A program made the position numbers and the translations under genes. DNA of 64,000 bases from a bacterium (GTDB lineage Bacteria; UBA8248). Location: positions 2,912,001-2,976,000 of the forward strand of contig OZ242260.1 in assembly GCA_965207065.1 (NCBI GenBank), given 5' to 3'. The notes beneath the pieces are model-generated. The model saw only the letters and a list, made by a program, of their open reading frames with translations, did not search any database and had not been told where the DNA came from. The number at the start of each line of letters is the position of its first letter. Position 1 is the stretch's first letter. Positions 1-64,000 of this stretch are shown in pieces.

Positions 1-268
1 GCTGAACGGTTTGCTGGGAGAGATGTTCGAGCGGTACGACGCCCTGCTCACACCGCCTGCGCCGGGTCAGGCGCCGATGGGGCTGGGCGCGACGGGGAAT
101 CCCGTTTTCTGCACCATCTGGACCTTGTGCGGGACGCCGGCCGTGACGCTTCCTCTGCTTGAGGGAGCGGACGGGATGCCGCTCGGTGTTCAGCTCGTGG
201 GGCCCAAGGGAGACGACGCCAGGCTGCTTCGGACGGCGAGGTGGCTGGAGTCCCGGCTCGGCGGATAA
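1..268 (+). CDS. Amidase signature family protein, C-terminal part (5' end outside the window)
   Basis: The translation YDALLTPPAPG...WTLCGTPAVTLP...GMPLGVQLVG...DARLL is a typical amidase/GatA C-terminus. Confidence 0.85.
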   Translation, partial: LNGLLGEMFERYDALLTPPAPGQAPMGLGATGNPVFCTIWTLCGTPAVTLPLLEGADGMPLGVQLVGPKGDDARLLRTARWLESRLGG

Positions 269-372
269 TCCGCCAGGATATGAACAGCGCCAGGGCTGGC
301 GTGGTTTCCGCGATTGCGCCGGAGGCTCCGGCCCGCGCCTTGTTTCGTCCATGAATTAGCAATAGGGAGGTT

Positions 373-1278
373 TTGACGATGAGCCGAGCCGTCGCTTTTA
401 TCGGAACCGGCATCATGGGTAGGCCCATGGTGTTGAACTTGCTGAGAGCAGGCCATTCGGTGGCCGTCCACAACCGCAGCAAGCCTCCGCTGGAGGAACT
501 CGGTGAGGCGGGCGCTGTGGTATGCGGATCCGCATCCGAGGCCGCCTCGAAAGCCGAGGTCATCATCACCTGCCTGCCCGATTCCCCGGACGTTGAACTG
601 GTCGCCCTGGGCGAAGGGGGCATTATCGAAGGAGCGGGGGAGGGGTCCCTTTACATCGACATGAGCACCATCGCTCCCGGCGTCTCCAAGAAGGTGGCGC
701 TGGCTTTGGGGGGGAAGGGCGTGCGCATGCTCGATGCGCCCGTGAGCGGAGGCGACGTCGGCGCCAGGGAGGGTACGCTCTCCATCATGGTGGGTGGTGC
801 GGCGGCGGATTTCGAGGATGCGATCCCCGTCTTCGAAGCCATGGGGAAGACCATCGTCCACGTTGGGGAGAACGTGGGAGACGGCGGTTACGTGAAGATC
901 GCGAACCAGATCATGGTGGGGCTGCACATCGCCGCGATGAGCGAGGCGCTGGTGCTGGGCTCCAAAGCGGGCGTGAATCCTGAAAAGATGATCGCCGCCC
1001 TATCCGGTGGCCTCGCGCAATCGCGCGTGCTGGAGTTGCGCGGGCCGAATCTGGTGAAGGGTGAATACCCGCCGGGCTTCCGGATTCGCCTGCACCGCAA
1101 GGACTTGCGCCTCGCCATGGAGGCGGGAGCGGAACTGGGCGTGGCGATACCGGCGGCGGGCCAGCTCTATCAGATGTTCACGGCGCTTCTGGCGGCGGAC
1201 CGCGGAGAACTGGACCACAGCGGCTTCGCCACGCTCATCGAAGACCTCGCCGGACACCGTGTCTGCGATACGGGGTAG
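373..1278 (+). CDS. NAD(P)-dependent beta-hydroxyacid dehydrogenase (2-hydroxy-3-oxopropionate reductase / GarR-like)
   Basis: Rossmann motif FIGTGIMG, plus DAPVSGG and KIANQ. GGGAGG RBS upstream. The start could be 373 (TTG) or 379 (ATG). Confidence 0.85.
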   Translation: MTMSRAVAFIGTGIMGRPMVLNLLRAGHSVAVHNRSKPPLEELGEAGAVVCGSASEAASKAEVIITCLPDSPDVELVALGEGGIIEGAGEGSLYIDMSTIAPGVSKKVALALGGKGVRMLDAPVSGGDVGAREGTLSIMVGGAAADFEDAIPVFEAMGKTIVHVGENVGDGGYVKIANQIMVGLHIAAMSEALVLGSKAGVNPEKMIAALSGGLAQSRVLELRGPNLVKGEYPPGFRIRLHRKDLRLAMEAGAELGVAIPAAGQLYQMFTALLAADRGELDHSGFATLIEDLAGHRVCDTG

Positions 1279-1337
1279 CCTTACGGGGTTGTTGAAAAAG
1301 TCCAGATTTCGGGATTCGGAACGACGGATGTGAAGTT

Positions 1338-1423
1338 GTAGGTCGGACATATATGTCCGACATATATGCGACCCTGCCTTTTACGCCTGCCGACCATGGG
1401 CCGCATATATATACGGCCCCTAC
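1338..1423. repeat. GTAG-type REP palindrome pair
   Basis: gtaggtcggacatatatgtccgac ... gggccgcatatatatacggcccctac, located between convergent genes. Confidence 0.7.
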
Positions 1424-1522
1424 ACGACCAATCTCACCCACTCGCGCCGAGCCGGCTTCACATCCATCGCTTCGTGACACTCCATACCGCCCGTTCCCAG
1501 GGCCGGGTAATTCAACAACCCC

Positions 1523-2914
1523 TTACACGACGACTTCCGGGTCGCCGTCGCCGAGCCACCCGATGGCCGTCATCGAGACTTGCGTGCCCGCGACGGGTGA
1601 GATTTCCGGTATCTGAATGGCGGTGAAGGCCGGCCTTCGTTTCGGGAAATATTTCCTGAACAAGGGCTCGAGCGCCGATAGGTGAGCGATGTTCTGGAGG
1701 AAGAGCGTCAGGTGCGTCACCCGGCTCATGTCGGAGTCTGCTGCTTTCATCGCGCTTTCCATCTGATCCAGAATCGCCAGCCCCTGGAGAACTGTGTTTC
1801 TCGTAGCCGGCGAAGACGCTTTCGGCAGTTTCCGGCGTAGCGCTCCCTTAAGCTCGCTTCTTCTGCTTATCGGCTCGCCGTCTCCGTTCAGGCCGACCAG
1901 GTTCGAGAGGAACAGCACGCCGCCCGCCGCGACGCCCAGGCTCATCTGGGCGCCTGCTCCATCCTCACCCCGAATTACCTCGCGCTTGATCTTGCTTTTA
2001 TTCATCAGCGCCGTGGGTTCGATTTCGATTTTCTCTCCCTTGTGGCCGACTTCCGCCACCTGCATCACCGTAAGTGCCGGCGGGTCTTTTGGGAAAAACC
2101 GCTCGTGGATGCGGTGGAAGGTGGGATAATCACGCATGTCCCCGAGATAGACGGTGAGGTTCAGGATGTTTTCGAGCGAAGAACCAGAACCCTCCAGATG
2201 TTTGCGGATGAGGTCGTAGACGAACCACGTCTGCGCGGCGATGGGGCCGTTTCTGCTGTCCTCGTGGCTCTGGCCGACGGAGAGGAATCTCCCCTTTTTC
2301 GGGATGTCGGGATAGTTGCGGATGAGGGGAGAGCCGGGTTTGGAGGTATCTGTCGGAATCTGCCCGGCGACGAAGAGATATGGCCCGGCACCCACGACGT
2401 GTGAGAAATGAGCGGCGGCCGAGTGCGCTTTTGAGCCTTCATGCTTCATCCTTTTCCCCAGCGTTTTCGCCGCTTCGGGATTCAGGGCGATGCCGTCGAT
2501 GTTGAAGCGCACGGTACGCTCGGGGTCGAACGCGCCCATACCCACGGCGGTGCTCGGCGTCGGCGCTTTCGGTTCATAGTGGCGCCTGATGCTGTCGAAC
2601 ACCGGGAAAAAGCGCTTATCCAGCTGGTAAAGGTGGAACCTGAGCAGATTTTCCAGCCCCCCGCCATTTGCCGCGAGCTTTTCCCCCACGCCCTCATAGG
2701 TGGCGATGGCCTGCGCGCCGATGGGGGCTTCGATCCTGTCGACCCAGGGGTAGTTCTTGGTCCGCGCAGGCCCGCTGTCCCCGATTTCGGCGTATCTGGT
2801 GCAGATGTTCCCCGTTTTCGGGTGCATTCCCATCTGTCCGCTGAAGAACAGGAAAGGCCCGCCCGAAACGCACCGGGGCCACTTGGCGTGATCTGAAAAG
2901 AATTTTCTGGACAT
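1523..2914 (-). CDS. RidA/YjgF-superfamily protein with three tandem Rid domains
   Basis: Three repeats of the pattern G(P/G)x(L)F(F/V/L)(S/A)(G/N)...LxN/RxxxxxxY/FL...F...P.xTxV/I in 463 aa. Confidence 0.8.
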   Translation of the reverse strand: MSRKFFSDHAKWPRCVSGGPFLFFSGQMGMHPKTGNICTRYAEIGDSGPARTKNYPWVDRIEAPIGAQAIATYEGVGEKLAANGGGLENLLRFHLYQLDKRFFPVFDSIRRHYEPKAPTPSTAVGMGAFDPERTVRFNIDGIALNPEAAKTLGKRMKHEGSKAHSAAAHFSHVVGAGPYLFVAGQIPTDTSKPGSPLIRNYPDIPKKGRFLSVGQSHEDSRNGPIAAQTWFVYDLIRKHLEGSGSSLENILNLTVYLGDMRDYPTFHRIHERFFPKDPPALTVMQVAEVGHKGEKIEIEPTALMNKSKIKREVIRGEDGAGAQMSLGVAAGGVLFLSNLVGLNGDGEPISRRSELKGALRRKLPKASSPATRNTVLQGLAILDQMESAMKAADSDMSRVTHLTLFLQNIAHLSALEPLFRKYFPKRRPAFTAIQIPEISPVAGTQVSMTAIGWLGDGDPEVVV

Positions 2915-5242
2915 TTACGCCTCAATGAAGGATGGGGGTTGAAAAGCCGTGATCTCGGGGAGCTCTTCCTCGTAGCGCTCCATCTCCACCAGTGCGCTAT
3001 GCGCGCTCGGACCCTGGCCCAGGCTTGAGGTTCCCTTGTCGGGCGTCAATACGTTGGGGTTTCCGTGCTTGTCGAGAGCCCCGATTCTCCCAGGTTCCTG
3101 CGGGTCGTACCAGGCGCCCGTGGAGAGCTGTATGACGCCCGGGAGCAGCCCATCGGTGATGACGGCGCCTGCGAGAATAGAGCCTCGCTCGTTGAAGATT
3201 CTCACGACCTCTCCATCCTGTATGCCCCGTGCGGCGGCGTCATCGGGGTGAATCCACACCGGCTCCCTTCCGTGAATCTTGCTTTCGAGGCTGGTGGCCC
3301 CGTTGTCCATCTGGCCGTGGAGTCGCGTGCGCGGCTGGTTCGAGATCATGTGCAGCGGGAATTTCTCCGACAGTCCGCTTCCCAGCCACTCGTTGGGTTC
3401 CAGCCATGCGGCGTGGGGCGGGCAATCAGCGTACCCGAAGCTCTCGATGCGTTCGGAAAATATCTCGATTTTCCCCGAGGGCGTCTTGAGCGCGTTTTTC
3501 TCCGGGGCTTCCCGGAAATCGGCGAGATAGACGTAAGGCGTCTCCGGCGGTGCGACTTCCGTGTGCCCGGTCTCCCAGAAATGCTCGAACGTGTCGAGAA
3601 CCACGCCCTGAGCGGCGGCTTTCTGGCGCGCCTCCTCGTAGATGTGGCGGAGCCATTCCATCTCGCCGCGGTCTTCGGTGAACGCGCTCTTGAAGCCGAG
3701 GCGCTCCGCAAGCTCTGAGAAGATGTCGAAATCGTGCCGGGCTTCGCCCACAGGCTCGATCACCTTGTGCATGGCGAGGATGAAGCGGTCCCTCGAACTC
3801 GAACCGATGTCGTTGCGCTCGAGCGTGGTGGTGGCGGGCAGCACGATGTCTGCATGGCGCGCCGTGGACGTCCACCACGGGTCGTGAACGACGATGGTTT
3901 CCGGCCTTTGCCACGCCCTCACCAGCCGGTTCAAGTCCTGGTGGTGATGGAAAGGATTGCCCCCGCACCAGTACACCATGCGGATGTCGGGGTAGGTGCG
4001 GCGTTCGCCGTTGAAGTCGTATCCCTCGCCCGGGTGGAGCATCATGTCCGCGATGCGGGCGACGGGTATGAAGCTGCCCGTCGGGTTTTTCCCAAAGTTC
4101 ATTTTGACGGAGGGGATGTCCTCGCGCGGCGTTCCGCGCCCGCCCATGCTCCCGTAGCCGAAGCCGAACCCGCCGCCGGGCAGGCCGACTTGCCCGAGCA
4201 TGGCAGCGAGCGTGATGGTCATCCAGAACGTCTGCTCGCCGTGGTCCCCGCGCTGGAGCGACCAGTTCGTGTTGAGCATGGTTCGCGCGCCCGCCATGCG
4301 CCGGGCGAGGCTTCGAATGACGTCCGCCCCGATTCCCGTAATGGGGGCCGCCCATTCCGCGCTTTTGGGACGGCCGTCGGTCTTGCCCGTCAGGTAGGCT
4401 TCGAACTTATCGAACCCCACAGAGTAGCGCGCGAGGAAATCCTGATCGTGCAAACTCTCTTCCCAAAGCGTGTGGGCGAGGCCGAGCATGAGCGCCACGT
4501 CCGTATTGGGGCGAACGGCGAGCCACTGGGCGTCCAGAAAATCGGGCGCATCGTCCTTCAAGGGGCTTACATTCACGAAATCCACGCCGTTCGCCTTCGC
4601 CTTTTCGAGCCAGAACGCCAGGGTGTGTTCTCCCGCGCCACCGGCAGCCACCTGCGTGTTCTTGGCCGGGACGCCGCCGAACATGACGAACAGCTTTGAG
4701 TCTTGCGCGATGCTGTCCCACGTCGTGATGGGGCCCGAGCAGGCGGTATTGTCCCCCAGAACGTGGGGGAGGATGACGTAACCGGCGGCGATGCTGTAGG
4801 TGGTCACCTGATCCGTAAAGCCGCCGCAGCAATTGAAAAACCTCTTGACCAGGGTGTTCGCGTGGTGGAAGCGGCCCGCGCTCGCCCAGCCGTATGAACC
4901 CGCGAAAATGGACTCGTTCCCGTGTTCGGTTTTGATGCGCCGGATTTCATCGGCGACGGTCTTGAGGGCGAAATCCCAGGAGACGGGCACGAAAGGCTCG
5001 CCGCCGCGTCCTTTGCCCTTTTTCCCGGGCCCGCCTTCGAGCCAGCCCGCGCGGATCATGGGTTGGGAGACGCGGCTTTCGTCATAAACGGCGTCCTGGA
5101 TAGAATCCAGGATGGGGGAGGGCGCCGGGTCCTTGGCGAACGGCTCGAAACCCACCATGCGGCCATCGCGCACATGCGCCCGGAATGCCCCCCAGTGGGA
5201 ACTGTGGTGACGTTTTTCAATTCCACCTTGCCCGTCGGGCAT
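2915..5242 (-). CDS. Cytoplasmic Mo-bisPGD oxidoreductase, BisC/TorA/DMSO reductase clade
   Basis: Motifs SHWG, GSYGWAS, YSIAAG (Mo-ligating Ser), GGNPFHHHQD and DIVLPATT. No Tat signal. Start placed at the ATG after the GGAGG RBS. Confidence 0.9.
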   Translation of the reverse strand: MPDGQGGIEKRHHSSHWGAFRAHVRDGRMVGFEPFAKDPAPSPILDSIQDAVYDESRVSQPMIRAGWLEGGPGKKGKGRGGEPFVPVSWDFALKTVADEIRRIKTEHGNESIFAGSYGWASAGRFHHANTLVKRFFNCCGGFTDQVTTYSIAAGYVILPHVLGDNTACSGPITTWDSIAQDSKLFVMFGGVPAKNTQVAAGGAGEHTLAFWLEKAKANGVDFVNVSPLKDDAPDFLDAQWLAVRPNTDVALMLGLAHTLWEESLHDQDFLARYSVGFDKFEAYLTGKTDGRPKSAEWAAPITGIGADVIRSLARRMAGARTMLNTNWSLQRGDHGEQTFWMTITLAAMLGQVGLPGGGFGFGYGSMGGRGTPREDIPSVKMNFGKNPTGSFIPVARIADMMLHPGEGYDFNGERRTYPDIRMVYWCGGNPFHHHQDLNRLVRAWQRPETIVVHDPWWTSTARHADIVLPATTTLERNDIGSSSRDRFILAMHKVIEPVGEARHDFDIFSELAERLGFKSAFTEDRGEMEWLRHIYEEARQKAAAQGVVLDTFEHFWETGHTEVAPPETPYVYLADFREAPEKNALKTPSGKIEIFSERIESFGYADCPPHAAWLEPNEWLGSGLSEKFPLHMISNQPRTRLHGQMDNGATSLESKIHGREPVWIHPDDAAARGIQDGEVVRIFNERGSILAGAVITDGLLPGVIQLSTGAWYDPQEPGRIGALDKHGNPNVLTPDKGTSSLGQGPSAHSALVEMERYEEELPEITAFQPPSFIEA

Positions 5243-5434
5243 CAGATGATTTCCTCCATGAATCTGAGTCGTACTCATGATTTGCGTGCGTTTCGAGCAG
5301 TATATCACGAGTGGGAGACAAGTCCCCCCGCCCTGGCGTTCCAAGCGTCCAACACCGGTAACGGGATGATTTTAAGGCGAGAGTGTGCCATTGTTCCACC
5401 TTCTGAGTTCAAATTTACTGATTTGGAGAATCTC

Positions 5435-5920
5435 ATGGATTTGCTCACGCGAATGGCCGGTGAAATCGGGCAATTGCTGAAGGATAAGGAACAGACGGTC
5501 GCCGTTTCGGAAACGTCCGCCGGCGGCCTGGTGTCGGCCGCCCTGCTCGCCATACCGGGGGCTTCGGCCTACTACATGGGCGGCGGCGTGCTCTACACCT
5601 ACGATTCGAGGAGCATTCTGCTCGGGCTGCCCGAAGACGCCTTCGAGGGAATGCGGCCGAGTACGGAACCTTACGCGGCGAAGCTGGCCGGGGCGATAAA
5701 AGACAGGCTGGGGTCGACCTGGGGCGTTTCCGAAACAGGAGCGGCCGGCCCTGCGGGCAACCGATACGGAGATGCGCCCGGGCATTCGTGCATGGCGGTA
5801 TCCGGACCGGTGGACATGGTGATGACGCTGGAGACGGGCAGCGCGGACAGGGAAGCGAATATGTGGGCGTTCGCGGAAGCGACGCTCGGCCAGCTCAAAG
5901 AGGCAATCGAGAAAAGCTAA
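5435..5920 (+). CDS. CinA C-terminal domain / PncC-like protein
   Basis: Motifs VAVSETSAGGLVS, PGASAYY and SETGAAGP. The longer ORF extension upstream overlaps the opposite gene and is rejected. Confidence 0.85.
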   Translation: MDLLTRMAGEIGQLLKDKEQTVAVSETSAGGLVSAALLAIPGASAYYMGGGVLYTYDSRSILLGLPEDAFEGMRPSTEPYAAKLAGAIKDRLGSTWGVSETGAAGPAGNRYGDAPGHSCMAVSGPVDMVMTLETGSADREANMWAFAEATLGQLKEAIEKS

Positions 5921-5939
5921 CCATATGGAGAGGTGCGTT

Positions 5940-6926
5940 ATGTTTCGTGCTCTGGTTTTAGAGGAAGCGGACGGGAAGGTCAGTTCATCGATTCAGGAAC
6001 TCGACGAGGCGAGCCTTCCTGAAGGCGACGTGTCGGTCGCTATCGATTACTCGACGCTCAACTACAAGGACGGGATGGTGCTGGGCGGCATCGGGCGGCT
6101 GGTGCGGAATTATCCCCACATCGGGGGCATCGATTTCGCCGGCACGGTGGAGAAGAGCGCGCACCCGGGTTACAGCCCCGGAGACAAGGTGATTCTAACC
6201 GGCTGGCGGGTCGGCGAGGCGCACTGGGGGGGATATTCCCAAAAGGCGCGCGTCAAGGGAGACTGGCTGGTCCATCTGCCGGAGAATATGTCCACGAGAC
6301 AGGCGATGGCGCTCGGCACGGCCGGCTTCACGGCCATGCTGTCCGTTCAGGCGCTGGAAGACCACGGAATGGGCGTGGATGACGGGGATGTGCTCGTCAC
6401 AGGCGCCGCCGGCGGAGTGGGCTCGGTCGCAGTGGCGGTACTCGCGAATCAGGGTTATTCCGTAACCGCGTCGACGGGCAGGGAGGAGACCCACGGATAT
6501 CTCGAATCACTCGGCGCTTCGACCATCATCGCCCGGAGCGAACTCGCCGAACCCACGAAACGCCCGCTCGATAGCGAGCGCTGGGCGGGGTGCATCGACT
6601 CGGTGGGCGGTACTACGCTCGCGCGCCTGCTCACACAGATGAAATACCGAAGCTCGGTGGCGGCGGTGGGCCTGGCCGGCGGGAGCGGGCTCGAGACGAC
6701 GGTAATCCCCTTTCTCCTGCGCGGCGTGAACCTGCTTGGCATCGAATCCGTCATGTGCCCGCTTGCGCCTCGTAAGAAGGCGTGGGCGAGGCTCGCGGAG
6801 GAGATGCCGATGGACAAGCTCGAATCGATGATCACAGAAGCGACGCTATCCGATTTGGCCGGACTGGGCGGCGATATATTGAAGGGGCAGGTGAGGGGCC
6901 GCGTGGTCGTGGACGTGAACGCCTAG
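5940..6926 (+). CDS. acuI: Acrylyl-CoA reductase, AcuI/YhdH family (MDR superfamily)
   Basis: Motifs YSTLNYKDG, GIDFAG, GTAGFTAML, VTGAAGGVGS and PFLLRGVNLLGI. Confidence 0.85.
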   Translation: MFRALVLEEADGKVSSSIQELDEASLPEGDVSVAIDYSTLNYKDGMVLGGIGRLVRNYPHIGGIDFAGTVEKSAHPGYSPGDKVILTGWRVGEAHWGGYSQKARVKGDWLVHLPENMSTRQAMALGTAGFTAMLSVQALEDHGMGVDDGDVLVTGAAGGVGSVAVAVLANQGYSVTASTGREETHGYLESLGASTIIARSELAEPTKRPLDSERWAGCIDSVGGTTLARLLTQMKYRSSVAAVGLAGGSGLETTVIPFLLRGVNLLGIESVMCPLAPRKKAWARLAEEMPMDKLESMITEATLSDLAGLGGDILKGQVRGRVVVDVNA

Positions 6927-7375
6927 GCGTTTCTTTTTTTCGTCAACTCGCGGTCCAAAGCCGCTGCGAATTTGTGGCGGTCCGAGGTGGCCATGGGCGG
7001 CGGGCCGCCCTGGACGAGGCCGCCCGAGCGCATATCCATCATGAAATTTCTTAAAGAGAGCCGCTCGCCCACGTTTTCCTCGGTATAGACTTCGCCGCGC
7101 GGGTCGATGCCCAGCGCGCCTTTTTCGACCGCCTTCGCCGCAAAGGGAACATCCGCGGTGATGACGAAATCGCCTTTGCTTAAGTGCTCGACGATGTACT
7201 CATCGGCTACGTCCGCCCCGCCGGGGACCTGAATCGTGGAGACGGAGGAGATATCCGGCGTCCTGAGCTTCATGTTGGCGACCAGTACGGTGGGTATATC
7301 GAGGCGATCGGCGGTTTTGTAGAGGATCTCCTTGATATCTTGCGGGCATGCATCGGCATCCACCCAGATTTTCAT
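6923..7375 (-). CDS. YaiI/YqxD (DUF188) family protein
   Basis: Motifs MKIWVDADACP, VITADVPFA and DPRGEVYT. Confidence 0.9.
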   Translation of the reverse strand: MKIWVDADACPQDIKEILYKTADRLDIPTVLVANMKLRTPDISSVSTIQVPGGADVADEYIVEHLSKGDFVITADVPFAAKAVEKGALGIDPRGEVYTEENVGERLSLRNFMMDMRSGGLVQGGPPPMATSDRHKFAAALDRELTKKRNA

Positions 7376-7495
7376 GCGTTTTCCCTCTCAGCGCCCTTAA
7401 TTCCGGCGGTTCCTTTATAGTATGATGCTTTTCATTCGAGATACCTAACACGATATTCCGGATCGGATGAATTTCGTGCAGCCGGGAGAGTGAAT

Positions 7496-7711
7496 ATGTC
7501 ACAACCGCAAGCGAATCATGAGGAAATCGCGGCGCGGATAAGCGAGATGGCCGCTTCCGTATTTAACGTGCCCCGGGATGAACTCGGCCTCAAGACGGCG
7601 GATGATGTCGCCCGGATGCTCCAGGTTCTCTCAGGCACACCCGTAGAATCCACCGATGAGCCGTTTCTCCCCATGCTCGAAGAGCCGAAGGCCGATGAGG
7701 GCGCGAAATGA
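7496..7711 (+). CDS. Small acidic protein, possible AtzG/GatC-like amidase partner
   Basis: About 71 aa, with an ATGA overlap onto the amidase start and a C-terminal PVESTDEPFLP segment. Confidence 0.55.
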   Translation: MSQPQANHEEIAARISEMAASVFNVPRDELGLKTADDVARMLQVLSGTPVESTDEPFLPMLEEPKADEGAK

Positions 7712-9051
7712 GCGAACACTGGCGGCTCTCCTTGAGCGAAGGCTTAAGCAAGATGGAGGAGGGCGCTCTCACCGCGACGGACTGGGTGCGCTCGCTTATA
7801 TCCCGAATCGACGCTTGTGAAGAGCAGGTGAAGGCCTGGGTGCAGGTGGACGCGCAAGGCGCGCTCGAGGCGGCGAAGGCGATAGACGATGCGAGAAGCG
7901 CCGGTGAGGCGTTGGGCCCTCTTGCCGGTGCGCCTTATGCGGCCAAGGATATTTTCGGCATCCGGGGTCTCAAGCTCGAAGCCGGAACGGGGATTTTCGA
8001 GGGACAAACTGCCGCCGAGGACGCCACTTGCGTGGCGCGTCTCAGGAGCGCGGGCGCAATTGCCCTGGGCAAGGCGGTGACGACGCCCTTCGCGCAGGGA
8101 GACCCATCCATCGCCCGCAATCCCTGGAACATCGAGCGAAGCCCGGGCGGGTCGAGCAGCGGTTCCGCCGCCGCCGTGGGCGCGGGCATGGTTCCCGCCG
8201 CGTTCGGCAGCCAGACGACGGGCTCCACGCTTCGCCCCGCCGCCTATTGCGGCGTACCGGGACTGAAACCCACCTATGGACGCATTCCCAGGACGGGCGT
8301 CATCGAAGTTTCATGGAATTTCGATCACCCAGGAATCATCGCGCGCACGGTCGAGGACATCGCAAAGATACTGGAGGTGGCGGCGGGTCCCGATGGCGCG
8401 GATCACTGTGCGGTGCCGTCCCCGCCGCCCGCCTCGAACCAGACACCTAGAAAGCCGGTGAGAATTGCATATTTGAAGCACCTGCTCCCGCTTGCCAGCG
8501 AGGAAGTCGTCGAATGGACCGAGCGGGCCGTATCTCAAGTAAAATCAAAGGGTATCGACGTCCACGAGGTGGAGCTGCCCCTGAGCATGGATGAGATAAA
8601 CGCGGCGCATTTCATCGCCCGATGCGTCGATTCCGCCGCATGCCATGAGGATTTGTACGCGGCGCACAAGGACGAACTGCCGCCTTACGTGCGCAGGAGC
8701 ATGACGATCGGCTACATGGCGCCTGCTGTCCATTACGTGAAGGCGCTGCGCGTGCGGGCGAATTTCACCCGGAAAATGGACGATCTGATGGAGCGCTACG
8801 ATCTGTTCGCCCTGCCGAGTTTCGACGCGGGGCCGCCGCCGTGGGCGGAATCCACCGGCGGGCCGGCCATGTTGCAGCCGCTCACCTTTTCGGGGCAGCC
8901 CGCAATCACCCTGCCTTTGGGGCGCGGGGACATGAACCTTCCCCTGGGAATCCAGTTCGGCGCGATGCGCTGCGGGGAGGAGAAGCTCCTGGCGACCGCG
9001 AAGTGGTTCGAGGACGAGATGGGCTGGCGGGCGGAGTTTCCGGAATTTTAA
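7708..9051 (+). CDS. Amidase signature family protein
   Basis: Ser-cisSer-Lys triad motifs: AKDIF, PGGSSSGSAAAV and GSQTTGSTLRPAAYCG. Confidence 0.92.
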   Translation: MSEHWRLSLSEGLSKMEEGALTATDWVRSLISRIDACEEQVKAWVQVDAQGALEAAKAIDDARSAGEALGPLAGAPYAAKDIFGIRGLKLEAGTGIFEGQTAAEDATCVARLRSAGAIALGKAVTTPFAQGDPSIARNPWNIERSPGGSSSGSAAAVGAGMVPAAFGSQTTGSTLRPAAYCGVPGLKPTYGRIPRTGVIEVSWNFDHPGIIARTVEDIAKILEVAAGPDGADHCAVPSPPPASNQTPRKPVRIAYLKHLLPLASEEVVEWTERAVSQVKSKGIDVHEVELPLSMDEINAAHFIARCVDSAACHEDLYAAHKDELPPYVRRSMTIGYMAPAVHYVKALRVRANFTRKMDDLMERYDLFALPSFDAGPPPWAESTGGPAMLQPLTFSGQPAITLPLGRGDMNLPLGIQFGAMRCGEEKLLATAKWFEDEMGWRAEFPEF

Positions 9052-9093
9052 GACTGCGCAAATTTTTAAGTTCATGACATCGAGGGGCCTGAA

Positions 9094-10239
9094 ATGAACG
9101 AGACGGGACTTGAACCGGCGGCGCAAGAAACGACGGATGAGGTGAAGCTCAAAATGATAGACGCGGACATTCATCCGCGGATGAACGGCATGTACCAGCT
9201 TCATCCGTATCTTTCCGAGTCGTGGCGCAAGCGCATGGGCGTGGCGCCGCTCAGTTCCGCCAAAGACCCGACCACCGCGCGAAACGTCTTTTCGATACCC
9301 AAACGCTGGTACTACCATCCCCACGGCGCCGAGCGTCCCGACGCCCTGCCGCCAGACGGCGGGAGACCGGGTTCCAGCCTCGACATGCTGCGATCCCACC
9401 ATCTGGATAAATACGGGGTCGACACCGGGGTTCTCATCGCCGGCGATCTGTTCGGCATCGGCGGACTGCCGGACGCCGACATGGCGGCTGCGTTCATCGC
9501 GGCGAACAACGACTGGCTGCTCCACGAATGGTGCGAGCCGGAACCCCGGCTCAAGCTCGCGATTCACGTCGGCCCGCGAGACCCGGGGCTCGCCGTCAAG
9601 GAGATCGAGAGAATCGGCGCGCATCCCGCCGTGGTGCAGGTACAGATTCCGCAGATGGACGTGTTGCTGGGGAACCGCCACTACTACCCCATCTACGAGG
9701 CCGCAGAAGCCATGGGGCTGCCCATCGGGATGCACGGCGCGGGCGAGGGGGCGGGCGTGAACACGCCCATGAACCCCACGGGAATTCCTGCCTATTACAT
9801 CGAGGTTCACACGGGCGCGGTGACGATTGCGCAGTCCCAGGTCATCAGCCTGGTGTGCGAGGGCGTATTCGTGCGCTTCCCGAAACTCAAGGTCGTTTTT
9901 CAGGAGATGGGCTACGCCTGGCTGCCGAGCATCATGTGGCGCTTCGATCAGGAATGGCGCTCACTGCGCGCGGAGGTGCCCTGGCTCGAGCGTCCGCCGA
10001 GTGAATACATCGTCGACCACATCCGGCTGACCACACAGCCCATCGCGGAGCCGCCCACGAACGAGGACCACCGCCAGATTCTCAGGATGGCGAAGGCGGA
10101 AAAGACGCTGCTGTTCGCGTCCGATTATCCGCATTGGGATTTCGACAACCCCCGGCAGGTTTTTCAGGAAGTCTCGGATGAACTGAGGCGCCGCATCTAC
10201 CACGAAAGCGCAGAGGAGCTCTACGGCCACAAGCTTTGA
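9094..10239 (+). CDS. Amidohydrolase_2-fold metalloenzyme (possible dinuclear oxygenase subtype)
   Basis: Motifs IDADIH, PIGMH, YYIEVH, RFPKLKVVFQEMG and FASDYPHWDFD. Confidence 0.85.
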   Translation: MNETGLEPAAQETTDEVKLKMIDADIHPRMNGMYQLHPYLSESWRKRMGVAPLSSAKDPTTARNVFSIPKRWYYHPHGAERPDALPPDGGRPGSSLDMLRSHHLDKYGVDTGVLIAGDLFGIGGLPDADMAAAFIAANNDWLLHEWCEPEPRLKLAIHVGPRDPGLAVKEIERIGAHPAVVQVQIPQMDVLLGNRHYYPIYEAAEAMGLPIGMHGAGEGAGVNTPMNPTGIPAYYIEVHTGAVTIAQSQVISLVCEGVFVRFPKLKVVFQEMGYAWLPSIMWRFDQEWRSLRAEVPWLERPPSEYIVDHIRLTTQPIAEPPTNEDHRQILRMAKAEKTLLFASDYPHWDFDNPRQVFQEVSDELRRRIYHESAEELYGHKL

Positions 10240-10428
10240 GGGGGAGATCGTAATAGGGACTGCTGAAAATCCCGATTTCGTTATTCGGCGAGTGTAACCG
10301 ACAGACGAGAGAGAAAGTATTACTCCCCCCTTGAGGGGTCGGGCTTCCCGAGGGGAAAGCCCGATGAAAAAGCCTCGATTCCGTGATTCGGAGTATGGAG
10401 CCGACCAGAGAGGCGGGTTTGGTTTCTC

Positions 10429-10508
10429 GTAGGGGCGGACCTGTGTGTCTGCCCAATTGCCCGGACGAAAACACGGAAAAATGGGAGAACACACAGGTTC
10501 TCCCCTAC
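10429..10508. repeat. GTAG-type REP inverted pair
   Basis: gtaggggcggacctgtgtgtctgccc ... gggagaacacacaggttctcccctac. Confidence 0.75.
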
Positions 10509-10530
10509 GAAAACCGCAAACCCTCCCCCC

Positions 10531-10666
10531 GTCATTCCGGCGAAAGCCGGAATCCATTTTTACGCCTTTTGCCTTTCTTCAGGGTTCTCGCGCATCGGTG
10601 GGGAAGGAAACGCCGCCGTGAATTCACCCGCATCCGCAAATGGATTCCGGCTTTCGCCGGAATGAC
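10531..10666. repeat. GTCATTCC-type palindromic element (inverted pair)
   Basis: gtcattccggcgaaagccggaatcca (10531-10556) and its exact reverse complement (10641-10666). Confidence 0.85.
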
Positions 10667-10805
10667 GGCCAATAACGGATCACGTGCGGCTACTGGGACA
10701 GGGCGGCCACGGGGGGCCGTCCCTGCGGGTTCGTATTGTTACGTTCGGTTTTTGTAGGGACAGGCCCCTGTGCCTGTCCGAGGTCGCTTGGAATGCCCGC
10801 CGGTA

Positions 10806-11903
10806 TCAAAGATCGAGGCGGAATTTTTGCACCGCCTCCTCGTTCACTTCCACTCCCAGGCCCGGCCCCTCGGGCACCTTGACGACCCCGTCTTTCGCCT
10901 CGAAGCCGGTGACGATGTCCTCATCGTGCCAGGCGGGGGCCTTGCCGGATTCGTTATAGACGATTGAAGGGGTCGAGGCGAAAAGATGCGCGCAGGCGGC
11001 GTCGTTCAGTGCGCTGTGGATCACGCTGCCGCAGATGCCCTCGATGCCGTGGATCTCGATGAGGGCGGCGGCCTTTTTCGCGTGGAGCAGACCGCCCTCG
11101 CGGTTCACCTTCAAATTCACGATGTCGGCGGCGCGCCTGCGGGCGATTTCGGCCAGATAGTCGGGCCGGAACGACTCGTCCGCGCAGATGGGGATGCGCG
11201 TGTTCTTGTTGACGAACTCCAGGCCGTCGAGGTCGTTGCCGGGCACGGGCTGCTCCAGCATGGTGATGCCGTATTCTTCGATGCGCGCGCACATCTGTAT
11301 GGCGAGCTTGGGCGTCCAGCTCATGTTCGCGTCGACGACGATATGGGCCTCATCCCCGGCAGCCTCCCGGGCCGCCGCCACGCGCGCGATGCTCGTCTTC
11401 GTGTCGCGGTTCATCTTCACCTTGAACGACGTGATGCCCAGAGCCATGGATTCCGCCGCGAGCTCGGCGGTTCGCTCGGGTGATTCCAAGGGCAGGATGT
11501 CGAAGGCGGGCATCTCGTCCCTGATTTTTCCGCCCAGGAGATCGTAGACCGGGCATCCCAGCATGCGCCCCAGGAGGTCGTGCACGGCGCAGTCGATTGC
11601 CGCTTTGGGTGAGTAGTGGAAGGGGATGGCCTTTTCCATCTTGTGGACGATGAGTTCCCTGTCGAAGGGGTTGCTATCGGCGACCGCGGGAACGAGGTAT
11701 TCATCGAGAATCTGGTACGCGCTCTTGAGCGTCTCCCCGGTGGGAAACGAGCGCAGCGGCGCCCCGCCCCAGCCGGAAACGCCCTCGCAGGTGATCTTGA
11801 CGACGATGTCTTCTGAATGCGTCGCCATGCGCGTGGCGCTCTTGTAGGGATGGTTGAGCGGGATGGCGACGGGGAAGAGTTCTATTTTCTCGATTTTTCT
11901 CAT
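10806..11903 (-). CDS. Mandelate racemase / muconate lactonizing enzyme family (enolase superfamily, MLE subgroup)
   Basis: Motifs FKVK, VDAN, EQP, ADES and VNLK. Confidence 0.9.
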   Translation of the reverse strand: MRKIEKIELFPVAIPLNHPYKSATRMATHSEDIVVKITCEGVSGWGGAPLRSFPTGETLKSAYQILDEYLVPAVADSNPFDRELIVHKMEKAIPFHYSPKAAIDCAVHDLLGRMLGCPVYDLLGGKIRDEMPAFDILPLESPERTAELAAESMALGITSFKVKMNRDTKTSIARVAAAREAAGDEAHIVVDANMSWTPKLAIQMCARIEEYGITMLEQPVPGNDLDGLEFVNKNTRIPICADESFRPDYLAEIARRRAADIVNLKVNREGGLLHAKKAAALIEIHGIEGICGSVIHSALNDAACAHLFASTPSIVYNESGKAPAWHDEDIVTGFEAKDGVVKVPEGPGLGVEVNEEAVQKFRLDL

Positions 11904-11931
11904 TCGTGCTCTCGGCTCCTGTGGCGGGGAA

Positions 11932-12330
11932 TCAGACGTGCAGCATCACCAGGTCTTTTTCGAGCGTGACCTCATACGTCTCGATGGAGGGGTCTTCTTC
12001 CGCCTCGAGCGTGACCTCATAGGTTTTGACGCGCATTTTGTGGGGATTGAAGACCGAGCGCCCGTTCGTGATGTCGAACTCCCAGCAATGCCAGGGACAC
12101 ACGAGAACCTGCTCGTCCATCACGTAGTCATAGGTATGGGGCCTGGATGACTTCATGGTCCCCTTGACCTTGCCGAGACACAGCGGCGCGCCCTGGTGCG
12201 GACAGGAGTTCCTGACCGCGTAGAGGGAATTCTTGATGTTGAACACGCCGATGGAGCGGCCTTCGACCTCGACTATCTTCCGCTCACCGGGGGGCAAGTC
12301 CGATATTTTGCACACCATGTGTTTCGCCAT
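11932..12330 (-). CDS. Rieske [2Fe-2S] ferredoxin
   Basis: CPHQG...CPWH ligand boxes with an unusually long spacer. Confidence 0.92.
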   Translation of the reverse strand: MAKHMVCKISDLPPGERKIVEVEGRSIGVFNIKNSLYAVRNSCPHQGAPLCLGKVKGTMKSSRPHTYDYVMDEQVLVCPWHCWEFDITNGRSVFNPHKMRVKTYEVTLEAEEDPSIETYEVTLEKDLVMLHV

Positions 12331-12347
12331 GCGCGATTCGCCCCGCT

Positions 12348-13175
12348 TTAGCCTTGCGCCGCCGTGGCCGCCGCCTTTTCCCGCAACATCTCCTCGAGCT
12401 TCGGCATGGCCCGCACCGACGCGTAGCGCGCGTGCTGGCCGCTCTGGGTGGAGAGGCTCCGCTTCGAACCCTTCGGGATGTGGATGATGGAGCCGGGACC
12501 CGCTTGCTGCCGGTCGTCGTCCACCTGGGCGTCGATGACTCCCTTGATGACGTAGACGAATTGCTCGTGCGCGTTCTCGGCCGTCTGATCTTCAAAGCCC
12601 TCGGGAATCTCGCCGTAGCCGAACGCGAGGCGCTCGCCTTCGATCCACACGGTGTGGCGTCCCGAAGATGCGGGCGCGTCCAGGGAGGGGAGTATCGGGT
12701 AATAGGAGTTGTTCAGGCCCTCGACGATGATTTCCGATCTCTCGGCGTCTCTTTCGAATTCTTCAGCGGTGCCTTCCTCGTATCGCTGGTTGATTTCTTC
12801 GACGGTGAGCGCCTTGTCCGGCACCACCTGGTCCCTGTCGAGTCCCACGACCGTCCAGGAGCGGTCCTTCACGTAGAGGTAGTCCATGTCGCCGTCTTCG
12901 GTGGCGCCCATCTGATGCTGCGCGTATGCGGGCACGTGAACGAATGTGCCCGGCGTGACGACCCTTCTGTCCTTTCCGACGAGGGCGTTGATTTTACCGC
13001 TAACGGGGAAAATCATGAGTTCGTTGGGGTGATAGTGTATCTGCGAACCCGTGCCGGCCACCTTGCTGACCTGGCAAAAATACATGTATTCCCCCTCGAT
13101 GATGGAACCCTGACCGGAGGAGAGATGGGGGGTAACGGCTTTTTTCTCTATTTCATCGAAACGATGGAACGGCAT
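12348..13175 (-). CDS. Bicupin protein
   Basis: N-terminal cupin HYHPNE...PAYAQH. The second cupin is degenerate (ENAHEQF...GPGSIIHIP). Confidence 0.85.
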   Translation of the reverse strand: MPFHRFDEIEKKAVTPHLSSGQGSIIEGEYMYFCQVSKVAGTGSQIHYHPNELMIFPVSGKINALVGKDRRVVTPGTFVHVPAYAQHQMGATEDGDMDYLYVKDRSWTVVGLDRDQVVPDKALTVEEINQRYEEGTAEEFERDAERSEIIVEGLNNSYYPILPSLDAPASSGRHTVWIEGERLAFGYGEIPEGFEDQTAENAHEQFVYVIKGVIDAQVDDDRQQAGPGSIIHIPKGSKRSLSTQSGQHARYASVRAMPKLEEMLREKAAATAAQG

Positions 13176-13416
13176 CCGGTAAACTCCTTTTCTGACGAAA
13201 ATATCCCTACATTCGTTTTCGGTGATTCAAGGCAATTCGCCGCCGGGAATCAAAAAAATTATTGTTGTCAGGTTTGTTGAACCCAAGGCGCGAATGTTAC
13301 CCTTTCCCGTCGCGTCTGACAATTTATGTTCGACAATAAATGAGGCGCTCCCCGGCATTTTCCTGGCGGTGGGCGCGATCCTGGATTCTTAACGGCACTT
13401 ATCAAACATACTGGAG

Positions 13417-14424
13417 ATGGATATGGCGGATGAAAAAGTTCGGTTGGCGTCGATTGGTCTGGCCAACTGGGGAACCATGCTTGGGAATGCCGCGAAAAGG
13501 GCGGGGAACGTGGAAATTACCCGGTGTTTTACGAGAACCGAATCGTCGCGCGAGGAATTTGCGGAGAAATTCGGTTGCCGCCCGGCGGCGTCTTTTGAGG
13601 AAGTCCTGAAAGACAGCGAGGTGGAGGGAATCCTCATCGCCACGCCCCATTCCACGCATACGGACCTGATTACGCAGGCCGCATCCGCAGGCAAGCACGT
13701 TTTCGTGGAAAAGCCGCTCACGCTGACGGTGGCCGATGCGGACAAGTGCATCGACGCCACTGAAAAAGCAGGCGTTACGCTACTGGTCGGGCACCACAGA
13801 AGGCGGCAGGGAGCGAACCGCCGGATACGGGCGATGATAGACGAAGGCGCTCTGGGGATGGTTCACGCACTGGAAGCGAATCTCTCCAACCCCAACGGGC
13901 AGAACCCGAGAAGCGGCTGGCGGAACGACCCGGCGGAGTGCCCGGCGGGGGGCATGACGGGGCTGGGCGTCCACATGGTGGACAATCTCCAGTACCTGGC
14001 CGGCCCCGTGAAGCGGGTGAGCGCGTTCAGCAAGCAACTGTTCGCCGCGGGCAATCTCGATGACGTGACGAACATCATCCTCGAATACGAGAGCGGCCCG
14101 CTCGGCTACATCACCACCTGCTACGTCACGCCCAAGCAGTGCACGACCTCGGCCCACGGCACGGAAGGCTCCGCATGGAGCGAGGACGAGGGGGAGCGGC
14201 TCTATCTCCAGAAAAAAGGCGAGAATGAAAGGAGCGAGCTCTCCGTGGACGGCGGCGATGCGCTCGCCGAAGAAATACAGGAGTTCGGCAAGTGCATACG
14301 GGGCGAAGCCACGCCCGAGACGGACGGAAGAGCCGCGCGGGAAGTCGTGGCCGTTCTGGAGTCTATCGTCGAGAGCGCCAAGAGCGGGCGCGTGGTCGAT
14401 GTTTCCGAGATCAGAGGACAATAA
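13417..14424 (+). CDS. Gfo/Idh/MocA family oxidoreductase
   Basis: Motifs IGLANWG, ATPHSTH and GKHVFVEKP. Confidence 0.92.
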   Translation: MDMADEKVRLASIGLANWGTMLGNAAKRAGNVEITRCFTRTESSREEFAEKFGCRPAASFEEVLKDSEVEGILIATPHSTHTDLITQAASAGKHVFVEKPLTLTVADADKCIDATEKAGVTLLVGHHRRRQGANRRIRAMIDEGALGMVHALEANLSNPNGQNPRSGWRNDPAECPAGGMTGLGVHMVDNLQYLAGPVKRVSAFSKQLFAAGNLDDVTNIILEYESGPLGYITTCYVTPKQCTTSAHGTEGSAWSEDEGERLYLQKKGENERSELSVDGGDALAEEIQEFGKCIRGEATPETDGRAAREVVAVLESIVESAKSGRVVDVSEIRGQ

Positions 14425-14426
14425 GG

Positions 14427-15446
14427 GTGAGTCGAGATTCGTGGGAAATCGGGGGCGTGGAAGTGGCCGCAGGCTCCTATGAATACGTGAAAATACCGGT
14501 GGCGCAGATGCTCACCGGCTCAGAAACCGGCCTGCCCTTTCATTGCGTGAGGGGGGAGAAACCCGGCCCCACGCTTTCCGTTCTGGCGTGCGTCCACGGG
14601 GATGAGCCGCAGCCGATTCGCGCGTTTCAGAACGTGCTGGCGCAAATCGACCGCGCGCAATTGAGCGGCGCCCTGTTGGTGGTACCGGTGGCGAACCCGT
14701 TCGCCTTTGCGAATTTCTCGCGGCAATCGCCCGATCAGCACGAGCAGACGAACCTCTGGGGCGCGTTTCCGGGTTCGGCCAAGGGGACGCTGACGCAGCG
14801 CTACGCGCACAAGATTCGCGAACTCCTGATTGAGGGTGCGGATTATCTCGTGGAATGTCATTCCGGCGGTGCGTCGGGGAGAATCCAGAGGCGCGTGGAC
14901 ATGGACCCGGACATCGAAGGCGCGGCAGGTGAAAAATCGCGCGAGATGGCGATTGCATTCGCAAGCGGGGGCGCGGGCCTGGTGCACGGCGTGCCCTTCA
15001 GCAAATCGAGCGCATCGGGTTATGCGCTCGCGCAGGGGATACCGGCCATAAGCGTTGAGATTGGCGGCGCCTATCTGCCCGAGTGCGAGGAGAACCTCTA
15101 CCGGGAGAACCTGGAGGAGGGGTTCTTGAACCTGCTCGTTCACCTCGGGATGCTCCCCGGGGAGGAGAAGAGATTGAGGATCACCTATTTCGGTTTCGCT
15201 AATCGAGCCGAGGCGAATCCCTCGAGCGGCGGATACCTCATCTCGCGGAAAACGCACTTCGCAGACTTGGGCGCCAAAGTGAGCGAAGGGGAGCTTCTGG
15301 GTGAAATGCTGGATCCGTTCTCCCTGGAGGTAGTGGAGGAACTGCGCAGTCCCGCCGACGGGGTGCTCTTTTTCAGCAGGTGCAGCGGGCCGTTCGAGGT
15401 GGGGAACAAGGGGTTCGCCGTCGCCACTGAATACCGGGAAATATGA
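14427..15446 (+). CDS. Succinylglutamate desuccinylase / aspartoacylase family (M14-like) deacylase
   Basis: Motifs VHGDE, VPVANP, ECHSG and VEIGG. The GTG start follows the upstream stop codon directly. Confidence 0.85.
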   Translation: MSRDSWEIGGVEVAAGSYEYVKIPVAQMLTGSETGLPFHCVRGEKPGPTLSVLACVHGDEPQPIRAFQNVLAQIDRAQLSGALLVVPVANPFAFANFSRQSPDQHEQTNLWGAFPGSAKGTLTQRYAHKIRELLIEGADYLVECHSGGASGRIQRRVDMDPDIEGAAGEKSREMAIAFASGGAGLVHGVPFSKSSASGYALAQGIPAISVEIGGAYLPECEENLYRENLEEGFLNLLVHLGMLPGEEKRLRITYFGFANRAEANPSSGGYLISRKTHFADLGAKVSEGELLGEMLDPFSLEVVEELRSPADGVLFFSRCSGPFEVGNKGFAVATEYREI

Positions 15447-15514
15447 CAAACCGCGCATAAGCGCGATTTTATCTATGGGCCTTTGAAGGACAGATTTGGA
15501 GGAAACGCAAGAAA

Positions 15515-15949
15515 ATGCCTTTTTACGAACCCGAAACGATGGAGCAAAGACTGGCGGGGGCGAGCTACAGCACCTCCGAGGGCGTGTGGGTCGATGGCGA
15601 GCGCGTCATTTTCGGCATCATCAACAAGCCAGCGGGCACGGGCAGCAGGCCCCATCGCCATGCGAACGAGCAGTTCATCCTCGTGCAGCAGGGCAGCCTG
15701 AAGGCGATGATCGACGGCGAGCGGAAAACGGTCGGCGCGGGGGGCATCATCCACATACCGGCGAATTCGCTCCACAGCATGGTGGCCACCGATGATGAGG
15801 ACGTCATTTTCATCGTGGCGAAGGATACGGCCTGGCAGATCGAGGGAGTCCCCGAGGATGATTCCTCTTATGGCGCGTACATCGGCGAGGGCGCTGACGA
15901 GAGCGTGGCCGCCCGGTTTCGGGGTATTGCCGAGAAAGGCTCCGAATAA
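15515..15949 (+). CDS. Cupin domain protein
   Basis: HRHANEQ...IPANSLH metal-binding motifs. Confidence 0.85.
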   Translation: MPFYEPETMEQRLAGASYSTSEGVWVDGERVIFGIINKPAGTGSRPHRHANEQFILVQQGSLKAMIDGERKTVGAGGIIHIPANSLHSMVATDDEDVIFIVAKDTAWQIEGVPEDDSSYGAYIGEGADESVAARFRGIAEKGSE

Positions 15950-16017
15950 AGGGGTTGGTGAAAAAGACCTGGTTTCGAGACCGGGCGCATATTACCTACC
16001 GGGGAGAGAGAAGGAAT

Positions 16018-16165
16018 ACTCCCCCCTTGAGGGGGAGTCGAAGAGGCCGAGCGGTTTATGCGAAGGCCGATTCGGTGGGGGGACATGCCACGGATAAAAG
16101 CTCCCCCCACCAACTCGCCTGCGGGCTTCGCCCTTGTCTCGTTGACTCCCCCTCAAGGGGGGAGT
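16018..16165. repeat. CTCCCCCTTGAGGGGGAG-type palindromic element (inverted pair)
   Basis: actccccccttgagggggagtc (16018-16039) and gactccccctcaaggggggagt (16144-16165). Partial copies near 10322 and 53342. Confidence 0.8.
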
Positions 16166-16543
16166 GAATGTTTATCTCGCGAGTGATGGGATGGCCCTCA
16201 GAGGAGTGAAACGTAGCGCTTCTTCTGTGGGGTTTTTCCGCAGCCCCCATAAAGCGGTGATTGACTAAAGTGCAAGAAAACCGATCGCGTCAATCCCCGG
16301 TGAAGGAGGAGTGTCAGGAATTGCGGAATAAGGCGGTTTTCGCGCGCCTGATTCCGCAACACGGAAAACACGTAAATTTTGTCCGAAGATTTTGACTTGA
16401 TATCCTATTTTTGCAAGAATGCCCGAAATTCGGACCTGAGCCGCAATGAACCACACAGAACAGACGGGATAATCCCATGGCTTCGGCTATGGACTCATTG
16501 TATATGAATTATTTTGAAATTCGTATGATTTGGGAGGCTGTTG

Positions 16544-17410
16544 ATGGCGACGGCGAGTGAAGTCAGAAGGGATGAAGTAAAACTACCTGACGAGTACACC
16601 AAGCAGGAAAGAGTCTGGATGTGGCTCAAGGACAACGTCCCGAGCTTCATCGCGGTGCTCGTCATATGGGAGTGCATCGCCTGGTACGTGAATGAACCCG
16701 CGCTGTTCCCGCGCGTATTTCCCATTGTCCACCGCTTCTACGAGGTCACCTTCCTGAAGTCCGGTGAGACCACGTGCGTCTTGTGCGTGCACTCCTACCA
16801 CACCGCCTGGCGGATCATGATAGGAATGCTCATCGCCGGCTTCGTGGGGATAGCCATCGGAATCGCGATGGGCCGCATCGGCTGGTTCGAGAAGTTCATG
16901 ATCCCCATCCTGAGCATGCTCCTGCCCATTCCGGCCCTGGCCTGGAGCCCGATTCTCGTTCTGTGGTTCGGCCTCGGCAACACGACCATGATATTCATCA
17001 CCGCGTTCGCCGCGGCGCTTCCGGCCATATCCTCCACGTGGACGGGGGTGAAGACCATCAACCCCATTTGGATACGGGCGGCGCAGTCGATGAACGCCGA
17101 GGGGATGACCCTGTTCTGGAAGGTCATTTTCCCCGGCTCGCTGCCCTTCATCCTCTCGGGCATCCGCATCGGCCTGGCGCGCGCATGGCGCGCCGGCATC
17201 GCAGGCGAGATGGTGGCCGCGAGCGACTGGGGTTTGGGTTACGCCATCTTCGACAGCCGCGAAGACCTGGATACCGCATTCATGCTGGTGGGAATCGCGG
17301 CCATCGCCCTGGTCGGCTTCGTGATGGAGAAGTTCATTTTCGAGAAATTTGAAAAAGTGACCGTCGTCAAGTGGGGCATGATGGAAGAGGTCGGCGGACA
17401 GCGCCAGTAA
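16544..17410 (+). CDS. ABC transporter permease, NitT/TauT (TauC/SsuC-like)
   Basis: Hydrophobic helices, PIPALAW, an EAA-like loop (RAAQSMNA...FWKVIFPGSLP) and GEM...GLGY. Confidence 0.9.
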   Translation: MATASEVRRDEVKLPDEYTKQERVWMWLKDNVPSFIAVLVIWECIAWYVNEPALFPRVFPIVHRFYEVTFLKSGETTCVLCVHSYHTAWRIMIGMLIAGFVGIAIGIAMGRIGWFEKFMIPILSMLLPIPALAWSPILVLWFGLGNTTMIFITAFAAALPAISSTWTGVKTINPIWIRAAQSMNAEGMTLFWKVIFPGSLPFILSGIRIGLARAWRAGIAGEMVAASDWGLGYAIFDSREDLDTAFMLVGIAAIALVGFVMEKFIFEKFEKVTVVKWGMMEEVGGQRQ

Positions 17411-17435
17411 CCGATAAAACCCAAAGGCAAAAGAT

Positions 17436-17472
17436 AAGGCCGGCTCCCTCGCGGGGGCCGGCCTTTTTGTTT
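17436..17472. terminator. Intrinsic terminator, probably bidirectional
   Basis: aaggccggctccc-tcgc-gggggccggcctt followed by a T-tract, between convergent genes. Confidence 0.8.
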
Positions 17473-17495
17473 GTGATTCTTTTGCGGAGACTGCG

Positions 17496-18248
<753 letters not shown>

Positions 18249-18380
18249 GTTATTCGGTCCTTATGAGATATCTGATAGAACGTGATTTCGTCTTTTTGTT
18301 TTTCGCTATGACCCCGAAAAATAACGCAGATGATCCGCCCCCGTCAATTCCGTCAGGCTCCGCAATTCGATTCGCGGAAA

Positions 18381-19232
18381 TCAGAAAAAAGCATAGATGC
18401 CCTCAAAATTCATCACCACGAGAAGAGCGCCCATGACGAACAGAATGATCGTGACGATACGGAAGAACAGCTGATCCGTGAAAATGTTGTAAATCTTCGT
18501 GCCCACAAAGAATCCGAGCAGCACGGGCGTCGTCAGGATGAGGATGAGCCACAGGGCAGTTTCGCCGATGTAGCCCGCCGCCGCGATGGAGGCGATGGCC
18601 GCGACCCGGAGCACCACCTGGCTCGCGCTCAGAACGAAGAGATAGCGCTCTTTCGAGATTTTCATCCCCGTTAAGTAGGAGGCGATGACGTGGGAGGGGA
18701 TGTTGATGGTCCCCAGCATGAGGCCTGCGACCGCGCCCATGCCAAGCGAACGCTTGAGAGATTCCTCGGGCGCCGGTTTTTCGGACTGCCGCCATTGCCA
18801 GACGATCTGACAGATCAAAAAAGCGCCCAGGATGAATTTCATCAGGCGTGGATCGGTATTCAGGAGAATCGTCAGGCCGACGGCCAGGCCTACCAGGCTC
18901 ATCGAAAAGAAGGGAACGAAGGGCCGCAAGCCCTCGTGGACGGCCGCGCGCGTTCGCCAGGCGTTCATGAGGCTCGTGCACAGGGTGGGGATGGAGATGA
19001 CGGCGATGGCCGTCGGCACGTCCCAGAAAATGGCCACGGTGGGCGTCGTGAGGGTGGCGAAGCCAAATCCGCCCACCGCCTTGAGGCCCGAGCCGACGAA
19101 TGCGGCGCAAAAAACCAGAATATAGACCAGAGGACTCAAAATAACCCCGAGAAAAGAAGTTTTTACGCCAGGCGAGATGAGGCTGAAAGCGACACTCGAA
19201 GACGTGAACGGCTCATCGCGAGAAATCCGCAA
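18381..19232 (-). CDS. TauE/SafE (TSUP) sulfite exporter family membrane protein
   Basis: GGFGFA motif and about 8 hydrophobic helices. The true start is probably downstream of 19232. Confidence 0.8.
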   Translation of the reverse strand: MRISRDEPFTSSSVAFSLISPGVKTSFLGVILSPLVYILVFCAAFVGSGLKAVGGFGFATLTTPTVAIFWDVPTAIAVISIPTLCTSLMNAWRTRAAVHEGLRPFVPFFSMSLVGLAVGLTILLNTDPRLMKFILGAFLICQIVWQWRQSEKPAPEESLKRSLGMGAVAGLMLGTINIPSHVIASYLTGMKISKERYLFVLSASQVVLRVAAIASIAAAGYIGETALWLILILTTPVLLGFFVGTKIYNIFTDQLFFRIVTIILFVMGALLVVMNFEGIYAFF

Positions 19233-19403
19233 ACATGGCGCTGAACCTTGACGCCGCTGCGATTATATCGGCATTATAACCGCCAACCTTGAGTACGGGA
19301 AATCTCATAGGCTCGTTTCATCAGCATGTGTCGAATGCCCCTTCGACTTTTGAATGGAGCCGTCAACCACGGCTTCGGCGCGCCGGATTTGAGGGTTTTT
19401 TGA

Positions 19404-20474
19404 ATGGATTTTTCCTTATTTTATATCCTGTATCGTCCCGAAGATATGACCGAGGCGCAGGTCCATGAGGATATGCTCGAAGAGAGCATTCTGGCGGACG
19501 AGTTGGGTTACTCGTGCGTCTGGTACGCCGAGCATCACTTCTCACGCGTCGGGATGATCCCCGACCCCCTCCTCATCTGCGCCGCGGTGGCGCAAAAGAC
19601 GAAAAAAATCCACGTGGGCACGGCCATTTCCATCATGTCGTTTCACGATCCCATAAGGCTGGCCGAGCAGGCCGCCATGGTGGATCTCCTGAGCGGCGGC
19701 AGGCTGGAGCTGGGCATCGGGCGCGGCTCCCAGCCCAAGGAGTTCCAGGGTTTCGGCGCGAAGCCGTCGGAAAGCCGCGAGCGCTTAAAAGAAGGTCTCC
19801 ACATTCTCTCCCGCCTTCTCGAAGGGCAGAAGGTGACGTTCGAGGGCCGGCATCACCAGTGCGCGGACGTGGAAATCTTCCCCAAGCCCCTCCAAAGGCC
19901 GCGCCCGCCCATCTGGCTGGCGGGAACGAGTCCCGAAACCTACACTTATGCGGGCGAGAACGGCTTCAAGGTGATGGCCTCGGCCGGCTTCACGGGGCCT
20001 GAGGTTTATAAGCAAAAGTTCGGGCTTTACGAGGACGCCATCAGGAGATCGGGCGGCGACCCCGCCGGTATCGACAGACCCCTGGTTCACCACATCCACG
20101 TGTGCGATGCGGCGGATGCGGAGGAATGCTTCGACCTCACGGTGGAGGGCGAGGGCGAGTACCTGCGCTACCGGGCGAAGATGAACGAGGTGGAAATGCC
20201 CGAGGATGAGGCGAAGCACCTGAAGCGCAACTGGAGTTATGAGCTGGACGTCGCCGAGATTGTCAGGGGCGGCGGCATCATTGCCGATCCGGAGGCCGTG
20301 GCGGAGGATATCTGCAGGCTGCGCGATGATTATGGGGTCAATCACGTCATTCTGGCGCCCTGGCGCGGGCCGGACCACGCCGCGGTGATGCGCTCGATAG
20401 AGAGCTTCGCCAGTGACGTCATGCCGCTGGTGAACGCCACCGCGCCCGTCGGCTCGGGTGGCAGTCAGTCTTGA
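19404..20474 (+). CDS. LLM-class (luciferase-like) flavin-dependent oxidoreductase, copy A
   Basis: Motifs WYAEHHF, RLAEQAAMVDLLSGGRLELGIGRG and PxQRPRPPIW. Confidence 0.92.
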   Translation: MDFSLFYILYRPEDMTEAQVHEDMLEESILADELGYSCVWYAEHHFSRVGMIPDPLLICAAVAQKTKKIHVGTAISIMSFHDPIRLAEQAAMVDLLSGGRLELGIGRGSQPKEFQGFGAKPSESRERLKEGLHILSRLLEGQKVTFEGRHHQCADVEIFPKPLQRPRPPIWLAGTSPETYTYAGENGFKVMASAGFTGPEVYKQKFGLYEDAIRRSGGDPAGIDRPLVHHIHVCDAADAEECFDLTVEGEGEYLRYRAKMNEVEMPEDEAKHLKRNWSYELDVAEIVRGGGIIADPEAVAEDICRLRDDYGVNHVILAPWRGPDHAAVMRSIESFASDVMPLVNATAPVGSGGSQS

Positions 20475-20528
20475 AGCCTTGAAGGTTTCTTTCTTGTCTT
20501 AAAAATCAGGAGGCGCTTTGTCGTGGGT

Positions 20529-21503
20529 ATGAGCTTTAGTTTGCATCTGGTGCCGGATGACATCCGGGTCGTGGCGGAGCGCTCGAAATACGCCGAGGAC
20601 AACGGATTCGAGCAGGTGTGGATAGCGGAGAGCCATCTCACCTGCCGGGATCACAACATCGCGCTCGCCCTGGCGATCGAGAAAACCTCGCATGTGAAAA
20701 TCGGCCCCGGCGTGACGAACCCGGTCCTGCACGACGACAGCGTCGCGGCGAGCGCCATCGCCACGCTCGATGAACTATCAGGCGGCCGGGTGCTGTTCGG
20801 CATTGGCTCGGGCGATACGCCCGTCTATACGCTGGGCAAGAAGATGGCCCGGCTCGCGCGGATGCGCGAATCCATAGCGGCCATACGCGCGTTCACGCGC
20901 GGCGAGACGGTGGAATACGCCGAGGGCGTGAACGTAAACATGTGGTGTGAGCGGGATATCCCCATCTACACCTCCGCCGAGGGTCCCCGGACGCTCTCCA
21001 TGTCGGCTGAAGTCGCGGACGGCGTCATCGTAGGCTCGGGCGTCTACCAGGAGACGGTGGACTGGGTGATGAAGTATCTGAACGAGGGGATGGAGAATCG
21101 CGACTCCTCTCTGGGCGAGATGGACATCATATTCGGCGCGGTCGTCTCGGTGGATACCGACAGCGTGCGCGCTCGCGAGAAGGTGCGGGCGCGGGTGGCG
21201 AACCGGGCGCACCACAACTTCCGCATGACGCTCGACTCGGTGCCCGACCCGTACAAGCCCGAAATCAAACAACTTCTGGACAACTTCGACGTGAGCAACT
21301 GGCGGGATCCCAAGCACGTGCCGCTCATTACCGACTACATCCTGGACCGCTTCACCATCACGGGAACGCCCGAGGAATGCGTCGACCGCATCCAGGAGAT
21401 CGAGTCCTACGGCGTCAAGAGCATCATGATCGACCCCCCGAACCAGGATTTCGACGAATCTCTCAAAATGTTCACCGAAGAGGTTTTGCCCAAGTGCGTA
21501 TGA
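20529..21503 (+). CDS. LLM-class oxidoreductase, Mer-like (probably F420-dependent)
   Basis: Motifs VWIAESH, GPGVTNP, TLDELSGGR..GIGSGD and GPRTL. Confidence 0.85.
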   Translation: MSFSLHLVPDDIRVVAERSKYAEDNGFEQVWIAESHLTCRDHNIALALAIEKTSHVKIGPGVTNPVLHDDSVAASAIATLDELSGGRVLFGIGSGDTPVYTLGKKMARLARMRESIAAIRAFTRGETVEYAEGVNVNMWCERDIPIYTSAEGPRTLSMSAEVADGVIVGSGVYQETVDWVMKYLNEGMENRDSSLGEMDIIFGAVVSVDTDSVRAREKVRARVANRAHHNFRMTLDSVPDPYKPEIKQLLDNFDVSNWRDPKHVPLITDYILDRFTITGTPEECVDRIQEIESYGVKSIMIDPPNQDFDESLKMFTEEVLPKCV

Positions 21504-21551
21504 CCGCATCCGGGGCGTAATCGACCGCCTTATTCATAAGAGGAACCCAAC

Positions 21552-21950
21552 ATGGCGCTGATACCCGAATCTCATGCCGGCATTCTCGACACAAAGGCCC
21601 TCCTGTACCTGGGCACCCAGAACAAGGACGGATCCCCCCAGGTCTCTCCCGTATGGTTCGGCACCAATGGCGACATCATCGAGGTCAATTCGGCCAAAGG
21701 CCGACTGAAGGACCTCAACATGCGCGCGAGGTCCAAGGTTTCCATCGCCATCGTCGACCCCGAAAACGCCTACAGGTGGGTGGGGATTCAGGGCACGGTG
21801 GTGGAGATTACCGAAAACGGGGCGGAAGAGCATATCGACGCCTTGGCGAACAAGTATCTGGGCGTGGACAGCTATCCGAACCGCCAGGCGGGACAGGTGC
21901 GCGTCATCTACCGCATCCGGGCGGACAAGGTGTTCACGATGGGTGCGTAA
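21552..21950 (+). CDS. PPOX-class (FDOR) probable F420-dependent oxidoreductase
   Basis: Motifs DGSPQVSPVWF, GRLKDLN, DPENAYR and IDALANKYLG. Confidence 0.88.
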   Translation: MALIPESHAGILDTKALLYLGTQNKDGSPQVSPVWFGTNGDIIEVNSAKGRLKDLNMRARSKVSIAIVDPENAYRWVGIQGTVVEITENGAEEHIDALANKYLGVDSYPNRQAGQVRVIYRIRADKVFTMGA

Positions 21951-21997
21951 GACGCCCTGCGCACCGGATTACCATGTACGGGACGGAGACCTGATAG

Positions 21998-23053
21998 ATG
22001 AAATTCTCGCTTTTCTACATTCCTGCCTGTCAGGAGGGCGAAAGCTACAAGCACGAGTTCGACCAGTTGATCGAACAATGCGAGGTGGCCGACGAACTCG
22101 GCTACGAGGCCGTGTTCCTGGCCGAGCACCACTTCTCCCGCGTGGGCATGTGCCCCGACGCCCTGATGGTCGCGCTCGCCATCGCTCAGAGAACCAAAAA
22201 GATCAGAATCGGCACCGCCATCTGCATCATGCCGTTCCACAATCCGGTGCGCTTGGCCGAACAGGCCGCCCTGGTCGACGTGCTGAGCGGCGGGCGTCTG
22301 GAACTGGGCGTCGGCAGGGGTTCCCAGCCCAAGGAATTCCAGGGCTTCAACATCTCCCCCTCCGAGAGCAGAGAGAAGATGCAGGAGGGCCTCGAGGTGA
22401 TGACCCGCCTGCTGGAGGGGGAATGCCTCACCTTCCACGGGAAGCACTACAGCTGCATCGACGTGGAGATTTTCCCGAAACCCATCCAGAAGCCGCGTCC
22501 TCCCATCTGGCTGGCCGGCACGAGTCCCGAAACATACGTCTTCGCCGGCCAGAGGGGGTACAACATCATGGCGTCGGGCACCTTCAAGGGGCCTGACGTA
22601 TATCTGGAGAAGATGGAGTTGTTCAACGAAACCGTGCGCAACCGGGGCGGCGACCCGAGTGTTTATCCCGCCCTCATGGCGCACCACGTCCATGTGTGCG
22701 ACGACCCCGAGCACGCCTGGCGGCAGATCGAGCCCTCCGAATCGTGGTATCTCTCCTACCGCAGCGCGGTGAATTCCATCGAGATGCCGCTCGAGGAGAA
22801 AGAAGCCCTCAAGCGCAACTGGAGCTACGACGTCGACATCCGCCAGGTCATCGAGGGGGGCGGCGTCATCGGCCCGCCGGAGAAGGTGATCGCCGACCTG
22901 AAGCGGCTCCAGACGGAGTTCCGGGTGAATCACATCATGATCTTCGTGCTGCGCGGCATCGCCCAGGACGAGGCGATTCAGTCGATAGAGCGGTTTGCGA
23001 AAGAGGTGATGCCCGCGTTCGCCGAAGAGCGCGCGGCGAGTTCAAGCGAATAA
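21998..23053 (+). CDS. LLM-class flavin-dependent oxidoreductase, copy B (paralog of 19404..20474)
   Basis: Same motifs as copy A, including AEHHFSRVGM, GRGSQPKEFQGF and LKRNWSY. Confidence 0.92.
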   Translation: MKFSLFYIPACQEGESYKHEFDQLIEQCEVADELGYEAVFLAEHHFSRVGMCPDALMVALAIAQRTKKIRIGTAICIMPFHNPVRLAEQAALVDVLSGGRLELGVGRGSQPKEFQGFNISPSESREKMQEGLEVMTRLLEGECLTFHGKHYSCIDVEIFPKPIQKPRPPIWLAGTSPETYVFAGQRGYNIMASGTFKGPDVYLEKMELFNETVRNRGGDPSVYPALMAHHVHVCDDPEHAWRQIEPSESWYLSYRSAVNSIEMPLEEKEALKRNWSYDVDIRQVIEGGGVIGPPEKVIADLKRLQTEFRVNHIMIFVLRGIAQDEAIQSIERFAKEVMPAFAEERAASSSE

Positions 23054-23077
23054 CATCGGTTTCGAGGAGAACGGAGA

Positions 23078-23677
23078 ATGTGGATATCCCCATTAAGGCT
23101 GAATGACGCCCAGGAGCCCGCGCGCGGGATTCTCGAGGGCATCCGGGCGAAACGGGGCGCCGTGCCCAAGCTGCTGCTCACGATGGCGCGCAGGCCCCAG
23201 GTCCTGAACGGACGCCAGACGATGAACATGGCCGTCCACGGCGGGAATTCGACGCTGGGCCAGAGGCGCGAGGAACTGATCTCCTACTACGTGGCCACCA
23301 TCGGCGGGTGCTATGGCTGAACGATGAACCATGGCCAGGCTTTCCGTGCTGAAAGCGGCGACGACGTAACGCTGGCCGACGTGGCCACCGTGGTGACGGA
23401 CAGGGACAATTCCCCGGTGCTCGACGATGCGGACAAGACGATGCTCGCATTCGCCGAAAAACTCACGTTCGACCACTACGCGATGAGCGAGGCGGACCTG
23501 GACGCGCTACGCGAGGCGGGCTTCTCGGATGAGAACGTGCTGGACATCATCGGTTCCGTCTCGTACCGGAACATGAGCAACCGGCTGAACCTGGCGCTCG
23601 GCCTCGATGCCGTCGAACCCGAAGGCCCGGACGAGTTGATGGAGGTGGTGCGCTTCTCCCGGACCGCTCGGGCTTAA
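23078..23677 (+). CDS. AhpD/CMD-like peroxidase-related protein, probable selenoprotein (TGA 23318-23320 = Sec)
   Basis: ORFs 23078..23320 and 23324..23677 are in the same frame and join as ...IGGCYG-U-TMNHG..., matching the family CxxCxxxH motif. The second half carries AFAEKLT...LREAGFSDE...NRL. Confidence 0.85.
23334..23359 (+). promoter_or_regulatory. Putative bacterial SECIS hairpin
   Basis: GCC-AG-GCTTTC-[CGTGCT]-GAAAGC-GGC starts 13 nt after the in-frame TGA, with G at the second loop position. Confidence 0.65.
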
Positions 23678-23799
23678 GAGACATATATCCGTTTGCCGGC
23701 CGAGCAAGTCCGGGCCGGTGATTATCAGGCAAAAAAGTTTGCCACCGTTCATTTGCGGCGCGCCCAGGCCGCGAAACAAAGCAGAAAGGAAGAGATTCC

Positions 23800-24570
23800 A
23801 TGTCAGAGCTCACCATCCGTCCGCTGAACTGCGGAACCATTCACACGGATTACTCCAATATGGTGTATTGGACGAACTTCGGGACGAAACTGGAGATTCC
23901 CTCGTTCATCTACATGATCGAGGGGGCGAAGGACCACGACGGCAAGGACGTGAAGGTCGTGGTCGACACCAGTTTTCTGGACCCCGAGCGCGGCGGCGCC
24001 CCCTGGCCCGCGAGCCGGGAGCCCGGCCAGGGCGTTCGCGAACAGTTAGAGGGCGCGGGCTGGAAGCCTGAGGATGTGGACATCCTCATCCTCACGCACT
24101 TGCACTGGGACCACTCCCAGAACTGCGACCTGTTCACCAACGCGATCAAATACGTGTGGGCGGAGGAGCTTCAATACTCCATGTGCCCGGTCGCGCTGCA
24201 ATCCAAGCCCTATGACGCGCCGATCCACCCCAACACCCGCTGGCCGGTGATCGCGCAGCAGGGCATCATCTTCGAGCCGATCTGGAAGGACAATACCGAG
24301 ATCGTGCCGGGCGTCACCTACTTCCACACGCCGGGCCACACGCCGGGGCACTGCTCGGTCGCCGTCGAGACGCGCGTGGGCACCTACGTCATCGCCGCCG
24401 ACGTCATCCAGATCAACGAAGGCCTGGAGCGCCGCGTTCCCGCCGGCCAGATGTCGAGCATGCGCGACGCGATGGATTCCATCCATAAGTGCATCGAGCG
24501 CGCCACGAAGGAGGAATACATCCTGCCCGGCCATGAAATCTCGGTGCTCGAGAAGGAAGTCTACCCGTAA
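23800..24570 (+). CDS. Metallo-beta-lactamase fold hydrolase, AHL-lactonase-like
   Basis: Motifs THLHWDH, HTPGHTPGH, AAD and PGHE. Confidence 0.9.
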   Translation: MSELTIRPLNCGTIHTDYSNMVYWTNFGTKLEIPSFIYMIEGAKDHDGKDVKVVVDTSFLDPERGGAPWPASREPGQGVREQLEGAGWKPEDVDILILTHLHWDHSQNCDLFTNAIKYVWAEELQYSMCPVALQSKPYDAPIHPNTRWPVIAQQGIIFEPIWKDNTEIVPGVTYFHTPGHTPGHCSVAVETRVGTYVIAADVIQINEGLERRVPAGQMSSMRDAMDSIHKCIERATKEEYILPGHEISVLEKEVYP

Positions 24571-24624
24571 GAGCGGATAACGCTCGGCGCCAAGAGCCGA
24601 GTGTTTGCAAAGGGAGGAATCAGG

Positions 24625-25002
24625 ATGGCGATGAGCGAGCGGGGCAGGGCCTTGTACGAGGAGATGAAGGCGGCGCGCGGGTTTATCTACCCGGCGTATG
24701 AACTCCTGTGCGAGGTGGACCCCGAGCTATTGGAGAACTACGAGAACCTCAAAAACCACATCATGAAGAAACAGGGCCCCTTTCACGAGAAGTACAAGGA
24801 GCTCTTCATCGCGGTGGCGAGCGCCTCGCGCAACCCCTCTGATACCGAGGGCATCAAGAACCACTTGAAGAAAGCGCTGCAGCTCGGCGCGACCGTCGAG
24901 GAGGCGACGGAGGCCCTCGAGTGCATGCTGCCCCCCTGCGGGATGACGGCGCTCGTGGCGGGCTGCACGCAGCTCAAAGAAGTGATCGACGAAGGGTATT
25001 AG
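24625..25002 (+). CDS. Carboxymuconolactone decarboxylase (CMD) family protein
   Basis: KYKELFIAV...HLKKALQLGATVEEATEAL. GGGAGG RBS upstream. Confidence 0.85.
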   Translation: MAMSERGRALYEEMKAARGFIYPAYELLCEVDPELLENYENLKNHIMKKQGPFHEKYKELFIAVASASRNPSDTEGIKNHLKKALQLGATVEEATEALECMLPPCGMTALVAGCTQLKEVIDEGY

Positions 25003-25023
25003 AGCAAGGCCGAAAGTGAGCCG

Positions 25024-25060
25024 ACCGGGGGAGTGCGCGACGCTCCCCCGGTTTTTGTTT
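25024..25060 (+). terminator. Intrinsic terminator closing the LLM operon
   Basis: accgggggag...ctcccccggt followed by ttttgttt. Confidence 0.8.
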
Positions 25061-25217
25061 GTTATTTGCGACCGAAGAGGGAGCGATTGCCGAGCGTGGG
25101 GGTGCGATGGTTTTGTAGCCGGACAGGCGCAGGGGACTGTCCGCTGCTTCCGCCTGCTACAAGGTGAAAACAGGTATCCGTCATGCTTTCATCTCGGGTT
25201 GCGCAGATAACATAATA

Positions 25218-25236
25218 GATGTATATAATATACATG
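25218..25236. promoter_or_regulatory. NsrR-type operator
   Basis: gATGTAT-ataat-ATACATg, an AT-rich inverted repeat matching the gATGyAT-N5-ATryATc NsrR box, about 20 nt before the nsrR start. Confidence 0.8.
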
Positions 25237-25256
25237 TTAATCGGGAGGGACACTCG

Positions 25257-25697
25257 ATGAGGCTCACCGTTCAGACAGACTATGCACTCAGGATGATGAT
25301 GCAACTGGCTTGCCGTACTGATGGCCTGGTGACGATCCACGAGATTGCGGAGCGGTACGGGATATCAAAGAACCATCTGGTGAAGGTCGCGCACAGGCTG
25401 GGCCGCGCGGGGTTCATCGAAACGATCCGGGGCCGAAGCGGCGGCCTGAGGCTCGCCAAGCCGGCGGAGGAAATCTCCGTCGGGACAGTGGCGAGGCACA
25501 CCGAACAAGGCAGCGCCCTCGTCGAGTGTTTTCCGGGCGGAAGCGGAAAGTGCCTGGTCAAGCCGCACTGCCGGCTCAAGAGCGTTCTGGCCGAGGCGCA
25601 GGAAGCCTTTTTCACCGTTCTCGATCGCTACACCATCCACGACCTGGTGAAACGCAACCCCGGACTGCTCGCCTTGCTTGTCGGAGACGCCGCATGA
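25257..25697 (+). CDS. nsrR: Rrf2 family regulator, NsrR-like
   Basis: Motifs MRLTVQTDYALR, SKNHLVKV and RGRSGG, and three Cys (ECF...C....HC). Confidence 0.85.
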   Translation: MRLTVQTDYALRMMMQLACRTDGLVTIHEIAERYGISKNHLVKVAHRLGRAGFIETIRGRSGGLRLAKPAEEISVGTVARHTEQGSALVECFPGGSGKCLVKPHCRLKSVLAEAQEAFFTVLDRYTIHDLVKRNPGLLALLVGDAA

Positions 25698-26143
25698 ACA
25701 CGACGCATCTCAAGATCGTAGGAGAACGCCGGGCCGGAATCCAGGCGAAAGCCGCCGCGATGGGGGTCGACGAGGCGTACGTCTCCGAGCTCGTGAATAC
25801 CTTCTACAGCCGCATCCGGGAAGACCGGCTGCTCGGGCCGATTTTCGATGAGGCCATCGGCGACAGGTGGGGGCTTCACCTCGAGAAGATGAAGGATTTC
25901 TGGGCGACGGTGGCCTTGGGCGCCGGTCGCTACTCGGGAGAACCGATTCCGGCCCACAAGAAACTCGTGGAGGTCCGGCCCCGGCATTTCGACGAATGGC
26001 TCGAACTGTTCGAGGAAACCCTGCAGGACACGGCGCCCACGCCGGAGGCGGCCGCCTATTTCATGGGCCACGCCAGGCAGATCGGACGAGGGCTGCAGAT
26101 CGCCATGTTCGGCGCATCAGGTTTCGGGAGGGCAGGCGCATGA
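25694..26143 (+). CDS. Group III truncated hemoglobin
   Basis: LVNTFYSRIREDRLLGPIF...W..HLEKMKDFW...YSGEPIPAH...FDEWLELF. Confidence 0.9.
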   Translation: MNTTHLKIVGERRAGIQAKAAAMGVDEAYVSELVNTFYSRIREDRLLGPIFDEAIGDRWGLHLEKMKDFWATVALGAGRYSGEPIPAHKKLVEVRPRHFDEWLELFEETLQDTAPTPEAAAYFMGHARQIGRGLQIAMFGASGFGRAGA

Positions 26144-26433
26144 GTGAGAACATTCCGGAAGGGCTCGTCAAGTATTTCGAAAGCAAAATCTTCACCGAGA
26201 AGACCGTTCCCGAAAAACTCCTGACCCTGCACGACACGAAGCCGGGCGTCTGGGCGCGAATCGTTGTTCTCGAGGGCAGCCTCGACTATGTCGTACCGGG
26301 TGCGCCCGAGCGGAACCGCCGCCTGGAAACAGGCGATTACGGCGTCATCCGGCCCACCGAGGCGCACCGCGTGGAACTCCTCGGAATGGTCCGGTTCCAG
26401 GTGGAGTTTTACCGACCCGAGGAAGAGGGCTAG
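26140..26433 (+). CDS. DUF1971 (YeaR/TehB N-terminal-like) cupin protein
   Basis: FTEKTVPEKLLTLHDTKPGVWA...HRVE...FQVEFY. ATGA overlap with the globin gene. Confidence 0.85.
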   Translation: MSENIPEGLVKYFESKIFTEKTVPEKLLTLHDTKPGVWARIVVLEGSLDYVVPGAPERNRRLETGDYGVIRPTEAHRVELLGMVRFQVEFYRPEEEG

Positions 26434-26476
26434 CAGGGTCGGCGCGCGAACCGCCCTTACAGACCCAACCTTTTAC

Positions 26477-27682
26477 TCACCCGTTGCAATGCGCCACTGC
26501 GGCGGTGGCGAACATGCCGGCGGCGTCGACGAGGTTCTGCGCGGGCACGCGCTCGTTCGGCAGATGGGCTTCGGAGATGAACTCGCCGGGGCCGAAGAAG
26601 ACGCCCGGAATCCCGTTCTCGATGAACAGCCTGAGCGCGCCGGGGGACTCGATGCCGGGGAGAAACTCGTTCGGCGTACCGCGCACGGCGGGCACGACGC
26701 GCTCCATGAGCTGCACGACGGGCTCATCCTCGGCGATTTCCGTTACCTCGCGCGCGCCGCTCGGCATGATCTCCACCGACGCCTCGAACTCGGGGTCATC
26801 CGCCGCGAGTTCTGCGAGAATGCCCTCCAGCTTCTCCTTGACGCCGGCGGACGTCTGCCCCGGCAGCATGCGCACGTCGAAGGTGGCGCTGCACCGCCCG
26901 CCCACAACGTTCACCGCTGAGCCTCCGTTGATTGTGGAGAAGGCGAGGGTGCCCGGCCCCAGGAAGGGGTGGGGCGGAGGCGCGATGCGCTCGGCCTTGA
27001 AGGCGTCGATGATTTTCGCCATCTTCTCGATGGCGTTGACCCCCTTATCGGGCACGCTCACGTGCACCGAGCGACCCCGGACCTTGACCTCGAAGAACAC
27101 CCGCCCCTTGAAGGAGCGGATGATGTTGTTGCCCGTCGATTCGGTGTAGAGGACCATGTCGCCGCCGAGTTCCTTCAGGATGCCGTTGTTCACGAGCGAT
27201 TGCGCGCCGTAGTAATCGCCCTTCTCGCCGTCTGAGAGCAGGACCCAGGTGAGCGTTCCGTTGAGCGAGATTTTCTCATCCTTGAGAGCCTTGAGCGCGC
27301 CGATGGTGGACGCCAGCGCGCCCTTCATGTCGGCGGCGCCGCGCCCCCAGATTTCGCCGTTTATGAGTTCGCCGCTGAAAGGGGGAACCTCCCAGGCGTC
27401 CACTTCTTCGGGATGGACGGGCACGGTGTCCATGTGGCCGCCGATGACGAAATGACCGCCCGGACCGCCGTCTCCCGTGCGGATGATGAAGTTGGGCATT
27501 CCCGATTCGTATTCATAAGTGGTGATATCACCAACGCCGATGGCTTTGAGCTCAGCGAGGATGCGCTCGGCCATGTCCGAGCAGTCGCCGGGCGGGTTTT
27601 CCGCCGGTATGCGGATCAAATCCTGTGCCAAGCCTACGACGTAGTCCCCATCCACGGGAACGGGGGTGATGGCGTTACTCAT
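26477..27682 (-). CDS. M20 family metallopeptidase/deacylase (ArgE/DapE-like)
   Basis: Motifs GHMDTVP, GRGAADMKG, SDGE and AHLPNE. Confidence 0.9.
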   Translation of the reverse strand: MSNAITPVPVDGDYVVGLAQDLIRIPAENPPGDCSDMAERILAELKAIGVGDITTYEYESGMPNFIIRTGDGGPGGHFVIGGHMDTVPVHPEEVDAWEVPPFSGELINGEIWGRGAADMKGALASTIGALKALKDEKISLNGTLTWVLLSDGEKGDYYGAQSLVNNGILKELGGDMVLYTESTGNNIIRSFKGRVFFEVKVRGRSVHVSVPDKGVNAIEKMAKIIDAFKAERIAPPPHPFLGPGTLAFSTINGGSAVNVVGGRCSATFDVRMLPGQTSAGVKEKLEGILAELAADDPEFEASVEIMPSGAREVTEIAEDEPVVQLMERVVPAVRGTPNEFLPGIESPGALRLFIENGIPGVFFGPGEFISEAHLPNERVPAQNLVDAAGMFATAAVAHCNG

Positions 27683-27757
27683 GAAAAACTCCTTTCCAAT
27701 CGAAAAATTCATTCACACAAAGCTCCGAGGGACGAGAATGTCCGCCCGGGTCGTAAG

Positions 27758-28942
27758 CTACAAATTGAGCGCCAGGCGGCTTACGGTGATTTCGGTTTCC
27801 TCCAGAATTTCCGCCCGCGTCGTTTTTCCGCTGAGAACGGCCGTCAACTCCTCGTGCAGGAGGTCCACGGCTTGATCCCTGGAAATCTCGCCGCGCATGA
27901 CGCCGCTGATGTCGAGATCGGTGTTCTCCGCCATGCGCGCCGCCGTCCGGGGGTTCGCCGTCACCTTGATGGTGGGGGAGACGGGGTGCCCGATGGGGTT
28001 TCCGTTCCCCGTGTTGAAGACGATGGCCTGCGACCCGCACGCGGCCAGCGCGGTGACGTTCTCGACCCCGGCGCTCGGCGCGTCCAGGAAAACGCAGCCG
28101 CGCTCTTTCGTAATTTCGCCGGGAACGATGACGTCGGCGATATCGCGCGTACCCGCTTTTTTCACCGCGCCCAGGCTTTTCTCTTCAATCGAGGAGAGAC
28201 CGCCCTGGATGTTGTCCTCGGTCGGGTTGCAGCCGATGATGTCCATCCCCATCTCGTGGGCGTAGTCCATCGTGCGCTTCACAGCTCCCAGCAGCTTCCG
28301 CCGCACCTTTGGACTCGCCGCCCGTTTTGCGAGAAGGTGCTCGGCGCCGACGATCTCCATGGTCTCTGAAAACAGCACGACGCCGCCCGCGTCCACGATC
28401 CTGTCCGCCAGAACGCCGGTGACCGGGTTCGCCACCAGCCCGCTCGTGGTGTCCGAGCCGCCGCATTCCGTGCCCAGGGTGATCTCGGACAGATCGCACC
28501 TTTGCCGCCTTGCCGCGCTCAGGTGGCGGTAGAGCTTCTGGGCGATCTCCACCCCACGGCTCGCCGTCTGCAGCGTGCCGCCCGTCTCGTGGATGGTTAA
28601 GGTCTCGATAGGCATCCAGGGCGATGCCGCAGCCGCCACGTCGGCCAGGTCCTGCGCGCTCTTGGGCTCCAGGCTCACGACGATGGCCGCGCCCACGTTC
28701 GGGTGGCCCGCCGTGCGGCCCATCACGCGGTAGTGCTGCCTCTCGTCCTCGCCGAAGAGGTTTCGTCCGAAAGTCGTGTTCACGATGACGGCCTCGCGCA
28801 CGAGTTTCCCGATCCGCCGCGCGAGGGGGTTGGCGTTGTCCATCGCGCTCACGACGACGAGGTGGTTCCGCGCGCCGGGCGGTCCGCTCGGCCGTTTGTA
28901 GCCCATGAAGGTGTTGCCCGGTTTTCTTCTCGGCAATCTCAT
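27758..28942 (-). CDS. UxaA family dehydratase/sulfo-lyase large subunit (SuyB/GarD C-terminal-like, no SAF domain)
   Basis: Motifs GYKRPSG..GARN, ECGGSDTTSG..ANP and GGLSSIEEKSLGA. Confidence 0.88.
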   Translation of the reverse strand: MRLPRRKPGNTFMGYKRPSGPPGARNHLVVVSAMDNANPLARRIGKLVREAVIVNTTFGRNLFGEDERQHYRVMGRTAGHPNVGAAIVVSLEPKSAQDLADVAAAASPWMPIETLTIHETGGTLQTASRGVEIAQKLYRHLSAARRQRCDLSEITLGTECGGSDTTSGLVANPVTGVLADRIVDAGGVVLFSETMEIVGAEHLLAKRAASPKVRRKLLGAVKRTMDYAHEMGMDIIGCNPTEDNIQGGLSSIEEKSLGAVKKAGTRDIADVIVPGEITKERGCVFLDAPSAGVENVTALAACGSQAIVFNTGNGNPIGHPVSPTIKVTANPRTAARMAENTDLDISGVMRGEISRDQAVDLLHEELTAVLSGKTTRAEILEETEITVSRLALNL

Positions 28943-29700
28943 TCTCCCGTATTGGTGTAAAAGCCTTGGAGCCGTGCTCTTTTATTGTCGAATTTGGCCA
29001 ACCAATCTTCGATTTTAGTGTCCTGAAACGTCTTGATCTTGTGTTCTCTGTTTTTGCAGAAATATTCCCTGCCCTTGCAAGACCTGTACGCTGCGGTTGC
29101 TACATTTTTAGCCGATGGGTAACAACCGTTGTTTAGTGTCGGACGCGTTACAGTAGCTAGTAGTGCATCGAAATCGAGGTCTGAGTGGCCTCCTATCTTC
29201 GGCCAAGGGATTTTCAGAAAACCACGCCGATTGACCACGACTTCTTCACCATAAGTTCTGATTATTTTTTTTCCATAGTCAGGTTCATCGGACACACGCT
29301 TGGTCCAACTGCTGCGCAGATCATCGGGTACTGGACGCTCTGGATTCTCAAGGAGTGCGACGCAACCCCACCCATCCTTAGCCGAAAAGCGGTTGTTCGC
29401 ATTCTCACCTTTGTGTGTCTCGGCAGTCCATAGGCACACCGCTTCCTTGATGAGGTCTTCGCCGGTAGCCACGTCTTGCGCACATGAGACGACAATGGCT
29501 TGGCCGAGTTGTTCGCGGCAGAGCCAGGAGGAAAAGACCATCGTGTAGGAATCTCCGCGAGTGCTGGAACGGCGCCCATAGCGAATCGGCACTTTTACAT
29601 ACTGCTTCTCGTCCAAGTTAAGGTGGTCGCGCCGCCATTCGTACCTATGACGCTTTTTCTCCCAAAACAACGATCCGATCAGTAATACACCAATCTTCAA
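28939..29700 (-). CDS. Hypothetical protein with atypical composition
   Basis: 253-aa ORF with a GAGGTG RBS and an ATGA overlap onto the next gene. Visibly more AT-rich than its neighbours. The N-terminal IGSLFW resembles GGCT/ChaC-like folds. Confidence 0.7.
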   Translation of the reverse strand: MKIGVLLIGSLFWEKKRHRYEWRRDHLNLDEKQYVKVPIRYGRRSSTRGDSYTMVFSSWLCREQLGQAIVVSCAQDVATGEDLIKEAVCLWTAETHKGENANNRFSAKDGWGCVALLENPERPVPDDLRSSWTKRVSDEPDYGKKIIRTYGEEVVVNRRGFLKIPWPKIGGHSDLDFDALLATVTRPTLNNGCYPSAKNVATAAYRSCKGREYFCKNREHKIKTFQDTKIEDWLAKFDNKRARLQGFYTNTGE

Positions 29701-29724
29701 TTCTCACCTCTCTATCGAAACCCC

Positions 29725-30564
29725 TCAATCCTCGAATGGCGCTGTGCGGTGGTGGACGTTTACCTCGCGCGTCTTGATATATTCGATGACGCCGACGAGA
29801 CGTTCCACCACGGCCTCGTGGAAGGCGCGCCCTTTCTCCGGGGTGGCCTGCGTCGGGTCGCCGGATTGCCCCTGGTCTCCGATCTCGGCCCGGTATTCGC
29901 TCACCGTCTTGGGGTAGAAAAAGCGCGGTGCGTCCACCGCCGGATCCGAAATATGGTGCCCCGTCATCCACTCGGGATTCGGGTTCGAGTTCTGCGGCGT
30001 GGCTTTTTCCATTTCCACGAGGTGGGGATACATGTGGAGAGCGTGCGATGCTTCCAGTTCGCATGCGTGGCCCTGTCCGCCGGGGGGCGTGGTCCTGATG
30101 TCCGCAATCCTGTCGAAGGCGATGATGCCGACGTCAACGATGGCGAGCGCAGCGCCTGTCTTCTGCCGCATCTGGTTGACGGCGATCTCGAGCGGCGCGA
30201 GGTTGGCCCGCCTGTGCCCGTTCACCAGGATCACCCGGTTGAAGCCGTGGTAGAGGAGGCTGCTCATGATGTCGGTGACGACGGCGGTCAGGGTCTCGGG
30301 TCTCAGCGTTACCGTGCCCGTAAGCGCCATGTGGTTGTTGGTCCAGCCGTACCAGAGGGTGGGGTAGACCAGAACGCCCGCCCGCTGCCCCGCGTCCTGT
30401 GCGACGTAGTGGGCGGCGAGCGCGTCGTGGCCCATGGGCATGTGCGGGCCGTGCTGCTCCACGCTTCCCACGGGCAGAATCGCCATATCGTTTCCCGAAT
30501 CCAGGTAATCGCGCACCTCGCGCCAGCTTTTCTCATGCGCCCAGGGGGTTTCGGCGGCCTCCAT
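29725..30564 (-). CDS. Creatininase family amidohydrolase
   Basis: Motifs PVGSVEQHGPH..D, VNGH..N and GHACELE. Confidence 0.92.
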   Translation of the reverse strand: MEAAETPWAHEKSWREVRDYLDSGNDMAILPVGSVEQHGPHMPMGHDALAAHYVAQDAGQRAGVLVYPTLWYGWTNNHMALTGTVTLRPETLTAVVTDIMSSLLYHGFNRVILVNGHRRANLAPLEIAVNQMRQKTGAALAIVDVGIIAFDRIADIRTTPPGGQGHACELEASHALHMYPHLVEMEKATPQNSNPNPEWMTGHHISDPAVDAPRFFYPKTVSEYRAEIGDQGQSGDPTQATPEKGRAFHEAVVERLVGVIEYIKTREVNVHHRTAPFED

Positions 30565-30591
30565 AGCTATTCTCCTCTCGTGTGGGTTCGA

Positions 30592-30924
30592 CTAGAACAA
30601 AATGCTTCGCAAGCCCGGAAACAGCATGAATGCGCACACGCCCGCGCCGAGGCCCGCGAGCAGGTTTTTTCCCGCAGCATAGAAGACGCCCACGCAGACC
30701 GCCAGCCCCGCGAGGCGGTCGATGAGGTGTGATTCCGCGAGCGCGCCGCCGGGCAGCAGGATGATCTTCATCATCAGGCCGGTGGCGATGGCGTAGGCAA
30801 CGCAGGTCACCCACTCGAAGATGGGGCTGTCGTCCTCAATCCGGCCCGCGATGAGCACCCCCATCCACCGCCAGGAATACGTACAGACGATGGCGATTCC
30901 CAATAAAATCGCGGCGTCAGGCAT
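30592..30924 (-). CDS. AzlD family membrane protein
   Basis: TYSWR motif, small hydrophobic protein, adjacent to azlC. Confidence 0.8.
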   Translation of the reverse strand: MPDAAILLGIAIVCTYSWRWMGVLIAGRIEDDSPIFEWVTCVAYAIATGLMMKIILLPGGALAESHLIDRLAGLAVCVGVFYAAGKNLLAGLGAGVCAFMLFPGLRSILF

Positions 30925-31642
30925 CCTTCTTCCTCATTCTCCCGAACCCGAAGGCGAGCGTTCCGGCCAGGACGCCGCCCGTGAGGAGCCCCCAGTCGGT
31001 GGAGACCGTATACCCCAGCGGCACGAGCGCGCAGCCGAGCACCACCGAGGTCAGAACCGAGCGCTGGCTGCTCCGGGCGGCCAGCAGCAGCATGAAGAGC
31101 GGGGTGATGAGCATGAGCGTCCGCGCGATGAGGCCGGGCATCCTGGAGGCCATCGTGTAGCCGAACGCGGTGCCCAGAAGCCCCATGGACATGCAGGCGG
31201 TCGTGAAGCCGAAGAAATAAGCCGTGCGCAGATGCTTCTCCTGGACGTGGCGGCACATCTCGACGACCTGGACGAAAGAGGTGACCGAGTTGACGTGGGC
31301 CATCCAGAAATGCGCGGTCTCCACGCCCGGCCGTTTCCGCAGCAAGGGCATGGTGGCGATGGTGAGCGGGAACATCCGCACGTTGGCGATGGTGACCGAG
31401 GCGATGAGCGCGACACCCCCGACGCCTGTGGCGAAAAGCTCCACGAAGGCCACCTGGCCCGGCGTGCTCCACATGCCGCCCGTCATGCCCAGCGCGATCA
31501 GGAGCGAGACGCCGCTGTCCCTGGCGAGCGCGCCGAAGCCCGACATGGCGGCGAAAAGCCCGATGCCGGGCGCCTGGGTGCAATGTTTCGCCCCCTGGCG
31601 GAAATACGCCCCCCAGGTTTTTTCGATGCGTCGAAAATCCAT
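30917..31642 (-). CDS. AzlC family exporter permease
   Basis: Motifs GFGALA, PGQV and NVR, with a hydrophobic profile. Confidence 0.8.
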   Translation of the reverse strand: MDFRRIEKTWGAYFRQGAKHCTQAPGIGLFAAMSGFGALARDSGVSLLIALGMTGGMWSTPGQVAFVELFATGVGGVALIASVTIANVRMFPLTIATMPLLRKRPGVETAHFWMAHVNSVTSFVQVVEMCRHVQEKHLRTAYFFGFTTACMSMGLLGTAFGYTMASRMPGLIARTLMLITPLFMLLLAARSSQRSVLTSVVLGCALVPLGYTVSTDWGLLTGGVLAGTLAFGFGRMRKKDA

Positions 31643-32775
31643 CAGGCGCTCATGATCTTTTCGAGCTTGTCGGCGGCCTTCAAGCCGTGGCCCGTCACGG
31701 GAACGACCACGATGTCAGACTGCTTGACCCTCCCTTGCTCCTTCAAAAGAGCGAGTGCCGCGAACGCGACGGCGCTCGTCGGCTCCATCAGGATGCCGTT
31801 CGCGCCGAACTCCCGGAGGAGGGGAGGGATGGTTTCGTCCCGGGCGGCGACGAAGCATCCTCCGCTCTCGCGGACGGCGTCTCGCATCTGCTTCCAGCGG
31901 ACGGGCGCGGCGATGGAGATGCCTTCCGCGAGCGTGTCATCAGGAGTGATATCCGGCACGGCTTCCAGGTTTTCCTCCCACATCCGCACCATCGGCGCGC
32001 AATTCGCCGCCTGGGCCGCGAAGATTTTAGGGAGCTCGTCGATATAACCGGCGCGTAAGAGCTCGGAAAAACCCAGATACGCGCCGAGCAGGGCCGAGCC
32101 GTGCCCGGCGGGGGCGACCACGGCGTCCGGCGCGCGCATACCCAGTTGCTCCCATACCTCGAACGCCCAGGTCTTGGTGCCGTGGTTGAACCAGGGGTTC
32201 CAGAAATGGGAGGCGTAGAAGCGCTCCTTGGCCGCCTCCATCGCGACGGCGGTGGATGCGGCCCGGGGGCCTGGGATTTTCTTGAGGTTCGCGCCATAGG
32301 CGGTGATTTGCGCGCACTTGGCCGCGGAGGTGGAGGCGGGCGCGTAGATGTCGCATTCGATTCCGGCGCGCGCCGCGTAGGCTGCGACGGCGGCGGCGGC
32401 GTTGCCCGAAGAATCCATGAGCACCTGCGCGAGGCCCCACTCCTTCATCTTGCTCATGAGCACGGTGGCGCCGCGATCCTTGAACGAGCCGGTGGGGAAG
32501 AGAAAATCGAGCTTACAATGTATCTCCATGCCCGAGAAAGCGAGGGGAACGAGCGGCGTCATACCCTCGTTCATGCTGACGACGTTCTCATCCTTCTCGA
32601 CAGGAATCGCCTCTCTATAGCGCCACAAGGTGGCGGGGCGTTTTCCCAAGGACTCGCGCGTAAAGATAGCGTTCGGCGCCACCTCCAGCGGTCCGCCGCA
32701 ATCGCACCGCCAGCGGGGTTCACTCGGGGGGTACTTCTCCCCGCAGTCGATACAGGCGAATTCCACGTCACTCAT
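31642..32775 (-). CDS. thrC: Threonine synthase-like PLP enzyme (fold type II)
   Basis: N-terminal CxxC...CxCG, EGMTPL, PTGSFKDRG, DSSGNA and EPTSA. Confidence 0.8.
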   Translation of the reverse strand: MSDVEFACIDCGEKYPPSEPRWRCDCGGPLEVAPNAIFTRESLGKRPATLWRYREAIPVEKDENVVSMNEGMTPLVPLAFSGMEIHCKLDFLFPTGSFKDRGATVLMSKMKEWGLAQVLMDSSGNAAAAVAAYAARAGIECDIYAPASTSAAKCAQITAYGANLKKIPGPRAASTAVAMEAAKERFYASHFWNPWFNHGTKTWAFEVWEQLGMRAPDAVVAPAGHGSALLGAYLGFSELLRAGYIDELPKIFAAQAANCAPMVRMWEENLEAVPDITPDDTLAEGISIAAPVRWKQMRDAVRESGGCFVAARDETIPPLLREFGANGILMEPTSAVAFAALALLKEQGRVKQSDIVVVPVTGHGLKAADKLEKIMSA

Positions 32776-32866
32776 TTTCCGCCGCCGGTTCATCCGTTAT
32801 AGTGAGGGTAAATGACGTTCAAGGCTAAATGATTCCGCGCGTCGGCGTCCAGTCGCGCGGGGGAGA
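32762..32866. repeat. About 105-bp imperfect direct repeat, copy 1 (thrC 5' end and upstream region)
   Basis: cactcattttcc...gttcatccgttatagtgaggg...ttccgcgcg...cgtccagtcgcgcgggggaga, repeated at 33589..33691. Confidence 0.85.
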
Positions 32867-33012
32867 ATTGGGGGGAATGATTTCCTCAACGATCGGGAAC
32901 TGGAGGTTCTTGTGTAGGGGACGCATATATGCGTCCCATTACAAGTTGCTAATTGATGATGCAAACGGTTGTGCCGCCGAACGAGTTGATGGGAAAGGAT
33001 GATCCTTGAGAA

Positions 33013-33546
33013 ATGAAATCCAGAAAGGAAAACAGACTTCAAGAACGTGATTATTCCCGACAAGGATACTATTTCGTGACAATCTGCACGCGGAATCACA
33101 CCCGTTGCTTCGGCGAGGTCTTGGACGAGAAAATGCGGTTGAATGCAACCGGAATGATTGCGCAAGAATGTTGGCTGGCAATCCCCGGTCATTTTCCGAA
33201 TACGGACATTGATGAATTCATCGTGATGCCGAACCATATACATGGGGTATTGATCATCGGTGGCGATAACAACTCCGAGCGGGACGCATATATGCGTCCC
33301 CTACAATCGAAGCGACAAAACATCGACCGCTCGAAAATGGTTTTGCCGAAAATCATTCAGGGGTTCAAATCATCCGTAACCCGAAACGTGCGAAAACACA
33401 GGGGCAAGAACGCTTTCGGGTGGCAACGCTCGTTTTACGACCACATTATCCGCAACGAAGAAAACCTGAACCGCATCCGGGAATACATCCGCAACAATCC
33501 CCTAAAATGGGCGTTCGACAGGTACAACACCGTACCCCGCCTTTGA
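33013..33546 (+). mobile_element. REP-associated tyrosine transposase (RAYT, IS200/IS605 Y1 superfamily)
   Basis: Motifs DYS..GYYFVTICT, MPNHIHG (HUH), WQRSFYDHIIR and YIRNNP. REP gtaggggacgcatatatgcgtccc at 32914-32937 has its exact inverse inside the gene at 33281-33304. Confidence 0.92.
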
Positions 33547-33588
33547 GGACGCCCCCGCACTCAACAAAGGATCGTCATTCTTGTGTAA

Positions 33589-33691
33589 TCCACTTCACTC
33601 ATTTTCCAGCGCTAGTTCATCCGTTATAGTGAGGGGAAACGACGCTTGAGGCGAAATGTTCCGCGCGCCCCGTCCAGTCGCGCGGGGGAGA
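33589..33691. repeat. About 105-bp imperfect direct repeat, copy 2
   Basis: Matches 32762..32866 in long blocks. Confidence 0.85.
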
Positions 33692-33718
33692 TTCGCCTTA
33701 TAATTTCAGGAGAACTTC

Positions 33719-35020
33719 ATGGTAACGGACCCCAGGTTTTTCCCCAGAGACGGTCGTACGGGCGATGCGGCGGCTGCGTTTTCTCTTGATGAGCGCGACA
33801 GGCGGTGGAACGCGGTGCGCGCCGCCATGGATGCGCGCGGGCTCGACTGCCTCATCGTCATCGGGCGCGGCTCGAACGGCAACGGCGACACCCGCTGGCT
33901 CGACGGGGGCGATTACGGGGAGCGGAGCATGGTGTTTCCGAGAAAGGGCGCGCCCGTCACCTTCTGGCTCCTGCAGAACTGGGGCAAGTGGTACACCGAA
34001 TCCTGCTTCGAGGGGGTGCGCTACCGTGGGCACGAGGGGAAGGTGAGCATCGTGGCGGCCGACGCCATCAAGGAGCTGGGATATGAGAGCGGGCGAATCG
34101 GGATCGTCGGCCTGATCGGCGGGGGATACGGTTCCGAGGGCGCGATTCCCTACATGACGTACCAGAATCTGAAAAGGCTTCTGCCGGACGCGGCGTTCGC
34201 CGACGCTTCGGACATCCTCACGCGCCTCCGCATGATAAAGAGCAGTGAGGAGATCGCGATGTTAGAGAAGGCCGCCGAGATGGTGAACATCGAGATAGAC
34301 GCCGTGCTCGGCTGCTGCCGCCCGGGCGTGCGGGAGAGTGAGGTGTATGCGGCGCTGTTCGGTGCGAGCCTGCGCGCGGGTGCGGAGCCGGGACGCGACA
34401 GCTGGCTCATCATGTGTTCGGGGAAGGGCTATCCGGTGAACAGGAGGCCCACGGACAGGATTCTGCGGACGGGCGACATGATGTGCATCGGCTATTACGC
34501 GCGCTACGGGGGCTACTGGAGCCATCCGCACACCTCGATGTCGCTGGGGCCGATGGATGAGGAATATGGGCCGATTCGAGAAGCCGTGCGCGAGAGCTTA
34601 CACGCCGCGCTCGACGCCCTGAAGCCCGGCACGCCGTGGAGCGAGGTGGACAGGGCATCGAACGAGGCGGTGTTAAGGGCCGGGTACTACCACGAGATTC
34701 CCCAGGTGCACGGGGTGGGGATCGACGGCATCGAGCCGCCCATGACGACGATATGCGCGGGCGAAATTCCGAGAAAATTCGCGTGGCGCGAGCCGTTCGT
34801 CGAGGGGAGTTTGTCTGAGAACCCCGAATGGCGCGAACTGGCTGGGGAGCGGTACGGCTTTCTGGCGGATTTCGAGGTCGAGGCGGGCATGTGCCTGGCC
34901 GTCGAAATCAAGGCCGCGCACGAGGACAGGATATTCATGGTGTTCGGGCCGCAGGTGATCGTGGAGGAGAGCGGCCCGCGGGTTCTCACGCCCGAAGCGA
35001 TGGACGTGATCGAGTTGTAG
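33719..35020 (+). CDS. M24 (pita-bread) fold protein with creatinase-like N-terminal domain
   Basis: Motifs ERDRRW..VRAAM, LRMIKSSEEI, RPGVRESE, HGVG and GMCLAVE. Confidence 0.85.
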   Translation: MVTDPRFFPRDGRTGDAAAAFSLDERDRRWNAVRAAMDARGLDCLIVIGRGSNGNGDTRWLDGGDYGERSMVFPRKGAPVTFWLLQNWGKWYTESCFEGVRYRGHEGKVSIVAADAIKELGYESGRIGIVGLIGGGYGSEGAIPYMTYQNLKRLLPDAAFADASDILTRLRMIKSSEEIAMLEKAAEMVNIEIDAVLGCCRPGVRESEVYAALFGASLRAGAEPGRDSWLIMCSGKGYPVNRRPTDRILRTGDMMCIGYYARYGGYWSHPHTSMSLGPMDEEYGPIREAVRESLHAALDALKPGTPWSEVDRASNEAVLRAGYYHEIPQVHGVGIDGIEPPMTTICAGEIPRKFAWREPFVEGSLSENPEWRELAGERYGFLADFEVEAGMCLAVEIKAAHEDRIFMVFGPQVIVEESGPRVLTPEAMDVIEL

Positions 35021-35038
35021 ATCGAACGCGACCGATGC

Positions 35039-35332
35039 GGGAGTGTTGAAAAAGCCCAATGCGTGAGGCTTTGCATTTATTGTAGGGTGACCCGTCAATA
35101 CGGTAAGTGACGCTCCCTTCTCGGGGGCAATGACGAATTTGGTTTTCGTTCGTCATCCCGGCGTATGCCGGAATCCATATGTTTTGCCTTTGTTCTTTTT
35201 TCTGATTGGTTCCCACCGATGACGGGGAAATAAAAAGCCGGCGTATTGTCATTTTGATCGGTTCTGGATTCCGGCATGCGCCGGAATGACGGCGGTGGAT
35301 AATTTCGAAAGAGAAGGGGATTTTCAACAACC
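35039..35332. mobile_element. MITE-like element with imperfect terminal inverted repeats and an internal GTCAT-type palindrome pair
   Basis: Left end gagtgttgaaaaagccc, right end ggggattttcaacaacc. Internal gtcatcccggcgtatgccggaatcca ... tggattccggcatgcgccggaatgac. Confidence 0.55.
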
Positions 35333-35623
35333 TTCTTCGGTCGGGATTGACCCGCAATTCCCCGCAATTGCGGTCGAGGGACGGGGGGAGAATCCCTGTA
35401 TGATGGCGGTGCGGCCCGGCGCGTTCAAGATTATGGAATTTCCGTTAATATCGATAAAATCAGATAAATTCACGGGGTTTTTCGATAAATAAATGAGAGG
35501 AATTTCGGCGGAATCGACTTCACGCGCGAGACGCACCATAGCGGATCCCGCATGTCTCACAAGCATCGCAAATGCGGGCAAATGTGTCCCGGTAAACGGA
35601 AGTAAATAATCAGGGTATCGTTA

Positions 35624-36157
35624 TTAATTTGTTGAATTCATGTCCATTAAACGTTTCTCAAGGGCGGGAAGAAAGCCGCCGAGTTCGACGATCTCACGCA
35701 GGGCATCCGGCAGCGGCTCGGAAGCGCAGGTTACGCCCCGGGTCAGGTTCTCGACCTCTCCGGTACTGAAGTCGACGCGGAGTTCATCCCCGTCCTCAGT
35801 ATGCGCTCCTATGTCATTGAAAAAAGGGAGCGTAGGCAATCCCGCCGCCACGATCATCCGGTAGGTGAAATGGGGGACGCTCTCCGCGATGAGGCCGACA
35901 CCTAAGCCCGCCATGCCCAGAAGGCCGTATATGTGCGGGTTCCCCTGGCCGAACCGCTTGCCCGCCACCACGATGTCGCCCGGCTTCGCGCGGTCGGGAA
36001 AATCCGGGATAAGGTTCGTAAATACATGTTTTTTCAGGTATTCCGGGTCCGAGACGCGCACGCCCTGGACGAACACTTTGGCGAATTCGAGGATGTCGTC
36101 GTCGAGGGAGAGGTTGTCGCCGAATTTCCAGCAGCGCCCCTGCATCGTCCAGTTCAA
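35624..36157 (-). CDS. Aconitase-family (LeuD-like) small/swivel subunit
   Basis: Motifs GRCWKFGDN, PGDIVVAGKRFGQG and GGFLP. Confidence 0.85.
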   Translation of the reverse strand: MNWTMQGRCWKFGDNLSLDDDILEFAKVFVQGVRVSDPEYLKKHVFTNLIPDFPDRAKPGDIVVAGKRFGQGNPHIYGLLGMAGLGVGLIAESVPHFTYRMIVAAGLPTLPFFNDIGAHTEDGDELRVDFSTGEVENLTRGVTCASEPLPDALREIVELGGFLPALEKRLMDMNSTN

Positions 36158-36167
36158 GATGCGCTCC

Positions 36168-37427
36168 TCATGCTAGAAAATCCCGGGGGTCCGCGATCTC
36201 GCCCCTCACGGCGGAGGCCGCCACAGTGGCCGCGCCGGCGAGGTAGATTCGGGCCTCCCGGCTCCCCATCCTCCCCACGTCGTTGCGCGTCACCGTGGCG
36301 ATGCAGGTCTCCCCGTCCGCCAGGGGGCCTCCCCTGCCGATGGCGCAGGGGCCGCACCCGGGCGGGCCCACCATGGCGCCCGCCTCGCAGAAGATGTCCA
36401 TAAGGCCATCCTCGACGCAGCGGGTGAGAACCTCCTGGCTGCCGGGCGTCACAATCATCCTCACGCCCGGGGCGATTTTCTTGCCGCGCATAATCCCGGC
36501 GGCCTCGGCCATGTCCTCATACTGATCCGCCGCGCATGACCCCAGATACGCCGCATGAATCGGTACGCCGATGGCCTCACCAAGCGGGGCCACGTTCTCG
36601 GGTCTTGGCGGAAGCGCTATGGTGGGCTCCATCCCGGAGAGGTTGAACGCGTAAGTTTCTGTAAATGCGGCGTCTGGGTCGCTTCTCATGGCTTGAAAGC
36701 CGTCGATGTTTCTCTCGCGCATCCACCCCGCGACGACGTCATCGGCGGGGATGATGGCGCTTTTCGCACCGATCTCTATCGGCAGGTTGCAGAGCTTGAC
36801 GCGCGCGTCGACCCCCAGATGGGCGAGAGCCTCCCCGGTGTACTCGAATACGCGGTAATCTGCGGCGTCGGGGCCGATTTCGTGAATGATGTGGGCGGCG
36901 GCGTCGCGGATACCCACACCCGGCGGGAGTTTTCCGCTCAGGTCGATTCGAATCGTCTCAGGCGCCTTGAGCCAATGGCTGCCGGTGGCGAGCACGGCGG
37001 GGAACTTGAAGACGAGCGCGAGGCCGAGGCAGCCTATGGCCCCGTAGTTTGTAACATGTATGTCATACGCCAAAACGCATTCACCGGGCTTTACGATGCC
37101 GATTTCCATCGGAAAAACATGACCCTGCCCGCGGCCTGGACCGAAGAAATACTTCACGCCCCAGCGTTTGACGATCTCTCTTATCTGTTTGGCGCGATTC
37201 GCGACGGCGACGGTTTGCGGGACCGTGTCGTGATCGAAGCATACGAACACGCGCTCCGGGTCCCAGGGGCGTTCCACACCGAGTTCGGTAAGTTGGCGGT
37301 CGGCTTCCACGACGTAGAGGTCGTGAATCGTCGCCAAATCGGCCTCCGGGTAGACGATCTCCCCTGCGCGCAATTCGTCCCGGCCCGAGGCTCTGGCCAT
37401 GATTTTCTCCGTCAGGGTCATGCCCAT
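36168..37427 (-). CDS. Aconitase-family (LeuC-like) large subunit
   Basis: MGMTLTEKI, Fe-S ligands GSC and CGPC, and TRN..GRMG. Confidence 0.88.
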   Translation of the reverse strand: MGMTLTEKIMARASGRDELRAGEIVYPEADLATIHDLYVVEADRQLTELGVERPWDPERVFVCFDHDTVPQTVAVANRAKQIREIVKRWGVKYFFGPGRGQGHVFPMEIGIVKPGECVLAYDIHVTNYGAIGCLGLALVFKFPAVLATGSHWLKAPETIRIDLSGKLPPGVGIRDAAAHIIHEIGPDAADYRVFEYTGEALAHLGVDARVKLCNLPIEIGAKSAIIPADDVVAGWMRERNIDGFQAMRSDPDAAFTETYAFNLSGMEPTIALPPRPENVAPLGEAIGVPIHAAYLGSCAADQYEDMAEAAGIMRGKKIAPGVRMIVTPGSQEVLTRCVEDGLMDIFCEAGAMVGPPGCGPCAIGRGGPLADGETCIATVTRNDVGRMGSREARIYLAGAATVAASAVRGEIADPRDFLA

Positions 37428-37577
37428 GGCGAATCCTCTGCTTATGATGGAGGGAACCGAGCCTAGCATCCTGGCCGAGCAAAGAGAATAGGAATTTGAT
37501 ACACTAAACTTTTATGACCTCAGAAAAATACGCTGATACCGCTGAATAATACAGATTTTCGGCTTGGAGGAACAATC

Positions 37578-39473
37578 ATGGGTTATGCAGAAGTTTACGG
37601 TCGTTCCCTCTCGGATGCGCAGGCGTTCTGGGCGGAGGTGGCGGAGGATATCCACTGGTACAAGAAGTGGGACAAGGTGCTTGACGACTCGAACCCGCCC
37701 TTTTACCGCTGGTTCACGGGAGGCGAGGTCAACACCTGTTATAACGCGGTCGACAGGCACGTAGAGGCGGGTCGAGGGGATCAACTTGCGCTGATATACG
37801 ACACCCCGATCACGGGCGAATCCACCCAGAAGATTACCTACAGGGAATTGCAGCACAAGGTGGCACATTTCGCGGGCGCTCTCAAGGCCCAGGGGGTGGA
37901 GAAGGGCGATCGAGTCATCATCTACATGCCGATGGTGCCCGAAGCTGCTATCGCCATGCTGGCCTGCGCGCGAATCGGCGCGGTGCACTCGGTCGTTTTC
38001 GGGGGTTTCGCCCCGAACGAACTGGCCACGCGCATCGAAGACGCGAAACCAAAACTCATGATCTCCGCCTCGTGTGGCGTCGAACCATCTGGCGTCATCG
38101 CCTACAAGCCCCTGCTCGATGAGGCGATAAACCTATCCAGCGAGAAACCGGAAAAGTGCATCATCCTGCAGCGCCCCCAGGTCGAGGCGGAACTCATCGA
38201 AGGCCGCGACGTCGAATGGAGCGATTCGCTCGAAGGTGTAGAACCTACGGACTGCGTGCCCGTCGCCGCCACGGACCCCCTGTATATCCTCTATACCTCG
38301 GGCACGACGGGCGAGCCCAAGGGTGTGGTGCGGGATAACGGCGGTCACATGGTGGCGCTCCAGTGGTCGATGAAAAACGTGTACGACGTGTCGCCGGGAC
38401 AGGTGTTCTGGGCCGCGTCCGACGTCGGCTGGGTGGTGGGGCACTCCTATATCGTATACGCGCCGCTGGTTCACGGCTGCACCACCATCCTCTTCGAGGG
38501 CAAGCCCGTGGGTACGCCCGACGCGGGCGTTTTCTGGCGCATCATCTCCGAGCATGGAGTAGAGGTCTTCTTCACCGCGCCCACTGCGTTTCGCGCCATC
38601 AAGCGAGACGATCCGGACGCTGACCTCATGAAGAATTACGACCTCAGCCGTTTCCGCATTCTATTCCTTGCCGGAGAGCGCTCGGACCCGGATACCATCC
38701 AGTGGGCGGAGGAGCATCTCCAGGTGCCGGTCATCGACCATTACTGGCAGACGGAGACAGGCTGGCCGATGCTGGCGAATCCCATGGGCATCGAGCACAT
38801 GCCCGTCAAGTACGGATCTCCCTCGAGGCCGGTGCCCGGTTTTGACTTCAAGGTCTTAGACAGCGAGTGCCGTGAACTGGGCGCGGGTGAGATGGGCGCT
38901 CTGTGTGTCAAGTTGCCCCTTCCGCCCGGTTGCCTGCCGACGCTGTGGAACGCGGACGACCGCTACGTCGACTCCTATCTGAGCGAATACCCGGGCTTCT
39001 ACAAAACGGGCGATGCCGGATACATGGACGAGGAGGACTACGTCTACGTGATGTCGAGGACGGATGACATCATCAACGTGGCGGGCCACAGGCTCTCCAC
39101 GGGCGGTATGGAAGAGGTTTTGTCGGCCCATCCCGACGTCGCAGAGTGCGCGGTCATCGGCGTGAAGGATCAACTCAAGGGCCAGTTACCGCTCGGTTTC
39201 CTGGTGCTCAAGGCGGGCGTCGATAAACTAGACGAAGATGTCGTCAGCGAGGTGGTGCAGCTCGTTCGCCAGCAGATCGGCGCGGTCGCCTCCTTCCGCC
39301 AGGCGACGGTGGTGAAGCGCCTGCCCAAGACGCGCTCGGGCAAGATCCTGAGGGGAACGATGTCGAACATCGCAGATGGCGAAGAATACAAGATGCCGGC
39401 CACCATCGATGACCCGACCATCCTGCCCGAGATCACCGAAGCGCTCGCCGGGCTGGGCTATCCCTTCGACTAG
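37578..39473 (+). CDS. prpE: Propionyl-CoA synthetase
   Basis: Motifs YTSGTTGEPKGVVRDNGGH, SDVGWVVGHSY, DHYWQTETG and LPKTRSGKILR. Confidence 0.9.
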   Translation: MGYAEVYGRSLSDAQAFWAEVAEDIHWYKKWDKVLDDSNPPFYRWFTGGEVNTCYNAVDRHVEAGRGDQLALIYDTPITGESTQKITYRELQHKVAHFAGALKAQGVEKGDRVIIYMPMVPEAAIAMLACARIGAVHSVVFGGFAPNELATRIEDAKPKLMISASCGVEPSGVIAYKPLLDEAINLSSEKPEKCIILQRPQVEAELIEGRDVEWSDSLEGVEPTDCVPVAATDPLYILYTSGTTGEPKGVVRDNGGHMVALQWSMKNVYDVSPGQVFWAASDVGWVVGHSYIVYAPLVHGCTTILFEGKPVGTPDAGVFWRIISEHGVEVFFTAPTAFRAIKRDDPDADLMKNYDLSRFRILFLAGERSDPDTIQWAEEHLQVPVIDHYWQTETGWPMLANPMGIEHMPVKYGSPSRPVPGFDFKVLDSECRELGAGEMGALCVKLPLPPGCLPTLWNADDRYVDSYLSEYPGFYKTGDAGYMDEEDYVYVMSRTDDIINVAGHRLSTGGMEEVLSAHPDVAECAVIGVKDQLKGQLPLGFLVLKAGVDKLDEDVVSEVVQLVRQQIGAVASFRQATVVKRLPKTRSGKILRGTMSNIADGEEYKMPATIDDPTILPEITEALAGLGYPFD

Positions 39474-39695
39474 GCGTTGTTGAGAATTATTGAGCGCACA
39501 GCCGTCCGGGTGACGTTCCCAAATCACCAGGCTTTTTACGCCGGATGCGTTTTCGTGCGCCTGCACAAGGATCAGTCGGACGCAAATCCCGGGTAATTCT
39601 CTGGTTTTCGGGAGCCGCGCGAGGGAGAGTGTGGAATTGATACTCGCCCCCGGCTGCCGAATCGCGTAGCGCTGCTCGCACCTTCCTTTTGTGGG

Positions 39696-40598
39696 GTGAT
39701 TTTGCTCAAATCCTTAGACCCGAACCTCCTTTCGTTCATCGCGGCGTTTTTCGTCGCCATCTCCCAGGTTTTCTATCGAAAAGCGCTGATCCATATCGGA
39801 CCGGGGATTGCGGCCATCGCGATGAACGTCCTCTCCGCGATGATGGCGAGCGTGCTTTACCTGGTATGGGACGAGAGCGTTACATGGCACTTGAAGGGCG
39901 TCATGTGGTACATGCTCATCGGCCTGTTCGGGAGTTCAGTCGGGCGGTACATGATTTTCGGCTCGATGCGCCTGATCGGCCTGGCGCGGACGCAGATTAT
40001 GGTGCAGTCGGTCCTCGTGTGGTCGGCGCTCATGGGGGTGTTCATACTGGGTGAGCGGTTCTCGGCGGGCGTAGCCGTCGGTACGCTGGCGATCATGATC
40101 GGGGCCATTCTTCTCGTCTATAAGAGAGAGTCCTCCAATAGAGAATCGAGTGAGAAGGATGTTTCACTCCTTTACTTTCTCGTTCCCGTAATTGCCTCTT
40201 TCCTGTTTTCCCTTACGTTTGTTTTCAGAAAATACGCCCTCCTCCTCATACCTTCGGAATCTTTGGGGATTGCGATTTCCACCACCACTGCATCGGTCCT
40301 GCTCCTTCTCGCCATGCCGTTCACGAAGGAAGAAGGAGGGATGAAGGGCTGGAGCCTCAGAGGAATGGTGACGATAGCTTGCGGAGTCGTCGCGAATATA
40401 ATAGCCGCCCTCTGCTTCTGGACGGCATTCAGGGAGGGGGAGGTGGTGCAGGTGATACCCATCAACCGCCTCTCTGTCTTGTGGGTCATCGTCTTCTCCT
40501 GGTTTTTCCTGAAAAAACAGGAGAGTGTTACGCTACGCATCGTGATAGGCGGTGTCTTGTCCGTTATAGGTGCTTTCGCGATAGCGTGGGGAAAATGA
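39696..40598 (+). CDS. DMT/EamA family transporter
   Basis: About 10 TM helices in two EamA repeats (ILGERF, FLKKQE). Confidence 0.85.
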   Translation: MILLKSLDPNLLSFIAAFFVAISQVFYRKALIHIGPGIAAIAMNVLSAMMASVLYLVWDESVTWHLKGVMWYMLIGLFGSSVGRYMIFGSMRLIGLARTQIMVQSVLVWSALMGVFILGERFSAGVAVGTLAIMIGAILLVYKRESSNRESSEKDVSLLYFLVPVIASFLFSLTFVFRKYALLLIPSESLGIAISTTTASVLLLLAMPFTKEEGGMKGWSLRGMVTIACGVVANIIAALCFWTAFREGEVVQVIPINRLSVLWVIVFSWFFLKKQESVTLRIVIGGVLSVIGAFAIAWGK

Positions 40599-40632
40599 AG
40601 AAGAATACGCGCAGCGCGGGCGCGACCCACCC

Positions 40633-41241
40633 CTACTCCTCCACCCATTTCGAGGCGAGGGGCGTTCCCCCGCCCAGGACGATGCCTGCGTCCGAATCCA
40701 CCCAGTCGGCGTAGAAGAGGAGCGCGGCCTCATAGCTCTTGGAGCGTGTATTGCTCGCGCGCGTGTGTGTGATGACGAGGTGGGCAAGTTCCAGAGCCTT
40801 GGGAAGTCCTTTCTCCCAGATTTTGTGCGCCCCGTAGACACCGTGCTGGATTTTCGCGCCGAACTCGGTGATTTTCGCGGGCGGCAAGCTGCTGCCCGTG
40901 GGAGGCCCGCCGGGGTTGGACTCGGATTCGAGCGGTTTCGAGATGTCGTGTAGGACGCAGGAGGCGATGAGCAGATCGCGATCGATTTCGACCCCGTGGA
41001 GTTTTTTGACGAGATCTGCCATGGCGACTGCTATGCTTGTAACGCCCTGAACGTGGCCGATGAGCGTCATGTGTTTTTCGTCTTTCAGGTTTTTGGGAAT
41101 GTCCTCGAAGCGCTCCCAGGCTGTCTCCCGAGCCAGATCGAGCCAGATGTCGACCACACCGTCGCGCAGTTCGGGGTCCTGGATTTGATTGAGTTCCGGG
41201 AAAAGAGCTCGTATCTCGTCTGCGTTCGTCTGAATCGCCAT
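40633..41241 (-). CDS. HD domain phosphohydrolase
   Basis: H...LHDISK...H...H..H...D pattern. Confidence 0.85.
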   Translation of the reverse strand: MAIQTNADEIRALFPELNQIQDPELRDGVVDIWLDLARETAWERFEDIPKNLKDEKHMTLIGHVQGVTSIAVAMADLVKKLHGVEIDRDLLIASCVLHDISKPLESESNPGGPPTGSSLPPAKITEFGAKIQHGVYGAHKIWEKGLPKALELAHLVITHTRASNTRSKSYEAALLFYADWVDSDAGIVLGGGTPLASKWVEE

Positions 41242-41262
41242 TTATCTTCTCCAGTTTTTTCC

Positions 41263-41577
41263 TTACGGGTCCGGCACTTCAATGCCGACGAGGGGACCGA
41301 ACTGCTGGCCACCGTAGCAGTCGGCGTCTTCGAGGTCGCAGGAGAACACGGGGCGGGGGATGGATATCTTGATCGCGCGCGCGGCGTCGTGGTGGACGAG
41401 CAGCACCTTATCCTCCGCCAGATTGTACAGGCGGCAGAACACCTCCTTGGTGAGGACGTTCGATTCCACTACTCGCTGGTAGGTTTCCTCCTCGTCGAAC
41501 ATTACGTCGAACGTGAGGTTGAAGGGCCCAGCGTTTTTCGAGCGAATCAGTTTTGCGAGTTCGCCGAGCGTGGCCAT
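41263..41577 (-). CDS. DUF4387 family protein
   Basis: IRSKNAGPF.LTFD...AIKISIPR...D.YGGQQ..PL. Confidence 0.9.
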   Translation of the reverse strand: MATLGELAKLIRSKNAGPFNLTFDVMFDEEETYQRVVESNVLTKEVFCRLYNLAEDKVLLVHHDAARAIKISIPRPVFSCDLEDADCYGGQQFGPLVGIEVPDP

Positions 41578-42953
41578 CAGTTCGCCACCTCCATCATCTC
41601 GCTCGGGAACATCTCGTATGGGTCATCCGGATAGACGACGTGGTTCAGGTTGAAGCGGTATACAGGGCCTTTTTCGAGTTCCGCCGGCGTGAAGGGAAAC
41701 GCGAGCGTCGAAATGAGGCCGCCCCACTCGGGGATGGGGTAGTGGAGCGCGAAATGGGCCAGCGTGGACGCCATCGTGTTGGCGGACACCTGATCCTCCG
41801 CAGTCACCTCGAAGAGAACGCCCACCTCGTGCGGAATCCGGCCCGCCTCGGGTTCGAGCGTCCCCATCACAGCGTCGCGCCCGAACACGCGTATGTGGAG
41901 TTGATAGGCGGGCGGCGTTTCGCGGTCGGGGAAGATTTCCTGAACGCGCGCCTCGAAGCCCTCCCGGATGCCGTCGAGCCAGGAGTCGAGTTGTTTGAGG
42001 ATCATGGGGTCGCGCACCCCGCCGATGATCACCGACTGATAGCCGACGAGTTCAGCCCCCTCGAGCTTGATGGAATAACGCTCCGCCGTATGGAACTCGG
42101 AACCCGCCACGCGAACGGCGCGCTCACTCTCCGCCGAATAGGCCGATCGGCTCGTATCGAGGACGCCCGCTGGCTCGGTGATGAAAAAAGGATCGGTGTT
42201 TTCATACAGGGTGTGCGAGGCCACGCTCTGCGGTGTGCAGTACATCTGTGGGTTGAGCGGCTCGACCACGAAATGATCGTCGCGAATCCAGGCGAAACAG
42301 CCGTCCGGTCGCGCCCGGTGCACGGCGCAGGCCGCTCCGCATTCGAGTATTTTGGCCGCATGCCAGGAGAGGCCCCGGTCCGCGCCCATCCGTACGGGAT
42401 GGCAGGCGAAAACCGAGGTGTCCGATGCCCTGCCGGTCAGCACCACGTCCGCCCCCTCATCGAGTGCCAGGGCGATGGGTTCATCCCCCATCATACCAAC
42501 GATGTGCGTGCTGTTTTCGATAATTTCCTCATCGATCGGGGGAGCCGGGTCGAGCGCCAGGATGCGGCCCTCTTTGTATCTTTTCTTGAGATACGCCTTA
42601 TCCTGTTCGCCGCGAACCAGGGCGAGTTTGAAGCTCAGTTCTTCTTCGCGGGCGATTTCGAGGCAAATATCACGCATCCACTCCAGGCCCGCATCGCCGC
42701 CCCCTGTGCCGCATGAACCCACGATGACGGGAACGCCTAGGCTCTCGCGCCCCTGGAGCATGAGCTTCAAGTCGCGTTTTGTCGCCGAGCGGGAGAAGTT
42801 CGGCATTCCCGCGCCGAGAAAGGCCGGCCCGTTGTCCGTCGAGCCCCCGTCGCAGGCGATGACGTGGGGTTTCATGGACAGCCCGCGCTCGAATGAGCTT
42901 TCGGGGAAACCCGAGCCGATGACGCCGCAAGGAGAAAGTACGCGCGCTTCCAA
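41577..42953 (-). CDS. AtuA (DUF1446) family protein
   Basis: Motifs DGGSTDNGP, GSCGTGG, GRASD, AAKILECG and AHTLYE-like. TTG start with a GGAG RBS. Confidence 0.88.
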   Translation of the reverse strand: MEARVLSPCGVIGSGFPESSFERGLSMKPHVIACDGGSTDNGPAFLGAGMPNFSRSATKRDLKLMLQGRESLGVPVIVGSCGTGGGDAGLEWMRDICLEIAREEELSFKLALVRGEQDKAYLKKRYKEGRILALDPAPPIDEEIIENSTHIVGMMGDEPIALALDEGADVVLTGRASDTSVFACHPVRMGADRGLSWHAAKILECGAACAVHRARPDGCFAWIRDDHFVVEPLNPQMYCTPQSVASHTLYENTDPFFITEPAGVLDTSRSAYSAESERAVRVAGSEFHTAERYSIKLEGAELVGYQSVIIGGVRDPMILKQLDSWLDGIREGFEARVQEIFPDRETPPAYQLHIRVFGRDAVMGTLEPEAGRIPHEVGVLFEVTAEDQVSANTMASTLAHFALHYPIPEWGGLISTLAFPFTPAELEKGPVYRFNLNHVVYPDDPYEMFPSEMMEVAN

Positions 42954-43110
42954 GGTGGGTTCACTCCATTTTGGTGAGATTCATACGTATCCTGCTCATG
43001 AAGACACGCCCCGAGGCGGTCCTGACGGATACTGTCATGTCAATGCAGCGAATGCGCATCCTACACCGATTATCTCGTGAGAGAAAGACAGAAGCGCATC
43101 CGGGTGGGAG

Positions 43111-43812
43111 CTATTCTCTGTTCAACTTTCTGCGCACCGCCAGAAGTGCGGCCAGGTTGCTCGTCATCACGGGCAGGTCGGGGTAGCGGGCATGAATCTC
43201 AGGCAGGGCGTCGACGGCGGGCAGGTTCGTGCAGGAGATGAAAAGACAATCCGCTTTTTTCAGGTTTTGTGAGGAAATCCTCTCGTCCGCGAATTTAAGA
43301 ATCTTGTCCGCCCGCGTGTTGCCGATCTCGATGTTGTCCGTTATCCCCATACCGTCTATCGAGAGCACCTCCATGCCGTCTTCTTCGAGCGAGGCGCGTA
43401 TGGGCCCGTTGAGCTCATCGACGTAGGGCGTGAGCACCACGAGTCTCTTCGCGTTCATATCGGCGAATTCACATGCAAGCGCCGATAGAATGGTGGCCGT
43501 CTCTGCGCCGGTTTCTTCCTCGATTTGCGCTTTTATCTGTTGATCATGCGCCTGTCCGAAGAGTGCGCCGCCCGACGTGCAGCCGAAGACGCAAAATTGC
43601 GGCTCCACCGTCTTGAGCATCCGGTTCGCCTCGGGCAAGGATTGTTCGAGCATGCGGATTTCGGCCTGTTTGGTCGTCTCGTCCAGGAACATGCGTGAGG
43701 TGGCCACGTAGACATCCTCAGGCAGGTTCTTGTGGAAATCCCGCTCCATCGTGGCGTTCGAGGAGGGAACGAGAAGGCCGACGCGGAACTGGGCGTCAGT
43801 TGTCGCGGTCAT
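43111..43812 (-). CDS. Asp/Glu racemase family, maleate cis-trans isomerase-like
   Basis: GLLVPSSN, plus both catalytic Cys motifs (GCTS, SCTN). Confidence 0.88.
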   Translation of the reverse strand: MTATTDAQFRVGLLVPSSNATMERDFHKNLPEDVYVATSRMFLDETTKQAEIRMLEQSLPEANRMLKTVEPQFCVFGCTSGGALFGQAHDQQIKAQIEEETGAETATILSALACEFADMNAKRLVVLTPYVDELNGPIRASLEEDGMEVLSIDGMGITDNIEIGNTRADKILKFADERISSQNLKKADCLFISCTNLPAVDALPEIHARYPDLPVMTSNLAALLAVRRKLNRE

Positions 43813-44030
43813 CGCAGACTCCAGTGCAGCTAACAGGTTCAGGAATTGTAGAGCAATTCGAAGGGTGAGCAAAACGGTGTCGTCGGGGTCGTTGCCTTCG
43901 CGGTGCGGCATGGCTTCAAAGGTATACTTGTGGCCTCGCCTCGAAAACGAAGGTGTTGTAAAACTTGGGGTGCGATGCGCTTTTGGACGTTACCGGCGGC
44001 ATCACTTGAATGCATTGAAAAGGAATTTTT

Positions 44031-45182
44031 GTGGACTTTCAACTCGAAGAATCGGATCGCTTGCTCCAGCAGACGGCGCGGGAGCTGGCGGTAAGGGAAT
44101 TCGCAAGGGATTCCTTCTCCTATGCGCGAACGGGCGAGTACCCCCGGCGCTCCATGAAGGTGCTGGCCGAGCACGGCATGATGGGGATGACGGTGGCCGA
44201 ACCCCACGGAGGGGGACAATCGATTTTCGAGGCCTGCCTGGTGATGGAGGCGGTCTCTCAGGTATGTCCCCACAGCGGCGACGTGGTGCAGATGGGGAAC
44301 ATGGGGCCTATTCGCGTGATAGACGAACTGGGTTCCGCCAAGCAGAAGGAGCGATTTTTGCCCCCGATATGCCGGGGGGAGAAAATCATCTCCATCAGCA
44401 TGACGGAGCCCGACGCCGGATCGGCGGCCACGGATTTGCAGACCACGGCGGAATATGACGGCGAGAGCGTCCTCGTGAATGGCCAAAAGTGCTTCAGCTC
44501 CAACGCGCCGCACGCGGATTTGTTCGTCGTCTACGTCCGCTTCGGCCCCAGGACGCGCGATTGCGGGGCCGTCGTAATGGAAACTGGAACACCAGGCTTC
44601 ACCAAGGGGAAGACCGAGCACTACATGAGCGGGGAGGCGCACTGCGCGCTTCATTTCGAGAACGCCCGTATCCCCAGGGAGAACGTGCTGGTGGATAAGG
44701 AAGGTTTTCGGGTGCTCATGCCCGTGTTCAACGTGGAGCGGTTAGGGAATGCCACGCGCTGTCTGGCTCTGGCGCAGGCGGCTTACGACATGACGGTTGC
44801 CCACACCAGCGAGAGGCGCCAGTTCGATCGCCCCTTGTGCGAGTTTCAGGGAGTCCAGTGGATGGTGGCGGATATGCGGGTGAAGCTCGAAGCGGCGCGC
44901 CTGCTCCTCTACCGCGCGCTATCGAACGCACGTGCGGGCCTGCCCTCGGCAGTGGAGACGACGAGCGCGAAGCTTTACTGCAACGAGATGGCGCGCCAGG
45001 TGGCGGACGACGCCATTCAGCTACACGGCGGCTATGGCTTTTCGACCGAGATGCCGCTCGAGTTCCTCTACCGCAAGATTCGCGGATGGTCCATCGCGGG
45101 AGGCTCCACCGAAATGCTGAGAAACCGCCTGGCCTCCCTTATCTACGAGCGTCCCTTCAGCCAGCGCCCGCCAAGAGCGTAA
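44031..45182 (+). CDS. Acyl-CoA dehydrogenase family protein
   Basis: Motifs MTEPDAGS, NGQK, ERL, RRQF..FQGVQW and QLHGGYG. Confidence 0.92.
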   Translation: MDFQLEESDRLLQQTARELAVREFARDSFSYARTGEYPRRSMKVLAEHGMMGMTVAEPHGGGQSIFEACLVMEAVSQVCPHSGDVVQMGNMGPIRVIDELGSAKQKERFLPPICRGEKIISISMTEPDAGSAATDLQTTAEYDGESVLVNGQKCFSSNAPHADLFVVYVRFGPRTRDCGAVVMETGTPGFTKGKTEHYMSGEAHCALHFENARIPRENVLVDKEGFRVLMPVFNVERLGNATRCLALAQAAYDMTVAHTSERRQFDRPLCEFQGVQWMVADMRVKLEAARLLLYRALSNARAGLPSAVETTSAKLYCNEMARQVADDAIQLHGGYGFSTEMPLEFLYRKIRGWSIAGGSTEMLRNRLASLIYERPFSQRPPRA

Positions 45183-45220
45183 TTTTCACTCGTTATGAAT
45201 TCCAGGGAATTCTCCTGATC

Positions 45221-47320
45221 ATGGAACGCACCACCACGGAGAGCCTTGCGCGCTTGCTCTCGCCTGAATCTGTCGCCATCGTAGGAGCGTCGGCGAATCT
45301 GGAGCAATTCAACGGCCGCGTGGTGAAGAATCTGCTGCGCCACGGCTATGGGGGCAGGGTCTATCCCGTTAACCCCAAATACGAAGAAGTGGCCGGAGTG
45401 CGCTGTTGGCCCCGGCTCGATGCGCTTCCCGAGACGCCGGACGTCGCTTTCATCACCGTGGGACGAGAGCGAGTGTCGGGCGTTTTGGCCGAATGCGCCG
45501 AGGCGGCGGTGGGTGCGGCCATCATCTACACCGGTGGGTTTTCCGAGGCGGATGAGGCAGGCGCGCATCTTGAGGCTGATATTCAGCGCATCGCCCGGGA
45601 TGGAGGAGTCCGCGTCTGCGGTCCGAATACCGCGGGCGTCCACAACTTTCATCACAACTTTCACCTGGCGGGCCTGATAGCGCTCGACGTGGAGGAGATG
45701 CTGCCGGGGAGCATCGGGGTGGTCTGCCAGAGCGGAAGCATAGGCGGCGCTTTGCTCTCGCGGGCAACGCAGCGCGGCATCGGGTTCAGCCATCTCATCT
45801 CCTGCGGCAACGAGATGGACCTGGAACTCTCAGATTATCTCGACTATTTGATCGACGACCCCCAAACCCGCGCTATCGCGGTCTATCTCGAAGGAGTACG
45901 GGACGGGGAGAAGTTCAAGAAAGTCCTCCAAAAGGCCCTGCAGCAGGGGAAACCCCTGGTCGTACTGAAGGTGGGCGAAGCTCGCGAGGGAGAGAGCGCG
46001 GCCCTGAGCCACACGGGTGCCATGGTGGGTGAATACAGGGTGTACGAGGCGCTGTTCCGAAAATGGGGTGTTACGCGGGTGGACGACCTGGAAGCGCTTT
46101 TCGAGTTCGCCCACATGTTCTGCGTCTCTGCGCTCCCGGAAGGAGAAAGAGTGGGCGTCGTTACGACGACGGGCGGGGCGGGCGCCTTGATGGCCGATAA
46201 TTGCGGCGCCTTGGGCTTGGAAGTCGCCGATGTGGATGACGCCTCCAGAACCCGGATGGAGAAAAAACACCCCGACTTCGGGCGGATAGAGAATCCGCTC
46301 GACACCACCATCGCCGATATTCACCTGTATTCTGATTTTCTGGAATCTTTTCTCAAGAACGGCTGTTTCGACGTAGTGATACCCATTGTGGGCTCAAGCG
46401 CGCAGTTCAAGCCCGAGATGGGAGTAGAGCCCATCGTTCGGCTGAAGCGAACGAGCCCTGACGTTCCCATGCTGGCTTATTTCAATCCCCATGCCGAGGA
46501 TGCGCACAGGCTCCTGGCAAGGGAGGGGATCGCCTCTTTTCAGTCCATCTCGGGCTGCGCCCGATCGGCGGCGGCTCTGGTCCGGTATACAAAAGTATTG
46601 AATAGAGAGAAAAAAAGCGCATCGAGACCCGCAAATCAAGCGCCGTCCCCCACGCTTGGGGAACAGATGTCGGCCGCAGGAAACCTGAACGAAGCGCAAT
46701 CTCTGGCTATCGTTCGTGAATTCGGCTTGCCCGTGGTGGCGTATCGATTATGCCGCTCGGAAGAAGAGGTGCGAAGCGCGGCGCGTAATTTGCGATTTCC
46801 GTTCGTTTTGAAGGGCGTGTCCTCGAAAATTCACCACAAGACGGAATGGGGACTGGTGAAAACGGACATCGGCGATGAGGCGGATCTTGAACGCGGTCTA
46901 GCTGAAATCACGAGCCTGTGGGAGGTGTGTGAACTGGAAGGCTATCTGCTTCAGGAGCATGTTGGAAATGGCGTCGAATTCATGCTCGGGATGAAGCGAG
47001 ACCCTCAGTTCGGCCCGGTGGTGACGGTTGGCCTGGGCGGGCTGAATATCGAATTGTTCGATGACGTGAGCGCACGCGTAGCGCCGCTTACGCTCGATGA
47101 CGCTTACGAGATGATGGATGAGCTCAAGTGCAAAAAGATTTTCGAAAGCCACCGAGGACGTGGGCCGCTCGACACTGAAGCGCTCGCCGAGGCCATACGG
47201 CGTCTGGGAGAAGTTGTATACGTCCACCGCGAGCAGATTGAAGAGATGGATTTGAACCCCGTTTTTTTGCGCGAGAAGAGCGGGGGATGCTTGGTGGCGG
47301 ATGCGCTCATCATCACCTGA
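45221..47320 (+). CDS. ADP-forming acyl-CoA synthetase (acetate--CoA ligase family, fused alpha-beta)
   Basis: Motifs VAIVGAS, GPN, QSG, SHTGA (phospho-His), HKTE and DPQFGPV. Confidence 0.9.
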   Translation: MERTTTESLARLLSPESVAIVGASANLEQFNGRVVKNLLRHGYGGRVYPVNPKYEEVAGVRCWPRLDALPETPDVAFITVGRERVSGVLAECAEAAVGAAIIYTGGFSEADEAGAHLEADIQRIARDGGVRVCGPNTAGVHNFHHNFHLAGLIALDVEEMLPGSIGVVCQSGSIGGALLSRATQRGIGFSHLISCGNEMDLELSDYLDYLIDDPQTRAIAVYLEGVRDGEKFKKVLQKALQQGKPLVVLKVGEAREGESAALSHTGAMVGEYRVYEALFRKWGVTRVDDLEALFEFAHMFCVSALPEGERVGVVTTTGGAGALMADNCGALGLEVADVDDASRTRMEKKHPDFGRIENPLDTTIADIHLYSDFLESFLKNGCFDVVIPIVGSSAQFKPEMGVEPIVRLKRTSPDVPMLAYFNPHAEDAHRLLAREGIASFQSISGCARSAAALVRYTKVLNREKKSASRPANQAPSPTLGEQMSAAGNLNEAQSLAIVREFGLPVVAYRLCRSEEEVRSAARNLRFPFVLKGVSSKIHHKTEWGLVKTDIGDEADLERGLAEITSLWEVCELEGYLLQEHVGNGVEFMLGMKRDPQFGPVVTVGLGGLNIELFDDVSARVAPLTLDDAYEMMDELKCKKIFESHRGRGPLDTEALAEAIRRLGEVVYVHREQIEEMDLNPVFLREKSGGCLVADALIIT

Positions 47321-47504
47321 AACTCTGCGTAAAACTGCGGTTTTCCTCTAATTGAGGCCATGAAAAAGGCGCACCTCATGCGCCGAAAATTGCCGATTGA
47401 CTTTGCGGTAAACAACGATTATTGTTTTCCATACCTTGGATTCGCAAAGAGCCAATAACATTTTTTGATTTTGTTTCTTCCTGGTTGCGTAAGGTTGAGG
47501 ATAG

Positions 47505-48494
47505 ATGAGTGCGCTTCTTGAAATCGAAGACTTGAGAACGCATTTCTTTACCACCGCCGGTGTCGTCAAGGCGGTCAACGGCATCTCATATGACGTTCAA
47601 AAAGGCGAAACGGTAGCGATTGTCGGCGAGTCGGGCTGCGGAAAGTCCGTCAGCGCGCTCTCTGTTCTCGGTCTCATTCCCAATCCGCCCGGCCGCATCG
47701 TCGGGGGCGCGATACGCTTTCAAGGTGACGATCTGATCAAACTTGACGATCTCCAGATCCGAAACATCCGCGGTCGCCAGATCGGCATGATCTTCCAGGA
47801 GCCCATGACGTCCCTGAACCCCGTCCTGACCATTGGGCTGCAACTCACCGAGACGATGGAGCACCACCTCGGCATGGACAGGGCCGACGCGGAGAAAAAA
47901 GCGGTCGAATATCTCCGCCTCGTGGGCATCTCCGAGCCCGAGCGGCGAATCCGGCAATACCCCCACCACCTGAGCGGCGGGATGCGGCAAAGGGTGATGA
48001 TTGCGATGGCGCTTTGCTGCGAGCCGAAGCTCATCATCGCCGATGAGCCGACGACGGCGCTCGATGTCACCATCCAGGCCCAGATACTGGAGTTGATGAA
48101 AAACCTTACCAAGCGCATGGGTGTTGCGCTCATCATCATCACACACAACCTCGGTGTTGTGGCCCGGTATGCGGACCGCGTGAACGTCATGTACGCCGGA
48201 AAGATAATCGAGCGCGGCCTGGCGGCGGACATCTACCGCGAACCCAGGCATCCATACACCCTGGGGCTGCTGAGTTCCGTGCCGAGGCTCGACCAGCCGA
48301 GACAAAAGCGCCTCGACCCCATCGACGGACAACCGCCCGACCTCACACGCCTGGGCGCGGGTTGTTCTTTTCTGCCCCGGTGCAAGTTCGCCGTGGATAA
48401 GTGCGTGAGCGAGATACCGCCGCTGGAAAGTGCAGGAAATGGCCATCTCTCGGCCTGCTGGGAAAAAGATAACCTCGAAACGGCGAGAGGGTGA
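47505..48494 (+). CDS. Peptide/nickel-type ABC ATP-binding protein (OppD/DppD-like)
   Basis: Motifs [16 protein letters not shown] and [10 protein letters not shown]. Confidence 0.93.
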
Positions 48495-48498
48495 GCGA

Positions 48499-49533
48499 AT
48501 GACTGCCGACGCATCTGTTCTCGAAAGTGGGGTTCAGCTCTCCCGAAACAGTGAGCTCGGCGACGTGCTCGTGGAAGTCAAGGGCCTCAAGATGCACTTC
48601 CCGATCACCGAGGGAATCGTTTTCAACAAGCTCGTCGGGCTCGTAAAGGCGGTGGATGGGGTAGATTTCCACATCAGGCGTGGCGAGACGCTCGGCCTCG
48701 TGGGAGAGAGCGGTTGCGGCAAGACGACGACGGGCAGGTGCATCCTCCAGCTCGAACGCCCCACGGAAGGAGAGATCTTTTTCGAGGGTGCGGATCTGAC
48801 GAAACTCGATCAGGTGGCGCTTCGCGAATACAGGCAGAAAATCCAGGTCATCTTCCAGGACCCCTACAGTTCGCTGAATCCACGCATGAAAATCGGTGAG
48901 ATGATAGACGAGCCCATGTACGTCCACGGTATCGAACCAGATGCCCGCAAGAGAAAGCAGAGAATCAGCGAACTTCTCAGCGTCTGTGGACTCAACCCCA
49001 AGATGGCGGACAGATATCCCCACGAGATGAGTGGCGGGCAGCGCCAGCGCGTGGGAATCGCCCGGGCCTTGAGCCTCGAGCCCGAGTTCATCATCTGCGA
49101 TGAACCCGTCTCGGCGCTCGACGTGTCCATCCAGGCACAAATCATCAATTTGCTCGAAGATTTGAGAGAGGAATATAATCTCACCTATCTGTTTATCGCG
49201 CACGATCTGAGCGTGGTGCGCCACCTTTGCCACCGCGTGGCAGTCATGTATCTGGGCCGGATTGTGGAGTTGGCGGATTGCGACGAGTTGTACGACAATC
49301 CCATGCACCCCTATACGCGGGCGCTGCTGTCGGCCGTTCCGGTGCCGGATCCGGAGGTCGAGCAGGGACGCGACGTCAGTTTCGTCGCGGGAGAAGTGCC
49401 CAGCCCGATAAACCCGCCGCCGGGCTGTGTGTTCCATCCCCGGTGTCCCATCGCCGTGGAGAATTGCTCGAAGGAAGTTCCAATTTTGCGAGAGCTGAAA
49501 CCAGGCCATTGGGTGGCCTGTTCGGAAGTTTAA
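48499..49533 (+). CDS. Peptide/nickel-type ABC ATP-binding protein (OppF/DppF-like)
   Basis: Motifs [16 protein letters not shown] and [10 protein letters not shown]. Confidence 0.93.
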
Positions 49534-49618
49534 TTTTTCCGCATTTGTTGTTTTGTTCGTGACTCACCTGACTTGTGATGTATCGATTTTACCCTGGGAA
49601 CATGAAAGGAGATTCCTT

Positions 49619-51238
49619 ATGAGAAACACTCGAATGAAAACCCTACTGATCGCGGCGGCGGTGCTCGCCCTGGGGCTGTGGAGTTTTGCTCCCGTCGAGG
49701 CGGCGCCCAAGAAGGGCGGCGTTCTCAAGTTCGTCGTCGGCAGCAAGATTCCCTCCTACGACGGTCACATCGAATCCACCTTCGGGATGATTCATCCGCT
49801 TCGTCCCTTCTACAGCCTTTTGATTCGCGTGAATCCGGAAAACCCGGCATCGCCGACCGATTTCGTCTGCGACGTGTGTGAGGGCGGGATTCCGACGCCG
49901 ACCGAAGGGCACACGAAGTACGCCTTCAAAATCCGCGACGACATCATGTTCCATAACGGCCAGAAACTCACCTCGGCGGACGTGAAGGCGACGTATGACA
50001 AGATTATCAGCCCGCCGAAGGGCATCGAGAGCAACCGCAAGGCGTTTTTCAGCATGGTGAAATCCGTCTCCGCACCGGACCCAAAAACGCTGGTGTTCAA
50101 GCTGAAATACCCCACGGGCGCCTTTGTGCCTGCGCTTGCGCTACCCTACAACTTCATCTACTCGAAGGCCGACCTCGACAAGCATGGCTACAAGTGGCAC
50201 CAGAAAAACGTGAACGGCACGGGCGCATTCCGCTTCGTGCAGCACCAGCCGGGCGCTTTCGTCGAGGGCAAGCGGTATGAGAAATACCACCACAAGGGCA
50301 AACCCTATCTCGACGGCTACCGGGCGATCTCTGCTCCGAAAATGGCGATTCGTCTCCAGGCCATTCGCGGCGACCGCGCGGCCATCGAATTCCGCGGATT
50401 CCCGCCCAAGGCGCGCGACGACTTGAAGAAGGCGCTGGGCGACAAGCTTACCGTCCAGGAGAGCGACTGGAACTGCAACCTCATGGTGACGCCCAACCAC
50501 AAGCGCAAGCCCTTCGACGACGCGCGCGTGCGCCGGGCACTGACGCTGGCGATCGACCGCTGGGGCGGATCCAAGTACCTCTCGCGCATCGCCATCGTGA
50601 AGACTGTGGGCGGCGTCGTTTTCCCGAAACACCCCCTCGCGGCCACGAAAGAGGAGTTGACGAAGATCGCGGGCTACTGGCCGGACATCAACAAATCCCG
50701 CGCCGAAGCCAAGAGGCTCCTCAAGGAAGCCGGTTATCCGAGCGGCTTCGAGTTCACCCTGCACAACCGGGGCGTGGACCAGCCATACAAGGTCGTGGGC
50801 ACCTGGGTCATCGACCAGTGGCGGAAAATCGGACTCAAGGTCAAGCAGTGGGTGCAGCCCTCCGGGCCTTTCTACGCCACGCTGCGCAAGAAGAAGAACT
50901 TCGACGTATCCATCGACTTTAACTGCCAGTCGGTCATCAACCCGCTGGTGGACGTCTCGAAATTCATCTCCGACGACAGGGCGGGCAACCAGTACGCGGA
51001 GTATCAGGACCGCCAGCTCGACAAGTGGTTCGACGAGATGAACCGCGAGCCCGACGTGAAGAAGCAGCGCGCCATCATGCGCAAGTATGAAAAGCGCGCG
51101 CTCGATGAGATGGCGCACCAGTTCGTGACGCTATGGTGGTACAAGATCAACCCCCACCGCAGCTACGTGAAGGGGTGGAAGATAGCGCCGAGCCACTATC
51201 TGAACCAGCATCTGGACAACGTCTGGATTGACAAATAG
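49619..51238 (+). CDS. ABC substrate-binding protein, family 5
   Basis: Signal peptide ending VEA, plus FHNG..LTSADV, GTGAF and PFDDARVRRAL. Confidence 0.92.
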   Translation: MRNTRMKTLLIAAAVLALGLWSFAPVEAAPKKGGVLKFVVGSKIPSYDGHIESTFGMIHPLRPFYSLLIRVNPENPASPTDFVCDVCEGGIPTPTEGHTKYAFKIRDDIMFHNGQKLTSADVKATYDKIISPPKGIESNRKAFFSMVKSVSAPDPKTLVFKLKYPTGAFVPALALPYNFIYSKADLDKHGYKWHQKNVNGTGAFRFVQHQPGAFVEGKRYEKYHHKGKPYLDGYRAISAPKMAIRLQAIRGDRAAIEFRGFPPKARDDLKKALGDKLTVQESDWNCNLMVTPNHKRKPFDDARVRRALTLAIDRWGGSKYLSRIAIVKTVGGVVFPKHPLAATKEELTKIAGYWPDINKSRAEAKRLLKEAGYPSGFEFTLHNRGVDQPYKVVGTWVIDQWRKIGLKVKQWVQPSGPFYATLRKKKNFDVSIDFNCQSVINPLVDVSKFISDDRAGNQYAEYQDRQLDKWFDEMNREPDVKKQRAIMRKYEKRALDEMAHQFVTLWWYKINPHRSYVKGWKIAPSHYLNQHLDNVWIDK

Positions 51239-51330
51239 CTCGTATCGTCCCCCTTCGCCGCCCGGATCACCGGGTGGCGGGGGAGGGCGGTCTGGAGCCT
51301 CGTCTGGCGTAAAACGCAAGGGCGCACGAA

Positions 51331-52302
51331 GTGTATAGATACACGATCAAGAGAATCCTGCTGATGTTCCCGACGCTGCTGGGTGCAGCGGTGCTGGTGT
51401 TCTTCATGCTTCGCCTCATACCGGGTGACGTGTGCGAACTCCGCATGGCCGGAACGGGTATGTTTGTTGACAAGGAAGCGATAGCGACATGCCAGCAGAA
51501 CCTGGGCATCGATGCGCCCATCTACGTGCAGTTCATCGACTTCATCACGGGATTCTTCACCTTCGACCTGGGGAAATCCATGTGGACGGGCAAGCCAATC
51601 CTGCATGAGATCGGCCTGCGCTTCGAACTCTCGCTGCAAGTAGCCATCATGGCGACGCTCACGGCCATTCTCATCGCTATTCCGCTCGGCACAATCTCGG
51701 CCATCAAGCAGGATACCTGGATCGACTACGTCGTGCGCACGTTCAGCATCGCAGGCATCGCCATGCCTTCTTTCTGGCTGGGCATCCTGATTATTCTCGG
51801 CCTCTTGATCATGACGCAGAAAGTCTTCGGAGACCCCTGGATGCCGCCGATTCATTACACCCCGATATGGGAAGACCCGGTGGCCAACATCTCGCAGCTT
51901 ATCTGGCCGGCCGTCGCGACGGGCTATCGGTATTCGGCCGTCGCCACGCGCATGACGCGATCGGCCCTTTTAGAGGTTTTGCGCGAGGATTACGTGCGTA
52001 CCGCCCGCGCCAAGGGACTATTGGAGAAACTCATCATCAACCGCCATGCGCTCAAGAATTCGCTCCTGCCCGTGGCGACCGTCATCGGCCTGGAGTTCGC
52101 CTTCCTGATGGGCGGGCTGGTGGTGACGGAGCAGGTCTTCAACCTGAATGGCCTGGGGAAACTCTTCGTCGAGTCGGTGACAAACCACGACTACACGATG
52201 ACGCAGTCCCTCGTCATGCTCGTGGCCGTCGTCTTCATTTTTACGAACCTGTTCATCGATATCCTCTATGCGTGGCTCGACCCGCGCATACGCTACAGCT
52301 AG
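51331..52302 (+). CDS. ABC permease (OppB/DppB-like)
   Basis: Motifs DYVRTARAKGL and HALKNS, ending LDPRI. Confidence 0.93.
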   Translation: MYRYTIKRILLMFPTLLGAAVLVFFMLRLIPGDVCELRMAGTGMFVDKEAIATCQQNLGIDAPIYVQFIDFITGFFTFDLGKSMWTGKPILHEIGLRFELSLQVAIMATLTAILIAIPLGTISAIKQDTWIDYVVRTFSIAGIAMPSFWLGILIILGLLIMTQKVFGDPWMPPIHYTPIWEDPVANISQLIWPAVATGYRYSAVATRMTRSALLEVLREDYVRTARAKGLLEKLIINRHALKNSLLPVATVIGLEFAFLMGGLVVTEQVFNLNGLGKLFVESVTNHDYTMTQSLVMLVAVVFIFTNLFIDILYAWLDPRIRYS

Positions 52303-52312
52303 GAGTTGCGCC

Positions 52313-53215
52313 ATGGCGTCACCGAGCGACCTCGCCGTTTCCGAGATGGATTTCGATACCGTTCCCGAGCGCTCATGGGCCGACAAGATAAAGGATACGG
52401 CGCGGAAAAAGCCCCTGGGCGCGGTGAGCGCATGCGCCGTCCTCGTGATGATCCTCCTGGCCGCTTTCGCGAACGTGATCACCTTCTACGACCCGGTGCA
52501 GAACGCCTTTGACAGCATGCACGTCGCCCCGAGCGTCACGCACTGGTTCGGGACGGATCAGTTCGGGCGTGATATTTTTACGCGCATCGTCTTCGGCGCC
52601 AGAACGGCGCTGTTCGTGGGGTTCTCGGCCTCGATTCTCGGCTCCACAGCAGGCCTCATCCTGGGTGTGGGGAGTGCCTATTTCGGTGGGCGCTTCGACC
52701 TCATCTTCCAGCGCTTCATGGATATCTTCATCTCGTTTCCGCTCATCATCATGGCGCTCTCGGTGGTCTCGATCTTCGGAACGGGGACGCAAAACGTGAT
52801 TTTCGCCATCACGATTCCTTTAATACCCAGATGCGCCCGCGTGGTGCGCTCGAGCGCGCTCTCGATACGGGAAATTCCCTACGTGGACGCCGCGCGAGCG
52901 CTCGGCTTCGCGCACGTGCGCATCATCTCCCGGCACATGATTCCCAACGTCATGGCGCCCTATCTCATCATGCTCACTTCTTTCCTGGGGCAGGCGATTC
53001 TACTCGAAGCCTCGCTCTCCTACCTGGGTCTGGGCGTACAGGAACCCACCGCCGCCTGGGGACTGATGCTTCAGGGAGGTGCTGAGGAATACGCCGAAAG
53101 CGCGCCCTGGATTCCCGTTTTCCCGGGATTGGCCATCACCGCCGCCGTCTTCGCCTTTAACCTCTTCGGCGACGCCGTGCGCGACACACTCGACCCCAGA
53201 CTGCGCTCCGAGTAG
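52313..53215 (+). CDS. ABC permease (OppC/DppC-like)
   Basis: Motifs FGTDQFGRD, YVDAARALG and LSYLGLG. Confidence 0.93.
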   Translation: MASPSDLAVSEMDFDTVPERSWADKIKDTARKKPLGAVSACAVLVMILLAAFANVITFYDPVQNAFDSMHVAPSVTHWFGTDQFGRDIFTRIVFGARTALFVGFSASILGSTAGLILGVGSAYFGGRFDLIFQRFMDIFISFPLIIMALSVVSIFGTGTQNVIFAITIPLIPRCARVVRSSALSIREIPYVDAARALGFAHVRIISRHMIPNVMAPYLIMLTSFLGQAILLEASLSYLGLGVQEPTAAWGLMLQGGAEEYAESAPWIPVFPGLAITAAVFAFNLFGDAVRDTLDPRLRSE

Positions 53216-53410
53216 TTTTTTTAGGGGAATTATATACCTGAGTTGACGACCTTCTTCTTGTAAGTCAATTTCATAAAGAATCCAGCAGTTAAATTCATTC
53301 TTCCCTCCCCAAAACTACTCTCCCATGCTTGAGTTTTTCTCACTCTCCCCTTGAAGGGTTGTTGAAAAAGCCCCTCACAACATCTCACTTATCCCGAGTA
53401 GGTGTGCGCC

Positions 53411-53559
53411 GTAAGGACAACCCCCCGTGGTCGTCCTTCATCAGGACAAGCGCGGGGCAGGGCGACCACAGGGGGTAGCCCCTACGCAAGGCATTCGCAC
53501 TAGTAACGAACGAATTCGCACCGAGAGTAGAGTAGGGACAGGTCGCGACCTGTCCCTAC
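53411..53559. repeat. GTAG-type REP cluster
   Basis: gtaaggacaacccccc...gggcgaccacagggggtagcccctac, and the perfect palindrome gtagggacaggtcgcgacctgtccctac (53532-53559). Confidence 0.75.
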
Positions 53560-53665
53560 CCATTTGTTGCTAACCAAAATGACATGCAAGTGGACAGGCA
53601 GGTCCCCGGACAATCCCCCGTGCCTGTCGAAAGGGGCAGCGAAGGTGCGTCTTGTGTGAGTCGCC

Positions 53666-54181
53666 TCAGAGGTTCTTGAGCTGCCGGTTGCGCCTGCGCT
53701 CTTTCCTGGGGGCGCGCCTGGGGTTTCCCTTCTTCTTCGTGTCGCGTCTCGGTGTTCTGGACGGCTCGTCCTCGGGAGAATCCTCCTCCATGAAGGCCGC
53801 CTGGTGGAGGCGGTCCCGAAACTCGCCCGTGCGCACGATTGCCGAGGCAAAGGGCGCGGCCGCCTCGCCGAGGGCCCTGTCCGAGGTGACGAGAACGGCG
53901 CCCCTGTAGCGGTCCTTCAGGAGGCGCAGGATAAGCGCGTCGGCGATTTCGTGCCTGGAGAATAGCACCTCGATGCCGCCCGCGTTTTTTCCACCCCCGT
54001 GATCATGATGGGATTTGCCGTCGAAAACGACGGTGATTCTGGGATTTGCGCCGGAATTTCTGCGGTAGCTCTGGAGCATCTCGATGAGGCCCTCGCGCCC
54101 GGCTTCCAAATCCTGATGGAGCACGCGCCTCAGTTCAGCGATGGCGGGAATGAGGTTGTATCCGTCGATGACGATGCGCAT
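53666..54181 (-). CDS. NYN domain protein, YacP/Rae1-like
   Basis: Motifs IDGYNLI, VVFDG, AD and VTSD. Confidence 0.88.
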   Translation of the reverse strand: MRIVIDGYNLIPAIAELRRVLHQDLEAGREGLIEMLQSYRRNSGANPRITVVFDGKSHHDHGGGKNAGGIEVLFSRHEIADALILRLLKDRYRGAVLVTSDRALGEAAAPFASAIVRTGEFRDRLHQAAFMEEDSPEDEPSRTPRRDTKKKGNPRRAPRKERRRNRQLKNL

Positions 54182-54199
54182 GTCTATCCAGTAACTCCC

Positions 54200-55024
54200 T
54201 TAAAAGGGCTGGAAGAGGACGTCCATGAGCGCAGCCGCTTTTCGTGCGTCTCCCTCGATGAGGAGAGAGCTATCCGCGATTTTCTGCACTCGATCCGCCC
54301 GGCCCGCGCACAGGAGGACCATATCGCTGCCAGATGCAAAGAGGACGGCATCGGGAGAATCGGAGGGACTCTCAAGGGCCGATGCCTCACCACCGGCTAT
54401 CGACATCTCCCACGCCGCATCCGGTTTGCTCGTCTCGAAGCGGAAGACACCCGCAGGCCCGGTTGCGCCCGATCGGTTGAAATAGAGGGGAAGCCGCGTT
54501 TCGAGAATATCGACGAGTGCGCCCAACGATTCGGTCCCCAGCGGCGCATCCGTTTCGTTCTCCAAATCCCAGCCGTGGAGCGCGATCTCGTAGAGACGTT
54601 GTGCAGGGAAGGTGCGCACTTTCGTGTTCCCCTTCCGGTGCCAGAGGTCACGGTCCAGATCGCCGGGTTCAAGGCGCTCGATCTCAGCCTGGAGGTCGTC
54701 CTGGCTATCCTCTATCCAATTGATGCGCTCCTTAGAGGCCATGGCGATGGATTTTCGGGTGATTTCTTCGCGCGCCGCCTGGAATTCCTCGGGTGTCCCT
54801 GCGTCGAGCGAGATGACGACCTCGCCCCGGCGCGCCGCCCGGATGCGCTCGGCATAGGAGATGGCTCCTCCCGTCATGTGGCCGACGAGTTGCGCCGCGT
54901 TCCACTTGGTGCAGAAGGTGGGTTTCATCCAATCGGCTTCCGAGAGCACACGGAGCCTCTCGATGAAGCGCGCGTTTTCGTGCGTGAGCCACCGAATCGC
55001 GGGGAGAAGAGGGGTGTCGTTCAA
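54200..55024 (-). CDS. MDMPI/DinB-superfamily protein (maleylpyruvate isomerase N-terminal-like) with an SCP2-like C-terminus
   Basis: W..PT.C..W....LVGH and E...HGWD motifs. Confidence 0.8.
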   Translation of the reverse strand: MNDTPLLPAIRWLTHENARFIERLRVLSEADWMKPTFCTKWNAAQLVGHMTGGAISYAERIRAARRGEVVISLDAGTPEEFQAAREEITRKSIAMASKERINWIEDSQDDLQAEIERLEPGDLDRDLWHRKGNTKVRTFPAQRLYEIALHGWDLENETDAPLGTESLGALVDILETRLPLYFNRSGATGPAGVFRFETSKPDAAWEMSIAGGEASALESPSDSPDAVLFASGSDMVLLCAGRADRVQKIADSSLLIEGDARKAAALMDVLFQPF

Positions 55025-55123
55025 TTTGAAGACGCCACGGGCATAAAAATCGCCCCCAACGAGTGGGGGCGACGTAAGAAAATCACGTTTTCCTGGAAAT
55101 CGTGCACGCCTGAAGATTAGGCG

Positions 55124-56005
55124 TTATTTGCCTGTAGCACGAATCCAGGCCTTGCCGATGGCGCGCGCGGTGTATACGCCTGCCAGATGGCGTCTGAAGT
55201 CCGCTCCGGCGTAAAAATCATCGAGTGCGTCTACGCCTTCACCGGCCCCCGCAGCCGCCTTGCGGATCGATTCCGCACTCGGCGCGCTGCCCATGAGGGC
55301 GTTTTCGACGCTCGTGGCTCGATACGCTGCTGCGGCTACGCCCGTCACGCCGACGCGGATGGAGGCGACCACCCCGTTTCCGTCCAACGCGAGTCGGGCC
55401 GCCACGCCGCACACCGCAAAGCCGCTGGCTTGCTGCGCCGCCTTGAGATACGCGCTTGAGCCCCGTACGGCCGAAGCCCGTATGCGGACGGAGGTGATAA
55501 TCTCGCCCGCGCGCAGGGCCGTCTCGTATGCTCCGGTGAAGAAGTCATCGGCACCGATGACGCGCTCGCCGTCCGCGCCCACGGCGGTGATTTCCGCTCC
55601 CGCCGCCAGCACGACCGCCGGGTAGTCCGCGGCGGGGTCGGCATGGGCGAGGGAGCCGCCCAGCGTCCCGCGGTTTCTCACCTGTACGTCGCCGATGGCG
55701 CCGGCCGCCTCGACGAGGGAGTGGCATTTCCCCCGAACCAGGGGTGACGCCTCGATTTCGGCGTGGGTCGTCATCGCGCCGATGCGAACTCCGCCCTCTG
55801 CTCCCTCTGATTCGGAGATGCCCGAGAGGTCCTCGAGACCCGCGACGTCGATAAGGACGCCCGGATCGGCGAGCCTCGCCTTCATCACGGGCAGAAGGCT
55901 ATGGCCTCCGGCGAGGACCCGTGCGTCTTCTCCATGCTCCCTGAGTTGCGCGAGAGCGTCTTCTAGCGATTGTGGTCGAACGTAGTCGAAAGAAGCTGGA
56001 ATCAT
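55124..56005 (-). CDS. coxM: Molybdenum hydroxylase FAD subunit (CoxM/CutM-like)
   Basis: Motifs LAGGHSLLP, QVRNRGTLGGS and ADPAAD. Confidence 0.88.
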   Translation of the reverse strand: MIPASFDYVRPQSLEDALAQLREHGEDARVLAGGHSLLPVMKARLADPGVLIDVAGLEDLSGISESEGAEGGVRIGAMTTHAEIEASPLVRGKCHSLVEAAGAIGDVQVRNRGTLGGSLAHADPAADYPAVVLAAGAEITAVGADGERVIGADDFFTGAYETALRAGEIITSVRIRASAVRGSSAYLKAAQQASGFAVCGVAARLALDGNGVVASIRVGVTGVAAAAYRATSVENALMGSAPSAESIRKAAAGAGEGVDALDDFYAGADFRRHLAGVYTARAIGKAWIRATGK

Positions 56006-56007
56006 AC

Positions 56008-58335
56008 TTAAGCCCTCTTCTCGGCGATGGCGCGCCACAGTCTCTCGGGGCGCAGCGGCATGTCGATGTGCGTGATACCGAATGGCGAAAGCGCGTCGAG
56101 CACGGCGTTCACCACGGCGGGTGTGGAGCCGATGGTGCCGGCTTCGCCCACGCCCTTCGCGCCCAGCGGGTTTACGTCCGTCGGCGTAGTGGTGTGCAGT
56201 AGCTCGAAGCGTGGCAGCCTGTTCGCCTTGGGTAAGGCGTAGTGCATGAACGATGCGTTGAGCGGCTGCCCGCCCTCGCCGTAAATCATCTCTTCTTCCA
56301 GCGCCTGTCCCAACCCCTGGGCGATGCCGCCGTGGATCTGCCCGTGCACGAGCAGCGGGTTAATCATGTTGCCCACGTCGTCCACCGCCACGTAGCGGAG
56401 AATTTCCACATCGCCCGTCTCCGGGTCGACCTCGGCCAGTACGATATGCGTCCCGAAGGGGAAGGTGAAGTTGCTCGGCTCGAAGAAGTGGGTTTCCTCG
56501 AGGCCCGGATCGGTGTCTTCGGGAAGTGCGATGGCGCTGTAGGCCATCATCGCGACCTCGGCGAAGCCGGCCGATTTCTCGGGCGCGCTCCTGACGAATA
56601 CCTTGCCGTCCTCGAATTCGATGTCGTTCTCGTCCGCCTCGAATTCCATCGCCGCGAACTTGGCCATCTTGGCCCGCACCTTGTCGCGCGCGTAGACGAC
56701 CGCCGAGCCGCCGACCACGGTGCCCCGGCTGCCGAAAGTGCCCACGCCGTAGGGCACGACGTCGGTGTCTCCATGGATGACGGTCACGTCGTTCACGTCG
56801 ATGCCCAGCCCATCCGCCACGATCTGGGCGAATGACGTCTGCTGGCCCTGACCGTGGGGCGATGCGCCCGAGAATACGGTAGCCTTGCCCGTGGGCTCCA
56901 CGCGTACCCGCGCGCTCTCCCATCCCTGACCGCCCAGTGCGGCGGAAGGACCCATGCCGCAAATCTCGACGTAGGTCGAAAAGCCGATTCCCAGATATCT
57001 GCCGTCTTTTCTGGCTTCTTCCTGCTGCGCGCGCATACCGGAGTAATCCGCCGCTTCGAGCGCGAGGTCGAGCGCCTGATGGTAATCCCCGCTGTCGTAG
57101 CTGAGGCCTGCGGAGGTGTTGAATGGGAACTCGGATTTGTCCGGGAAATTCTTGCGCCTGATTTCCACGGGGTCCATGCCCAGCTCTATCGCGGCAATGT
57201 CCATCATGCGTTCCAGGATATATGTCGCCTCGGGACGGCCAGCGCCCCGGTAGGCGTCAGTCGCCACCTTGTTGGTGAACACGCCGGTGGCGTTCATCTC
57301 GATGTTCTCGATTTTGTAGGGGCCGGGCAGCATTAAACCCGTCAGCGTGAAGATGGCCACGGTGAGCAACTGATAGTAAGCCCCGCAATCGGCCAGCACG
57401 TTGTAGCGGAACGCGGTGATGGTTCCGTCGTTCTTGAGGCCCATTTCCACATCGCCCACCTGGCCGCGCCCGTGGATGGTGGTCATGAAGTTCTCGGAGC
57501 GGCTTTCCACCCACTTGATCGGCACGCCGAGTTCGCGCGAGACGAAGGCGGCGAGCGCCTCTTCGCGGTAGATGTTGAGCTTGCTGCCGAAGCCGCCGCC
57601 CACCTCGGGGGCGATGACGCGCATGCGGTTTTCCGGCATCCCGATCTGGATCGCCACCAGCGTGCGCACCTTGTGCGGCACCTGGGTGGAGGTCCAGATC
57701 GTCATCTTGTCCTCGCCGGGGAGGTAGTGCGCCAGAACGCCCCTGGGCTCGAGTGCCAGCGGGGCGACGCGGGCGTTAGTGATTTTCTCCTTGACGATGA
57801 CGTCGGCCTCTTTCATGCCGGCTTCCACGTCGCCGCCTGCGATTCCCCACTTGAAAGCCTCGTTGCTCTCATACGCGTCGTGCACCTTGGGAGAGCCGGA
57901 CTCGATAGCTGCTGCCAGGTCCACCACGGCGTCGAGCGGTTCGTAGTCGATATCGACCAGGTCCGCCGCGTCGCGCGCGCCGTAGCGCGTCTCGGCGATC
58001 ACCGCGACGACAGGCTCGCCCGCGAACAGCGTCTGTTTGTCCGCCAGAATCGGCTGTTCGGGAACCTTGGCGTCGGGTACGAGGCCGCCCACGGGAACGG
58101 GGCCGATGCCCTTCGTTTCCTCATGCGTATAGACGGCGACGACGCCTTCTGCCGCGGCCGCCTTTGAGACGTCGACCGAGCGTATGTTGGCTTTGCCGTA
58201 CGGGCTTCTCACCACCGCCATGTGCAGGGTGCCGTGTGGGTTGAAATCGTCCACGTAGTGGGCGAGGCCCTGGATGAGACGCGGATCGTCTCGTCTTTTG
58301 ATGGGCGCGCCGATGAATTTGGGTGCTTGCGCCAT
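56008..58335 (-). CDS. coxL: Molybdenum hydroxylase large subunit, form II CoxL/CutL-like
   Basis: VGGGFGSK, active-site AYRGAGR (form II), GQIHGG and GAKGVGE. Confidence 0.9.
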   Translation of the reverse strand: MAQAPKFIGAPIKRRDDPRLIQGLAHYVDDFNPHGTLHMAVVRSPYGKANIRSVDVSKAAAAEGVVAVYTHEETKGIGPVPVGGLVPDAKVPEQPILADKQTLFAGEPVVAVIAETRYGARDAADLVDIDYEPLDAVVDLAAAIESGSPKVHDAYESNEAFKWGIAGGDVEAGMKEADVIVKEKITNARVAPLALEPRGVLAHYLPGEDKMTIWTSTQVPHKVRTLVAIQIGMPENRMRVIAPEVGGGFGSKLNIYREEALAAFVSRELGVPIKWVESRSENFMTTIHGRGQVGDVEMGLKNDGTITAFRYNVLADCGAYYQLLTVAIFTLTGLMLPGPYKIENIEMNATGVFTNKVATDAYRGAGRPEATYILERMMDIAAIELGMDPVEIRRKNFPDKSEFPFNTSAGLSYDSGDYHQALDLALEAADYSGMRAQQEEARKDGRYLGIGFSTYVEICGMGPSAALGGQGWESARVRVEPTGKATVFSGASPHGQGQQTSFAQIVADGLGIDVNDVTVIHGDTDVVPYGVGTFGSRGTVVGGSAVVYARDKVRAKMAKFAAMEFEADENDIEFEDGKVFVRSAPEKSAGFAEVAMMAYSAIALPEDTDPGLEETHFFEPSNFTFPFGTHIVLAEVDPETGDVEILRYVAVDDVGNMINPLLVHGQIHGGIAQGLGQALEEEMIYGEGGQPLNASFMHYALPKANRLPRFELLHTTTPTDVNPLGAKGVGEAGTIGSTPAVVNAVLDALSPFGITHIDMPLRPERLWRAIAEKRA

Positions 58336-58338
58336 CTC

Positions 58339-58821
58339 TTATTCCCTCATCTGAGCCGCCGCCGCGGAAATGGCGTCGACGATGTTTTGATAACCCGTGC
58401 AGCGGCATATGTTTCCTTCGATGCCGTGCCTGATTTCCTCGTCTGTCGGATTGGAGTTGGACGCGATGAGCTGGTTCGCCGTCAGGATCATGCCCGGCGT
58501 GCAGAAGCCGCATTGCAATCCGTGTTTTTCCCAGAACTGCTCTTGAAGCGGATGGAGCTGATCCCCGTTGGCGAATCCCTCGATGGTCGTGACCGCGCAA
58601 CCATCCGCCTGCACGGCCAGGACAGTGCAGCTTTTCACCGCCTTGCCGTCCATCAGGACGGTGCAAGCGCCGCAAATCGAGGTTTCACACGCGATGTGCG
58701 TGCCTGTCAGGCCGGCGTCATCGCGCAGCAGGTGAACAAGAAGGGTTCTGGGCTCCACGTCGAACGTCCGGCTCTCGCCGTTGATGCTGATATTGATTTC
58801 CAAGGTCTTCGGGCCCCCCAC
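58339..58821 (-). CDS. coxS: Molybdenum hydroxylase 2x[2Fe-2S] subunit (CoxS/CutS-like)
   Basis: C....CGAC, QCGFCTPG and CRCTGY. Confidence 0.92.
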   Translation of the reverse strand: MGGPKTLEINISINGESRTFDVEPRTLLVHLLRDDAGLTGTHIACETSICGACTVLMDGKAVKSCTVLAVQADGCAVTTIEGFANGDQLHPLQEQFWEKHGLQCGFCTPGMILTANQLIASNSNPTDEEIRHGIEGNICRCTGYQNIVDAISAAAAQMRE

Positions 58822-59045
58822 GCATGAAAAAAAGTTCGAAGCGAATTCCCGATATGGGAGTCTATCGCCTCACCGAAGAATTGCGTTCCTCCATGAAATG
58901 CTCGAGTGAAATCATTATTGATGATGCGGCGAGGCCGTGTCAAGACGAAACTTTTTGAGGGCAGGAGCCGGTGTGTTTCGAGCCTCTCATCGTCTTTCGG
59001 GGAAAATGCGTGTAGGATACCTCCATCTTGCCGCCTGAACAGGAT

Positions 59046-60173
59046 ATGAAAATGGCCCACGCAGGTTTCGCCACGACAGAGGGCACGCAAAGCTACGCGC
59101 AGGCCCATTCGTCGGTCTGTCATCCCGATCATTACAGGCAGCTGAACGGCCTTTGGCTCTCCTCCATCGGGGTCGGCACCTATCTCGGAGAGGCAGACGA
59201 GGCGACCGACGCTGCTTACCGCGAATCCGTGGCCGCCGCCGTCCGCGGCGGTTGCAACGTCATCGACACGGCGGTGAACTATCGCTTTCAGCGCAGCGAG
59301 AGGAACATCCGCGCCGCACTGGACGATCTGTTTGCGGCAGGCGAGGTGAGCAGGGATGCGCTGGTCATATCCACCAAGGGAGGGTTCATCCCCTTCGACA
59401 CCCATCCACCGACCGGGCAGGCGGATTTTATGGATTACATGAGGAAAACCTATTTCGAGCCGGGAGTCTGCACGCCCGAGGATATCGTTGCGAACTGCCA
59501 CTGCATGACGCCCGCGTATATCAGACATGAACTCGACGCGAGCCTTGAGAACCTGGGGCTTGATACTATTGACGTCTACTACGTCCACAATCCCGAAACG
59601 CAGCTTCAGGAAGTCTCGCGCGAGGTTTTCCTGAGCAGGCTCAAGGACACCTTCGAGACACTCGAGGGAGCGGTGGCGGAGGGGAAGATCAAAAGCTACG
59701 GCACGGCCACCTGGAACGGGTATCGCATGGAGCCGGGTGAGGGGGAGTATCTCTCGCTGGCTGAGGTGCTCGGAGCGGCGCAAGCCGCGGGCGGTGAGAA
59801 TCATCACTTCAGGGTCGTTCAGCTGCCGCTGAATCTGGGCATGCCCGAGGCTTTCTCCAAGCCAAACCAGAGCCTAAACGGCGAGACGACGTGCTTTCTC
59901 GCCGCCGCCGCCCAAAGAGGCGTCACCGTCATGACGAGCGGCTCCATCCTCCAGGGACGCGCCGCCGAGGGGCTTCCTCCCATAATAGGGGAGGTGTTTC
60001 CGGGGTTTTCCACCGACGGGCAGCGCGCCATACAGTTTACCCGCAGCGCGCCCGGCGTGGCCGTCGCCCTGGTGGGTATGCGGCAGATGGACCACGTCGT
60101 CGAGAACATGGAAGTGGCCCAATCTCCGCCCGCTTCATTCGATGATTTCATCCGCCTGTTCCGCGAAGAATAA
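59046..60173 (+). CDS. Aldo/keto reductase family protein
   Basis: Motifs SIGVGTYLG, IDTAVNY, STKGG and DVYYVHNP. Confidence 0.88.
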   Translation: MKMAHAGFATTEGTQSYAQAHSSVCHPDHYRQLNGLWLSSIGVGTYLGEADEATDAAYRESVAAAVRGGCNVIDTAVNYRFQRSERNIRAALDDLFAAGEVSRDALVISTKGGFIPFDTHPPTGQADFMDYMRKTYFEPGVCTPEDIVANCHCMTPAYIRHELDASLENLGLDTIDVYYVHNPETQLQEVSREVFLSRLKDTFETLEGAVAEGKIKSYGTATWNGYRMEPGEGEYLSLAEVLGAAQAAGGENHHFRVVQLPLNLGMPEAFSKPNQSLNGETTCFLAAAAQRGVTVMTSGSILQGRAAEGLPPIIGEVFPGFSTDGQRAIQFTRSAPGVAVALVGMRQMDHVVENMEVAQSPPASFDDFIRLFREE

Positions 60174-60287
60174 TTTCTGGAAAAAAACTCTGCTCGGTGC
60201 TTTTCCCGGCCCACCCTCATCCCATAGAATGCGCGGCGAATCTCGACAGACCGCTTCTCGACATCATTCATTCCAGATGGAGGAAAC

Positions 60288-61562
60288 ATGCGCAGACCCT
60301 CATATCACCCAAACCCCATTCGCGGCGGCGGCAACGACGCCTACACCGGCGTGGACCACGTGCTCACCGAACCCTGGAAAGAAGAGGCGCACAACGTCCG
60401 CCTCGTCGCCCACTCGGACTTGAACGGCTGGGGCGACGCATTTCAGATTCAGGTGGGCGGTGGCATCTGCTACGTCGCGGCCTCGGGCGTGAACGGCCAC
60501 GACGGCATGACGATTCTCGACGTCAAGGACCCGGCGAATCCCAAGATCATCAACCAGATCGTCGACAGCCCGGCGGCGCGCACGCACAAGGTGCTCCGGA
60601 TCAACGACGAGGTTCTGCTCACGAACTCCGAACTCAGGCCCGCCCTGCGTGAGCAGTATCCCGACGCCATCGGCGGCCTGCGCATTTTCGACAACCGCGA
60701 CCCGTTCCACCCCAAATTCGTGAACTATGTGGAGGTGGACGGCTTCGGCATCCACCGTCCGATTTATGACCGAAAGCGCCAGCTCCTCTACAGCTCGGGC
60801 TTCAAGGACGGCTATGCGGGGAAGGTGTTACTCGTCCATGACATGAAGGACCCCTGGGCGCCCGAGTTCATCGGCATGGGCCACGTGCCCGGCCAGAAAG
60901 ACGGCGAAGAACCCTCCTGGGACCCCGAAATCGTGGGCGACGGCGGGTGGATTCACGAGGGAAATCCCTGGGGGAACTACGTCACGGCGGGCTATTGGGA
61001 CGCCGGCATCGCGCTCTTCGACCTGACCGACCCGACGAAGCCCGAACTCATGTGGCGCCACAACCCGCACGAGACGCACGGCTGGGCGGGCTGCTACCAC
61101 AGTTTCATCGTCCCGGAAGGGTCCGAGTTCGGCATCGTGACGCAGGAGACCACCACGGTGAACTGCGACGATCCGCCCGCGTTCGTGACTTTCTATGACT
61201 TGAGGAACATCCACGAGCCGCTGCCCGTGAGCACGTTCATGCCCTATGAGATCGACCCCATCGAGATGAGGCCCCTCGATGATAAATGGAACAAGACGGG
61301 CTCGCGCCACGGCGCGCACAACATCTGGCTCGACATGACGAAGGACGACCTCATGTATATCACCTGGTTCAACGCGGGCCTCCGGGTGGTGGACTGGTCG
61401 AACCCGTTCCGTCCCAAGGAAGTGGGCTACTACATCCCCGCCGGCACGAAGGAGCGCTGCTGTCCTCAGAGCAACGACGTGCAGGTGGACAAGGACACGG
61501 GCCTCATCTACATGGCCGACCGCTGGGGGCTGGGCCTGCACATCATGGAGTACACGGGCTGA
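60288..61562 (+). CDS. LVIVD-repeat beta-propeller protein
   Basis: Repeated blades ILDVKDPANP, IFDNRDPFHP, VHDMKDPWAP, LFDLTDPTKP and VVDWSNPFRP. Confidence 0.85.
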   Translation: MRRPSYHPNPIRGGGNDAYTGVDHVLTEPWKEEAHNVRLVAHSDLNGWGDAFQIQVGGGICYVAASGVNGHDGMTILDVKDPANPKIINQIVDSPAARTHKVLRINDEVLLTNSELRPALREQYPDAIGGLRIFDNRDPFHPKFVNYVEVDGFGIHRPIYDRKRQLLYSSGFKDGYAGKVLLVHDMKDPWAPEFIGMGHVPGQKDGEEPSWDPEIVGDGGWIHEGNPWGNYVTAGYWDAGIALFDLTDPTKPELMWRHNPHETHGWAGCYHSFIVPEGSEFGIVTQETTTVNCDDPPAFVTFYDLRNIHEPLPVSTFMPYEIDPIEMRPLDDKWNKTGSRHGAHNIWLDMTKDDLMYITWFNAGLRVVDWSNPFRPKEVGYYIPAGTKERCCPQSNDVQVDKDTGLIYMADRWGLGLHIMEYTG

Positions 61563-61656
61563 GTTTCATGTGGGCCTGCCCGGCGGTAATCCGGATGTCC
61601 GGCCTCGTCTTCACCTGATGGAGGACGCGGGTCGGTACTGAATTTTTCGTTGGACG

Positions 61657-61704
61657 AAGGGCCGCGGCGCGCGGGATTCGAGTCTCACGCCCGCGGCCCT
61701 TTTT
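61657..61704 (+). terminator. Probable intrinsic terminator
   Basis: aagggccgcgg...ccgcggccctt followed by a T-run. Confidence 0.6.
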
Positions 61705-61815
61705 ATCTTGAAGAAGATGGGCGCGGGCTCTTCTCGCACCTTTTTCGAATTCACGCCTCACTCGAAGTATGAATGTGGCGGAAACGGCGCCGGGTGGGGT
61801 ATTCTCCCCGCACCT

Positions 61816-61901
61816 GCCCGGGTGGTGGAATGGTAGACACTAGGGACTTAAAATCCCTTGGCCGAGAGGCCGTGCCGGTTCGAGTCCGGCCCCGGGTACC
61901 A
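61816..61901 (+). tRNA. tRNA-Leu (anticodon TAA)
   Basis: Acceptor stem GCCCGGG/CCCGGGT-A-CCA, D-arm TGGTAGAC, anticodon arm AGGGA-CTTAAAA-TCCCT, long variable arm and GTTCGAG T-loop. Confidence 0.96.
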
Positions 61902-62678
61902 TGTTTGAGCGCTAAGTATTTGAAAGCACTTCTGTTGCTATAGTCTGCCTTTGAAAAAGCCTGTGCGATGAGGTTTTCCGTCATCCATCGCGCCGGTTCC
62001 ATCCGTTGAGGGAAGGCGCGAAAACCTGAAGCAGGCGAACAAGCCCTCCCGAACAGGCGTGGCCGGGCCAGGACCGGACCGTTCGAGTAGATCGGGGGAT
62101 GCCACCGGCACGCGCTCTTCGGGATGCGCGCGGCGCGCCGTCGTCTTCCCGTCGGACCGTCCTCCGAAGTTCTGCCCGCAATGTCTTGTTCACCGTTATG
62201 CTCCGGCGCCACGCAACGTCCTCTCGATAACCACCGGTCGGAGCTCCATGACCCGGCCCGAATCGCGGCATCCAGGTTTCGGTGCTTGAGTGGAACGCGA
62301 GGCAGCAATGAAATAAGCGTGAGAGACGAAGATACGGATTCGATACGAATTTTACTGTTAAAAAAATATAATACAAAATATATATAAATACTATATAATG
62401 AAATATATTCGGCGGCGGAGGTCACTGGCGTTGACGGCAAGGTGTGGACTTTGCCGGATTGTTTGTTCGATGTCACCGAGGGTCTCCAGAAAAAGGGGGA
62501 CTTGGAGATTTATTGCCCATTGGTGGTGGTTGCGCCGGCGTATCACTTGCAGCGCAACCATGAACCTCGCCGCCATCGGAAGATGTGGAGGCTCTTCGAA
62601 GGCGAACACGTGACCAGGAACAATCAAGAGGATGTAGGGATTCAAAAACACGAGGGAATTCAATAAGGGGGACTTGTT

Positions 62679-63953
62679 ATGTCTATCACGAAACTCATCG
62701 CAATGGCCTTGGCAATATTGGTTTCAACATTCTTTGCGCTCGCGCATCCGGTGGTCGCGGCCGAGCGCACCGTCAAGATCGCAGCCTGGGGCGCGAAGTC
62801 GGGACCCTTGCGCTCGTTCGGCGTCAACTCCGAGGCCGTGCTCAAAGGGGCGGTGAAGTCCATCAACGACTCGGGCGGTGTGAAGCTGGGCGACGGTACC
62901 ATGGCCAAGATGGAATTCACCTACTACGATTCCGCCTGCAACGCCGATCAGGCCATCTCGGTCGCGCGCAAGGTCGAATCGCAAACCGGAGCGCTGATCG
63001 GCATCGGTCCGACGTGTTCCGGCGCCGCGGCGGCCATGTACGGCATCTTCCAGAAAAAGGTGGGCGACAAGTCCGACACCGGGCTTCAGTTCCCCATTCT
63101 CACCGACACCGCGATTCGCCCCGGCCTTGCCAAGAAGTCCCAGTGGACTTTCCGCAACGTGCCCAACGAGATCACCATGTATGACGCGTTGTTCAAATGG
63201 CTGCGCTCCAAGTATCCCAACGCCAAGACGATCTACGGCGGAACCGAGACGGACCAGGCCCACTCCAGGATCACCTTCGCCGCTGTCATAGTCCAAAAGG
63301 CCAAGAAATACGGCTTCGAGTGGGTCGGCGGCGGCATCGAAGGGGTGACCGGCAAGATCATAGCGGGCATGAAGAATGTGCTCAAAGTCTCGAAATCGTC
63401 CAACTGGCTGCTTGCCGATACGAACTTCTCGGTCCAGGCCCGCGCCTTCAAGAGATCGGGCGCCGACATGATGATCATCTCCTCGCACCCCTTCACCACC
63501 TGCGGCATGCTCAAGGAAATGAAACGCCAGCGCATCAAACCGAAGGTGCTCGTGGGGCTCACCAGCTCGTCGAGCGCGGAAACCCTCAAGGGTTGCTCCG
63601 CGGCTGCGGAAGGCATCTACATCCCGACCGGCTTCGCTCCGATCACGAAAGCCGCTGCGAAAGTCGCCGCCGCCGCCGAAGCCAACGGCGGGGCCGCCGA
63701 TCTACACAGCGCGGCCGCCTGGGAGAACGCGCACATCATCAAGCAGGTGGTCGAGGCGACCGGCGTCATGGCCAAACCCGAGACACTGAAGGCCGACAGA
63801 CGCAAGGTACGCGACGGCCTTGAGAAGCTGGTCAAGGTCGATGGGCTGATGGGCGAGATCGGTCGGGTCCAGGACGAGGGCGAATCCATCAAACCCTACG
63901 TCTTCGTGCAAGCCCAAAAGGGTGCGTGGAAGGTCGTCCACGATCCACGCTAA
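62679..63953 (+). CDS. ABC substrate-binding protein, branched-chain amino acid (LivJ-like) family
   Basis: Signal peptide, then INDSGGV, YDSAC, IGPTCS, FRN and NFS. Confidence 0.88.
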   Translation: MSITKLIAMALAILVSTFFALAHPVVAAERTVKIAAWGAKSGPLRSFGVNSEAVLKGAVKSINDSGGVKLGDGTMAKMEFTYYDSACNADQAISVARKVESQTGALIGIGPTCSGAAAAMYGIFQKKVGDKSDTGLQFPILTDTAIRPGLAKKSQWTFRNVPNEITMYDALFKWLRSKYPNAKTIYGGTETDQAHSRITFAAVIVQKAKKYGFEWVGGGIEGVTGKIIAGMKNVLKVSKSSNWLLADTNFSVQARAFKRSGADMMIISSHPFTTCGMLKEMKRQRIKPKVLVGLTSSSSAETLKGCSAAAEGIYIPTGFAPITKAAAKVAAAAEANGGAADLHSAAAWENAHIIKQVVEATGVMAKPETLKADRRKVRDGLEKLVKVDGLMGEIGRVQDEGESIKPYVFVQAQKGAWKVVHDPR

Positions 63954-64000
63954 CGCAGTCTCCGACCAGAATCGTGACTGGTGGATTGTTGATGCGGCGG

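Follow-up and report, generated by a model that had tools for sequence, protein, structure and literature searches.

Introduction

AhpD-like proteins with a CxxU motif (COG2128/TIGR01926) were described as a selenoprotein family from the Sargasso Sea in 2005 (PMC1088965). The family is the fourth most abundant in the GOS selenoproteome table of 2008, where it is represented by 299 sequences (PMC2398784), and it is listed with one selenocysteine (Sec) in reviews of 2022 and 2026 (PMC9312934, PMC13188914). Among bacteria, Nitrospinota-labelled MAGs appear in the BSepDB account among the ten richest in selenoprotein genes, with 48–54 such genes each (PMC13326102). The bacterial SECIS consensus, as set out in the legend to Fig. 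2 of PMC13188914, has an apical loop of 3–9 nt on an upper stem of 4–16 bp. The same source gives a G among the first two bases of the loop, a distance of 16–37 nt from the UGA to the loop, and a folding energy of −7.5 kcal/mol or lower (PMC13188914).

Catalysis in this fold has been described for AhpD of M. tuberculosis, in which Glu118, Cys130, His132, Cys133 and His137 form a proton relay, and the spacing Glu-x11-Cys-x-x-Cys-x3-His is reported there both for this protein and for PA0269 (PMC3141380). The second Cys of the pair, Cys133, is described as the exposed residue that cross-links to AhpC (PMC6626918).

We analysed a stretch of 64,000 nucleotides (hereafter the window) from a genome that fits the picture of selenoprotein-rich Nitrospinota. 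It contains a gene, at 23078–23677, that follows the same model as the family described as ‘AhpD-like 1’ (COG2128/YciW, TIGR01926), with a single Sec in C-x-x-U, homologues that have Cys instead, and a SECIS-like hairpin after the UGA. The gene is therefore an ordinary new example of a selenoprotein family known since 2005, in a lineage already known to be rich in selenoproteins. Its orthologue group is set apart from ‘AhpD-like 1’, as far as the latter is described, by the sequence C-Y-G-U-T-M-N-H-G in records titled Nitrospinota or Nitrospinaceae, by an operon encoding LLM, PPOX and lactonase-like proteins, and by two overlapping hairpin candidates.

Results

A first-pass annotation of the window, made from the sequence alone, had reported two open reading frames of 80 aa and 117 aa in one frame with only TGA-ACG between them, and a read-through product of about 199 aa containing GG-C-Y-G-U-T-M-N-H-G. 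On re-reading the layout we found both statements to be correct. The segment 23078–23677 on the forward strand is a single gene of 199 codons with a TAA stop, interrupted by the TGA at 23318–23320 alone. The first frame (23078–23320, 80 aa) ends at this TGA, the second (23324–23677, 117 aa) continues in the same frame, and nothing separates them but the TGA and an ACG codon (23321–23323). Translation through the TGA gave 199 residues (about 21.5 kDa) including the expected motif, with U at codon 81. The features of the gene are as follows.

23064–23069, + strand: GAGGAG resembling a Shine-Dalgarno site, 8 nt upstream of the start codon (ATG, 23078), read from the sequence
23078–23677, + strand: predicted coding sequence of an AhpD-like (TIGR01926) selenoprotein, from the frame, the TIGR01926 score and dN/dS
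23273–23275, + strand: codon for Glu66, 12 residues before Cys78, the spacing of the Glu in the AhpD proton relay
23309–23311, + strand: codon for Cys78, first residue of C-x-x-U, invariant in 20 of 20 sequences
23318–23320, + strand: in-frame TGA, read as selenocysteine U81 from its conservation, the Cys homologues and independent contigs
23330–23332, + strand: codon for His85, the histidine of the C-x-x-U-x3-H motif, unchanged in all 20 aligned sequences

With C substituted for U, the protein scored 108.8 bits against the NCBIfam model TIGR01926, “peroxidase-related enzyme” (cut-off 81.8), and the same model gave 101 bits in a six-frame search of the genome. The match to the CMD domain of Pfam (PF02627) was a marginal pass at 23.2 bits against a threshold of 23 (E 6.9e-05, residues 40–114). 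Three further models showed distant similarity (E 1e-6 to 4e-14), but the protein falls far short of membership in each: NF053654, YciW-related (seleno)protein, gave 45 bits against a cut-off of 310; NF041238, AhpD_rel_CFYUT, 27.6 bits against 175; and TIGR04030, 53.2 bits against 233. The PDB entries 6k40, 3c1l, 2pfx, 2prr and 2oyo, all of them Cys forms for which the physiological substrates are mostly unknown, are homologous to the window protein over its full length and matched it across about 160 residues with E values from 1.6e-18 to 6.5e-13. The CxxC...H of these relatives aligns with C78, U81 and H85, and Glu66 aligns with a Glu of 6k40.

The residues of the AhpD core motif are thus found in the window protein, with E66, C78, U81 and H85 at the spacing Glu-x11-Cys-x-x-Cys/Sec-x3-His. 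An alignment of 20 sequences, in which U is shown as C, had C78, the U column and H85 invariant and E66 conserved in at least 90%; in a separate group of paralogues with U-x-x-U, the Cys78 column is itself a TGA. The relay spacing is identical to that described for M. tuberculosis AhpD, and Sec81 would occupy the position of the exposed nucleophile Cys133. Similarity to that protein is low outside the motif, and its motif is placed in the C-terminal part (PMC3141380), whereas in the window protein the motif spans residues 66–85 of 199.

We then searched 61 genomes (the source genome and 60 relatives) in six frames. All 27 rows with 59–99% identity to the query contained exactly one in-frame TGA. 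They came from 21 of the 22 same-genus genomes, the missing one (G018) being 79% complete, and also from two other genera, at 74–75% and 59% identity. Forty loci were translated, comprising 26 orthologues, 8 paralogues and 6 distant homologues. Every orthologue read C-Y-G-U, and one of them (L041) has an in-frame deletion of 8 codons elsewhere in the gene; the paralogues read U-Y-G-U, and the distant homologues were divided into C-x-x-U (four) and C-x-x-C (two). As the first-pass annotation had anticipated for the homologues, Cys stood at the TGA column in all 8 Cys-type sequences of the 20-sequence alignment, and the TGA was kept in 26 of 26 orthologues. Eleven of these orthologues terminate with TGA, which means that TGA retains its function as a stop codon here and the code is unchanged; a changed genetic code with TGA as a sense codon was rejected on this ground.

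Codon-level comparison was carried out on either side of the TGA. Against four same-genus orthologues, dN/dS was 0.13–0.20 for codons 1–80 and 0.12–0.16 for codons 82–199; seven comparisons were run, and the ratio is taken from these four because dS was saturated in the other three, which involved other-genus orthologues. Among the 24 gap-free orthologues (L041 and L048 were omitted for their indels), the pairwise synonymous difference was 0.28–0.40 before the TGA, fell to 0.11–0.12 over codons 81–95 and then recovered, amounting to approximately three-fold less synonymous change across the 15 codons that follow the TGA. An RNA element that overlaps coding sequence would be expected to give such a drop. 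The stretch also has fixed codons that are rare locally: CGT accounts for only 5 of the 80 Arg codons in the six neighbouring genes, yet 39 of 40 distinct sequences use it at codon 90. Judged by sequence comparison, the conserved in-frame TGA, the Cys in homologues and the suppression of synonymous change after the TGA go beyond chance.

The source genome is one contig of 4.48 Mb and is 96% complete. The genes selA (579 bits), selB (386 bits) and selD (334 bits) were all found above curated cut-offs, selD with an in-frame TGA of its own, and tRNA-Sec (selC) scored 75.9 bits against a cut-off of 47 and was called SeC with anticodon TCA by ARAGORN. The search for selA, selB, selC and selD that had been put forward with the original proposal therefore returned the complete set. 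Independent assemblies were also compared. Contigs from run X1 (possibly the source of the assembly) and from runs X3 and X7, which belong to other studies, span the gene with the same TGA; the X3 and X7 contigs have 16 differences each, none of them between 23276 and 23418. An RNA run (X15) gave two short contigs at 23082–23291 and 23441–23622, which cover parts of both halves and not the TGA; as they may reflect carry-over of DNA, they were discounted as proof of transcription or of read-through.

Taken together, the conserved TGA, the Cys column, the selection on both halves, the synonymous constraint, the Sec machinery and the independent contigs are the kind of evidence by which a bacterial selenoprotein gene is usually recognised computationally. 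They support the earlier proposal for this codon, and we conclude that the TGA at 23318–23320 almost certainly encodes selenocysteine. Selenium is accordingly a predicted constituent of the protein at U81. The region 23078–23677 very probably specifies one AhpD-like protein of the CMD/AhpD fold, in which the second active-site Cys is replaced by selenocysteine and the UGA is decoded via SelB.

Other interpretations of the TGA were considered. If it terminated translation, the locus would represent either a pseudogene undergoing decay or a pair of separate small genes (80 aa and 117 aa), and gene callers do treat the locus in this way, with the 117-aa fragment deposited for close relatives. We consider termination very unlikely, since all 26 orthologues, even at 59% identity, and 23 paralogue rows have their TGA at this same codon, both halves evolve under purifying selection in one frame, and a stop here would split the catalytic C-x-x-[U]-x3-H between two pieces. 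Moreover, inspection by eye showed nothing resembling a Shine-Dalgarno sequence ahead of the second ATG (23324), and the genome has the full Sec machinery. SelB-independent read-through of UGA occurs in bacteria, and something other than Sec might be inserted here, such as Trp or Cys by near-cognate decoding, or a residue specified by a reassigned code. However, the column is Cys in homologues, a classic Sec/Cys pair, TGA serves as the terminal stop of 11 of 26 orthologues, and the complete Sec pathway occurs together with many other genes that have TGA at Cys positions of redox motifs, all of which makes read-through without Sec extremely improbable.

There is a negligible chance that a true TGC or TGT was turned into TGA by faulty sequencing or assembly. 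We found no point in support of such an error, and against it the same TGA recurs in other genera as well as in 21 genomes of the same genus, and contigs of three runs, including two other studies, show no difference at 23318–23320. The first-pass annotation had named such an error as a way in which its proposal might fail, and the contigs from the two other studies leave that reading unsupported. Its further prediction, that gene callers would split the gene, is borne out in the protein collection, where close relatives are represented only by C-terminal fragments of 109–154 aa (15 of 26 matches); the 117-aa fragment itself has been deposited in public collections for close relatives.

We next considered the RNA element. 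Two overlapping hairpins were found downstream of the TGA.

23334–23359, + strand: candidate SECIS hairpin A, from its fold, the bSECIS constraints and a compensatory pair
23330–23348, + strand: candidate SECIS hairpin B, overlapping A, from pairing across 40 sequences

Hairpin A had been written out in the first-pass annotation as GCC-AG-GCTTTC-CGTGCT-GAAAGC-GGC, and it is present as described. A lower stem of 3 bp (23334–23336 with 23357–23359) is followed by an AG bulge and an upper stem of 6 bp (23339–23344 with 23351–23356), which is closed by the loop CGUGCU (23345–23350). Among folds of the 48 nt that follow the TGA it has the lowest energy, and the hairpin scores −10.6 kcal/mol. Compared with the bacterial consensus as given for the bSECISearch model, hairpin A fits in loop, stem, G, spacing and energy, and agrees with 4 of 4 constraints (6-nt loop on a 6-bp stem, G then U at loop position 2, 24 nt, −10.6 kcal/mol).

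The stability of the hairpin was rejected as evidence, as shuffled sequences and synonymous recodings fold as well. The 48-nt region had a z-score of −0.41, with 66 of 200 shuffles as good, and the 63-nt region a z-score of −0.95, with 29 of 200 dinucleotide shuffles as good. When codons 82–101 were recoded synonymously 2000 times, 60% (48 nt) and 47% (63 nt) of the recodings folded at least as well.

Structure was compared across 40 distinct sequences, 19 with CxxU and 21 with UxxU. Hairpin A was paired in 76.9% of cells, compared with 68.9% in shuffles and 37–51% in slid controls, and it showed one compensatory change from G-C to A-U, in 4 sequences. Only the same-genus orthologues, which make up 15 of the 19 CxxU sequences, form it stably (−8.6 to −10.8 kcal/mol). 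In other-genus orthologues it has −2.7 kcal/mol, and its energy is positive in the orthologue at 59% identity (L048) and in 21 of 21 UxxU paralogues; for L048, RNAfold gave a 7-bp version of hairpin A slipped by one base. The suggestion that this hairpin is the SECIS thus holds as regards the constraints, all four of which it satisfies, but hairpin A is neither the sole candidate nor a hairpin conserved throughout the family.

Hairpin B is formed by CAUGG (23330–23334) and CCGUG (23344–23348) around a 9-nt loop, with −3.0 kcal/mol in the window, and its arms are the His-Gly codons (CAYGG) and the Phe-Arg codons (CCGUG). It is possible, although we hold this only tentatively and think it less probable than not, that B is the functional SECIS and that A is a genus-specific alternative fold competing with it. 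B was paired in 199 of 200 cells across the 40 distinct CxxU and UxxU sequences. Clear hairpins of 7–9 bp are found at its position in the distant CxxU homologues L057, L058, L059 and L064, and by eye some UxxU paralogues have hairpins of 7–8 bp there with GUC or GGUC loops; in the UxxU paralogues A is unstable and B has about −6.6 kcal/mol. The loop of B carries AGGC at nt 20–23 from the U of the UGA, where three Prx-like selenoprotein genes of the genome have AGGU.

Several observations argue against B. In the window it fails three of the four bSECIS constraints, with no G at loop positions 1–2, a spacing of 14 nt and −3.0 kcal/mol, and in other-genus orthologues its loop is without any G. 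Four of its five pairs never vary, and therefore lend no covariation support, and its arms are codons of conserved residues. Synonymous constraint in the orthologues extends to codon 94, which lies past B and within A, and the one compensatory change from G-C to A-U favours A over B.

The other AhpD-like selenoprotein genes of the genome were used for comparison. All seven that have a single TGA possess a short stem capped by a loop of four bases at nt 24–27 from the U of the UGA, which is GGUC in six and GGCC in one. Hairpin A differs from these in its loop CGUGCU, whose G-U lies at nt 29–30. A GGUC loop is also found in the SECIS of E. coli fdhF.

We regard 23330–23359 as the probable SECIS region. 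Within it, A is favoured over B as the SECIS of the window gene because it fits the consensus, shows a compensatory pair and spans the synonymous constraint as far as this reaches, to codon 94; the hairpin actually used is suggested by these sequence features. A stem-loop within approximately 40 nt 3′ of the UGA would recruit SelB carrying Sec-tRNA(Sec), and the UGA at 23318–23320 would then be decoded as Sec rather than as termination.

A third pairing was put forward by RNAalifold, in which CCGUG is joined to the Tyr-Gly codons that precede the UGA. It shows one compensatory change, in a single one of the 40 sequences, and was not adopted, the rest of the structure being weak (consensus −6.08 kcal/mol). 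An Rfam scan of 22900–23800 returned a single chance match to a snoRNA (E 0.8), which bears neither way on the SECIS; we know of no bacterial SECIS model in Rfam.

The gene is the fourth of a putative operon of six, listed here with its components.

20523–25002, + strand: putative operon of six genes, from gene order conserved in relatives including another genus
20523–21503, + strand: LLM class oxidoreductase, mer-like, below cut-offs
21552–21950, + strand: PPOX class F420-dependent oxidoreductase (TIGR03618, 96.3 bits against 79.05)
21998–23053, + strand: second LLM protein (Pfam Bac_luciferase, E 9.7e-64; all NCBIfam LLM models below cut-offs)
23078–23677, + strand: the selenoprotein gene, fourth of the operon (TIGR01926)
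23800–24570, + strand: MBL-fold hydrolase, lactonase-like, below cut-offs
24601–25002, + strand: second CMD-domain protein (Pfam CMD, 37.1 bits against 23)
25023–25063, + strand: intrinsic-terminator-like site with a 13-bp stem and T-rich tail, by consensus match only

Terminator-like sites were as frequent as in shuffled sequence (3 found against 3.6 expected). The second LLM gene lies directly upstream of the orthologue in all 26 loci of relatives, and the MBL gene follows in each of the 23 loci that extend past the 3′ end of the orthologue, including those of other genera. These neighbours were absent from all 22 loci that hold only the UxxU paralogue. F420 is plausibly made in this organism, since the genome contains cofH (396.6 bits against 374.1) and cofD (315.6 bits against 257.45). 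No gene of the ahpC type (AhpC-TSA/peroxiredoxin) was found within the operon (20523–25002); Prx genes are present elsewhere in the genome. The window gene thus differs from the M. tuberculosis AhpD system in having no adjacent ahpC, and the classical pairing of AhpC and AhpD is not supported by this context because the operon is without a peroxiredoxin gene.

Discussion

The mechanism that we propose for the window protein is drawn by analogy with M. tuberculosis AhpD. Sec81, at the exposed second position, would attack an oxidised partner or a peroxide, Cys78 would resolve the adduct to give an intramolecular selenenylsulfide, and an upstream reductant would then reduce the selenenylsulfide again. 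The substrate and the reductant in this scheme are likewise suggested by the analogy.

A more speculative proposal, which we consider doubtful, is that the selenoprotein is not an AhpC adaptor but serves a conserved F420/flavin-dependent oxidation pathway as its dedicated selenol/thiol redox partner, with Sec insertion tuned by the competing hairpins A and B and with the UxxU paralogue as a diselenide-capable form. The pathway may consist of the two LLM oxidoreductases, the F420-type PPOX protein, the lactonase-like hydrolase and the second CMD protein, and the selenoprotein may act as reductant for an intermediate (peroxy or hydroperoxide) or for a product formed by the LLM enzymes. Tuning at the level of the genus may arise if the family-wide hairpin B and the more stable, genus-specific hairpin A are mutually exclusive.

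The main value of the window gene is the correction of its annotation, by which one AhpD-like CxxU selenoprotein is added. The first-pass annotation had called the selenoprotein hidden, which is apt for the annotation but does not hold as a discovery, as the family is already a catalogued selenoprotein family. The practical consequence lies in the databases: because close relatives are present only as fragments of 109–154 aa, the active site is missing from what is catalogued for this selenoprotein-rich lineage, which is of ecological importance. The locus goes slightly past the textbook case in its operon of F420/flavin-type oxidoreductases, in its two competing hairpins and in the UxxU paralogue elsewhere in the genome.

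The genome contains at least 9 AhpD-like selenoprotein genes. The six-frame search with TIGR01926 gave 12 matches, of which 9 had a TGA at the C-x-x-[U] column on translation, and one further weak match also had a TGA. Another AhpD-like gene, approximately 60 kb upstream of the window, has C-x-x-U and a GGUC hairpin. In addition, seven Prx-like matches carried one TGA each, as did one SelW-like match and selD.

One of the AhpD-like selenoprotein genes of the genome, located outside the window, is a paralogue with two in-frame TGA codons, corresponding to U-x-x-U, and it is conserved in 24 distinct sequences and in 23 rows of the 61-genome search. Related loci were gathered with a degenerate DNA pattern containing TGA; it matched 59 distinct segments, of which 8 were dropped as chance matches in unrelated records. 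This form was not found for the AhpD-like family among the reports returned by a literature search or in the review tables. The records that matched the motif pattern were mostly MAGs titled Nitrospinota or Nitrospinaceae.

A UxxU paralogue and the selenoprotein content of the genome

We identified a paralogue of the window's AhpD-like selenoprotein (C-x-x-U; 23078-23677, +) outside the window, in which both positions of the motif are specified by TGA.

G000:C1:1639618-1640184, +, UxxU AhpD-like paralogue in the source genome (G000)
L049-L056 and L067-L120, various strands, UxxU paralogue in loci of relatives

The protein shares 43-51% identity with the window selenoprotein and, with both in-frame TGA codons translated as U, reads GG-U-Y-G-U-A-M-N-H-G; judged from this sequence, its U-x-x-U is a diselenide-capable motif. 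The UxxU form is kept in 24 distinct 180-nt segments, and the six-frame genome search gave 23 rows with two TGA codons, the paralogue spanning several genera. The two UGAs lie 9 nt apart, with only hairpin B (the candidate SECIS, at 23330-23348 in the window gene) 3' of them. In two reviews the AhpD-like family is listed as CxxU, with one Sec (PMC9312934, PMC13188914), and our literature searches turned up no publication on an AhpD-like protein of the UxxU type.

The source genome is, on sequence grounds, selenoprotein-rich. Genome-wide, nine AhpD-like genes carry TGA at the CxxU/UxxU column; a single TGA also occurs in each of seven Prx-like matches, in one SelW/Rdx-like match and in selD. 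Apart from the window gene, the single-TGA AhpD-like genes number seven, and each has a short stem capped by a four-base loop that, counted from the U of UGA, occupies nt 24-27; the loop reads GGUC in six and GGCC in one.

G000:C1:690478-690570, true tRNA-Sec

Within the window, 61816-61897 (+) scored 40.2 bits against the tRNA-Sec model, below the cut-off of 47, and probably represents an ordinary tRNA whose variable arm is long.

Gene neighborhood of the window selenoprotein

19404-20474, third LLM-type ORF (356 aa), directly upstream of the cluster
20523-25063, conserved six-gene cluster with a terminator-like hairpin at its end
25254-25697, Rrf2-family regulator (TIGR00738), downstream of the cluster
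G000:C1:415752-419958, F420 biosynthesis genes cofH and cofD

The cluster runs LLM, F420-type PPOX, LLM, AhpD-like selenoprotein, MBL lactonase-like hydrolase and CMD protein, and its 3' end carries a strong predicted terminator-like hairpin. A weak terminator-like site (20473-20489) follows the third LLM ORF; relatives' loci contain counterparts of this ORF that share 51-55% identity with the LLM at 21998-23053. The regulator, kept downstream of the cluster in six relatives' loci, scored 127.4 bits with TIGR00738 (cut-off 73.3); the RirA and NsrR models were closest to it, yet their scores fell below their cut-offs.

Among relatives, genome G015 has two copies of the selenoprotein orthologue (C3:31036-31632 and C1:3328474-3329070; identity 97% and 95%), each of which contains the TGA, and the orthologue at locus L041 (genome G008) has an in-frame deletion of eight codons, leaving 192.
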